Positions 1 through 64,000 of a stretch of DNA of 64,000 nt are shown in pieces. Where the stretch lies: NCBI GenBank assembly GCA_002269645.1, contig NIVC01001845.1, forward strand, positions 62,001 to 126,000, in the 5' to 3' direction. A program made the translations under genes and the position numbers. The notes beneath the pieces were generated by a model. The model saw only the letters and a program-made list of their open reading frames with translations, was not told the origin of the DNA and searched no databases. This stretch comes from Macrostomum lignano. Its lineage: Eukaryota. The first letter of the stretch is position 1, and each line of letters starts with the position of its first letter.

Positions 1-107
1 CAAAATCGCATGAACCCCACTCTCTGTATCTTTGTTGACTCTCTGAGTCAAGAGTTCTGTTTGATTTTCCCTCATAAGTAATTTGTTTGTTTTATTATAG
101 CAAATCC

Positions 108-4080
<3,973 letters not shown>

Positions 4081-6549
4081 TTATTCAATTTCTTATGTAA
4101 ACTTACTGTTTAACTACAAGAAATTTTAAACAAACATATTTTGGGCCTAATTAATTCAAACTCAACTTTTAGACATAAAGTTGCAATAAAAATAGAGGTA
4201 GGATGGGATTGCAATCTTGCCCAATCCAATAATATATATATTTATAACTTACATTAAATGGCATCTAGCTTAAAAAAACTAGATGCCACCATGGCATCAA
4301 GGGTTTAACTTCACTTCAGTATAACAAAATTAAAGTTAATGCAACATGAATGACATGCTCTGACAAAAATTAAGGTCTATATTGTTTAATTGCTATATGA
4401 AAAGGCAAGATACTTATTGACATTGATCTAGATGTCAGATTTATTCATATAAACTGAAAATAATAATTCCTATTTCCTATCTCCTCTATGTATTTTTTGA
4501 GTCTAGTGGCTCCAAATTGGGCCATTTTATATTTTTTGTTATGTGTATATTTAAAACATTTTTGCACATGGTTTGCAAAATCAATAATTTAGGTCTTTTC
4601 TTATGCATGGCAAATGAAGAGGTCTATTTTTGAAAATATAGCCTCTCTGGCATTGGTCAACTATCTTCCAACTATTTAAATTTCTTTGCCCAATTATTTC
4701 TAATATTAGCTTGACAAGTTGTTGTTCATTGATATTTTGTTCTACTTTTGTTAACTTGTTCTATTAGCAATTGGAAAAGATGAATGAAATTTAAAATTAT
4801 CAATACATATGAGATAAGATGAGAAAAAATTGAACTTTTACTATCAAATGCTAGACCCAAGTTATTCTTTACTTTATACTATAAAATCTAATTCTATAAG
4901 ATTGATGCCATAAGGTACCTAATCTCAAACTCAATTTTGGCTACCAGTCTTTTTGACAGGTTCTATTCCTAGCCCTACTCATGCATGTTGCTACCCTATT
5001 TATTATACCTTTTATTTATAATTTTCCCTGATTATACCACCTATCTAATCTTGACTACTGCAACTCAACCTACTAAAATAGAAAAGTAGATCTTAGGCAT
5101 TAGGCCCTAAAAGCTAATTGGCAAAAAAAGTATTTTTGTTGAGCACTTTGACACTTGAGTACATTGCCACTAGAAAAATAATTATCAAACATCAACCTAT
5201 GTTTTACTGCCTCTTATTGAGAAGAAAGAAGCCATCAAATAAGACTACTTTGCTCTTCTATAAGCAGACCATTAATACCAACAAGATGACTTATACAAAC
5301 TATGTGTCTTATTTCCTAGCTTACTAAAGCCTTTCTCTGATTTATCAATAGGCCCTATGCCTATAGACAAAGTCTATAGAAAATTGTCAACTCTATCTTC
5401 TTTAGCAGCCTCAATCATTACCAGATCTAGTCTCTTATGACAAAAGATAAACATGGAATATAGAGACCATACTATATAATTGCAAAGTCTAATAGCAAAG
5501 CTATAAGAACAAGCTTTCTCTCTCTCTCTTATATATATGACATGCAATGAGAGATTGCCAAATTTTTATACCAGAAGAATCTATTGCATATCAACTGCTT
5601 TTCTGACCTTATAGTAACTTGCTCGCCTGGCCTTATTGTCTAATATCTATCTGAATGTCCTAATGTAAAACTTCAAAGCCAATAAAATGGCACAATAAAT
5701 ATAAATGCTAATATCAATATATTTTAGACTAAGCTATACTTGCTTATATCCTTAGCTGACTACTAGTTAGTTTTTATACTTTTCTTAGCTTGGTAATTAT
5801 GGATTATTTAAACCTAAATAAACAATTGTGCAAATATTGTAGCTAGATATTGTAACTTAGACAAAAGGCACTTGCCATTTTACTAACCTAGGCCATGTTG
5901 TTAATATTGAATGGGTTCACACTTAGAAACATGGTGGATGGCTATGTCATTAATATTGGAGCTTATAGGCATGGCTACCATGTATATAATCATTGATATA
6001 AAATGTGTGTGCTGTAGAATTCTCTCATAAGCAAATGGTGGCTTAGTAGATAAGTTAATTGCCTTGTGATTGTGTGAAAAGGTTTGAATCCTAAGTGGTT
6101 AGAGTTTTTTTAATTTGAAATTTTTTAAAACTAAATTAAATTAAATTGTAAGAGTAACACTAAATCTTAAAGTATGGCCACAATTATATATGTAGCTAGT
6201 AAAAAAAATATTTTTTTGATATATATTGGCCGTACTTTGTCATGAGTTAAATATTATATAGTAGCCTTACTAAATGTGTATTTAAGCAACTTGAGAATAA
6301 ATGAAAATCTAGCAATAACTAAAGAGCATGAACAAAAATGTGGCAAACTTCTTATAATATAAACTTGTAATAATTTGTAAGTTCAATTAATTACAGATAT
6401 AGCTACATATATAATTGCAGTCGCACTTTAAGATTTAGCAAATTACTCTTATTAAAAAAGTAGTTAAATTTATTTTTTTTAATAATTAATTTTAAAAAAT
6501 CTAGATTCAAAAATGTCTGCTTGCTAAAAATTCAAATTAAAAAATAGAG

Positions 6550-6550
6550 T

Positions 6551-6596
<46 letters not shown>

Positions 6597-6600
6597 TAAT
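6550..6600. repeat. (AAT)n microsatellite
   Basis: Direct read. Confidence 0.9.
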
Positions 6601-7048
6601 AGACAAAGCATGGCAGCTATGTCTATAATATTTAAGTTTATAGGCATGGCTATTATCATCAATATAAAATGCATGTTCTATAGGGTTCTCTCATAAGAAA
6701 ATGGTGCTTAGTGGATATGTCAATTGCCTATGATTGCAAATAGGAAGGTTTGAATCTAAACTAAAGAGGTCAGCATTTTTTATAATTTAAATTTTTATTA
6801 CTGAATATAATTTTTTGTGTCTTGAACTTTTTGAGTTTTTTATAGACATGGCGGCCGTGTCTATAAATATGGACCTAGTTACTATTAGAGACATGGCCAC
6901 ATTGTCTATAAGTTTCTGCATTATAGACATGGCCACCATGTCTCTAAGTGTGGCATTAAAAAAAGTCCAACCACTTAAGGATTTGAACCTTGCTATACAC
7001 AATCACAAGGCAGTTGACATAGGGGCCTATCTACTAATAGTAGGCCTA

Positions 7049-7205
7049 GCGCAACCAGACATTTTTTGAGGGAGGGATTCTGGAGGATAAAGTCCCGGGA
7101 GGGGAGGCTCTGTTTTTGGCGAAAATTTGCTTGGTCTCCCCTTTGATTTTTTTGGGTCTCCGCCTAAGGGGGGGGGGCAACTGCCCCCCCCTGGTTGCGC
7201 CATTG
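7049..7205. mobile_element. Short non-autonomous element with GCGCAACCAG / CTGGTTGCGC inverted ends
   Basis: A GC-rich block with 10-bp TIRs and G/C runs interrupts an AT-rich repeat arm. The left end looks truncated. Confidence 0.5.
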
Positions 7206-8325
7206 TCCACTAAGCCACCATTTGCTTATGAGGGCCCTACAGAATACACATTTTATATTGATGATTATAGCCATGCCTATAAAAAAGTATAGGCCTAAGC
7301 TCAAATATTATAGACATGGCCGCCATGCATATAAGTACTCCATTATGAAAATATTAGAAAACAAACTTTATCTAATTTACAATTAAAACCCTATGGATGG
7401 TATGTAAATATGCTAGGCCCCTACTACCTAGGCACAAACAGAAGAGTAGATAGGATAAATTAATTAAGTGGAAAGCCTAGTTTAGGTTAGGTCTAGGTTT
7501 AAACCCAGCCGAGTCTATTCTAGACTCTTATTGGCTATCAGTACCACCCTACTAGGCTACTACCTAGGCCCATTTAACGACTTGTAGTAGCTTTATGCAA
7601 TGATCCGCCTTAATTCGCCTTAATTAGCATTCGCCGAATTGGCTGTCGCCAAACTGACTTGTCGCCGAATCGGTTGTCGCCGAATTGGCTTGTCGCCGAA
7701 TTGACTGGAAGCCGGCACTACTAGGCTAGGCCTAGTTATTTAATTTAGTTTATTTAGTTAGTAGGCCTAGTTAGTTCTGCTAATAGTTAAAACGGTAACT
7801 GGAAGCATTGGAAACCAATATCCAAATAACTGGAAAGCAGGGGACTCGAGTAATTACTTTTACAATGCTTCATTGGGGCTGCTTCTAAATATAGTAAAGG
7901 AGGATTATGAAGAGGCCGGAGGACGAGGCAGTCGAAGTTTAATAATCGTTTAATTAATTTTACCAATAAATCACCTTTTATGAAGTACAAGAAATATTTG
8001 TTTTCTTTATAACCATATTAAAACTGAATACTGGCTTTTAACTCCTATGTGTAAAAAAGATAGCGTAGCGTATATTTGTTTTACTTTCTGTTTTTTTGGA
8101 CCCGTAAGAACGATAAATTGCGCCAACAGAATTTAAATGAATAAAAACACGCAGAGTAATTAAAATCTTAAGGTAATTAAACGACTAAGGATGAATTAAA
8201 TAGCTTTGTGTGCATGCCTTGAGTAGTCATATGACTTAATAGGTCTTTGATCAACTCACAGAAAAGTGTGCTGTAAGTAAGTGATTCATCTCATTACAAT
8301 AATTGGTATTATTACCAATTAGATA

Positions 8326-8775
8326 TAGGCTCGTCGCCACCGGGGGGGAGGGGGACATGTCCCACCCAGTAAAAGCTATGGGGGGACATGCCAATGCTGT
8401 GTCCCCCTCACCCCACCTTGTGACCATGGTTGGTGGTAATCAATAATTTTTCCTCAGGGCCACCCAAATACATGTATAGCGCCTAGGGCGCTATAATGAG
8501 TGCCTGCGGCGCCAAAAGTAATGCTTGCGGCGCCAAAATGAGTGCCTGCGGCGCCAAAAAGAGTGCCTGAGGCGCTAAAATGAGTGCCTGCGGCGCCAAA
8601 ATGAGTGCCTGTGGCGCCAAAATGAGGGCTGACAACACGATTCTCAAAACGATGGAATTTAGTCCAAGGACTTCTAGACTAGACTAGTCTAGAAGTCCTT
8701 GATTTAGTCATGCACATGTAAAGGTTGAATTCTTGGCTTTGTCCCCCCACCATAAAATCCATGGCGGCGCCCCTG
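8326..8775. mobile_element. hAT-type MITE, copy 1
   Basis: Ends taggctcgtcgcca ... tggcggcgcccctg; flanks attagata/cttagata (7/8 TSD); internal 21-bp repeats aaaatgagtgcctgcggcgcc. Homologous to 59202-59628. Confidence 0.8.
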
Positions 8776-9523
8776 CTTAGATATACCCCATTATCCAAAA
8801 AGATGCATGTAAGTAAATGTTAAATAAGCTATAAGCTAGAGGATATACATGCAAATCGAGGACGGCTTAAGTAGACTTTGTCATTCGTCCTTGACGGAAT
8901 TAAATGTAAATTAAAGAATTATTTGATTAATTTTAATGCATGCATCTGCATTTAAATTGCACATATACGAGCGTACATTTTGTATCTATGCTCGCACACT
9001 GTAAGATTTTCAATCACATGTACCTCGGTAGTCTGGCGTCTCACGTCGCCAAGAAGATCATCATGCAGAAGTTTGTCTCGAAGTTGGTCTGACCTCGGTT
9101 TGGAGCAGTCTGCACTTAAGAGCATTGACAACTGCATAGCCATACCGATGCAGACAATTTCAAACTGGAGAAGCGAAGCTGTACTTGAACTAGAGTTTGC
9201 AGTTGCTTCGAAGCTGTTGTGAATCGAATGCGATCGAGTTACCTCGAATCAAACTCTAAGTTTAATTAGAGCTACTACTATTTATTGTCCAACTTGTTGC
9301 ACTTGGATTGGAATGCAACGGTTAATAGAAGTTCATTTAAACGGAATGAACTTCGAGACTTCGAGGAAGGTGAGCATCATCTTAAACTTATTCGATTAAA
9401 TCTTCTAGCTCCTCAGCAGGACCGACAGAGGGGACGAATATAGACAAGAGAAGTTCTAGAATCGATAGGTAGGTACAGAATTAAAAAGCTGGGGAAAAAT
9501 TTCGAGCTGAGCTGTCGAGTTTT

Positions 9524-9728
9524 CGTACAACAATCCGACGTTGGCCGACTTTTTCGACGTCTATCGACGTCGATGACAGATATATGCATGTACTTTTATA
9601 TTACACCGACGTTAAGCCGACGTATGACGTCGTTATCCGTCGGTGCAATGTAAAAGTACATATCTGTCATCGACATCGATAGACGACGAAAACTTCTGCC
9701 AACGTCGACGACGTCGGACTGCTGTACG
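9524..9728. mobile_element. Palindromic foldback MITE
   Basis: cgtacaacaatccgacgt...gacgtctatcgacgtcgatgacagatat is mirrored by atatctgtcatcgacatcgatagacg...acgtcggactgctgtacg. Confidence 0.65.
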
Positions 9729-10489
9729 GAGCTATAAGAATGAACTGAGAAACAGCCTACTACATGTAGATGTAGATAAAGAAGGCATTAGTTCGTTCAC
9801 TGTAGCACAACTGCTCAGGCGCAGAGCTGGGTTTGCCAGGTGATTAGCTCCACTCAAGCCCCGGTCCTTGATCTGTGCTGCACGGAGTTGCTCAGTCCAA
9901 CGGCATGGATAATTAGGATTATAGGGGGAGGGGGGTGAATCCACTGAGGAATCTTTTGAATTCCATCATCCCTACCCCTACTCTTCCTCTAGTCGCATCT
10001 CTTTACATCGGTTGCTATTCCAATTTATCATTATTTTGCAGTCGAGATGAATAGCGAAAATGATGAAATGTTTTTTGACCAGTTGCGACGCTACCTTCAT
10101 TTTCTAGGCACTGCATCTTCAGTTCACAGCTCATTTTCTTTCTTTTTCGAATGGCCGCTTAGAGGAAGCTGAGGCGGGAAGAGGAGGATGGAGAATCGAA
10201 GTCGAGAGAATTAGGATATAAAGCGCTGCTCTGCTGGGAACTCCTTTTTTCGTAGAAATTCACTTCCCTTTCTCGAAGAAATCCCCGGAGAGCTCCCATC
10301 GGAGCCACTGGGACACTGTTATAAGTATAGGATAAAAATCGGGTCTCGAGTATCATCCGAGAAGCAGAACGGATAGCACCTCTGGAATCCTGAGAGCTGA
10401 GACGGCACAACCAGGAAAATTGGTCAATTCCATATCCTCCGGCTTGCAAAAAGTCACCTTTTTACTCTGCAGCATTCACCACACAAGGG

Positions 10490-13178
10490 ATGATGTCCTC
10501 GAATGAGCAGGCCTCGTCATCAGCGAAGGACGAGTCTGACGACAGTCTGATGGTGACCGCCTCTGAGCTGCAGATTTTTCAGGAAACTTTCCAACTGTTC
10601 GATAAAGACGGTGAGAAGATCTCTTGATGAAGCTTGACCTCGATTTGAGAAATCAATTTTCTTTACTGAAAAGCACATCGAATCCCAATGTGATCATCGG
10701 CTCAAAAGAATTTAGCTCAATTAAAAGTTGATAAGAAATGTAATTGGTTGGTAATGACTTCGCTACTCTTAATCAGAAGAAATTAGAGGCTATTAAATGT
10801 GTCAACAAGCCATTAATCCCTAATTTACCTAGGAGACGGCTGCATCACAACTGAGGAGCTGGGAACAGTTCTCCGATGCATTGGTCGATCGCCAAGCACT
10901 GAGCAATTAAAGGTAAAAGAATTCACTTTTAAGGATACTACTTAAGAAACGATACTCGTAGGTATGTAGTCCGTGATTGAATTACGAGGTGTATTCAAAA
11001 AGTTCTTTTCGGTGCCCTACAAAACTGAACACAAAACAACTGGAACTATGAAAACACTGTTAGATTGCTTAACATGATTCTGTCACTCAACATATTCACC
11101 GCCAATGTCTTTGCACTTCTGCCAGCGATTTACCAGGCCTCTGATTCCGGAACTCACACCACTCGCGTCCGTTTGGCGAACAGCTTGATTGCATGCAGCT
11201 TCGATGTGCTCGACGCTGTCAAATCGAATGCCCCGAAGGTGCTTCTTCACAGATGGAAATAAGAAGAAGTCGCACGGCGACAAATCAGGCGAATAGGGTG
11301 GATGTTGGAGCACTTCCCAGCCCCATTTGCTCAGGAGTTCCACGACGTTGTGCTTGCGATGTGCTGGCGCATTGTCGTGCAGCAGGATCACGCCAGATTC
11401 CAGCAGACCAGGGCGCTTCTTTCGTATTGCTGGGCGCAGCTTCTCCTGCATTTTTTAATTTAATTGATTACACCTGCCCACTGGGCAGATGTGCAACCGA
11501 CAGCTCAGCCGCAGCTATTGCGCGGCGCATCTGAAGGCTGCGTACGGCTGTTCAGTCCAAGGACTGGGGGGTCGCCACACACACCCTCAATTACCCCAGC
11601 TAATGCTGGTACCCATTTTACAGCTGGGTAAACTGAAGCAACGCAGAGTTAAGTGTCTTGCTCAAGGACACAAATTGTTGCAGAGGGATCGGGAATCGAA
11701 CCCCCGACCTTCAAGTCGTGAGTCCGACGCCCTAACCACTAGGCTACAACCCCTACTCCTGCAGAATCCACTTGTAGTAGTCCCCATTGACGGTGGTTTC
11801 TTGTGGGACTGCCCAGTTCAGCAGGATTCCTTGGGAATCAAAAAACATGACGTGCATGATCTTTATCGCGCCCTGCTTCCTGATGGCCTTCTGAGGTCTT
11901 GGAGAATGTGCTGGAAGCCATTCGGCAGACTGGGCCTTTGTCTCAGGATCCCAGCTGTAAACCCACGTCTCGTCTCCAGCAACAATTCTTGATAGAAAAT
12001 CCTCCCCTTCTCGATGGAACCGATGCAGGTGGCTGCTTGAAGCCACAGTTCGCTGCATCTTTTGCTCACCTGTCAGCAGGTGTGGCACCCACTTGCAGAA
12101 CTTTTTCTGTAGGAGAAGACGCTCAGTCAGAATAGTGTGGACGCTTCCTACTGACACACCAACGTCTTCTGCCAACTCTTCGCAAGTCCGTCGCCGATCA
12201 TCATCCAAGAGCTCTTGCACTTTCTTCACAACAGTCTCTTTGGTTGCAGTCATCGGCCTTCCAGAGCGGCCATTGTCCTCAACGCTCTCTCTTCCCTCAG
12301 CGAACAGCCGGTACCATTTTCGAACTGTCTGCTCAGTTGGTGCACAGTTGCCAAGCACTTGCTGAAGCTCCCTAAACATATCCGGTGGCTTTTTTCCTTG
12401 CAGAAACTGAAACTTCATCAAGCTTCGAACGTCTTGCTTTGAAAATGATTCAGCCATGGCCAAGAAATTGAGTGGCAGCTGATAGAAATGTTCGCTGCTC
12501 TAACATAGTTGCAAACTGAGACTTAAAACCCTAGGAACGTTTAGGCCATAGACATAACTTGGTAAAATCGCTAAAATTCTGTTTACAACGCTTTCTAAAA
12601 ATAAATGCCAAAGGACCGAAAAGAACTTTTTGAATAAACCTCGTATTTGGAATAGAACCACTGGTAGAAAAGTGCAGTCGTATCGAAGTCAGTCTCCAAT
12701 CATATGTAGATCCAAATTCCACACAACTCAATAGGATATGCTCCGTCGCATTGACAAGGACGGCAACGGGACTATCGAGTTCGAGGAGTTCATCCAGCTG
12801 ATGAAGTCCGACCCGAGGAAGCGCGCCGGCAAAAAGCAGCACCAGGCGGATCAGACGCACGCCGACGACTCAGAGGACGAACTGCTGGCTGCGTTCCACG
12901 TGTTTGACAAGGACCGCAACGGTTATATATCAGCGCCGGAGCTGAAGGCCGTACTAGACGGCCTCGGCCACGAGTACGAGGACGCTGAGGTGGAAGAAAT
13001 GCTCCGAGAGGTCGACATCAACGGCGACGGTTGCATCGACTATGCCGAGTTCGTCGCTATGCTCAACGCGAGCATGCCGTCTAGGGTTCCATCGAGAGTG
13101 TCGCTGGGCGGCGGAGGCGGTGACGGAGATGGAAGCGGGGCTAGCGGAAGCAAAAACGACTCGGGGGGAGCACTGTGA
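10490..13178 (+). CDS. Calmodulin-like 4-EF-hand protein, 214 aa, exons 10490-10610, 10833-10912, 12735-13178
   Basis: EF loops DKDGDGCITTEE, DKDGNGTIEFEE, DKDRNGYISAPE and DINGDGCIDYAE. Splice phases (1, then 0) are compatible with GT/AG sites. Confidence 0.9.
11083..12463 (-). pseudogene. mariner transposase split by a SINE (12463-11756 plus 11442-11083 gives 355 aa once the insert is removed)
   Basis: WVPHLL, GDETW, HDNAPAH and YSPDLSPCD motifs, with 34 residues between the 2nd and 3rd Asp. Confidence 0.92.
11451..11755 (-). mobile_element. tRNA-derived SINE with MIR/CORE(V)-like central domain
   Basis: On the minus strand: A box TAGCCTAGTGG, B box GGTTCGATTCC, core TGTGTCCTTGAGCAAGACACTTAAC...CAGTTTACCCAGCTGTAAAATGGG, and a TAAT/A-rich tail. 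TSD CTCCTGCA at 11443-11450 and 11756-11763. Confidence 0.92.
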
Positions 13179-13678
13179 CTCACCGAATTGAACTCGAAAT
13201 CTCGCAACATCGAAGCTTCAAGTGCATTAGAGGTTTCAGTTTGCATGTACGAGCTGGCCAGGACAGAATAGACCGATGTCTCAATTTCTTGAAATGCGAG
13301 TTGAATTCGGCCCACAAAAATTTCCGCACACGAGCGTAGTGCTTTAATTTGTTTTACTAGATTTAACATTTAAAGCGGGAGGAGTAGACACAGGAAAATG
13401 TGGCAAGGCACAAGAGCTATGTCATCAATCTCAAACCATTACTTATATTTAATATTAGCTACTCCTACTTTTTCAGTAGAAATTTGAAACGCATCAAAAA
13501 GACGCTACATTAATCGCCTGTATAATAAAAATCGATTTGTTTGTATTATTTAGTTCTATGCATTATGCGACATGCCTAATAAATGAATAGTGTAAACTTG
13601 CACGCTTGACTACATCATACGTCCGCTGCGCTCTACGCTCTAAGTTCAATTCAATCTCGATCATTTTACCAGTTGCCA

Positions 13679-16600
13679 TTACTTCTTTGCGGGAGTCTTT
13701 GCCTTTGCGTCTTTTCCCTTCGCATCTTTGCCTTTCGCGTCTTTTCCTTTAGCATCTTTGCCTTTTGCGTCCTTGCTCTTCGCGTCCTTGTCCTTTGCGT
13801 CTTTGGCTTTACCGTCTTTGCCTTTCGCGTCTTTTCCTTTCGCATCCTTGTCCTTCGCCTCTTTGCCTTTCGCATCTTTTCCCTTCGCGTCTTTTCCTTT
13901 CGCGTCCTTGTCCTTCGCATCTTTGCCCTTTGCGTCTTTGCCTTTCCCGTCCTTGTCCTTGGCGTCTTTGCCCTTCGCGTCTTTTCCCTTCGCGTCCTTG
14001 TCCTTCGCGTCCTTGGCCTCCTTGCCAGCCTTCTTGTCATTGGCCCCCTTGTCCAAAGTCTTCGCTGTCCCGGCACCAGCTCCGGACCCGCCAACTGGAG
14101 TTCTGACATCCTTGAAACTGATGGCCAACGTGATCGCCTTCTTCGCCAGGAAGCCTTTAAAGTACGGATTGACCACCGCTGTATGCTTGGCGGCCTCCGG
14201 CGGCAGGAATGTGGCGAGCTCCTTCGCTTCCAACATGCAGGCTAGCGCAACCAGGTGCATGCCGATGAGATTGAAGCTCTTGCACTCCCATTCTCCAAAC
14301 ATCAGACAGTCTACGGTGAACGAAGCCTGTTGAGCTGGCGGCAGCTGAGTGATGAAGTGCTTGTCGATGTACCAGTAGACTGTGCGCAGCAGCGGGTTGC
14401 TCTTAGAAGCGAAGGCCGCCTGTCTGGCAATGGATAGTTTGCAGTTGATTAGTTAGTACATGTCAGATTAAACCTACCAAGACCAAGAGTGCTATATGAG
14501 CCATCCTAGCCAGTCAATAGCAGAGATTGCTAAGGGTTTCTGAGGATTAAATAATTTTAAAGACAAGTCTAAATTGTTCATCGGGTGAAAGTTCCGCTGC
14601 CAACGGTGAAAAACAGTCAATGCGACCTCCGTGCTTGATATCCGAGATGATCACACCTTTACAAGAAACAAAATAAGCGATTCCTCTGTCCTCTGTTCCA
14701 GCGGAATCTTTCTAGCTACTCAAGTAAGTAGCAAGTAAAGCGTCGAGTCGCAAATACGTTCCAATGCCGATTCCAACATGAATACGCGACTGTTTTTATT
14801 GTAGTAGCTTTTGTTTAAATGATTTATTTCACGACAGCAACGCTAAAACGGCCACAAGACAGAACGGCCTCACGACAGAACGGCCTCACGACAGAACGGC
14901 CACAAGACAGAACGGCCTCACGACAGAACGGCCTCACGACAGAACGGCCACAAGACAGAACGGCCTCACGACAGAACGGCCTCACGACAGAACGGCCTCA
15001 CGACAGAACGGCCACAAGACAGAACGGCCTCACGACAGAACGGCCTCACGACAGAACGGCCACAAGACAGAACGGCCTCACGACAGAACGGCCTCACGAC
15101 AGAACGGCCACAAGACAGAACGGCCTCACGACAGAACGGCCTCACGACAGAACGGCCACCTGACAGAACTGCCACCTGACAGAACGGCCACCTGACAGAA
15201 CGGCCACCTGACGAAACGGCCATCTGACGAAACGGCCCTCACGACAAAACAGGCGTCACAACAATACTGACATGTTCTTTCTAGAAAGACACTTCTGATC
15301 AAGCAAACGCTTGTTTGACTGATGCAATATGCAATACGCTTTAATTATAATAAAAATACAACTGATGCAGAGGTAATGATAGCGAGAATCATTGCTTCGT
15401 TAGCTATTTCGAAGGGGACTTTTTAGGCACTGCCAAGGAATTCATTGCATATAGACCATTTTTATTTAGAATATTGGGCTGTTAATTCAACACAATATTT
15501 AGTGAGGGTGCAAGGGTGCTATTCACTGCGAATTTAGCATACTGGTACTTTTGTGCTAATTATTTTTTATAGTGAAGGCCAATCAAATTAACTGCATGAC
15601 GTACTGAAGCGAGACTAAAATTGAGAGCTAAGTGCAAGACTGAAGTGGAAATCGAGAGACGGGTGGGAGCAGTGGGATGTGCGAGTGTGTGTGAGGGGGA
15701 GAATTCAGGGACAATCAGCTGAGTGTTGAAAGCTCTATAAGGCTTGGGTTTATTGTTAAAGTGAGATCACGGCAGAATGACATCCGGTAATGGGAAGGCA
15801 TGAATAAGCGAGTCTAGGAGCGGCTAGAGAAGTCAGAAAAATATCTGAGAGATGTGAGAGAGGGTTAAGAGAGAGAGGTGAGAAAGATGAGAGAGGTGAG
15901 AGAGAGGTGAGAGAGGTGAGAGAGAGGTGAGAGAGAGGTGAGAGAGGTGAGAGAGAGGTGAGAGATGTGAGAGAGGGGTTAGAGAGGTGAGAGAGAGAGG
16001 TGAGAGAGATGAGAGAGGTGAGAGAGAGGTGAGAGAGAGGTGAGAGAGGTGAGAGAGAGGTGAGAGAGGTGAGAGATGTGGGAGAGAGGTGAGAGAGAGG
16101 TGAGAGATGTGAGAGAGGGGTTAGAGATGTGAGAGAGAGGTGAGAGAGGTGAGAGAGGTGAGAGAGAGATGAGAGAGGTGAGAGAGAGGTGAGAGAGAGG
16201 TGAGAGAGGTGAGAGAGAGGTGAGAGAGTGAGAGAGAGGTGAGAGAGTGAGAGAGAGGTGAGAGAGTGAGAGAGGTGAGAGAGGTGAGAGAGAGGTGAGA
16301 GAGGTGAGAGAGAGGTGAGAGAGTGAGAGAGAGGTGAGAGAGTGAGAGAGAGGTGAGAGAGGTGAGAGAGAGGTGAGAGAGTGAGAGAGGTGAGAGAGGT
16401 GAGAGAGAGGTGAGAGAGTGAGAGAGGTGAGAGAGTGAGAGAGAGGTGAGAGAGGGGTGAGAGAGAGGTGAGAGAGGTGAGAGGGAGGTGAGAGAGTGAG
16501 AGAGAGGTGAGAGGGGTGAGAGAGAGGTGAGAGAGGTGAGAGAGTGAGAGAGGTGAGAGAGTGAGAGAGGTGAGAGAGTGAGAGAGAGGTGAGAGAGTGA

Positions 16601-17981
16601 GAGAGAGATGAGAGAGGTGAGAGAGTGAGAGAGAGGTGAGAGAGAGAGAGAGGGGTGAGAGAGAGGTGAGAGAGGTGAGAGAGTGAGAGAGTGAGAGAGG
16701 TGAGAGGGGTGAGAGAGAGGTGAGAGAGGTGAGAGAGTGAGAGAGGTGAGAGAGGTGAGAGAGTGAGAGAGAGGTGAGAGAGGTGAGAGAGGTGAGAGAG
16801 GTGAGAGAGTGAGAGAGAGGTGAGAGAGGTGAGAGAGGTGAGAGAGTGAGAGAGAGGTGAGAGAGGTGAGAGAGGTGAGAGAGTGAGAGAGAGGTGAGAG
16901 AGTGAGAGAGAGGTGAGAGAGGGGTGAGAGAGGTGAGAGTGAGAGAGAGGTGAGAGAGTGAGAGAGAGGTGAGAGAGTGAGAGAGGTGAGAGAGTGAGAG
17001 AGAGGTGAGAGAGTGAGAGAGAGGTGAGAGAGGTGAGAGAGTGAGAGAGGTGAGAGAGTGAGAGAGAGGTGAGAGAGTGAGAGAGGTGAGAGAGAGAGGT
17101 GAGAGAGTGAGAGAGAGGTGAGAGAGAGAGTGAGAGAGAGGTGAGAGAGTGAGAGAGAGATGAGAGAGGTGAGAGAGTGAGAGAGAGGTGAGAGAGAGAG
17201 AGAGAGAGAGAGGTGAGAGAGTGAGAGAGAGGTGAGAGAGAGAGTGAGAGAGAGGTGAGAGAGTGAGAGAGAGATGAGAGAGGTGAGAGAGTGAGAGAGA
17301 GGTGAGAGAGTGAGAGAGAGGTGAGAGAGGTGAGAGAGGTGAGAGAGTGAGAGAGAGGTGAGAGAGAGAGAGAGAGGTGAGAGAGTGAGAGAGAGATGAG
17401 AGAGGTGAGAGAGTGAGAGAGAGGTGAGAGAGAGAGAGAGAGGTGAGAGAGTGAGAGAGAGATGAGAGAGGTGAGAGAGTGAGAGAGAGGTGAGAGAGTG
17501 AGAGAGGAGGTTTGATGTCAAGATCATGAGTGTGATCTGCAAACTGACAGACTGGGAAAATATACATGTAAGTGAGAAAGACAGCGAGAGAATGGAACAG
17601 AGTTTAGGGCGGTAAGATGCTTTAGTTGCGTCAAAAATCATAAAGAACTCATTCTCACTTGTCATTCAGTTGGCCCATTGGTTTCTCCAGCGCAGTGCAC
17701 GCATCCTTGATGAGCTGCAGCATGAGGCTGCCATCCTCAAACACGTGTATAAAGTGCTGACGAAAAATAAAGAACCCGTCCCTGTTTCCCTTGGTCACAT
17801 GCCCGTCAACTGTTGTTGCCATCGTCTCCTGCGTCAGCGGCACGCTCTTGCCGTCTATGGTGACCTGGTGCTTGTTGAAGTAGCCCAGCTTGGTGAACAG
17901 CTGGTTGTAGCACTGCCACAGGGCTGTCTCTAGCGCGTCTCTCTTAGCTAGCATCACCAAGTAAAATCCTTCCTCAGACAT
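13679..17981 (-). CDS. Unrecognised 355-aa protein with a C-terminal Lys/Asp-rich pentapeptide repeat; exons 17981-17659 and 14423-13679
   Basis: The phase-2 donor AA|gtgaga matches the acceptor ttgccag|A and joins ...GQLNDK-QAAFASKSNP.... There are 21 KDAK(G/D) units with synonymous codon variation. Confidence 0.8.
14847..15247. repeat. 16-bp minisatellite (CGGCCTCACGACAGAA / CGGCCACAAGACAGAA), intronic
   Basis: Direct read, about 25 copies. Confidence 0.95.
15846..17508. repeat. Compound GA-rich microsatellite (GAGAGAGGT)n, intronic
   Basis: Purine-rich run of about 1.7 kb. It is the source of the spurious 603-aa and 514-aa ORFs. Confidence 0.97.
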
Positions 17982-18197
17982 GACGGCCTTTCTATTGAAT
18001 TTGCCGAGTGTATCTTCTCTATGTATTTGCGTTCGTTACAATTTTATCAGATTAGGGGAAAAAATATATTAATAGCTATAGAAACTGTCTGTGGCACAGA
18101 GCCGTTTGCTTGCGAAAATTTGACTTGGATACTTTTCTCGTTGTGATAAAGCATAACTATTAAATTGTATCAAGACAAGACAGCTCATTCTAGCCCC

Positions 18198-21100
18198 GAA
18201 TCATTCTAGTTCTGAATCATTCTCTTCCTGAATCTCTCTTCCTGAAAAATTATCTTCCTGAATCACTCTCTTCCTGAATCATTCTCTTCCTGAATCTCTC
18301 TTCCTGAATAATTATCTTCCTGAATCATTCTCTTCCTGAATCAGTCTTGTCCTGAATCATTCTCTTCGTGAATCTCTCTTCCTGAATCTCTCTTCCTGAA
18401 TCTCTCTTCCTGAATCTCTCTTCCTGAATCTCTCTTCCTGAATAATTATCTTCCTGAATCTCTCCTCCTGAATCAGTCTTGTCCTGAATCATTCTCTTCG
18501 TGAATCATTCTCTTCCTGAATCATTATCTTCCTGAATCAGTCTTGTCCTGAATCATTCTCTTCCTGAATCATTCTCTTCCTGAATCATTCTCTTCCTGAA
18601 TCATTCTCTTCCTGAATCATTCTCTTCCTGAATCATTCTCTTCCTGAATCATTCTCTTCCTGAATCATTCTCGTCCTGAATCATTCTCTTCCTGAATCAT
18701 TCTCGTCCTGAATCATTCTCTTCCTGAATCATTCTCTTCCTGAATCATTCTCGTCCTGAATCATTCTCTTCCTGAATCATTCTCTTCCTGAATCATTCTC
18801 TTCCTGAATCATTCTCTTCCTGAATCATTCTCTTCCTGAATCATTCTCTTCCTGAATCATTCTCTTCCTGAATCATTCTCTTCCTGAATCATTCTCTTCC
18901 TGAATCTCTCTTCCTGAATAATTATCTTCCTGAATCATTCTCTTCCTGAATCATTCTCTTCCTGAATCTCTCTTCCTGAATCATTCTCTTCCTGAATCAT
19001 TCTCTTCCTGAATCATTCTCTTCCTGAATCATTCTCTTCCTGAATCATTCTCTTCCTGAATCATTCTCTTCCTGAATCATTCTCTTCCTGAATCATTCTC
19101 TTCCTGAATCATTCTCTTCCTGAATCTCTCTTCCTGAATAATTATCTTCCTGAATCATTCTCTTCCTGAATCATTCTCTTCCTGAATAATTATCTTCCTG
19201 AATCATTCTCTTCCTGAATCATTCTCTTCCTGAATCATTCTCTTCCTGAATCATTCTCTTCCTGAATCATTCTCTTCCTGAATCATTCTCTTCCTGAATC
19301 ATTCTCTTCCTGAATCATTCTCTTCCTGAATCATTCTCTTCCTGAATCATTCTCTTCCTGAATCATTCTCTTCCTGAATCATTCTCTTCCTGAATCATTC
19401 TCTTCCTGAATCATTCTCTTCCTGAATCATTCTCTTCCTGGATCATTCTCTTCCTGAATCAGTCTTGTCCTGAATCATTCTCTTCCTGAATCAGTCTCTT
19501 CCTGGATCATTCTCTTCCTGAATCATTCTCTTCCTGGATCATTCTCTTCCTGAATCAGTCTTGTCCTGAATCATTCTCTTCCTGAATCATTCTCTTCCTG
19601 AATCAGTCTTGTCCTGAATCATTCTCTTCCTGAATCATTCTCTTCCTGAATCATTCTCTTCCTGAATCAGTCTCTTCCTAAATAATTATCTTCCTGAATC
19701 ATTCTCTTCCTGAATCATTCTCTTCCTGAATCAGTCTTGTCCTGAATCAGTCTCTTCCTAAATAATTATCTTCCTGAATCATTCTCTTTCTGAATCTCTC
19801 TTCCTGAATAATTATCTTCCTGAATCATTATCTTCCTAAATAATTATCTTCCTGAATCATTCTCTTCCTAAATAATTATCTTCCTGAATCATTCTCTTCC
19901 TGAATCATTCTCTTCCTGAATCATTCTTGTCCTGAATCATTCTCTTCCTGAATCATTCTTGTCCTGAATCAGTCTTGTCCTGAATCATTCTCTTCCTGAA
20001 TCATTCTCTTCCTGAATCAGTCTCTTCCTAAATAATTATCTTCCTGAATCATTCTCTTCCTGAATCAGTCTTGTCCTGAATCAGTCTCTTCCTAAATAAT
20101 TATCTTCCTGAATCATTCTCTTCCTGAATCATTCTCTTCCTGAATCAGTCTTGTCCTGAATCATTCTCTTCCTGAATCATTCTCTTCCTGAATCATTCTC
20201 TTCCTGGATCATTCTCTTCCTGAATCAGTCTTGTCCTGAATCATTCTCTTCCTGAATCATTCTCTTCCTGAATCAGTCTTGTCCTGAATCATTCTCTTCC
20301 TGAATCATTCTCTTCCTGAATCATTCTCTTCCTGAATCAGTCTCTTCCTAAATAATTATCTTCCTGAATCATTCTCTTCCTGAATCATTCTCTTCCTGAA
20401 TCAGTCTTGTCCTGAATCAGTCTCTTCCTAAATAATTATCTTCCTGAATCATTCTCTTTCTGAATCTCTCTTCCTGAATAATTATCTTCCTGAATCATTA
20501 TCTTCCTAAATAATTATCTTCCTGAATCATTCTCTTCCTAAATAATTATCTTCCTGAATCATTCTCTTCCTGAATCATTCTTGTCCTGAATCATTCTCTT
20601 CCTGAATCATTCTTGTCCTGAATCATTCTCTTCGTGAATCATTCTCTTCCTGAATCATTATCTTCCTGAATCAGTCTTGTCCTGAATCATTCTCTTCCTG
20701 AATCATTCTCTTCCTGAATCATTCTCTTCCTGAATCATTCTCTTCCTGAATCATTCTCTTCCTGAATCATTCTCTTCCTGAATCATTCTCTTCCTGAATC
20801 ATTCTCGTCCTGAATCATTCTCTTCCTGAATCATTCTCGTCCTGAATCATTCTCTTCCTGAATCATTCTCTTCCTGAATCATTCTCGTCCTGAATCATTC
20901 TCTTCCTGAATCATTCTCTTCCTGAATCATTCTCTTCCTGAATCATTCTCTTCCTGAATCATTCTCTTCCTGAATCATTCTCTTCCTGAATCATTCTCTT
21001 CCTGAATCATTCTCTTCCTGAATCATTCTCTTCCTGAATCTCTCTTCCTGAATAATTATCTTCCTGAATCATTCTCTTCCTGAATCATTCTCTTCCTGAA

Positions 21101-23480
21101 TCTCTCTTCCTGAATCATTCTCTTCCTGAATCATTCTCTTCCTGAATCATTCTCTTCCTGAATCATTCTCTTCCTGAATCATTCTCTTCCTGAATCATTC
21201 TCTTCCTGAATCATTCTCTTCCTGAATCATTCTCTTCCTGAATCATTCTCTTCCTGAATCTCTCTTCCTGAATAATTATCTTCCTGAATCATTCTCTTCC
21301 TGAATCATTCTCTTCCTGAATAATTATCTTCCTGAATCATTCTCTTCCTGAATCATTCTCTTCCTGAATCATTCTCTTCCTGAATCATTCTCTTCCTGAA
21401 TCATTCTCTTCCTGAATCATTCTCTTCCTGAATCATTCTCTTCCTGAATCATTCTCTTCCTGAATCATTCTCTTCCTGAATCATTCTCTTCCTGAATCAT
21501 TCTCTTCCTGAATCATTCTCTTCCTGAATCATTCTCTTCCTGAATCATTCTCTTCCTGAATCATTCTCTTCCTGGATCATTCTCTTCCTGAATCAGTCTT
21601 GTCCTGAATCATTCTCTTCCTGAATCAGTCTCTTCCTGGATCATTCTCTTCCTGAATCATTCTCTTCCTGGATCATTCTCTTCCTGAATCAGTCTTGTCC
21701 TGAATCATTCTCTTCCTGAATCATTCTCTTCCTGAATCAGTCTTGTCCTGAATCATTCTCTTCCTGAATCATTCTCTTCCTGAATCATTCTCTTCCTGAA
21801 TCAGTCTCTTCCTAAATAATTATCTTCCTGAATCATTCTCTTCCTGAATCATTCTCTTCCTGAATCAGTCTTGTCCTGAATCAGTCTCTTCCTAAATAAT
21901 TATCTTCCTGAATCATTCTCTTTCTGAATCTCTCTTCCTGAATAATTATCTTCCTGAATCATTATCTTCCTAAATAATTATCTTCCTGAATCATTCTCTT
22001 CCTAAATAATTATCTTCCTGAATCATTCTCTTCCTGAATCATTCTCTTCCTGAATCATTCTTGTCCTGAATCATTCTCTTCCTGAATCATTCTTGTCCTG
22101 AATCAGTCTTGTCCTGAATCATTCTCTTCCTGAATCATTCTCTTCCTGAATCAGTCTCTTCCTAAATAATTATCTTCCTGAATCATTCTCTTCCTGAATC
22201 AGTCTTGTCCTGAATCAGTCTCTTCCTAAATAATTATCTTCCTGAATCATTCTCTTCCTGAATCATTCTCTTCCTGAATCAGTCTTGTCCTGAATCATTC
22301 TCTTCCTGAATCATTCTCTTCCTGAATCATTCTCTTCCTGGATCATTCTCTTCCTGAATCAGTCTTGTCCTGAATCATTCTCTTCCTGAATCATTCTCTT
22401 CCTGAATCAGTCTTGTCCTGAATCATTCTCTTCCTGAATCATTCTCTTCCTGAATCATTCTCTTCCTGAATCAGTCTCTTCCTAAATAATTATCTTCCTG
22501 AATCATTCTCTTCCTGAATCATTCTCTTCCTGAATCAGTCTTGTCCTGAATCAGTCTCTTCCTAAATAATTATCTTCCTGAATCATTCTCTTTCTGAATC
22601 TCTCTTCCTGAATAATTATCTTCCTGAATCATTATCTTCCTAAATAATTATCTTCCTGAATCATTCTCTTCCTAAATAATTATCTTCCTGAATCATTCTC
22701 TTCCTGAATCATTCTCTTCCTGAATCATTCTTGTCCTGAATCATTCTCTTCCTGAATCATTCTCTTCCTGAATCATTCTCTTCCTGAATCATTCTTGTCC
22801 TGAATCATTCTCTTCCTGAATCATTCTTGTCCTGAATCAGTCTTGTCCTGAATCATTCTCTTCCTGAATCATTCTCTTCCTGAATCAGTCTCTTCCTAAA
22901 TAATTATCTTCCTGAATCATTCTCTTCCTGAATCAGTCTTGTCCTGAATCAGTCTCTTCCTAAATAATTATCTTCCTGAATCATTCTCTTCCTGAATCAT
23001 TCTCTTCCTGAATCAGTCTTGTCCTGAATCATTCTCTTCCTGAATCATTCTCTTCCTGAATCATTCTCTTCCTGAATCAGTCTTGTCCTGAATCATTCTC
23101 TTCCTGAATCATTCTCTTCCTGAATCATTCTCTTCCTGAATCATTCTCTTCCTGAATCATTCTCTTCCTGAATCATTCTCTTCCTGAATCATTCTCTTCC
23201 TGAATCATTCTCTTCCTGAATCATTCTCGTCCTGAATAATTCTCTTCCTGAATCATTCTCTTCCTGAATCATTCTCTTCCTGAATCATTCTCGTCCTGAA
23301 TAATTCTCTTCCTGAATAATTATCTTCCTGAATCATTCTCTTCCTGAATCATTGTAGTCCTGAACCATCCCTTCCTCAATCATTTTCTCCTCCTCTGAAT
23401 CGTTCTCTCCCTGATCGTTCTTATTTTAAATCTTTGCCGGCCAGAATCCAGAATCCCCCTGAATCATTCTCGTCCGGAAT
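18198..23480. repeat. 5.3-kb satellite, 16-bp unit TCATTCTCTTCCTGAA, with higher-order structure
   Basis: More than 300 units with recurring variants (CAGTCTTGTCC, TAAATAATTATC, CTGGATC). Confidence 0.98.
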
Positions 23481-24049
23481 CATTGCAGTCCGCCTCCACA
23501 AACGCAATCAGTCCTGAACAAATTGAAAATGTAAAATTTAGTCTACCTGCAGAGTTGTTGTTGACTCCCCCCGCCTTCCCCGCCCACCGCTAGACAGACT
23601 ATTGGGGGTGGGGGATGATGTAGCATAGGATGCTGCTTCTCGAGCCCAAACAAAGCGTGGGCGGATCTGCTACACGGATGGGGTGGTTTCCGCTGGTATG
23701 AGCTAGCATGGTTGCAGTGGATGCTGTGTGAGAGAGAGAGAGAGCGAGAGAAAATGCGGATTAATTTTTGTTAACTCAGAACTCAGATCGTGTATCATTT
23801 ATTTAGTCCAGATGAAAAGCTCAGTGACTCATCGAAATTATTGTCAGAGCTGCCATGGTTGGCGTTGCAACCAAACTTTGTTTGCTAATTTTCACTGGTA
23901 ACGACTAGGGCTAAAGTAAAGAGAGCTAGGGCTAGCGTTAAAGGCTAAAGATAGGGTTAAATACTACGCCTTTAAAGTTAGTAACTTCAACTTGTGATAG
24001 CTCACTACTGTAGTGAGGGGCTGTAATCAGATTGCCAGATACGAGCTAG

Positions 24050-24690
24050 TCGGGTAAAGTAGAGTCAAGTAGAGTAGATTCGATTAGGGTAGGGCCAATT
24101 GGAGTAGAGTCTTGTGGAGTAGATTTGAGTAGAGTAGAGTCAGGCAGAATAGATTCGGGTAGAGTAGAGTCGAGTAGAGTAGATTCGGGTACAGTCGAGT
24201 CGTGTAGAGTAGAGTCGGGTAGAGTAGAGTCGGGTAGAGTAGAGTCGGGTAGAGTAGAGTCGGGTAGAGTAGAGTCGGGTAGAGTAGAGTCGGGTAGAGT
24301 AGAGTCGGGTAGAGTAGAGTCGGGTAGAGTAGAGTCGGGTAGAGTAGAGTCGGGTAGAGTCGGGTAGAGTAGAGTCGGGTAGAGTAGAGTCGGGTAGAGT
24401 CGGGTAGGGTCGGGTAGAGTAGAGTCGGGTAGAGTAGATTAGGGTAGAGTAGATTAGGGTAGAGGTAGAGTAGGGTAGAGTAGATTAGGGTAGAGTAGAG
24501 TCGGGTAGAGTAGATTAGGGTAGAGCAGAGTCAAGTAGAGTAGATTAGGGTAGAGTAGAGTCGGGTAAAATAGATTAAGGTAGAGTAGAGTCGGGTAGAG
24601 TAAAGTCTTGCAGAGTAAACTTGGGTAGAGTAAAATCGGGTAGGGTAGATTTGGGTATTGAGATTTGATCAAAGTAGAGCTACACAGAGA
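24050..24690. repeat. (GTAGA)-based 15-bp repeat GTAGAGTAGAGTCGG
   Basis: Direct read. Confidence 0.93.
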
Positions 24691-25211
24691 ATATTTGTGT
24701 AAAGTAGAGCGAGGTTATGGGGTCAGAGTTGAGGGGATCAGGATGAAAGAGATGAGAGTCCGTAAGCAAGAGCGGATCAGTGAGGACTCACGGAGCAAGT
24801 GCGAGGCGGCTATGCAGAACAGAAGCGGAGCGTGAGAGACACGGCAATGAATTCCGGACAGAAAGCAGATTGCTGCTGCTTTCAGCATAATCAAAGCTCT
24901 CCCGAGGGTGCTAAAACAATTAGCGGGCCTTCAAGCCTCCTTTCAATCTGGGGGCGTTGTTTTCATGAAATTAACAGAGCTTTGACTATCTGAGGGTTAA
25001 ACACGAGTCTTTAATGGTCTCTATAATCACCTGGCCGGATTAGCCCCAAGCCCAACAGACACGATCACTCAGTGTCAGTTCCCTTTGATACGGCAACTGC
25101 TTTTGAAGTTTGTTTAAATCAGATGAGTGTTTTGGCCATCGAATAATTATTGTCTGACCTTCTTTTACAACTGCTTTCATCGCATTCTGCTCGACAACAA
25201 TCTAATCTACT

Positions 25212-25740
25212 AAATCTGCTCCCCTTGAGTCTACTCTCTGGAATCTACTCTGCGGGATCTGCTCACCTGAATCTACTCTCTGAAATCTACTCTGCGGGAT
25301 CTGCTCACCTGAGTCTACTCTGCAGGATCTGCTCACCTTGAGTCTACTCTCTGGAATCTACTCTGCGGGATCTGCTCACCTTGAGTCTACTTTCTGGAAT
25401 CTACTCTGCGGGATCTGCTCACCTTGAGTCTACTCTCTGGAATCTACTCTGTGGGATCTGCTCACCTGAGTCTACTCTCTGGAATCTACTCTGCGGGATC
25501 TGCTCACCTGAGTCTACTTTCTGGAATCTACTCTGCGGGATCTGCTCACCTGAGTCTACTCTGCAGGATCTGCTCACCTTGAGTCTACTCTCTGGAATCT
25601 ACTCTGCGTGATTTGCTCACCTTGAGTCTACTCTCTGGAATCTACTCTGCAGGATCTGCTCACCTGAGTCTACTCTCTGGAATCTACTCTGCAGGATCTG
25701 CTCACCTGAGTCTACTTTCTGGAATCTACTCTCTGGAATA
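25212..25740. repeat. About 42-43-bp minisatellite (CTGCTCACCTTGAGTCTACTCTCTGGAATCTACTCTGCGGGAT)
   Basis: About 12 copies read directly. Confidence 0.92.
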
Positions 25741-26202
25741 AATCTGTTCTTTGGAATCTGCTTTTGGACGCTCAGCTCACTAAACTGACATATGTAAATA
25801 AAAAATCTGCTCGAAAACTTTACTCTTAAAAGAAATTAAACTTGCGGAAAATTTCCTATTTCTCAACAACGTATTTTTAATCAGAGCTCCGTACGACAGA
25901 CGCTTGTTGCATTGACAGCGCATTGACAGTGTCCGTGCTTCTCCTTGGGGGGGGGGGGGGGGTTCTACTTCAGTTCTTACTGACTTGGCACAGAAATAAC
26001 CCAAGCTGTTCTTCTATTTTCAGTCAGCTCATTCTCTAATTGTATTTTTTGTTTTACTGAAACATTAATGCGATAAAGTTTTTAGTTCACAGCCGTCTCT
26101 TTACTTTGTAGCGCAACACTTTCAAGAGTAACTGCGCTGGTACCGAATTATAATTTGGTCAGCTTTGACATGTTGTTCTCTCGTTGACTTCTTGGTTTTG
26201 GC

Positions 26203-27044
26203 CTATCGTCGGCGGCCCACTCTGCAATGCAATGTATGTAAAATGTGTACTAATTATTATATGATAATAGGTAGGTGAGAGAGGTGTGCTAATTATTATA
26301 TTGTATGGTAACAGGCAGGTGAGAGAGGTGTGCTAATCATTATATTGTATGATAACAGGCAGGTGAGAGAGGTGTGCTAATTATTTATTATATGATAACA
26401 GGCAGATGAAAGAGGGGTGCTAATTATTTATTATATGATAACAGGCAGGTGAGAGAGGTGTGCTAATTATTATATTGTATGATAACAGGCAGGTGAGAGA
26501 GGTGTGCTAATTATTTATTATATGATAACAGGCAGGTGAGAGAGGTGTGCTAATTATTTATTATATGATAACAAGCAGGTGAGATAGGTGTGCTAATTGG
26601 GATCACAGGCAGGCGACAAATGTGGGAGGCTCACCGGCGCCTGCTATAAACGTCAATCAGATTTCGGACGAGCCGGGCCAGTTCCTCGTCGGAGGCGCCC
26701 GGAGGCAGGTAGCCGCGCCCGATGAGCCTCGCCTTCAAAGCGTCCAAGTTGCTGCCAGTCATCCGCTTGGCAACCGGCATTCGCTGGGCTGGCTCGGCCA
26801 CGGAATTCTCTGCAGAAGCTGCGGCGGCGGCTTCAGCGGTTGCCGATTTGGCTTCAACAGCTGCCAGTTCAGCGGCTTCAGCGAAGGCCTCGGCCATAGC
26901 GGCCGCCTCCACCGCCCGGGTAGTCAAGGAATCAGTAGTGGCCGATGAAGCCTCCTTGAGCAGCAGGAAGCCGGTCGAGCTGCCGCTGAGAACAGCGAGG
27001 CAGAGCAGCAGGGTGCACAGGCGGTGGCTAGGAGTGAACGGCAT
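26203..27044 (-). CDS. Putative secreted neuropeptide precursor, 142 aa; exons 27044-26635 and 26221-26203
   Basis: Hydrophobic signal (LCTLLLCLAVLSGSSTG), Ala/Glu-rich spacer and a KR site. The donor CG|gtgagc joins the acceptor ttgcattgcag|A GTG GGC CGC CGA CGA TAG, giving ...YSRRRV-G-RRR-stop. Confidence 0.75.
26268..26600. repeat. About 44-45-bp minisatellite inside the neuropeptide intron
   Basis: GGCAGGTGAGAGAGGTGTGCTAATTATTATATTGTATGATAACA, about 7 copies. Confidence 0.92.
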
Positions 27045-27289
27045 GTCTGGATGCTGTGCGGCTGGGTCAATCCTCTCAGAATGGTGCAGTTGCCCGGTCC
27101 TGCATCCGCTTCCTTTTATTGTTTCACAGAATCCAACGTAGCCCTAATTGGTCCCGAGCTTGTTTCGCTGTAGCCTGATTGCAAATTCCTGCCAATACAA
27201 CGGAACCAATAGGAGAGCCTGGTGACCTGCTTTAGCCCTGCCAGGGTAAATGGCGAGCAGCAAATGTGAACTACTAAAAGGGAGGAGAG

Positions 27290-28110
27290 AGATTGGGGGA
27301 TAGGAGAGGGAGTGAGACAGAAGAGAGAGAGGAGAAGGAGAGGGACTGAGAGAGAGGAGAGAGAGGAGAAGGAGAGGGACTGAGAGAGAGGAGAGAGAGG
27401 GGAAGGAGAGGGACTGATAGAGAGGAGAGAGAGGGGAAGGAGAGGGACTGAGAGAGAGGAGAGAGAGGAGAAGGAGAGGGACTGAGACAGAGGAGAGAGA
27501 GGAGAAGGAGAGGGACTGAGAGAGAGGAGAGAGAGGAGAAGGAGAGGGACTGAGAGAGAGAGAGAGAGGAGAAGGAGAGGGACTGAGAGAGAGAGAGGAG
27601 AGAGAGGAGAAGGAGAGGGACTGAGACAGAGGAGAGAGAGGAGAAGGAGAGGGACTGAGAGAGAGGAGAGAGAGGAGAAGGAGAGGGACTGAGAGAGAGA
27701 GAGAGGAGAGAGAGGAGAAGGAGAGGGACTGAGAGAGAGAGAGGAGAAGGAGAGGGACTGAGAGAGAGAGAGGAGAGAGAGGAGAAGGAGAGGGACTGAG
27801 ACAGAGGAGAGAGAGGAGAAGGAGAGGGACTGAGAGAGAGGAGAGAGAGGAGAAGGAGAGGGACTGAGAGAGAGAGAGGAGAGAGAGGAGAAGGAGAGGG
27901 ACTGAGAGAGAGAGAGGAGAAGGAGAGGGACTGAGAGAGAGAGAGGAGAAGGAGAGGGACTGAGAGAGAGAGAGGAGAGAGAGGAGAAGGAGAGGGACTG
28001 AGACAGAGGAGAGAGAGGAGAAGGAGAGGGACTGAGACAGAGGAGAGAGAGGAGAAGGAGAGGGACTGAGAGAGAGAGAGGAGAAAGAGGAGAATGGTAA
28101 AGTAGACAGG
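27290..28110. repeat. GA-rich compound minisatellite (GAGAGGGACTGAGAGAGAGGAGAGAGAGGAGAAG)
   Basis: Direct read. Confidence 0.95.
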
Positions 28111-28659
28111 GATAGGAGGGTAGAAGAGAACAAAGGAAAAGCTGTCGTGCTGTAGGCGCCACAGAGTTCAGAATTTGATCGGTCAGGCCAAGCCATTTCT
28201 CTCAGTCAGCTGCGGTCCTGAGAGAGGCCTGCAACCCCCCCCCTCCCCCGATCGCGGCACCGCCATCTATGGGCAGCTCTGGGCTCCGAGCGTGACGCTG
28301 GTTTCCGCTATCGGGTTGGTAAACACGGCGAGGGGCAGCGGCCATGGGTTCGTGGAAGGCGGAGGGGGGGAGTTGGTGTTTAATACTCTGCAAGCTGTTC
28401 AAGTGCAGAGCTCCCTGCGCATGCACCAGGATTTTCTGCCTCATGTCTCTCCTCTGTGCGTCCGTCTGTCTCAATCAAGGAGGATTCTCTGCATGAGGCA
28501 CGCCAGCTATCAGGATTTTAAAACGTTTTCTACGAGCGTATTTAAAAAATGCTTTCTATTTTATTTTGATAAGCTTGTTCGTCATCGAAGCAATATGCGA
28601 TGAAATTTCTGCAGTAAAATTAGAGCGTGTCGTCTCGATAATTCGAATGTCTCAATAAC

Positions 28660-29468
28660 AAAATGTCTCAACGACCCAGTGTCTCATGATCAGTGACCCA
28701 ATGTCTTAATGACCCACTGTCTCAATGACCCAGTGTCTCATGATCAGTGACCCAATGTATTAATGACCCACTGTCTCAATGACCCAGTGTCTCATGATCA
28801 GTGACCCAATGTCTTAATGACCCACTGTCTCAATGACCCAGTGTCTCATGATCAGTGACCCAATGTCTCAATGACCCAGTGTCTCATGATCAGTGACCCA
28901 ATGTCTCAATGACCCAGTGTCTCATGATCAGTGACCCAATGTCTCAATGACCCAGTGTCTCATGATCAGTGACCCAATGTGTTAATGACCCACTGTCTCA
29001 ATGACCCAGTGTCTCATGATCAGTGACCCAATGTGTTAATGACCCACTGTCTCAATGACCCAGTGTCTCATGATCAGTGACCCAATGTGTTAATGACCCA
29101 CTGTCTCAATGACCCAGTGTCTCATGATCAGTGACCCAATGTCTCAATGACCCAGTGTCTCATGATCAGTGACCCAATGTCTCAATGACCCAGTGTCTCA
29201 TGATCAGTGACCCAATGTGTTAATGACCCACTGTCTCAATGACCCAGTGTCTCATGATCAGTGACCCAATGTCTCAATGACCCAGTGTCTCATGATCAGT
29301 GACCCAATGTCTCAATGACCCAGTGTCTCAATGACCCAGTGTCTCATGATCAGTGACCCAATGTCTCAATGACCCAGTGTCTCATGATCAGTGACCCAAT
29401 GTCTCAATGACCCAGTGTCTCAATGACCCAGTGTCTCATGATCAGTGACCCAATGTCTCAATGACCCA
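28660..29468. repeat. Minisatellite with 16/22-bp subunits (TGTCTCAATGACCCAG, TGTCTCATGATCAGTGACCCAA)
   Basis: Direct read. Confidence 0.94.
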
Positions 29469-29898
29469 CTGGGTTACATGTAGACATGTAGACGCATTTG
29501 TTTGTAACCACTGGGTTCGATTACAAGGACGAACAGCAAGGGAAGAAGGCGGTTCAACAACTGAGCAGGCATTTCATCCACTTATGCCGCGCTCCTCCTG
29601 CTTTGCAGAGTTCGTGTTTGCCAAGGCGTCCCGCCCCATCCATACACTATGAATAGATTCGGCAAACACGCCAGCCATGATGCTGCCATTGAGACATTGC
29701 CAGGCACCAAACGCATGCCGTACTCACGGGTTCAGCCAAGGCGACCCAGAACCAGTAGTCTGGATTCACGATTCATTCTCACGACATAATGCGGTCTGAC
29801 TGCCGTGTTTCTGCAGTTTCCATAAAAATGAAAGGATTATGCTTCATTTCGAAAATTAATAAGTTTTTAGTGCACAATAATACGAGTGTAATAGCAAT

Positions 29899-29961
29899 TT
29901 GATTACACCTGCCCTAATGGCCAGATGTGCAACTGACAGCACAGCCGCAGCTATTGCGCGG
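29899..29961 (-). mobile_element. 3-prime fragment of the same SINE family as 11451-11755
   Basis: ttgattacacctgccc..ggccagatgtgcaactgacagcacagccgcagctattgcgcgg aligns with 11463-11525. Confidence 0.85.
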
Positions 29962-31512
29962 ATCCCCCTAGGCACAACCCCCTGGCACAACCCCACAAGG
30001 CACAACCCCCTAGACACAACCCCCTAGGCACAACCCCCTAGGCACAACCCCCTAGACACACCCCCTAGACACAACCCCTAGACACAGCCCCTAGACACAC
30101 CCCCTAGACACAACCCCTAGACACAACCCCCTAGACACACCCCCTAGACACAGCCCCCTAGACACAACCCCCTAGACACAACCCCCTAGACACAACCCCT
30201 AGACACAGCCCCCTAGACACAACCCCTAGACACAACCCCCTAGGCACAACCCCTAGACACACCCCCTAGACACAGCCCCCTAGACACAGCCCCCTAGACA
30301 CAACCCCCTAGACACAACCCCCTAGACACAGCCCCTAGACACAACCCCTAGACACAACCCCCTAGGCACAACCTCCAGGCACAACCCCCTAGACACAACC
30401 CCTAGGCACAACCTCCAGGCACAACCCCCTGGCACAACCCCACAAGGCACAACCCCCTAGGCACAACCTCTAGGCACAACCCCCTGGCACAACCCCACAA
30501 GGCACAACCCCCCTAGGCTACAACCCCCCTAGGCTACAACCCCCCTAGGCTACAACCCCCTGGGCTACAACCCCCCTAGGCTACAAACCCTTAGGCTAAA
30601 AACCCCTAGGCTACAAACCCCTAAGCTACAACCCCCCTAGGCTACAACCCCCTAAGCTACAACCCCCTAGGCTACAACCCCCTGGGCTACAAACCCCTAG
30701 GCTACAAACCCCTAGGCTACAAACCCCTAGGCTACAACCCCCTAGGCTACAACCCCCCTAGGCTACAACCCCCCTGGGCTACAACCCCCTAGGCTACAAA
30801 CCCCTAGGCTACAAACCCCTAAGCTACAACCCCCCTAGGCTACAACCCCCCTAAGCTACAACCCCCTAGGCTACAACCCCCTGGGCTACAAACCCCTAGG
30901 CTACAACCCCCTAGGCTACAAACCCCTAGGCTACAACCCCCCTAGGCTACAACCCCCTAGGCTACAACCCCCCTGGGCTACAACCCCCTAGGCTACAAAC
31001 CCTTAGGCTACAAACCCTTAGGCTACAAACCCCTAGGCTACAAACCCTTAGGCTAAAAACCCCTAGGCTACAAACCCCTAAGCTACAACCCCCCTAGGCT
31101 ACAACCCCCCTAAGCTACAAACCCCCCTAGGCTACAAACCCCTAAGCTACAACCCCCCTAGGCTACAACCCCCTAAGCTACAAACCCCCCTAGGCTACAA
31201 ACCCCCTAGGCTACAACCCCCTAGGCTACAAACCCCCTAGGCTACAAACCCCCCTAGGCTACAAACCCCCTAGGCTACAAACCCCCTAGGCTACAAACCC
31301 CCTAGGCTACAACCCCTAGGCTACAAACCCCCTAGGCTACAACCCCCCTAAGCTACAAACCCCCCTAGGCTACAAACCCCTAAGCTACAACCCCCTAGGC
31401 TACAACCCCCCTAAGCTACAAACCCCCTAGGCTACAAACCCCCTAGGCTACAACCCCCTAGGCTACAACCCCCCCCCCTAGGCTACAATCCAACTAGGCA
31501 CAACCCTCAAGG
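29962..31512. repeat. 1.5-kb minisatellite of about 14-16-bp units CTAG(A/G)CACAACCCC, then CTAGGCTACAACCCC
   Basis: Direct read; the unit matches the SINE 5-prime end. Confidence 0.96.
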
Positions 31513-33029
31513 CACGGGGGGATAATAACTAATATTAATGATTATTATTGACTAAAAAAACTGTCATATTTTCTAAGTAAAGCAAGCATCTTTGACCAAG
31601 CTTAGACCGATATTAGCCAGTCGAACCTAAAATCGTGAAAGAAAAGATTTAGCTTTTGTTTCTAAACAGTGAGCGATCTGAGGAAGAGCTCTCGAGCCAT
31701 GTCATGGTTCTAGACCTCCTTGGGTTCAGCCAATGCAGCTGAACGAGTATCATGCAGTGTGTGTCTTAGCGGCCTGGCTGCAGGTTGGAGACAAAATGAA
31801 TAATTCATCAGCTAGTTAATGGGGTGGGGATTAACGGCTGCCGCCCCTCTAATTGTCACGAATTGGTCCTAAAAATCAGAATGGGGGCATGATTGAGAGT
31901 GGGACTCATGCTTACTATAAATAGGTTGATCCGAAACCCTTGATTTCAATGCAGTGTATTCTCACATTGAGAAACGCATCAAGACGTCTTGAAGAGATTT
32001 TTTTACCAATCAAAAATTTCAACTAGCATTCGTACTTGATGACTCCCGGGTTTACTTTCGATGTGCAATCAGTGTGCTTTTCTCCCACGCAGAAAAATAC
32101 TTAATATTGCAAGTTAATAAAAAAACAGCTCTTTTTCTGTTTTACCAGCTAATGCTGGACGAAAGTGAACCGAAAATAGACTTTTACTTTCTACATTCAG
32201 ATCTATTTTTATCGCATCAGCATGCACCCCTGATATTCAGTGACAGCGTGGGGCAAGTCCTTAAATGGCATTCGCGAGTCAGGGCAACAGTACACGGCTT
32301 TGCATAATGTAGAAATTTAGTGATAGTGGACTAGTTCAGCTCCCCCTTTGGAAGCTTCGACCTAAAACACTTTCAATAGCTTAATTAGTATAATGTTCTC
32401 CCCCCCCATCATTTGAGTCTCCATAGGTCACGAAAACCAGCAAAACTAGGTCTGTGAGGCTTGGGACCTAGCTTGGTCTCTAGTCTTTATTATAATTATA
32501 TTGAAATCACGAATCATTGTGGAAAAATAAAGTACGATCGTATGAGGTACGTAGGCTCGTACAGATGATTCATAGATAAATCTACAGATGATCTATAGAT
32601 AGATCTACAGATGATTACTAGATTGATCTACAGATGATTCATAGATTGATCTACAGTTAGTTCTATAGATAATCCATAGATAGATCTACTGTACAGATGA
32701 TCCACAGATTATTCATAGATAGACCTACAGTTGATTCCTAGATAGATCTATGAATTAGTTATGAATAGATAGATCTATGAATCATAGATAGATAGATCTT
32801 TGCAGAAAAATTCTAATGAAAGAGGAGACAGCTGCTGCTTCAGCGATTGTAAGAAACTTATTTAGGTCTCTTGTATTGCATAACTGCCTCATCATCCTCT
32901 GTCTTTTTAAAGGGAATAACCTGTTAGTGGGGCAAAGGGGTTTTTAAAGGGAAAGTTAAAGGGAAAAGCATCGTAAAAATAAATTTTGCTAATTGAATTG
33001 TTTCAATTCATCGATCTCAGCATCCTCCA

Positions 33030-33488
33030 TATAGCAAGCATCCCCCAGACAGCAAGCATCCCCCAGACAGCAAGCATCCCCCAGACAACAAGCATCCCCC
33101 AGACAGCAAGCATCCCCCAGACAGCAAGCATCCCCCAGACAGCAAGCATCCCCCAGACAGCAAGCATCCCCCAGACAGCAAGCATCCCCCAGACAGCAAG
33201 CATCCCCCAGACAGCAAGCATCCCCCAGACAGCAAGCATCCCCCAGACAGCAAGCATCCCCCAGACAGCAAGCATCCCCCAGACAGCAAGCATCCCCCAG
33301 ACAGCAAGCATCCCCCAGACAGCAAGCATCCCCCAGACAGCAAGCATCCCCCAGACAGCAAGCATCCCCCAGACAGCAAGTATCCCCCAGACAGCAAGCA
33401 TCCCCCAGACAGCAAGCATCCCCCAGACAGCAAGTATCCCCCAGACAGCAAGCATCCCCCAGACAGCAAGCATCCCCCAGACAGCAAG
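33030..33488. repeat. 18-bp minisatellite AGCAAGCATCCCCCAGAC
   Basis: About 25 near-perfect copies. Confidence 0.97.
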
Positions 33489-34571
33489 GGACCTTCAAGT
33501 ACCTGCCGATCTCTGCCTCAACCAGTGTTTCAAAGCATTGGTTCTTCATCACCAGGCATTGCATTTCGTGGCGATATTAATTTTCACTGCAATTTCAACT
33601 GCAGATGTCAAGAATCGGACGGTTTCATCACCAAGTCAGCTGCTAGAAATCTGGACGACAAATCTAGAAATTTAGGAAGGCAAAAGCAGAAATATGAAAG
33701 ATCAGACTATGTATGCTAAGAGAACGTTTTTAGGACCTGCAGACCCCTATAACAAATTTACGTATCAAGTACAGAAAGTCGGACATCTTCAATGCGTAGT
33801 TTTTTAGGTCGAAGGGACGTCTCTGAGACGGATGAAATTCAATTTATGATCCAATATATAAGAAGACTTGTTTCTTTAAATTTAGAAATTTTTCTTTGAG
33901 CGCATAAATAATAATGATTTCGTAACTTTGGTTTGTAAGCAAATTTTGCTCTTCCCAGCTAAATCCATGCTGTTGCCAAATGGAACTTCTCAACTTGTTC
34001 GGCTTCACTTTCAGTTTGCCTGACCAAGAACCGGTGAGGGGGGAGCAACCAGGCAAAATTAATATATTTGTAATTGCTTTGAAGCAGGGCTTCGAATATT
34101 GCAACGATTGCTTTGATTTTACCATTTCCTTTAAAGCAATGAAATTTTGTTTGAAATCAGAAATATTAACAAATTTTCAGCGCCAGAAAACAGAGGTATT
34201 TTATCCAGGGAAAATATTGACTGCCAATCGTTAAACTTCATTCTCTGTAGCCAGCAGACTGTCACGAATTCAGGAAATTAAAATTGCTCTTCATTTTAAT
34301 AATTTCTTCCTATTTAGGATATTTTTACTGATATGGAACAATGGGCTTGAATATCCTTGATACGGATGAGGCAGACTGAAGCTGTGACTGCGTTCTGCTT
34401 ACTGGAGCAGAAGTCATCCTCTAAATTATTAAAATCTTTCATGCTGTCTGACACAGGACCCTGACTTCGTACTCTTAGTAATGTAGTCAGGTTCTTTATT
34501 TTATTTTATTTTAACTTAGTGAAATTTATTCAAAATCTCATGTGAGTATTTTTTCATTCAGAGTGGTTTCT

Positions 34572-35702
34572 GGGTGTCTCATTCAGATGGGTGTCTCATT
34601 CAGATAGGTGTCCCATTCAGATGGGTGTCTCATTCAGATGGGTGTCTCATTCAGTTGGGTGTCTCATTCAGATGGGTGTCTCATTCAGATTAGTGTCTCA
34701 TTCAGATGGGTGTCTCATTCAGATGGGTGTCTCATTCAGATGGGTGTCTCATTCAGATGGGTGTCTCATTCAGATAGGTGTCTCATTCAGATGGGTGTCT
34801 CATTCAGATGGGTGTCTCATTCAGATGGGTGTCTCATTCAGATGGGTGTCTCATTCAGATGGGTGTCTCATTCAGATGGGTGTCTCATTCAGATGGGTGT
34901 CTCATTCAGATGGGTGTCTCATTCAGATGGGTGTCTCATTCAGATGGGTGTCTCATTCAGATGGGTGTCTCATTCAGATGGGTGTCTCATTCAGATGGGT
35001 GTCTCATTCAGATGGGTGTCTCATTCAGATGGGTGTCTCATTCAGATGGGTGTCTCATTCAGATGGGTGTCTCATTCAGATGGGTGTCTCATTCAGATGG
35101 GTGTCTCATTCAGATGGGTGTCTCATTCAGATGGGTGTCTCATTCAGATGGGTGTCTCATTCAGATGGGTGTCTCATTCAGATGGGTGTCTCATTCAGAT
35201 GGGTGTCTCATTCAGATGGGTGTCTCATTCAGATGGGTGTCTCATTCAGATGGGTGTCTCATTCAGATGGGTGTCTCATTCAGATGGGTGTCTCATTCAG
35301 ATGGGTGTCTCATTCAGATGGGTGTCTCATTCAGATGGGTGTCTCATTCAGATAGGTGTCTCATTCAGATGGGTGTCTCATTCAGATGGGTGTCTCATTC
35401 AGATGGGTGTCTCATTCAGATAGGTGTCTCATTCAGATGGGTGTCTCATTCAGATGGGTGTCTCATTCAGATGGGTGTCTCATTCAGATGGGTGTCTCAT
35501 TCAGATGGGTGTCTCATTCAGATGGGTGTCTCATTCAGATGGGTGTCTCATTCAGATGGGTGTCTCATTCAGATGGGTGTCTCATTCAGATGGGTGTCTC
35601 ATTCAGATGGGTGTCTCATTCAGATGGGTGTCTCATTCAGATGGGTGTCTCATTCAGATGGGTGTCTCATTCAGATGGGTGTCTCATTCAGATGGGTGTC
35701 TC
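34572..35702. repeat. 17-bp minisatellite TGGGTGTCTCATTCAGA
   Basis: About 66 near-perfect copies. Confidence 0.98.
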
Positions 35703-36531
35703 GCAGAACACGGCTACTAAAAGCCGCCCAGAGTTGGGAGGCACCCCGGTCTCTCCCACTCTCCCCATTAAGATGCTTCAGTGCAGTCTCGGGCGCTTGT
35801 CGGGTTTGATTTTATTAGGCCGCATCCTGAGCAGTGCTCAGCTCTTGCACTATTAACGTTGAAGCTGTAACGGGTGATCTGAGCACGGGCAAAACTAAGG
35901 CAAAACATTCACAGACTGGCGCGCCCTTCTGACAGTTTCTCGCTGTCTCGGCTCCCCATGCCCGGAGCGATTTCCCAGTTCTAGGAGAAAACTGCTCCAT
36001 AAAGAAGCAGATCTTCAAAAAATGTTGCAATATTTACGGAGTGTTATGTACTGATAAAACGGCAACTTTCAGCGGTCCTTGAGTCAGATGCGTTTATCAT
36101 TGAGCTGCCCCGCCCCCCCCCACATATGAGCTCTCGAACGAAAAAGTCTGTCTACACAAGTTTAAAATGCAATGCATACGAGTAATGAGGTTGCTGCATG
36201 TCCCTCGTTTTACTACTATTGAAAGTTTTTGTAATAAAAGTTTTACCGAATCCAAGTCCTAGAAATCGACACGGAATTGCTGGCAATCTCGTTCTAACCA
36301 GTCACCTGCGTGAATGGAATGCTTACTAAAGGGCACACAAAAGCCAAACCGGAAGCAATATACGACCGTATATACATTTGCAAGCGAATTTTTTAAACCA
36401 GTTCCTTCAAAGAGTGACTTGCTCTGGAATAATTAAATAGCAACAGTTCTTGCTGCTAGGGCATCTCGCGATTCCAAGTGGCCAAAATCTATCTGCATCC
36501 ACTCGCATTGAAAGTCTGTCCGCCTGACTCC

Positions 36532-37075
36532 TCACTGACCGCCTCCTTCGTGGCCTATCAGGTAAGCATCGTCCAGCGAGTAGAGCGTCTTTGACCGCGT
36601 CATCGACGGCTGGTGGCAGGAGCCGTCCAAGCGTTGGTAGAGACTGGCGGCGGTCGGCAGCGGAGGCGGCATCGGTGGTGACACATCAATGCTTGCTGCA
36701 CACGGTGCAGTCTGGACCAACGGTAGCTCAGCTGATGCTCTTGCAGCCGCCTCGCCTCTGCCGTTCACCGGCGCCACCATCGCTGAGGATGACGAAGAAT
36801 TCGCTGCCGCTGTCCGATGCTTCCACAGGAGATTCTTCAACAGCAGGAGTAGCACTTCGAATAATTCGCAGAGGCCAACGACGGAGACGCCGAGGTAGAG
36901 TCCCATCAAGCCTCCAATGTCGGAGAGAAGCTGCGACAGCGGGTACTCCGGCTCTTCGTAGACAACTTCGACGCGCTCCCTTGAAGCCACCATGATGAAG
37001 TTGCTGAGCTCGAGGCGAGCTCGGCGCAGCATGGGACCTGACTCCGGAGGTATGTTGCTGTCGTTCGTGACTGAT
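36532..37075 (-). CDS. DEG/ENaC channel, last exon (TM2 and cytoplasmic tail)
   Basis: Acceptor cccccag|A (phase 2); EEPEYPLSQLLSDIGGLMGLYLGVSVVGLCELFE contains the GxS selectivity-filter motif. Confidence 0.88.
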
Positions 37076-37134
37076 CTGGGGGCATAGTATTGCGATTAAT
37101 GGAGTCAATAAAAGGAATAAAGAGCAATATAGAC

Positions 37135-38497
37135 TTCTTTTATGTGCCGCTGTGTACTCCGAGGAAGACATCCTGGATCTGACTTTATGTGATGCACTGT
37201 GCTCTGAGGAAGAGACCCTGGATCTGACTTATGTGACGCAGTGTACTCTGAGGAAGAGACCCTGGATCTGACTTATGTGACGCAGTGTACTCTGAAGAAG
37301 ACATCCTGGATCTGACTTATGTGACGCAGTGTACTCTAAGGAAGACATCCTGGATCTGACTTTATGTGATGCACTGTGCTCTGAGGAAGACATCCTGGAT
37401 CTGACTTTATGTGACGCAGTGTACTCTGAGGAAGAGACCCTGGATCTGACTTATGTGACGCAGTGTACTCTGAAGAAGACATCCTGGATCTGACTTATGT
37501 GACGCAGTGTACTCTGAAGAAGACATCCTGGATCTGACTTATGTGACGCAGTGTACTCTAAGGAAGACATCCTGGATCTGACTTTATGTGATGCACTGTG
37601 CTCTGAGGAAGACATCCTGGATCTGACTTTATGTGACGCAGTGTACTCTGAGGAAGAGACCCTGGATCTGACTTATGTGACGCAGTGTACTCTGAAGAAG
37701 ACATCCTGGATCTGACTTATGTGACGCAGTGTACTCTGAAGAAGACATCCTGGATCTGACTTATGTGACGCAGTGTACTCTAAGGAAGACATCCTGGATC
37801 TGACTTTATGTGATGCACTGTGCTCTGAGGAAGACATCCTGGATCTGACTTTATGTGACGCAGTGTACTCTGAGGAAGAGACCCTGGATCTGACTTATGT
37901 GACGCAGTGTACTCTGAAGAAGACATCCTGGATCTGACTTATGTGACGCAGTGTACTCTGAGGAAGAGACCCTGGATCTGACTTTATGTGACGCAGTGTA
38001 CTCTGAGGAAGAGACCCTGGATCTGACTTATGTGACGCAGTGTACTCTGAGGAAGAGACCCTGGATCTGACTTATGTGACGCAGTGTACTCTGAGGAAGA
38101 GATCCTGGATCTGACTTTATGTGATGCACTGTGCTCTGAGGAAGAGATCCTAGATCTGACTTTATGTGACGCAGTGTACTCTGAGGAAGAGATCCTGGAT
38201 CTGACTTTATGTGACGCAGTGTTCTCTGAAGAAGACATCCTGGATCTGATTTTATGTGCCGCAGTGTACTCTGAGGAAGACATCCTGGATCTGACTTTAT
38301 GTGATGCACTGTGCTCTGAGGAAGAGATCCTAGATCTGACTTTATGTGACGCAGTGTACTCTGAGGAAGAGATCCTGGATCTGACTTTATGTGACGCAGT
38401 GTTCTCTGAAGAAGACATCCTGGATCTGATTTTATGTGCCGCAGTGTACTCTGAGGAAGACATCCTGGATCTGACTTTATGTGACGCTGTGTACTCT
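37135..38497. repeat. 44/45-bp minisatellite in the DEG/ENaC intron
   Basis: GTGTACTCTGAGGAAGAGATCCTGGATCTGACTTTATGTGACGCA, about 30 copies. Confidence 0.96.
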
Positions 38498-39217
38498 GGG
38501 GTAGGGATTCTAGAGTAGAATGTCTTCTGGTTTAGACATTCACATGTGAAGTTAAACGCAGTGCAGCTGCGCAGATAGCAAAGAAGTGATTCCCTCACCG
38601 AATTTTCGGACAAAAAATACAACTCTTTTTAGGGCCATTCCACCATGGCAAACCATCGCGCCCACGCAGTGGATGCTGAAGTGATGGGCAATTGCACACG
38701 CGGAGCTTCTGTTTATCTTTTTGTCGTCTAACAGCGCTGGGAAAGAATCCAAAGCTTCATCATCCTCTCCCAGCATCCGTCAAAGATGCCAAGTCCGGCA
38801 TTGGCTACCGGGGATCTATTCCGATTCCGGGCCATATCCTTCGCGACTTATCCCCCTCCCCGATTCGAGAGCCCAGCTGTGCTCCCTGACCCGTCAAGTC
38901 GGGACTGAGAAATAAAATTCTCGATGGTGAAGATGAAGAGTGGCCGCTGGCACCCCACAGCTTCGCTGATCAATTTCCCATTATCGGCATCACCCTCACT
39001 CCCTTTCCACTCTCGCTTTCTCCGCTCAATTTCTGGACTGCTTCGCCAAAAATAAAAGTTTCCCCTCGCTTGCGCGCACCGGACCGAAATTTCCTATTTC
39101 TTCTTTCCACACTGGTCCATCAGAATGCTTAACTGTTTTGCTGGGTTCGATCGAAGAAAACTGCTAGATGAAAACTCTTATTGAACCGCTTGGCGCAATT
39201 TTAATATCGTCTCCGCA

Positions 39218-39542
39218 AAAACTGGACCGCATCATTGTGTTCACAGAAACTGGACCGCATCATTGTGTTCGGGGAAACTGGACCGCATCATTGTGTTCGG
39301 GGAAATTGGACCGCATCATTGTGTTCGGAAAAATTGGACCGCATCATTGTGTTCGGGGAAATTGGACCGCATCATTGTGTTCGGGGAAACTGGACCGCAT
39401 CATTGTGTTCACAGAAACTGGACCGCATCATTGTGTTCACAGAAACTGGACCGCATCATTGTGTTCACAGAAACAGGATCTCATCATTGTGTTCGGGGAA
39501 AAAGGATCTCATCAGTGTTCGGGGAAACTGGACCGCATCAAT
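39218..39542. repeat. 28-bp minisatellite AACTGGACCGCATCATTGTGTTCGGGGA
   Basis: Direct read. Confidence 0.93.
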
Positions 39543-39939
39543 GTGTCCCGAAAAAAAACTTGACCACATTTCAAACCAAGTTTAGACCGATTAAGTTTTT
39601 CTCCTAAACATTTAGCAAATTTGGAAAGTTTGAAAATGTAAAATAAATAAAAAATCGGCAGCTTTAAAGTCTCACTTTATTGAGTCCCGGATGAAGCTAA
39701 CTCTTGCGGGATTGGCCGTCTCAGTCCACATCTCTCTATAGAGTTCGCGCTGTTTCTCCATCTCCCAAACGATCGAATCGCAGCGCTGTCGTTTCAGGTC
39801 GCCGCATTCTCTGCGCAGCCAGGGACTGAAGTTCGACCTGCGAGTTTTTAGCGATAGAATTTAAAGAGTAACAGTGATATTGTGCATGGTGGTCTTACTA
39901 CTATCGAATAGTTCTCACACTATAGAGCTCACACAGCAC

Positions 39940-40630
39940 GGCTACACTGAGTCACACACCGAAACGTCAAGCTACAGTGAGTCACACCGAAACTTCAAGC
40001 TACAGTGAGTCACACACCGAAACGTCAAGCTAGTGAGTCACACACTGAAACCTCCAAGCTACAGTGAGTCACACACCGAAACGTTAAGCTAGTGAGTCAC
40101 ACACTGAAACCTCTAAGCTACAGTGAGTCACACACCGAAACGTTAAGCTAGTGAGTCACACACCGAAACCTCCAAGCTACAGTGAGTCACACCGAAACCT
40201 CCAAGCTACAGTGAGTCACACCGAAACCTCCAAGCTACAGTGAGTCACACACTGAAACGTCAAGCTACAGTGAGTCACACCGAAACCTCCAAGCTACAGT
40301 GAGTCACACACCGAAACGTCAAGCTACAGTGAGTCAGACACCGAAACGTCAAGCTACAGCAAGTCACACACCGAAACGTCAAGCTACAGTGAGTCACACA
40401 CCGAAACGTCAAGCTACAGCAAGTCACACACCGAAACGTCAAGCTACAGTGAGTCACACACCGAAACGTCAAGCTACAGTGAGTCACACACCGAAACGTC
40501 AAGCTACAGTGAGTCACACACCAAAACGTCAAGCTACAGTGAGTCACACACCGAAACGTCAAGCTACAGTGAGTCACACACCAAAACGTCAAGCTACAGT
40601 GAGTCACACACCGAAACGTCAAGCTACAGC
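39940..40630. repeat. 30-bp minisatellite AGTGAGTCACACACCGAAACGTCAAGCTAC
   Basis: Direct read. Confidence 0.95.
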
Positions 40631-41837
40631 AACATTAGTCCTATGCTTCTTCAAACCGACAAACGAGTGCCTTTTTATGAGCAGAAGGCATACTACCATG
40701 ATCATCTTCCGAATCTTTTCGCGAGAAAAAAATCGTAAAAATCTGGGCAAAAAATGCAAACCAAAGCACCCGACACAAGCTCAACCGGCAGAAAACACGC
40801 AGCCTACGTAGACTGAGCCATCAATCAACTCAGAAATTCTCCTTATTTGTCCGTGGTCTTCTTGGCTGTTACTGGGCCCAGAAACTGTGCAACGCTAAAC
40901 TAATTTGGCTTGTTTCCGAGAGGGGGTGTCTTAGGTCCGGCGCCACTGCAGTTAGACTCTAATTCTGATTTATGGTGCGACAGAGTGGTTAGCTTCTGCT
41001 TGGTCGGACCTTTCCCAGGATATGTCTAATAAGGTAGCAAAAAAGGGAAGCTGGCAAAAGCCCTTCATACTTCTCCTACAGCCAACTGCGGTTTCCGAAA
41101 CTCTCAAAAACGAAGACGAAATGGCAGTTCTGTAGCTTCAAGCGTCACTTTTATAAAGTTCCTTCGTGTTTTTGTTCGCTAGACCCACGCCAGTTAATGG
41201 CGTCGTTCAGTCGTCAAAATAAACATTTTCTTTCTCTATTGTTTTAGTCCGGTGTTAGGCTTTCTGTTCTCCGGGGTCTTAATTTATCCGGGGGACATCG
41301 CAAAGCAAAATTATTGTCGCTTTGCGATAACCTACCCGGGATAATCCAAGGCACAACAAAATCGGGCTTTGAAATATCCTGGGTTTTAAATTGTCCGTGT
41401 GAATAAAGATTTGGGTGGCAAGGTGGTCAAGTTATTTACCTGATAAAGCGCATGTGAATGGGGAAGGACATCATTTCGAGAGAATGGGACTGACTCAGAG
41501 GCCAGGGAAGGGCCCTGACTGCACCTTAGACAGGGGAGGGGCAGATGAGGTGCAGTCTAAGAATAAATCGATAATGGACTGACGTCACATTGCTAGCATT
41601 ACAAGCGTACGTGTAATGAAGATCAGTGTGCGAGCTAATAGCCCACAAAGGAAAGTGTTGCGCAAATTACGAGTATATTACACGTAACTTTTAAGATATA
41701 TAGAGGTTATTTCTTGTTAAAGTTCTACGTTTAGGAAAATTTATCTCTCGGTGGATAAAGTATCGCTGAACCAAGTGTTTTTTTATGTTTTGAACGACGA
41801 GTATGTTGATAGAGAGATGTTGTATGTTGAGAGTATG

Positions 41838-41849
41838 TTGAGAGAGAGA

Positions 41850-41905
<56 letters not shown>
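41838..41905. repeat. (GA)n microsatellite
   Basis: Direct read. Confidence 0.95.
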
Positions 41906-41909
<4 letters not shown>

Positions 41910-43115
41910 GTTATTATATTATAAGAGAGAGACTACAGATAATACACGCTTGTAAAAAGAAAAATCAGAGAAAAGAGCAAAACCTTCACGCTTCATTCAG
42001 CGGATCGCCTGTTTTTGATTGATCGAATTACGTGTAGATTGGTGAATCAAGTAACAGTTTTCGGTTGACAATGTATAGTATCAATAGCTTTAATTTAACT
42101 TCTGTTTGGAGTGTGTGAAATGCAAAATAGTGATTGAAAAAACACTCGGTTAAAGAAGCATGACGCAGATGTTTGCCAATTGAAAAAGTAGCAAAAAGTT
42201 TTTTCTACTTTGTGAAAATTGATTTCGAAATTTTGCTATTCCTAACCCCGGATATCAGTAGCCGGATGTCCTAAAGCAAACTTCTGTCTCCGCAGACTGA
42301 CCCCTTTCTTTCAACCTACAGTCGGATATCCTGAGACAAGTTCCCCTTCTTGTGATCTCCGGGCCGGATAGCAGAGTCAGTGCCGTAGGATGTCCGGGAG
42401 AGACATCTCAAAGTGCCCGGACAATGCAATGCAGCTCAAGATATCCGGGAAGAAGAAAACAAAGCAGGTTTTTTGCTTGGCAGTATCCGGGCGGATATCA
42501 TAAGTGCGTTCGGATATCCGGGCCAGACGAAAAAAACCCCGGATAGTCTAAAGTGTCACACCGGCATTAAAAAACTTTCTGCTTTTTGCAGAGAAATTTC
42601 TGCTACCATAACTTTAATGAAGTGAACTAGTTGCTGGATGTCAGCTGTGGCTCTCTTCTCCCGTCCTATTTATCTTGTTCGCAGAGCTGCCTCAGTTTTC
42701 CAGACACCGGAAGCAAACGAAATGAGTCAGAGGCACGAAAACGTACCTATAGCTACGCAAGTAGCTCTGCTTTCATTTTTTTAATCTTTTTTCAAAATCT
42801 TAGCTGACAGCTAGCAGTCTAAGGCGTCGGCTCCAAGGTTGGTGACGCCTTATAGCTGACTTCCAGTCTAATAGAGCAGTTTAAGGCGTCGGTTCTAAGG
42901 CGCTGACGCCTTAGCTGATCGACTTCCAGTCTAATAGAACAGTCTAAGGCGTCGGTTACAAGGCTCTGCAGTGCTGACTTTTCTACTCTAATAAAACCGG
43001 GGCAAGATAAGTAGCGAGATGAATCGACTGAGGCAAAGAACGGGACCAGCGATGAGAAAGTGGGAAAATGAACAACATACTGCGGCTGTTGTCCTATGTT
43101 ACTGCGACTGATGTT

Positions 43116-43117
<2 letters not shown>

Positions 43118-43196
<79 letters not shown>
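43118..43196. repeat. (CT)n microsatellite
   Basis: Direct read. Confidence 0.97.
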
Positions 43197-43199
<3 letters not shown>

Positions 43200-44684
43200 C
43201 CGATGTCAGCCGAGCTGCGAGGGTTGGGGACGTCAGAGATATCCCAGTCTGCGAAGAGACACCTGCAGGGACCAATTCGCACCCGTTGACGGCGGCTAGT
43301 CCCGGAAGCTGCTGCCCGCAAAAGAATTGTTGTTGAGGGACTCTAAGAGCCAGGGAGCAAACGCGGTATCCAGCGCAGGAAGTCACTTCTCAGACTCAAT
43401 GGAGAGGTTGTCCGTTTGGTGTCTCCCATAGTAGCACCACGTGGAGGCCGACAGCAAGCCCCCACCCGCCTTGGTCAGCTGCGGAGGCGGGCTGTTCTGC
43501 CGCCTCTGCTGTTTTGCTGCTGCTTCTGCTGTTCCTAAAAGCGGCGCTAATCTCATTTTCGCCGGCAGATTTCCCAGGCGGAGGGAGACGACGGGAAAAG
43601 GAAAAGAGGGTGAGGGCAGAAGTAAAGGAAACAGAAAGTCACCGCGGCCTTTAAGTTTAGGTTGGTGTACTCGTATGAATGTGCTGCTGGGTGAAGCAAG
43701 ACGTCAGAATGAGCTGAGAAAGTTTCCGACCCTGTCGAAGCTGCGGAAGCATACTAAGGTACGGTATTCTGACTCGCAAATAGAAGAGAAAGTGTCAAGA
43801 TTCATTGAGAAAGAGGAGTGAGAGGCAGTGACAGGAAGGGACAATCGAACGGAAGAGGATAGGAGGAGAAGAGAGGAGAGTGGGAGAGAGGAAGAGAAGG
43901 AGAAAAGAGAGAGGGCGGAAGTAAGAGAAAGGATGGAAGAGAAGAGAGAGGGATATAGTAAGAGAGAGGGGAGAGAGAGGGGAGAGAGGGAGAGGAGAGA
44001 GGGAGAGTGAGAGGAGAGCCAGGGGCAGTCAGCATCGGTGAGACACTGGTAGTGCTCAAATCGATAATTCTACGCGGTTTCGAGTCCCCAGTTGGCCGCC
44101 CCACGGAGCGAAAATATTTAATCAGTCTCCTAACTGCTCAACTCTCTGCCCCTCGCCCCACCCTGGAGCACTTTATATGCCGGCAGGCGCGGCTTTGAAG
44201 GCGCTCCTTATTTTTCCAATCCGATTTTCCCATTTGCCAAAAGTGCCCGCCATTGCCTCGCCAAAAGCCCCCCGTGATCAGTTCTTCCCACTAGAATCCC
44301 TTCGGGGGGGGGGGGGGTCGCTCGGTGTCGGATTTCCGTCTCGGATGATCGGCGAGGGACACAAGCTCCAATATTTTAGAATACTCGAATAAGACAGACT
44401 TAGCTGCAAGATTTTAAAAAAAAGTTTGGCGAAAATTGAGCTCGAAAGTTTGCTAAGCACTCCAGCTGCCCAGGCCATTTATGTGCTCTTGCTGATTCAA
44501 ATGCAGAGTGCACAGAAGGACCTGATAGTGAAGTTCAGCATTGTCTTTTTTCCAGCCGTGACTTTCCTGCACATCCTCTTGCATTCTATGTAATTCCATT
44601 CAAACGTCCCAAACGTCCCATTCTTTGGATCCCGCTATCTTTCCAGGGCCCAGCAACAGGGGTCACAGAGCCCAGAACTCTCAC

Positions 44685-45832
44685 TCGTTGCGATAAAACG
44701 CGGCCGTCTGGTTGAGACACTGCAGATTCCTCGCCACCTCGGCTTTGCTGTAGACGCTCAGATTGAAGCACAGTACGGGCGGCAGAGAGTCCAGCTTCGG
44801 TACAATCAGGTGCGGGTTGAAGCACCTGCAGTGCTGATAGAACAGCTGCTGGGACACAACCTGGTGGCAGTAGGAATAGCTGAGATTGTACTGCCTGGCA
44901 GTCTGCATGCGGTAATCAAAGACTGAAGCAGTTTTCTCCGTGTTCCGGCAGTTATTGTTCCGCTGGAGCAGGCGGTACCGCTTCTGCACCAGGTAGGCTG
45001 TGGTGGTGACGCCCGGCGGTGTCTCGATTTGACGCCCATCCTCTGGCAGTGAGCCGGGCTGGTGAATGAACAGACGGCCGCCGAACTGATAATTGGACGA
45101 GTTGAATCTCAGGTAGGTCAAGTAGTTGCCGCGGAGGAAAAACTGCAACGAGTCGATGCTTCGATAGTTGCCCCTGCGCACGAAGTCGCCCAGCTGCAGG
45201 GTGTGACAGGCACAGCGGTAGCGCATAACGACGCTGCTGCTGTGAAAGAAGCGCATCGTGTCGACGTCCTGCAGCAGATTCCAGTTGGAGTCCATGTTAA
45301 TCTCAGTCTGAATTTGCTCTGTCTGCACTTTGTAACCAACTGTTGGCACGATGCTCTTTGGGTTTTCCGCGCCCAGAGCTACGCCGTCCATTGTTGACAG
45401 GACAATGGCTCGGACAAGAACGTTAAGAGACTCCTCGCGCAGGCTGTTCTCGAAGAAGCTATCCATGAGTGGCGCTAAGGACTGGATCTCGGGGTCCGCG
45501 GTCAGGTTGCCCACGGCGGTCTGGTACTCATCATTGGTGGTGTTGTCATCGAGCAGTACGGGAGTGTTGTCGCAGAAGGTGATGCAGGGCCAGCTAAAAG
45601 GTTCCTGGCTGGCGTAGTAGGCTGTGAGTATGGGGAATCGGCAGTACCTGTGCACCACCTGCACCAGGTTGGCGCTGAACATGGCCACGCCGGAGAATAC
45701 CAGGACTAGCCAGAACAGGCGCTCGAAACGGCTATTGCTGGAGGCCGCGTGCGAAATTCCGTGCACCGTGCTGTGCGTGAAGAGCTTCAACAGACGGGAC
45801 TTAAGCTGGGTGCGTGGACGCGGCGCTGACAT
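44685..45832 (-). CDS. DEG/ENaC (amiloride-sensitive Na channel family), first exon: HG motif, TM1 and most of the ectodomain
   Basis: STVHGISH pre-TM1 motif, TM1 LFWLVLVFSGVAMFSANLV, WPCITFCDNTP and the Cys-rich YCHQ...CRCFNP segment. The phase-2 donor GA|gtgaga follows 44685. Confidence 0.9.
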
Positions 45833-45962
45833 GATCGTCTTGAATGGAGCGTGTATCTTGATTTCTTTCGATAACTTTTAAGCCCGCTTGCCTGAATAAC
45901 TTTTTCCACAGGAATGGGACTGATGGTAGCTTTTAATATATTCCCCCCTCGCATGCGGACAA

Positions 45963-45994
45963 GACGTCATTGGCTGGCACAGAATTTGGCCAAT
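45963..45994 (-). promoter_or_regulatory. CCAAT box overlapping a CRE-like TGACGTCT, about 130 bp upstream of the DEG/ENaC ATG
   Basis: The minus strand reads GCCAATGACGTCT; a second CCAAT is at 45990-45994 on +. Motif match only. Confidence 0.3.
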
Positions 45995-46320
45995 GCTGGC
46001 GTACAAGTGTACGAGTCTTGTGTGTAGCAGAAAATGTATCTATAAGACTATAGGTTTTGAATATTCATTACAGTGATAGCTCGTACTTTAGGAAGCAGAC
46101 AGAAGAAACAATGCATGATCTAATTTAGCAAGATCGCTTGTATAAAATATTTGCTCTCAAACCTATTCGCAATCACTGCCGTAGTAAGCATCGATGTCAG
46201 CATGGAAAATTGTAATCATGCCGGGAAGTCAACCAAGATTAAACAGGAATTCAATGTTTAGTGATAAATAAAGACACTTAAAAGTCAGTTGTGACGTTAA
46301 AATCGTTGAACCATTGCAAT

Positions 46321-49300
46321 TTACAGAGCTTTGATCGGCCGGAAAACAAACTCTTTCTGTCGACAGGTGTTAAACAGCGCGCCGCTGCCCACCGTATCCG
46401 CGTCCGTCACCCCGGGCGGCAGTTCGAACCGGAAACGAGGCAGAAGGTAGCTCAGGAACAGGCAGATTTCCATGCGGGCCAGGCTCTCGCCGATGCACGA
46501 ACGACGTCCTGGAACGGCGGCAGAGGGATTCGAGGGACACGCGGCATGTTGACTTCCAGTTCCGAGTTTGTAACTGCATTTCTTGCGAAGCGTTCGAGTA
46601 ACTTATACTGGCTCATCATTTTTATTCTTTTCAGTATGGTGCATTATAGTAAATCTATTCCAATCTCTTGTGCTATCGAAACGTTAAATAAATTTTAATC
46701 ACCGTAGCTAAACGGTAAGATCTTGTCCTTATTGACCACTTGCAGCTGGCCACTGCCTTCATCGCCAACAGTCAGAAAGTGTCCGAACGGGTCGAACTGA
46801 TCTGGGTTAGCAAACACATCAGCATCTCTGGTCAGGCAGTGTGTGTTGGCCATGACCATTGTGCCCAACGGCAGCTGGTAACCACGCAGCTCTGTGTCCG
46901 ATGTGCAGCAGTGCGGCACCGCCGTCGGAACCAGGGCAGAAATTCTGCAAAACGGTTTAAATGACTTCATATCGGATTTGCCAAGCTTAGACTTCTATCT
47001 ACTCGTATCTTCTATCTATACCATCTAGCTAAATTTATCTGTGAATCAATCTATCAATTTATCAATATATCAATATGTATGTTCACAGTCTGTGAACCTA
47101 TCAAGCTATCTCTCTATCAGTCCATCATTCTGTCAGTCAGTCAATCAATCAATCCACCACTCTACTAATATGGAAATACTGTGTCTTCAGTTAAAGCTCC
47201 AAATTCGAACCTGAGCACTTCCTGGATGACGGCGTCAAGTCGCGGCAGCCGCGGCAGATCGCTAGTCGACGGCGGTCGGGCATCGCCGACAGCGCTGGCC
47301 AGCTCCTGGCGCACCGCCTCTTGCACTGGCTGGCTGCCGCTCAACAGGTTGATGGCCCACACCAGCGTCGACCGGGTGGTATCCGAGCCCGCCACCATCA
47401 GGTCGATCAGCACCTCCATCATCTGCCGGTCTGGGAAATGCGATTGCAGTGTTCGAACGATTTTAAGCTTGTGTCTGTATCAGTGGCTACTGCAAGTAGT
47501 TGGTTTTGGTACCCTTAAAACAGTGAATGCATTTTTTCAAATAATACGCTCGTCGAAATAGCTTTTTCGGCAATAAAGAACCGCCACCTAGACTAGTCCT
47601 GGTAGATATTACTAACATAATGAACTCTGACAGAAATAATCCTAACAGACTATAGTCCCGACTGATCATAGTCCTGACAGATCGTTCGGTCTAATCCTGA
47701 CAGATCATAATCCAGCCAGATCATAGCCCGGACAGACTAATCGTGATTTAGCGTGTCAGGACTATCATGACAGACCCGTCCCGTCAGACTGCACCCCGAC
47801 AGACCATCCCATATGTCGGCGTCGGGCAGGCTGCGGTGCCGCTTCTGCTCCGCAAGATAGGCGTAGAGAAAATCGGTCAGGCCATCCTCGTCAAGTTCGT
47901 CCAGGTCGGCCTGGTGCTCGGCCACGATGGGCTCCAGTAGGTCCCGGATGCCATCCCGGGCGGCTTTAAGCTTCCCCACGCCCAGCCAATCGGCCAGAGG
48001 GTCCAGCAAGCTCGTCGTGTTCAACAGCAGGACGCCTCCAGGCGCCGAGTTCAACTCGTGCAGGGCGGAAACCATCCGGCGCAGCTCGGCGGAGTTGTAC
48101 TCGAACCTGCGGCCATAGACTATGCGCCCGATGACATTCGCGATCGCCTGCGAAAGACGGCCGTCGATGCGAATTGGCCGGGCGGAGCCATTGGCCCGGA
48201 TTGAGTCGGCAAGTCTGCCTGCTTCCTCGATGATGGCGCCTTCGAAGTTGATCCGGCCGAAGCCAAAGTCGCGCAGCACGCGCAGGCAATAGCGGCGCTG
48301 CTCTCGGTGGCGGACACCCTCAGCGGAGGCGATGCCTGACGGAGAAATCGGGTGGTTTGCTGCTACGTTGGCGGAAGTTGGATAGTGACCGGGCTGCTTC
48401 AATATGTTGGTGGGTTGGTGTCTGAGGATCAAGGCGGGTTCGATGCTTGAAGTCTGAGTTGGCTTGGCGTCAAAGGTTCGGTGTTAATTGGTGTCGTAGG
48501 ATCGGTGTGGTTTGGTGTCGTAGGATCGGCGTAGTTAGTGTTGTAGGATCAGTGTTGTTTGGTGTCTAAGGATCGGGAGCGTTTGGTGTCGAAGGATCGG
48601 TGTGATTTGGTTACGTAGGATCGGTGTTGTTTGGTGTCTGAAGATTCAGGAGGATTGATGCTTGAGGATCGGTGTGGTTTGGTATCTAAGGATCAGGATC
48701 AGGTTTGGTGTCTAAGGATCGGTGTGGTTTGGTGTCTAAGGATTGGGGTGGGTTGAAGTGGTAGCATTGCCACTTAGTGTCTAAGATCGAAATGGATAGG
48801 TATTTTAAGGATCGAGGTGCAGATGGTTTATTCTTCTGTGATATGACACGAACCTTTTCCATCGGACAGAAACTTGGTGAATGCGCGCAGACCCCTGCCA
48901 GCGATGTGCTCGTTTCTGGCAAATGCCTCCTTGATAGCCTCCACTGAGTTTAGCACCACAATGTAGAAGAATCCGACTCGAACTGTAAAAATATCTCCGT
49001 ATTGCTTCGCGAGCTCGGTGAAGTAGTGATCGCGGCGTTCTGTAATGTTTTTTAAGTCATTCACCTTGTTAAGGTACGTGTAATTTTATCTGGTTCGTCC
49101 TCGAATGAAGCCCGACGGAGCCCGGCAGTCATGTGCTTGGCATTCAAACTAAATCCCCCGACTTGAGATTAACCCTGTCAAACTTGTAAACTTGACAATT
49201 CGAATACCTATACATTTATGCAATTGATGATTTCTGGCGCATGGAACTACACTTGCTCCTTATCTCTTTTAAACTGATTCTTCCAGAGATAGTTTGCTAC

Positions 49301-49473
49301 GAATTGCTAATACGCTGGTAAAACTCCGTTGGAAGTGACTCACTGACTGCCAGCCAGGGTGCGACGCCGACCAGGGGCAAACCGGTTGGACCAGGAGGCA
49401 GACACCGGTTCCAGGTGAAATACCAGTAGGCCGCCAGACAGGCAAGGGTCAGAGGAATTAGAAATTCTAGCAT
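46321..49473 (-). CDS. Cytochrome P450, CYP2 clan, 498 aa; exons 49473-49344, 49039-48854, 48335-47805, 47430-47211, 46944-46703, 46508-46321
   Basis: N-terminal anchor, LPPGPTGLPLVG, I-helix AGSDTT, EVLR (ExxR) and heme motif FSYGRRSCIG. All GT/AG phases are compatible and the exons total 1497 bp. Confidence 0.93.
48480..48790. repeat. Degenerate about 24-bp repeat (GGTGTGGTTTGGTGTCTAAGGATC) in CYP intron 2
   Basis: Direct read. Confidence 0.75.
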
Positions 49474-49899
49474 CGCTAAAATTCAAATTGTTCTGTCGCT
49501 TTTGTGAGCAAATAAAAGCTCCACAACAGTCAGGCTTTCAGTAAATGCAATAATTGCATTTATTTATTCGCGAGTGGCAACTATTTTGACACTGTCAGTT
49601 CGACGAGAGATAAGCCGCGAACTCAGAGCCCTTGGTTTCTAATCAATAGCCAAAAAAGTGAGAGTTTCGAACACATGGTGGTTTCCGAATTGCTGTTCGA
49701 CGGCTCTTATCAATAGTTTTGATGGGCGGCTTTGCAAGCGAGCAACTGCATGCATGCATTTCAAGAGATTGAGCTGCTTTGCACTTTGAACACAGCCAGA
49801 CTGGAGCCGGGAGCATGCAAGGTTAAGGCTTCGTGATTTCTTATTACAGCTACATGTAGAATACTAGGGCGAAGGTTTCGGTTAAGGTTAGGTTTAGGT

Positions 49900-51773
49900 C
49901 AGGGACAACTAAAACCCTCGGGACGCAAAACGAGCCAATTCATGGCAAAAAATCTGAGGGGCTCGCTTAAAAGTATTGTTCTATGGCTTTTTCAAGTCTT
50001 CTCTGCTATCAGGCAAATTAAAATTGCTTTAGCTGCGGCCAGCAGTGAAGCTAAGCTGAACTATATCAAGTGAATCATTTTTTATTCACTTGATGAAATG
50101 CCAAGAAAGTGCAGCGTATTTCCGTGCTCGTCAAATTACAACTCTGAAGCCGTTCGAACACGGACATTTGCGTTTCCCAGAGATCCACAGGAGCGAGAGC
50201 GATGGAGAAAGGCGCTGCCAAATATTCTCCAGGTAAGAAACCAGATCATTTGCTGTCATTACTGCTGCATAATTCCGCTTCAATTCTGCATGCCAGTCTC
50301 GTCCAAACAACTTGAAACCCAAAATTTATTATTTTAGAGAGTGACTGACAATATGGGCGTGTGCGTAAAGCATTGGCCAAGCGATGCTCCAATAGTCAAG
50401 AAAAACTCTACCGAAAGGCCAATTAATCCTCCTTCTGTTTTTAATGGAGTTCCTAGCTCGTGTTTTGTAAAGAACCAAGGTACGTAACCTAAAGATTGCT
50501 CAACACTTAGCGTCTATATCGATTTTGCCGCTCACAATTATCTTACTTTTATTTTTACTCTTATTTTAGACCAGGACCGACAGGCCGAAAAGCGCGGTGT
50601 TCTTTCTGATGCGAGGTGCAGCGACATCGATGAGATGGACGCTTTTGAGCTGCTTGATTTTTTGCCGGCATGGGAAAGTTTTCGAGCTGAGGTGAAAAAT
50701 TCGGATGTCGTATCTCGACATGCACTGAACACAGCTATTCTGAACGAAGACGTTTACTTGTTTACGTTAGATAAAGATGGAGACCTCTCTGTTCGAATTT
50801 TTGTCTCACCCAACTTTCTGATTCGTGCATTCAAACTGCATACACCGATTTCGGTTCGAGACTTGTTGGCATTTCAACCGACACTCAAGCGCTGGTCGCA
50901 ACTGGATGCTGTTGTCGTGCAGTGCAAAAATTCCGACGCCAATCCCCAACGTGAAGTCGAAGCGTTTGTTAGTAGAATCAGTGATGATATAGATTCTGAC
51001 TCTGATTTGGATCCGTCGCTTCAGTTTTTGATTCGACAACTTAGCCTTACATTAGTAAATCGGAACAATCGCCGCTATGACATTTCACTAGTGCGACAGT
51101 CAGCATTGCTCTACTTGATCAGTAGTTCGGCTTACTCTTACCTACGGAAGCTATTGCCATTGCCTCATCCCCGAACGCTGCAGCTGCAACTAGCAGGTAC
51201 AGGAGAAGTTGGCACAGAAACCGACGCAGCCGGTGTGATCCAGTCAGTTTTTGCTAGTCTATCAGGAGCTCAGCGAAACTGCGTAATTATGTTTGACGAA
51301 ATGTACATACAACCGTCCGTTCGATATCGATGCCGTCACCTTCTGGGTCGAGCCGTCGACGATCCGGACCAGGTTCCTTTATGTACGAGCTACTGACTGT
51401 TTGTGTCGTCTTGTCCTTGGAGTTCCGTATTTGCTTCTATCTTCTTGCCGTTGGAGTTTCATCTTCGCTTTCATCCTTTATCTTCTTGCCGTTGGAGTTA
51501 TATCTTTGCTTTCATCTTTTATCTTCTTGCCGTTGGAGTTTTTTTGTTGATATGGCGGTTACTTTATTGTAAATACATTGTAATTATATCACTGGTTCCT
51601 ATTCTTTAAATTAAATACTCGACATTGCCTCGCTTTACTATTTAATCTAACCGTTAATGCCTGATAGCAGAGAAGACTTGAAAAAGCCATAGAACAATAC
51701 TTTTAAGCGAGCCCCTCAGATTTTTTGCCATGAATTGGCTCGTTTCGCATCCCGAGGGTTTTAGTTGTCCCTG
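49900..51773 (+). mobile_element. P-superfamily (THAP/Galileo-like) DNA transposon, internally deleted
   Basis: 116-bp TIRs (49900-50015 and 51658-51773, 2 mismatches seen) and an 8-bp TSD GTTTAGGT (49892-49899 and 51774-51781). Confidence 0.93.
50098..51396 (+). CDS. THAP-domain P-element transposase, C-terminally truncated (367 aa); exons 50098-50232, 50338-50479, 50570-51396
   Basis: THAP C2CH: MPRKCSVFPC...FAFP...RERW...CVKHW...PSVF. Downstream it has SSSAYSYLRKLLPLPHPRTL and CVIMFDEM (first catalytic Asp). Splice sites are canonical and in frame. Confidence 0.85.
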
Positions 51774-51825
51774 GTTTAGGTTTCGGTAATAGCTGGGAGC
51801 CTGTTTTACATAGCCTGTCTTAACG

Positions 51826-52219
51826 GCTGCGGCGCCTATCAACAGCCGTGGCGCCTGTCTAACAGCCGTGGCGCCTGTCTAACAGCTGTGGCGCCTGTCT
51901 AACAGCTGCGGCGCCTATCTAACAGCTGTGGCGCCTGTCTAACAACCGTGACGCCTGTCTAACAGCTGTGGCGCCTGTCTAACAGCTGTGGTGCCTGTCT
52001 AACAGCTGTGGCGCCTGTCTAACAGCCGTTGCGCCTGTCTAACAGCTTTGGCGCCTATCTAATAGCTGTGGCGCCTGTCAAACACCTATGGCGCCCGTCT
52101 AACAGCCGTGGCGCCTGTCTAAATATCTGTGGTGCCTGTCTAACAGGTGTCACGCCTGTCTAACAGCTGTGGCGCCTATCTAACAGCCGTTGCGCCTGTC
52201 TAACAGCTGTGGCGCCTGT
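51826..52219. repeat. 20-bp minisatellite TAACAGCTGTGGCGCCTGTC
   Basis: Direct read. Confidence 0.94.
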
Positions 52220-52805
52220 TTAAGTATTATCAAGTTAGTATGCCTGTAGATCTGCCTGTGAAATATACAATTTCTTAATCGGAACAGCCAGATGTGTATA
52301 ATTAATTTCGCTGTGCAAACAAGCAAAAAATGCTTAGCTTGCTACTCACAAATAGTACAGAAGCGTTTTTCGCAACAAAAATTAATTAGGCTTTTAGTCA
52401 ATTAATTCGATATAAGCCAATAAACTACTGGTTAATTAGAATTTTAGCAAATAAGAAAACAAGATTAGTTAAGATTTTTGACCATCCGGTTTTGCGATAG
52501 GCAGCGTTTTCTATACAGTAAATTGATGTTAAGTTGTAATTGATTATTGTTTTATTTATTAGAATTTCATGAGTTCATATTATAAAATCAGATATTTATT
52601 GGTCACAGAGGGACAAACATAACTAAATAGCAAACAATTACTTCTTGCGCAATCCAGATTTTTTAACACAAACGACAGAATAAAATTTTATCAGCGCTTT
52701 TTAGTAAGACAGGAGAGAGCCAGGGAGCCAACAGCCGACGACTAACGGGTAATAAATGACATTTGACATGTAACTTTCTGGAACTAGCACAACTAGTGCT
52801 TGGTT

Positions 52806-53599
52806 CGGATTGCTAATCTGTCCATTGGATTGCTAATCTATCTATTGGATTGCTAATCTATCTATTGGATTGCTAATCTATCGTTTGGATTGCTAATCTA
52901 TCGTTTGGATTGCTAATCTATCGTTTGGATTGCTAATCTATCCATTGGATTGCTAATCTGTCTATTGGATTGCTAATCTATCGTTTGGATTGCTAATCTG
53001 TCCATTGGATTGCTAATCTGTCCATTGGATTGCTAATCTGTCCATTGGATTGCTAATCTGTCCATTGGATTGCTAATCTATCTATTGGATTGCTAATCTA
53101 TCGTTTGGATTGCTAATCTATCGTTTGGATTGCTAATCTGTCCATTGGTTTGCTAATCTATCGTTTGGATTGCTAATCTATCGTTTGGATTGCTAATCTA
53201 TCGTTTGGATTGCTAATCTATCGTTTGGATTGCTAATCTATCGTTTAGATTGCTAATCTATCGTTTGGATTGCTAATCTATCGTTTGGATTGCTAATCTA
53301 TCGTTTGGATTGCTAATCTATCGTTTAGATTGCTAATCTATCGTTTGGATTGCTAATCTATCTATTGGATTGCTAATCTATCGTTTGGATTGCTAATCTA
53401 TCGTTTGGATTGCTAATCTATCGTTTGGATTGCTAATCTATCGTTTGGATTGCTAATCTATCGTTTAGATTGCTAATCTATCGTTTGGATTGCTAATCTA
53501 TCGTTTGGATTGCTAATCTATCGTTTGGATTGCTAATCTATCGTTTGGATTGCTAATCTATCGTTTGGATTGCTAATCTATCGTTGGATTGCTAATCTA
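52806..53599. repeat. 20-bp minisatellite TTGGATTGCTAATCTATCGT
   Basis: About 40 copies. Confidence 0.97.
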
Positions 53600-56537
53600 G
53601 CCACTTGATTTTAATATCAGATTGCTTATTATCCTAAACAACTTCAGTAGTTTAATAACGACCAAATTCACCAATTAATTAGATTTTTGTGTCAATCTGA
53701 AGCAACAGACAAGCGAAAAGCAACTAGAATCATTAAATTATTGGCTAAATGGGAGTCATAGCAAACAGTAGTAATCCGGCACAATGTACAAGCAAGTTTA
53801 GCTGGGATAGCGGCGACACAGATTTGCCAGTAATAGTTAAAGTGCGGTGTTACAATTATGAAAAGTAAATTAGCAAGTCTGTACAGAGGCGAGGAGACAG
53901 GAGAGACAAGTTAAAACACTTCGTGTGAAACATAATTTGACAGAATGTTTATATATATAAAAAACTGCATGAAAAAAGCAATAGAGCTTGCAAGATAGAC
54001 ACGGACACAAGAATTACCAATACAACTAGATAAAAATTAGTTAATTAATGTAGAATTTCAATACAGACAAATTGTATAGTAAATTTACTCATTATTGTTT
54101 ACTTTCAACAAGTACAAGGCCAGAGCCTCTCCCCCACCTCACGGACAGAATGTGAACGTCTTTTATTTGTTTAAAAATAATAACAATCGTTAAAAAGTGA
54201 CAGCTAAACAAACTTACAGTGCCTGAACTTGCACTCACCAGAATTTAACCACCAGAACTAGAAGGAAAATGTAAAAAAACGTACTTTAATCTCAAACAAA
54301 GGTTAAACAGACAGGCAGGCAGTGAGAAGGGGGATTAGATCAGAGAAAAAAGCAATCAAATAGATCTTATTATTATTAATAAAAATTATTGCCGCATGGC
54401 AAAGCAGACACAGCATGCAAACTTGAGTTTGAAGTGTCAGCCAGAGCTGATGATAACAACAAACTCGGATAAGTTAAAAAAACTGGTTTAAACACAGAAT
54501 AGACAGACTCTGAATAGGGGCAGACTTTTTTAAGACTTAGGTGTTACATCCTGTTGGCAACCAAATCGTGACTGATGAAATTGAAACAGTAATCAATTGT
54601 TAGCAAGTCAATTTAATGAAACTTTAACCACCACCTGCCCTCCCCGCACAGACTGCAAGAATCAAATAATATTGGACAATCAAAAGCGAATCAGCGAAAG
54701 AAGAAATAAAACGAGAACTGGGAGGAGGCAGAGGTGGGGACTCCCGGGAGTGGGGAAGCCACACTGGTTATATCCCCCCCATGAAAAACTGCGTCACGCG
54801 GCGGAGGCCTTCCCCTGTTCCCATCCCCCCCCCCAACCCCCAGGGAGAGAGGCGGCGGCTCCCGGCCCCATCTCTTCTCCTACAGTCAGCCCCCCCCTAA
54901 GTCCTAGATATTCTACCGACCCTCCACCCCATGCATTACTTGGGGGCGCAGCCGTGGCGTGAGTGACGTGGGCCGGTCCGCCTCAGCCCCCGATACAGCC
55001 TGCGAAGAGGGAAGGTTGCAGAGCGGCGCGGGGCCTCCACCCTACCGAGCCGAAAACCGGTCCACCCACACTCCATTCCGCTCTTTCTACACAAGCACAA
55101 CACAACTAACACACGCCCCTATGCTGCAGAGTTGGAGGAGAGAGAACAGAGATAGCTTTCCTAGAACTGGGCCACAACCCACCCAACTCCTCACCAACCA
55201 ACCCAGGCAGGCTGCAGAAATAAGCTGCAGGGCCGCACGCGCGCACGTCAGCAATGCAGAGTGAGAGAGAGGGAGGCAGGAAGGCTATGAGAGGCTTGCC
55301 AGCAGGGAGAGAGAGAGCAGCGACCCAGGGCGGGGCCACCTCCGCTCCGGCTGTCCACCGCCCCAATTTCAAAGCTATAGGCCGTTCTGCGCCATTGCAT
55401 TCGTTCCATTCGGAGGGAGGGAGAGCCTAAGAGAGAGAGAGAGAGAAGCGTGGGGCAAGGCGGGAAGGAAAGGGGCTCGTGGAACACGCAAAGCAAACGC
55501 AGGCTTCTACTAGACTATTGAATGCGGGCAGGGCAGGCAGGCAGACCCAGAGGCGAAGCGCATATCGACAGAACTAAGCAAGAGAGACAGTAGGCAGAGA
55601 GGCAGAGGGACGGAAAAAGCAGGCAGGCAAGACAGGGTAGGGTTTTAGTAGGGCTAGAAAAAAGGGTGAAGGCCGCTCCGCCAGCAACCCCCTGGCTTGA
55701 AGGAGGAAATTAGAGAGGCCTGGCTATGGGGGGGGGCTTTAGCGAGCGAGGGGGCGCAGTTCTAAAGAGAAGCCCGAGCCAGCCCCCACTCCACAGCGCA
55801 AACCCCTCAGGGTGGAGGCAGGCAAGCCCAGACCCGAGAGAAAGAGAGGCCTCGGGTTCTATAGCTAGGGGAGAATGAATGACGGGCGGCTTGAGGCGGC
55901 GGGCCTGGGGGAGGAAGCTTCTGCGTTGCAGAAAAGAGAAAAAGAAGAGAAGAGGAGAGGCGAGAGACGGACGGGGGGTTTTTGGGTGGGGGAAACGCGA
56001 TGGAAAAGGGGAAGGCGCCGGAGGAGGGAGAGGGCCCAGACAAGGAAGGGGAGACGGTGGGAAAGCTAGGGGGGGGGAGGGGATTGTGGAAAAAACCCGA
56101 GTGGAGACACGACACGAGGCTTGAGAGGAGGCGGATGGGAGGCGAAAATGCAGGGTCTTTAAAAAGCAGAAGGATAAAATGTTGCATCCCCAACTGCCCC
56201 CCACCTCTCTTGCGTGCGAATTTGATTTCAATACTCAGCTTATTAGAAATGTTTTTAAAAAAGAAGCTTATATCCCAAGTCTTTATGAAAGTTTCAATAA
56301 TTTTTTTCAGCGCGCGTTTAAATCGTCTCCCGAAGTCTCTGTAGTACTCCGGAGTTGGCGGGGCCAGGCGGGGTCGGTATTGGTAGATGCCTGTCTGGAG
56401 GCGGGGTTGGAGTCGAAGGGAGGCGAGGAGGCAGCTGAGGCGGGTGAGGCGGTTCACCCAGCGGCGGCGGGGGCGGGGGGTCGCTGGACTTCGAAGCGGG
56501 GTGGATGACCAGGGGCGGCAGGCGGACCAATTGAGTC

Positions 56538-57578
56538 TCAGACGGTCTGGCCCGGATGGGTCCGCATGTGCCGGCGCAGGTGCGACGAGTCGGAGAAGGC
56601 CTTGCCGCACACTGGGCACATAAAATTCTTGGCCGCCGGCGGCCGATGCGTGGCCGGCGCGCCGCCCGGCGTGTGGGCGTGCAGGATATGCCGGCGCAGG
56701 TGGTCGGACCTGGCGTAGGCCTTGTCGCAATAACTGCAGCGATGGTCCTTGGTGCCGCTGTGGATCTTGATATGGGTGGTGAGGCTGTAGGACCGGCTGA
56801 AGGCCTTGTGGCAGGTCGGGCAGGTGTACGGCTTGGCGTCGCTGTGAATGACGGCGTGCCGCCGCAGCCTGTAGCTGGAGCCGAAGGCTTTGCCGCAGTG
56901 TTCGCAGGGAAATGCGCCAGCTGAAGCGGCCGCCTCCGCCGTGTGCGTCGCCATGTGCCGCTTGAGCTTAGCCGCGTCAGCCACAATCTTGCCGCAGGTG
57001 GTGCAGGGCAAGCCTCCGGCTGGCTGAGCCTGTTGCTGCTGCAGCTGCTGCTGGGGCATCGGAACAGCCACGACAGCACCGCCGGGCTCAGTCTTGACCC
57101 ACTGCTGCGGCTGCTGATGCTGCTGATGATGGGCCGCCTGCTGCTGCGGCACACCAGGCTGCTGAGCTTCCACCTTCTGCTGGGGCAGTAGCTGAGCAGT
57201 CGGTATGATGAAGGAATGCGGCAAAGCTTGCAGCTTCACGTGCTGGCCAGCCTGGCCAAAAAAATCGCGCGACCCAGCTGTCAGAGGCATCTGGCCACTC
57301 AGCACTTGGCCAGGCAGGACTTGGCCAGATAGCATCTGGCTTGGAAGCATCTGGCCAGATAGAATTTGGCCAGATAGTACTTGGCCAGACAGGACTTGGC
57401 CAGGCTTGACCTCAATTGCCTGAGCATAGCCGCCAGAGGTTGTTGTCACTTGAATTGGTTGGCCATCTTTGCGGAGAAAGTCGGCAGGAGCACTAGTAAT
57501 GATAGTATGAGCTGGCAGCAGTGACACGCCATCAGCTGTGATCAGCTGCATGGTGAATGGCTGCTGGAATGACGCCAT
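56538..57578 (-). CDS. C2H2 zinc-finger transcription factor, 346 aa, 5 fingers, Gln-rich N-terminus
   Basis: CTTC..RHMATH, CEHC..RHAVIH, CPTC..THIKIH, CSYC..RHILHAH and CPVC..RHMRTH, with linkers HSDAKPY and HSGTKDH. Confidence 0.9.
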   Translation of the reverse strand: MASFQQPFTMQLITADGVSLLPAHTIITSAPADFLRKDGQPIQVTTTSGGYAQAIEVKPGQVLSGQVLSGQILSGQMLPSQMLSGQVLPGQVLSGQMPLTAGSRDFFGQAGQHVKLQALPHSFIIPTAQLLPQQKVEAQQPGVPQQQAAHHQQHQQPQQWVKTEPGGAVVAVPMPQQQLQQQQAQPAGGLPCTTCGKIVADAAKLKRHMATHTAEAAASAGAFPCEHCGKAFGSSYRLRRHAVIHSDAKPYTCPTCHKAFSRSYSLTTHIKIHSGTKDHRCSYCDKAYARSDHLRRHILHAHTPGGAPATHRPPAAKNFMCPVCGKAFSDSSHLRRHMRTHPGQTV

Positions 57579-58583
57579 AAGGCAATTGGGATATGATATT
57601 TGATAAAAGTATGTTGCATTCAGATTATTCTTATAGCCAAAACTAGTTATCTAAAAATTAGAAATATATTTAAGTATAAAAAATTATTATAGTACAATGC
57701 CTGTTTATTCATATTTATTCATTTATAATAACAAAATGAATAACAAAAACAGATATAATTGTAGAATATATATACAACCAATTGAACCAAATATGAACAA
57801 AATTGCTATAAAATTTATAAAGAAAATTTATAAATAGAATTTCAAGTATATTATAAAGAAAAAATATAAATAATATAAACCATAGCCCATAGGCTGGGTC
57901 TTAAGAAAAAGTATGAGTTATTATTAATTTTTAAATTATACAATAATATGAGCATAATAAAATAATACTTTTTAGTTCATTATCATTGACAATTTTAACT
58001 AAGTTTTAAGGTAATAACTACCAAACTATAATTGATTATTGAGTTTATTGTTATAAATTACTGCTAAATTTGATTTTGGGTTATAAGCTTACTTATTCAG
58101 TTGATTATACAGTATTTTAAAGTAGCTTTTTAATTTGCAAAATATAATTATTAGTTATAATAGAGGCCTAAAAAAGTCAAAACAAAAAATGAATCAATAA
58201 AATAGGCCAAATTTGAATTTATCTTTAGCCATAGGTCCTCTAGCCTAAACCTAGTTACCTTTACTAAATAGCTTCTAGCCTTCTACTGACATCTTTTAAT
58301 TCTAGTAGCAATGCTATTAATAATCTAGGTATGGAACTACAAGTCTGATAATCCATCTTAATGGCAATGCGTTAATTTCTTAAATAATACATAGCATAAT
58401 CATAATAATAATACTATGAAATGAAAGCAGCAGCAAATTAAAACTGAGAGAATAAAAATATATTGTAGAAACTTCGAGTTTCACTACAGATAAATGGTTT
58501 TTGCTGCCAATGTATGTAGCTTCGTAACTTTTGACTGTTAAAGGACATACTTATAACTCGCGAGTGGGGGTGAGCGCCTGAGC

Positions 58584-58602
58584 GGGGCCAATCAGGACCA
58601 AT
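58584..58602. promoter_or_regulatory. Tandem CCAAT boxes, candidate promoter of the zinc-finger gene
   Basis: GGGGCCAATCAGGACCAATC sits in a CpG-containing island about 1 kb upstream of the ATG. A GTATGT donor lies on the minus strand at 58550. Confidence 0.3.
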
Positions 58603-59201
58603 CCGAGGGCAAAAGCGTGGTTTTAAAAATCTTTAAAAAATATGGGCTTTCTTTTGAATGCAGATTAAAACAAAAAAATGTCCAAACATTGTCAGAAAAT
58701 GACGCAAATCAATTAATAATAAAATATAGTGGCAGTTTTGTACAAGGCTACATAACAGAAGAACTAAATTTATTCTTTAAAATATCATTTTCCGGACTAA
58801 AACTCATGGTTTTAGCCCGCAATTGTGTGGTGCCACAGGCATAAACCAATTTTTTGGACCATTTGCTATTTAACCGATACTAAATGTTCAAGATCTGCCT
58901 GTCTGTCGTCCATTTGTAAGACTTTTGACTTTAACTGCAGAAATATAAAAATCGAGAACGAATGATAAATCCTGTTTTATGTTACACGAAATAAGCCCCA
59001 CTAAATATCGGGTGTCAAGGTGGAAAACATTACAATACATCGATTTCGAGAGGCCATTAAAAACATTTCATGACAAAACACATGCATACGTTCAAAAGAA
59101 AGGTGTCGCTTTATTTTCTTACGTTTACACGTGTTAGCTATACCTGTACATGTACATGTAGGTCTACATGTATACATGTAACATGCATGTATACTTGTAC
59201 C

Positions 59202-59628
59202 CAGGCGCGTCGCCACCGGGGGAACAGGGGGACATGTCCCCCGTCCCCCCAGTAAAAGCTTTGGGGGGACATGCCAATGCTTTGTCCCCCCACCCCCACA
59301 CCTTTGTGAGTCGTTGTGAATTAATGTGGTATTCAATAATTTTTCTTCAGGGCGACAAAATATAGCGCCTTCTGCGCTAAAATGAGTGCCTGCGGCGCTA
59401 ATCTAAAATGAGTGCCTGCGGCGCTAAAACGAGTGCCTGCGGCGCTAATCTAAAATGAGTGCCTGCGGCGCTAAAATGAGTGCCTGCGGCGCTAAAAGGA
59501 ATGCCTGCGGCGCCAAAATGAGTGCCTGCGGCGCTAAAAAGAGTGCCCAAATTCAGTCATGTATATGTACATGTTGAATTCTGGCATGGCTTTGTCCCCC
59601 CATCATAAAATCCATGGCGATGCCCCTG
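59202..59628. mobile_element. hAT-type MITE, copy 2
   Basis: TIRs caggcgcgtcgcca / tggcgatgcccctg, a perfect 8-bp TSD CTTGTACC, and the same internal repeats as 8326-8775. Confidence 0.88.
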
Positions 59629-60251
59629 CTTGTACCAATAGAAAAAAAATTGTTGTTCCGGTCTGGTTATTTAGGTCAATACTTCTTAAAGACTTTTCTA
59701 ATTGCTTTTCTTGAATTGACTGCGTTTCGTTCTGGGTGCTGTTCTGTAGTCCTGATCGACTTGTCTGCTGGGTGACGCGGCGCGTACGTTGTTCCATGCA
59801 GGCGTGATCGAGACTGTCCTGTTAAATTTTCACCGGACCAAGCGACCCTGCTGTAGACTCCAGTTGTTAGAGTCATGCTGTCCCAGACGCGGTGCATGAG
59901 GCGCTGCATCCTGATGTGTCTGCAAGCACAGTGCTTGCGAGGACAGGACTATATTGGAATATAGTAATATTATTTTTTGTCATCAGCTATAGACCGCCCC
60001 GAATCCTAAAGTCCAGTAGAAAGGATAGGAGGGACAGGATTAAGCACTCAGCACATGTGCATTGTACAGTACAGTGGCTCTTCATCACACAGCTTAACAA
60101 TGAAGTTTTTTCAACTTTAACTCTTTCAAACTCTTTCAATATGCTTTAAATGTATTTGTATGTACTTTTAAATACTGTTAGCACGTATGCTTGTTATGTC
60201 TTCACGCACGGCGACGGATACCTCGACAGTTCGATCATTAAGTGTAATATG

Positions 60252-61256
60252 TGATGACGCCGGACGGCCTGTCGGACTCCTTCGAGACATCCTCCGGGGT
60301 GCTCCAGGGGGACACTCTAGCGCCGTTCCTGTTCATCCTGGTGCTTGACTGGGTGCTGCTCTTCCTACCGACGAAGACGGCTTCCTACTGCGGCGACGCG
60401 TGGGTCGACGTCAACCGGAGAAACGGCTCAGCGTGCTTGGCTACGCCGATGACCTCGCCCTGCTGTCCTCGACCGTAAAGGGGGCGCCCAGCGCCAGCTG
60501 GACAAGCTGGTTAGCACTGCAGCGAGCGCCGGCCTGCATGGTGGTCAACACGAAGAAGACAGTTATGCTCTGCGTGCCGGGCGACATCTATCGAGGCCGC
60601 AATTTTCCTCCGAGGCGCTGACGGGCAGGTAACGGAGCTTCCGCGCTGTCAGCAGTTAATTCGTCTACCTCGGCGGTCTGGTACCTGACGTCCGCAAAGA
60701 TCTGCGGCGTCACCGCGGGCTCGCTTGGGCTGCCTTTCGTTTTGTGAGGGCGGTTCTGCAGTCCGCGGCCCTACCTGACCGCCAGAAGGCGGCGCTGTTC
60801 CAGGCGGTGGTCGAGATCGTTCTGTTGTACAACGCCGAGACCTGGACGCTGATGGATTCGCTCGAACAGCAAGTCAACGCGGCGCACGCTGGCCTTCTGC
60901 GCGCCGCCTTTATGATCAGCGACGAGCGGATCACCAACGCGGCACTCTATCGCCGCACCGGCCTGGCCCGTCCAAGTGAACTGCTGCGACTTCGGCGACT
61001 CCAGCTGGCAGGCCACATCATCCGCGTCGAGTCCTACTGTCCGCAGCCGGTGCAGGAGGTGCTGCTGCTAACGCTGCAGGCACCCTACCGGCGCGGCCAG
61101 GCCCGAACTCGGCGTTTCGTCGACTGCCTGATGGCCGACGCTGGCGCCCCGGACTCTGCCGGTGGTGCGGCCTTTGTTCGCGCCCAGGCTCTGAAGCGTG
61201 CGCTGTGACGCAGCTAGCATTTTTCCACCTGACAGCGTGTTTTGTTGTTGTTGTTG
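60252..61256 (+). mobile_element. 5-prime-truncated, frameshifted RTE-clade non-LTR retrotransposon
   Basis: GVLQGDTLAPFLFILVLD, GYADDLALL, VNTKKT and LLYNAETWTL motifs spread across frames, with a (TTG)n tail. Confidence 0.88.
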
Positions 61257-62089
61257 ATATGCAAGTGACATTTAAATAAAAAATCCGTTCTGTAGAGAGT
61301 CAACTCACCAGGAATTCACCTGTACAGAGTGGAGACCACCATAAACAGCTGTTGGTATAGATGCTTGGTTTGGTAGTTGTTTGAAGACACGTCAACACAA
61401 TTCAATATTCTGTTGCACTGTTGTACTGCTGTCCACAGAACTGTGCTGTCTGTGCTGTGGTCTGTTAACAAACATTTTGAATGCATAACCTACCATTCAG
61501 TAGTATATTTTATAATCCTTAGTACAAGGTTACCAGGAAGCGACCTTTCCAACTTCGCAGCTGCAGCTAGTCATAAAAACGCGGCTTTTACTTTTTGACC
61601 ATAGATAGCTGCAGTCTGCTTGCTGACCACCGGCAGCACAAATTTAGTTCATGAAGCAGCTTCAGCTTTATAACAAGGCCTTCTTAATCAGCCTGAGTGT
61701 CTTAATCACCCAGGACGGGAAACTCGCAAATCATGGTGAAAAAAGCTTCATCTCAAGAATTACCCCAAGTTCACCTTAAGAATCGCCTCTAATCCACCTT
61801 AACAATTGACCCTTTACCATGCATGATTGTGAGTTTCCAGTCCTGCAGAGTGCTCAAGAAGTCCCTGCTTCATAATAGTTTTATTTTTAAACGGCAATTT
61901 ATATTTGTATTGATGTATGGCTGTATGTATATAGTCTGCTATTTATTCCCCACTTGGACACTCGATCTAAATAAGTCTATGCTAACGTCCATTTATTTTA
62001 TTTGGCCGGGTAAATAAACGGGCCAATAAAACGGAGACAAAAACAGATGTTAACACATAGAAAAATGTTTCTTTTCTATTGAAGAAAAT

Positions 62090-63226
62090 GCTAATGCGAA
62101 GCCTCGGGGTTTCAAGAAACAAATCTTCAGCCATTGCCTACGAGCCATACGAATGTCCACCATGAGCTATGTCTGTCACGTGACAGGTTTCAGCTCATCA
62201 TTCGACTGGTTTCGCTGCTACGATTGCACGGATGTGAACAAACCATTCCACTGTGCAAGATCAGACCTTTTTTAAACAAAGTCCAGTCCATCTGCCAAAA
62301 TCTGCACGTGCCTCATCAAAATATTTTTGTTGAAGAGCCATTGCTAATTTACAAAGGTCGGCTCCATTTTCTGTAATAAATGCCTAACAAAAAGGCAAAG
62401 CTCGGCATCAAGCTGTACTGTCTAGCCGAATCGAACAGCGGCTATTTGTGCAACTTTCTGATCCACTCGACTGCGGCCCAAAACAACCTGTTCGGCCAGG
62501 ATGCGCAGCTGACTGGTTGCTCCAAGAGACACTCTGTTGACAGGCACAGTGCAAGCACAACGCGGTGTTCCCGCGGCTCTAAAGCAGCAGATGTTGCACC
62601 CACCATCCAACGCCTTTTCTAGGCGTGGGGATCTGCTTGCTGTAAAGATTGTGGATCGGCGAGCCTCTGGCCTAAAGACCGTGTACATGCTATACACAGC
62701 CAAAGTGTGTGCAAGCTACGAGGCGATCAGGTGCAGCAACTGCTGAAGTCTCAAACAGCTCTAGACTACAATCAAAGCATGGGAAAGAGTGGACAAATGG
62801 ACGCTAGTTGTGAGCCCTAAAAGACAAGTAAAAGAAAACAGAAGTGGTTTTTCAAGCTGGCCTCCTATCTCTTGCTGCAACTTGTTTGCGATTCCTTTAT
62901 CACCTATAAGCACATTGGCGTGTCCCGCACGTTCTTGCACTATTTAGTAGCATGCCAGCGAATTTTAGTCTGCGATACCGGCATTGGGCGCTTGCGAGGT
63001 GGAAGGCTCCCACCGAATGCATCTGCCAACGCGCTTGCCACCTGCTGCCACACAGCGACATCCGACAAAGCACTGTCGAGTTTGCAGCAATGCTGGCCTG
63101 CAGAAGCAAACTGTCTTTCTCTGCGCCGCTTGCAACGGGCAGCCAAGTTTGTACCTTGAGCCATGCTTCATAGCATGCTTCAGAGCCATGCTTCTCAATG
63201 AGCCATGCTTCAGAGCATGGCACGAG
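62090..63226 (+). pseudogene. Decayed piggyBac (PGBD4-like) transposase
   Basis: LSRDRF, KIRPF, YKGRLHF*MPNK..KLGIKLYCLAESNSGY, DYNQSMG and a C-terminal CRVC...CAAC...EPCF Cys-rich domain; contains stops and frameshifts, and no TIRs were found. Confidence 0.82.
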
Positions 63227-63253
63227 GCCCAAAACCAAAATCACATGCTGCTG

Positions 63254-63665
63254 GGGGGTGTTTTACGAACCAAAGTTCAAGCTTAAGATCAAACTTGTAA
63301 ACTGCAATGCCATGTGTCAACTTTAGGAGCGATCCGCTGGCCCTTGACGATGGCGAACTACTGAAGCGCTACAGGTTTCCCAATGAACAAGAAGTACTAT
63401 AAGCTGTGACCGTGTCTCTGCTGGCTAAAATAAGGCATATATAAAACGGCTAAAGTTTGACGCCACGCGGAATTAGTCTATGGTCAACCCTATCTTAAAC
63501 TTTCTCGTCCACAACCAAAGCTCGACCTCAGCAAAGATCGAGGTTAGAAGTTACTCCTACGAGCGTAAGTGTTTTAAAACGCATTTACGGCTCAGTCTTA
63601 AGTTTGAGCCTAAGTTGGAACTTAGGAGTCAGTCTTAAGACGTACGCAGTTTGTAAAACACCCCC
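63254..63665 (+). mobile_element. PIF/Harbinger-derived MITE
   Basis: TIRs GGGGGTGTTTTAC.AAC, a CTG (CWG) TSD on both sides, and an internal remnant SDPLALDDGELLKRYRFP resembling a Harbinger transposase N-terminus. Confidence 0.78.
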
Positions 63666-64000
63666 CTGGAATATGATGGAAGAGGCTACTTGACACTGGT
63701 TTTCACATGAATAGCAGCCTTGTCATTTATTTTCATGTTATTTTCTCTCTACTTTGTAACTATGCTGCTTTCTATCTTGCTATGTTGTTGTTTTCTGGGC
63801 TGGCTTTCTAATAGTATGCTACCCGTCTTGTTGCATCAAAGATTGTTACATCAAATAAAAGTCGTGTAATTCTAAAATCAAATCTTAGTTCAATTCCATA
63901 CGTTTTTTATCCAAGTTTAATTTCCAGCTGAATAATTTTTGCGGAAGCTCTAACTGCCGACTGCTGGAGATAAAAGGGGTGCTGGGGTAGGAAGTTTGTC

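Follow-up and report, generated by a model that had tools for sequence, protein, structure and literature searches.

A stretch of 64,000 nucleotides of Macrostomum lignano DNA (contig NIVC01001845.1; hereafter the window) was found to carry, on its minus strand, a two-exon gene with a spliced reading frame of 142 amino acids that is present in transcript-derived annotation. As judged from its sequence, the most likely product of the gene is a secreted peptide of 44 residues with a valine-amide end, and the gene is probably a divergent variant of the NPY/NPF superfamily. The reading preferred here, with moderate confidence, is that of a prohormone gene that is a highly divergent flatworm member of this superfamily and whose peptide is Val-amidated.

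The open reading frame list shows an ATG at 27044 followed by an uninterrupted frame of 137 aa to a TGA at 26633..26631. The TGA of this ORF (27044..26634, minus strand) falls within a GTGAGC splice donor. Exon 1 ends with CG at 26635 and is joined to 26221, with 413 nt spliced out. The 19 nt of exon 2 read A-GTG-GGC-CGC-CGA-CGA-TAG, and the resulting CDS of 429 nt is in frame and gives a 142-aa product with the C-terminus DVYSRRRVGRRR (...SRRRV-G-RRR). Among about 40 downstream AG dinucleotides, the acceptor at 26221 is the only one that gives X-Gly-basic-basic-basic-stop. An earlier note on this DNA had proposed the second exon and the 26635^26221 junction, and its coordinates proved correct to the base; the TGA does lie inside the donor. 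The features of the gene are collected in Table 1.

Table 1. Features of the gene, given as positions in the window.
Feature	Position	Strand	Details and basis
Possible core promoter: CCAAT (27151..27147) and TATA-like AATAAAAGG (27120..27112)	27112..27151	-	pattern match; same in L001
Exon 1 coding part, Met1 to first 2 bases (CG) of the Arg137 codon	26635..27044	-	410 nt; ORF list, computed coordinates, identical GenBank models P0029 and P0001
Signal-peptide-like N-terminus, aa 1-25, MPFTPSHRLCTLLLCLAVLSGSSTG^F	26970..27044	-	hydropathy heuristic
Acidic Ala/Glu-rich spacer, aa 26-92 (67 residues)	26769..26969	-	composition: 25 Ala, 9 Glu, net charge -6
Lys93-Arg94, predicted dibasic prohormone-convertase site	26763..26768	-	sequence; cleavage predicted
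Predicted mature peptide, exon 1 part, Met95 to Arg137 (codon completed in exon 2)	26635..26762	-	sequence
Intron, GT..AG, phase 2 (splits the Arg137 codon after its 2nd base)	26222..26634	-	413 nt, GTGAGC to TTGCAG; sequence
43-bp tandem repeat, 8 copies, most of the intron length	26254..26598		Tandem Repeats Finder; paralogous copy L001 has 2 more units
Exon 2 coding part: A (finishes Arg137), GTG Val138, GGC Gly139, CGC CGA CGA Arg140-142, TAG	26203..26221	-	sequence; identical in L001 and GenBank models
Probable 3' UTR with polyadenylation-like hexamers AGTAAA (26105, 26058) and AATACA (26046)	26040..26202	-	pattern search

The candidate CCAAT and TATA-like elements lie about 70-105 nt 5' of the ATG. 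A scan for bacterial promoters and terminators matched the intron repeats only and is irrelevant to a eukaryotic gene. Plus-strand ORFs over exon 1 (26622..26948 and 26722..27141) were set aside as by-products of GCN-rich Ala codons; they have no annotation support.

The spliced product is 100% identical to one GenBank protein (P0029; PAA58391.1 and PAA63417.1, from BOX15_Mlig014097g2 and g3) and 99% identical to another (P0001; PAA70726.1, from BOX15_Mlig014097g1). The gene models of the Mlig_3_7 annotation were built from RNA-seq assemblies (PMC5730564). These independent, RNA-seq-derived models carry the same splice as the window, and the exon is not hidden, as had been claimed: annotation at three M. 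lignano loci already includes the 142-aa model, only unnamed, under the GenBank label 'hypothetical protein'. Nothing in the searchable literature names the gene, and 'undescribed or highly diverged' is a fair description at that scope; an earlier description may exist in two surveys of flatworm neuropeptides outside it (McVeigh et al. 2009; Koziol et al. 2016).

A second genomic copy (L001) has identical splice sites and an identical exon 2, while its intron is longer by two 43-bp units. Such variation of repeat number between copies is expected of non-coding sequence. Identity between the window and L001 is about 99% across the gene region, and likewise about 99% in the candidate 3' UTR. Exon 1 contains six differences, two of them non-synonymous. 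The amino-acid differences between genomic copies, A32D and A57V, both lie in the Ala/Glu spacer, and the mature-peptide region encoded by exon 1 is invariant across all M. lignano copies retrieved, in a comparison of copies too similar (about 99%) to reveal selection. Beyond M. lignano, no orthologue was detected by a word-indexed search, a profile search or a full HMMER scan, a weak negative given that other Macrostomum species are not visibly represented.

The precursor is composed of a signal-peptide-like N-terminus, an Ala/Glu spacer, KR, a 44-mer and Gly-RRR-stop, in the order of an amidated prohormone; the computed coordinates bear out the layout originally described. By a hydropathy heuristic, the N-terminus peaks at residues 12-17 within a hydrophobic core at 9-19, with small residues at -1/-3 for candidate cleavage sites between residues 20 and 25. 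The candidate mature peptide, MTGS...RRRV, has 44 aa and a net charge of +3 and starts directly after K93-R94. The amide donor, Gly139, and the Arg-Arg-Arg-stop that follows it all come from exon 2.

The first ~25 residues are predicted to act as a signal peptide, and a prohormone convertase would cleave following Lys93-Arg94. The three C-terminal Arg residues would then be trimmed by a carboxypeptidase and Val138-Gly139 converted to Val-amide by peptidylglycine alpha-amidating monooxygenase. The predicted end product is MTGSNLDALKARLIGRGYLPPGASDEELARLVRNLIDVYSRRRV-NH2, with [M+H]+ of 4910.70. The internal RRR could itself serve as a convertase site. Monobasic processing at Gly109-Arg110, which would yield MTGSNLDALKARLI-amide and a 28-mer, was also considered. 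The rule for monobasic processing calls for a basic residue at P4, P6 or P8. None is found at these positions, and the 44-mer is predicted to fold as a single hairpin, so this cut was ranked below the 44-mer.

AlphaFold2 modelled the 48-mer as a helix (residues 5-16), a loop (17-24, GYLPPGAS) and a second helix (25-47), with a mean pLDDT of 88.9. The model of the whole precursor was of low confidence (pLDDT 53.5) and was used for secondary structure only. The modelled N-terminal arm is alpha-helical, the prolines are confined to the loop (YLPPG), and the second helix is amphipathic (hydrophobic moment 0.66, p = 0.003 versus shuffles). Foldseek returned no match to the 48-mer model in the PDB, the query being too small to inform, and phmmer against the PDB returned chance helix-loop-helix matches only, to Cas12b/C2c1 (E = 0.24) and Vps1. 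As modelled, the peptide would be a helix-loop-helix hairpin whose amphipathic second helix runs into the basic RRRV-amide tail. NPY/NPF peptides contact their receptors through the RxRF/Y-amide end, and the RRRV-amide tail may be the corresponding receptor-contacting end.

The intron speaks for NPY/NPF descent. NPY/NPF genes are marked by a phase-2 intron that interrupts the Arg codon immediately upstream of that for the amidated residue (PMC7314547; PMC2953531). The present gene has CG^gtgagc...ttgcag^A at 26635/26221, in phase 2 within Arg137, followed by Val-Gly-RRR; the NPY/NPF-type intron recognised in the earlier note is supported by the coordinates and by the published hallmark. By our own estimate, a random single intron would fall in this slot about 1 time in 400 (426 position/phase slots).

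Other features of the family are partly retained. A Gly amide donor and a basic site follow straight after the terminal residue, and the precursor, with its heuristically assigned signal peptide, contains one KR-flanked peptide. The aromatic end of NPY/NPF, Arg-x-Arg-Phe/Tyr-amide, is replaced by Arg-Arg-Arg-Val with the R-x-R spacing kept; the only precedent found for an aliphatic NPY-type end was Smed-npy-11 (RPRL). Compared with the PP-fold, the peptide has the amphipathic C-terminal helix and a predicted hairpin, but its N-terminal arm is helical and its length is 44 residues versus about 36-40.

Similarity to NPY/NPF at the level of sequence is only marginal. Pfam Hormone_3 (PF00159) did not match the precursor or the 48-mer at E<=10, whereas most planarian NPYs, npy-11 included, carry it in precomputed annotation. 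Custom NPY/NPF profiles scored the peptide at 2.2-3.5 bits (p about 0.01-0.02). An end-anchored alignment against 14 NPY/NPF peptides gave p = 0.002 versus shuffles and p = 0.014 with the RRRV tail fixed. The NPY-like reading as a whole arose from the same C-terminal features that later served as its test. The peptide core ASDEELARLVRNL aligns to the NPF core S[PD]EEL[KR]xYLxxL. MAFFT alignment with 10 planarian NPYs gave 21-36% identity with R, R and G invariant and one three-residue gap, in agreement with the claim that the helix is 3 residues shorter. No NPY-family protein was matched in a scan of 1.84 billion representative proteins. A profile search with the planarian NPYs and the peptide retrieved NPFs of planarians and of other invertebrates but none of M. 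lignano, a weak absence in a candidate set of 314.

The M. lignano gene was compared with Smed-npy-11 (BK007021), which has been described in the planarian Schmidtea mediterranea as an 'atypical neuropeptide Y' (Collins et al. 2010, PMC2953531). Both encode a single long peptide with the end S-R-x-R-[aliphatic]-Gly-basic, without a C-terminal aromatic residue. They also share an intron in the Arg codon preceding the terminal residue and an acidic S-D-E motif at the start of the helix. The Smed-npy-11 peptide is a predicted one and is not listed among the peptides detected by mass spectrometry. It differs in keeping RPR and a Leu end (...SRPRL-amide) and in having a helix three residues longer in which Tyr and Phe positions are kept. 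In addition, it lies directly after the signal peptide and is followed by a C-terminal extension. Moreover, it is recognised by Pfam Hormone_3, and BLASTP finds no alignment between it and the M. lignano peptide.

The canonical flatworm NPF/NPY genes (Smed-npy-1 to -10 and Arthurdendyus NPF, P0019) share with the M. lignano gene the phase-2 Arg-codon intron, the amidation signal, one peptide per precursor, the amphipathic helix and the core S[PD]EEL.x[YL]L..L. Smed-npy-10 even has the same layout: signal peptide, propeptide, KR, peptide, GKR, stop. Unlike these genes, that of M. lignano has an RRRV-amide end rather than GRPRF/Y-amide, a three-residue deletion, a 67-residue Ala/Glu spacer, an alpha-helical arm for the proline-rich arm, and no Pfam match. 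The gene most likely descends from the NPY/NPF superfamily, with the family intron and the Arg-x-Arg-X-Gly-basic end retained. Relative to NPY, it would have lost the aromatic terminal residue (as in planarian npy-11) and the proline of the RPR motif, its helix would have become three residues shorter, and an alpha-helical N-terminal arm would stand in place of the polyproline arm.

The features of a prohormone need no NPY ancestry, and the precursor could be lineage-restricted, secreted and amidated, neuronal or glandular, yet unrelated to NPY/NPF, with an intron position and an Arg-rich end that are coincidental or convergent. The lack of a significant match to any NPY/NPF model and of orthologues outside M. 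lignano in the databases searched is consistent with such an origin. It is nevertheless considered doubtful, though a real possibility, because the intron sits at exactly the diagnostic position and phase, the aliphatic end has a planarian precedent, and the NPY similarity, weak as it is, is consistent and in the correct register.

The tribasic site just before Val138 raises a further question, since a cut at the internal RRR would give a non-amidated 40-mer. Planarian RRVV-amide peptides (Smed-npp-18 and spp-10) share with the M. lignano peptide a Val-amide end preceded by basic Arg-Arg, and intact, amidated GAEFF[IL]RRVV-amide has been found by mass spectrometry. Arg-Arg-Val is therefore left intact during processing, and flatworms do make Val-amide ends. 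The planarian peptides differ in being 10-mers that begin with GAEFF, end in RRVV and lack a long helix, and each of their precursors contains two or three copies. The M. lignano product, one 44-mer that lacks GAEFF and ends in RRRV, does not fall into this multi-copy group.

That the transcript yields no bioactive peptide, as in a young or decaying gene, or alternatively that the internal cut is made and the product is the 40-mer, is judged improbable. The gene is confined to M. lignano in the databases searched, and copies about 99% alike cannot show purifying selection. Nevertheless, in all annotated copies the frame is intact, the splice sites are kept and the peptide region is invariant, and RR-V stays uncut in the planarian RRVV-amides.

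The strongest similarities outside M. lignano were to LEM-domain and peptidoglycan-binding repeats, through a generic helix-loop-helix pattern. One reading considered takes the C-terminal 44 residues for a helix-extension-helix domain of the LEM/SAP kind, in a small protein that is not a hormone precursor and in which KR and G-RRR would be incidental. UniProt names entries for this locus 'LEM domain-containing' (A0A267FAC1, A0A267E9Y1) and 'SAP domain-containing' (A0A1I8FB30). A full HMMER scan matched a protein with five LEM repeats (P0035, E = 1.7e-5), BLASTP aligned it at 44% identity across 27 residues, and its repeat profile scored 19 bits, with 0/5000 shuffles as good. The pattern L..RLI.RGY.PP....L..L and the two-helix hairpin predicted by AlphaFold2 are likewise common to the peptide and LEM/SAP domains.

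Nevertheless, P0035 was a post hoc choice out of 1.84 billion proteins, with a score inflated by its several repeats. Unrelated bacterial PG_binding_1 repeats are matched by this query as well, which marks the motif L..RLI.RGY.PP as generic. Pfam LEM (PF03020) and SAP (PF02037) gave no match at E<=10, and the signature loop GP[IV]T..TR..Y.KKL is missing. By the hydropathy heuristic, the domain would lie in the secretory lumen and not in the nucleoplasm, as it follows a signal-peptide-like N-terminus; this N-terminus and the flanking processing sites fit a hormone precursor. The automatic UniProt names are inconsistent between entries for the locus (LEM, SAP, SnoaL-like, RxLR effector candidate), the SnoaL-like one being derived from a fusion model that takes in a downstream ORF, and the LEM and SAP names are attributable to the generic helix-loop-helix pattern. 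Some UniProt models of the locus contain a join to the ORF at 18017. A LEM/SAP domain would also leave unexplained a dedicated 19-nt exon encoding only V-G-RRR-stop, and this assignment is regarded as very improbable.

Finally, a CRF/DH44/ELH-type peptide, or the NPY/CRF-DH44 hybrid put forward in the earlier note, is hardly credible. The proposal drew on the length of 44 residues, the Val-amide end and a comparison of LDALKARLI in the peptide with LDVLRQRLL of Drosophila DH44. Pfam CRF (PF00473) gave no match. A custom CRF/urocortin/DH44/ELH profile was at chance level (-0.6 bits; 1290/5000 shuffles as good, p = 0.26). No CRF-family member appeared in the PDB scan or in that of 1.84 billion proteins. 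Some members of this family end in Val- or Ile-amide, and its peptides, like the one here, are amidated, helical and about 40-44 residues long, but no sequence relationship is detectable and the gene structure here is NPY-type; CRF-family genes are not known to have this intron position described for them. That an amidated peptide of about 40 residues lies close to the C-terminus of its precursor is non-specific, since Smed-npy-10 and Smed-npy-7 have this layout too. The arrangement of a pro-region before a C-terminal peptide, offered as evidence for a hybrid, occurs likewise in planarian NPY genes such as Smed-npy-10. The NPY/CRF hybrid reading is not supported, and the gene is not a new class of signalling molecule.

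A more far-reaching interpretation is that the gene represents a previously unrecognised flatworm hormone type: an NPY-type gene in which an alpha-helix has taken the place of the polyproline arm of the PP-fold, giving a hairpin, and the receptor-binding end has become RRRV-amide, with a new receptor specificity. Its NPY origin would be recognisable by the intron and the R-x-R-X-amide end alone, and the hairpin would be helix-extension-helix-like. This is considered unlikely. If true, the RRRV-amide end implies a receptor specificity unlike that of any ligand-matched NPY/NPF receptor, and the peptide could even be the sole NPY-superfamily ligand of M. lignano, as no canonical NPF of this species surfaced in the searches.

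Little has been described of the neuropeptides of Macrostomum lignano, a flatworm model that branches early and is ready for transgenesis. Three of its loci, annotated as 'hypothetical protein' and given automatic 'LEM/SAP domain' names by UniProt, can now be labelled as prohormone loci. An aromatic amide is thought to be essential for binding to Y receptors; if of NPY type, the M. lignano peptide would be the second independent case, after planarian npy-11, of a ligand without one. Two testable questions are thereby opened: how NPY-type ligands and their receptors diverge, and how far the intron hallmark can be trusted to assign neuropeptide orthology when the sequences no longer look alike.

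The peptide gene, on the minus strand of the window, can be read as a 137-codon ORF whose TGA sits within a splice donor, CG^GTGAGC. Splicing from 26635, where the exon ends, to 26221, the base after TTGCAG, removes 413 nt. Exon 2 contributes A-GTG-GGC-CGC-CGA-CGA-TAG, giving an in-frame CDS of 429 nt and a 142-aa product with the C-terminal end DVYSRRRVGRRR. About 40 AG dinucleotides lie 3' of the donor, and the order residue-Gly-basic-basic-basic-stop was obtained from the 26221 acceptor only. On recomputation, the coordinates and translation given for the spliced gene in an earlier note were exact. The second exon, described there as hidden, was confirmed, yet it is already present in the GenBank annotation.

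Close protein matches to the 142-aa product were from Macrostomum lignano in every case. Three GenBank gene models encode this protein with the 26635^26221 splice: BOX15_Mlig014097g2 and g3 (PAA58391.1, PAA63417.1) show no differences from the window product, while BOX15_Mlig014097g1 (PAA70726.1) differs at two residues, both in the spacer. The Mlig_3_7 annotation (GCA_002269645.1) was made from RNA-seq: it draws on StringTie/TACO assemblies and on a de novo transcriptome that was mapped to the genome, and TransDecoder supplied the ORFs (PMC5730564). Because the models derive from RNA-seq, the junction is transcript-supported at the annotation level. Alignment of the g1 locus (L001, a second genomic copy) with the window gave ~99% identity across the promoter region, exon 1, both splice sites, exon 2 and the 3' UTR; the L001 intron has two more repeat units. 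Both amino-acid changes fall in the spacer and the mature-peptide region carries one synonymous change, a divergence too low for selection to be demonstrated. In UniProt, earlier models based on the ML2 assembly (P0002-P0004, P0030, P0031, P0033) share the donor; in them it is spliced to unrelated sequence further downstream, or the gene is run together with its upstream neighbor. These models look like prediction artefacts, although alternative junctions are conceivable. Some ML2-based models splice exon 1, from the same donor, onto an ORF ~8 kb downstream, a join that reflects a chimeric prediction or else an alternative transcript.

Features in and around the peptide gene (window positions unless stated)
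Feature	Position	Strand	Remarks
137-codon ORF	ATG 27044 to TGA 26633..26631	-	ORF reading of window
43-bp intronic minisatellite, window copy	26254..26598		8 tandem units, most of the 413-nt intron; flanking exons identical to L001
43-bp intronic minisatellite, L001	about 6650..7080 (L001)		10 units
34-bp CT/GA-rich satellite	27302..28080		~23 copies; begins ~260 nt upstream of ATG
Arrays similar to the 34-bp satellite	15756..17665
ORF matching C-terminal 119 aa of A0A1I8IZN7	17661..18017	-	auto-named 'SnoaL-like domain-containing'
DEG/ENaC (Pfam ASC) channel gene, two exons	44681..45832, 36532..37032	-	10-18 kb upstream of peptide gene, same strand
Mariner/Mos1-type transposase fragment (HTH_48, Transposase_1)	11753..12463	-	transposon remnant
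P-element/THAP9-like fragment	50635..51396	+	transposon remnant
Cytochrome P450 exon	47737..48432	-	unrelated neighbor
C2H2 zinc-finger ORF, 346 aa	56538..57578	-	unrelated neighbor

Some invertebrate members of the DEG/ENaC family are peptide-gated. It is the last exon of the neighboring DEG/ENaC gene that is fused to the peptide gene in P0033. The 34-bp satellite gives rise to long spurious Ser/Leu/Pro ORFs.

In residues 1-25 of the precursor, a basic start leads into the hydrophobic core LCTLLLCLAVL, and the -1 and -3 positions are taken by small residues. Next come an acidic, Ala/Glu-rich spacer (residues 26-92, net charge -6), Lys93-Arg94, a basic 44-residue peptide (net charge +3) and Gly-Arg-Arg-Arg-stop. 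Amidated prohormones are typically built to this layout, from which the processing is predicted, and the anatomy makes a prohormone very probable. The internal RRR might itself be cleaved; this objection is weakened by planarian peptidomics, in which GAEFF[IL]RRVV-amide was found intact and amidated (PMC2953531 supplements). For the 48-mer (the peptide plus G-RRR) alone, AlphaFold2 predicted a hairpin with confidence (mean pLDDT 88.9): helix 5-16 and helix 25-47, linked by the loop GYLPPGAS. Of the two helices, the second is strongly amphipathic (p=0.003).

The NPY/NPF hallmark is a phase-2 intron, placed after the second base of the Arg codon that stands directly before the amidated residue (PMC7314547, PMC2953531). 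The sole coding intron matches it exactly in position and phase, as the earlier note had claimed and as the recomputed coordinates bear out. This intron is present in 10 of 11 planarian npy genes (Collins et al., PMC2953531). We estimate the chance of such placement at ~1 in 400, for one random intron over 142 codons x 3 phases. In a MAFFT alignment with planarian NPYs, identity was 21-36%, with R, R and G invariant and only one gap, of 3 residues, within the helix. The local core ASDEELARLVRNL agrees with the NPF core S[PD]EEL[KR]xYLxxL. NPY/NPF profile scores were 2.2-3.5 bits, equalled or bettered by 1-2.4% of shuffles; end-anchored alignment gave p=0.002, rising to p=0.014 when the RRRV tail was kept constant. 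Sequence similarity to NPY/NPF is thus statistically weak. Smed-npy-11 and most other planarian NPYs match Pfam Hormone_3, whereas the M. lignano peptide does not, and BLASTP against npy-11 gave no alignment. Protein, profile and 1.84-billion-protein searches detected no orthologues outside M. lignano. The searchable literature, whose coverage excludes two relevant surveys, does not mention the peptide, RRRV-amide or the gene identifier.

Among NPF-like ORFs on short public contigs (P0026, P0027; P0023, P0024, P0028), several lack G-K-R after ...AGRPRF and run on into VS... or other spurious residues. F-V-S ends are expected from read-through of a GTAAGT donor directly after the Phe codon. At the protein level, these ends hint that some taxa may have the intron one codon further 3' than the canonical NPY/NPF position.

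UniProt automatically names these M. lignano proteins 'LEM domain-containing' or 'SAP domain-containing'. A C-terminal LEM/SAP domain in place of a hormone is improbable: the likeness accounts for the misleading names, but neither Pfam LEM nor SAP matches, the LEM loop signature is missing, and the apparent secretory N-terminus and flanking processing sites would not suit a nuclear domain. When the C-terminal 60 residues served as query in an exhaustive HMMER scan, the hits were the M. lignano copies plus four proteins with multiple repeats: P0035 (five LEM domains), P0036 (bacterial, nine PG_binding_1 domains) and the metagenomic P0032 and P0034, containing YLPPGASEEE. Their scores are inflated by the repeats. 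The common element, L..RLI.RGY.PP plus helix spacing, is a generic helix-loop-helix signature that occurs in unrelated folds. P0032 and P0034, from JGI metagenome contigs, are long proteins with a unit of ~60 aa (...TPRTAAKELEKLA.KYLPPGASEEE...), for which no Pfam family accounts; the YLPPGAS[DE]EE that they share with the flatworm peptide is probably convergence.

The proposed NPY/CRF hybrid character found no support. Pfam CRF did not match, and scans of the PDB and 1.84 billion proteins returned no CRF-family member. Against a profile of CRF, urocortins, sauvagine, urotensin I, DH44, DH41 and ELH, a test at the level of a lead only, the peptide scored -0.6 bits, with 26% of shuffles as good. 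The supposedly CRF-like layout, a pro-region and then the peptide at the very end, also occurs in Smed-npy-10, and the Smed-npy-7 precursor likewise terminates at its peptide.

Descent from the NPY/NPF superfamily is, on balance and with modest confidence, the best single explanation of the M. lignano gene. It is indicated mainly by the hallmark intron and the precedent of npy-11, an atypical planarian NPY that ends in RPRL-amide and keeps this intron, and only marginally by sequence.
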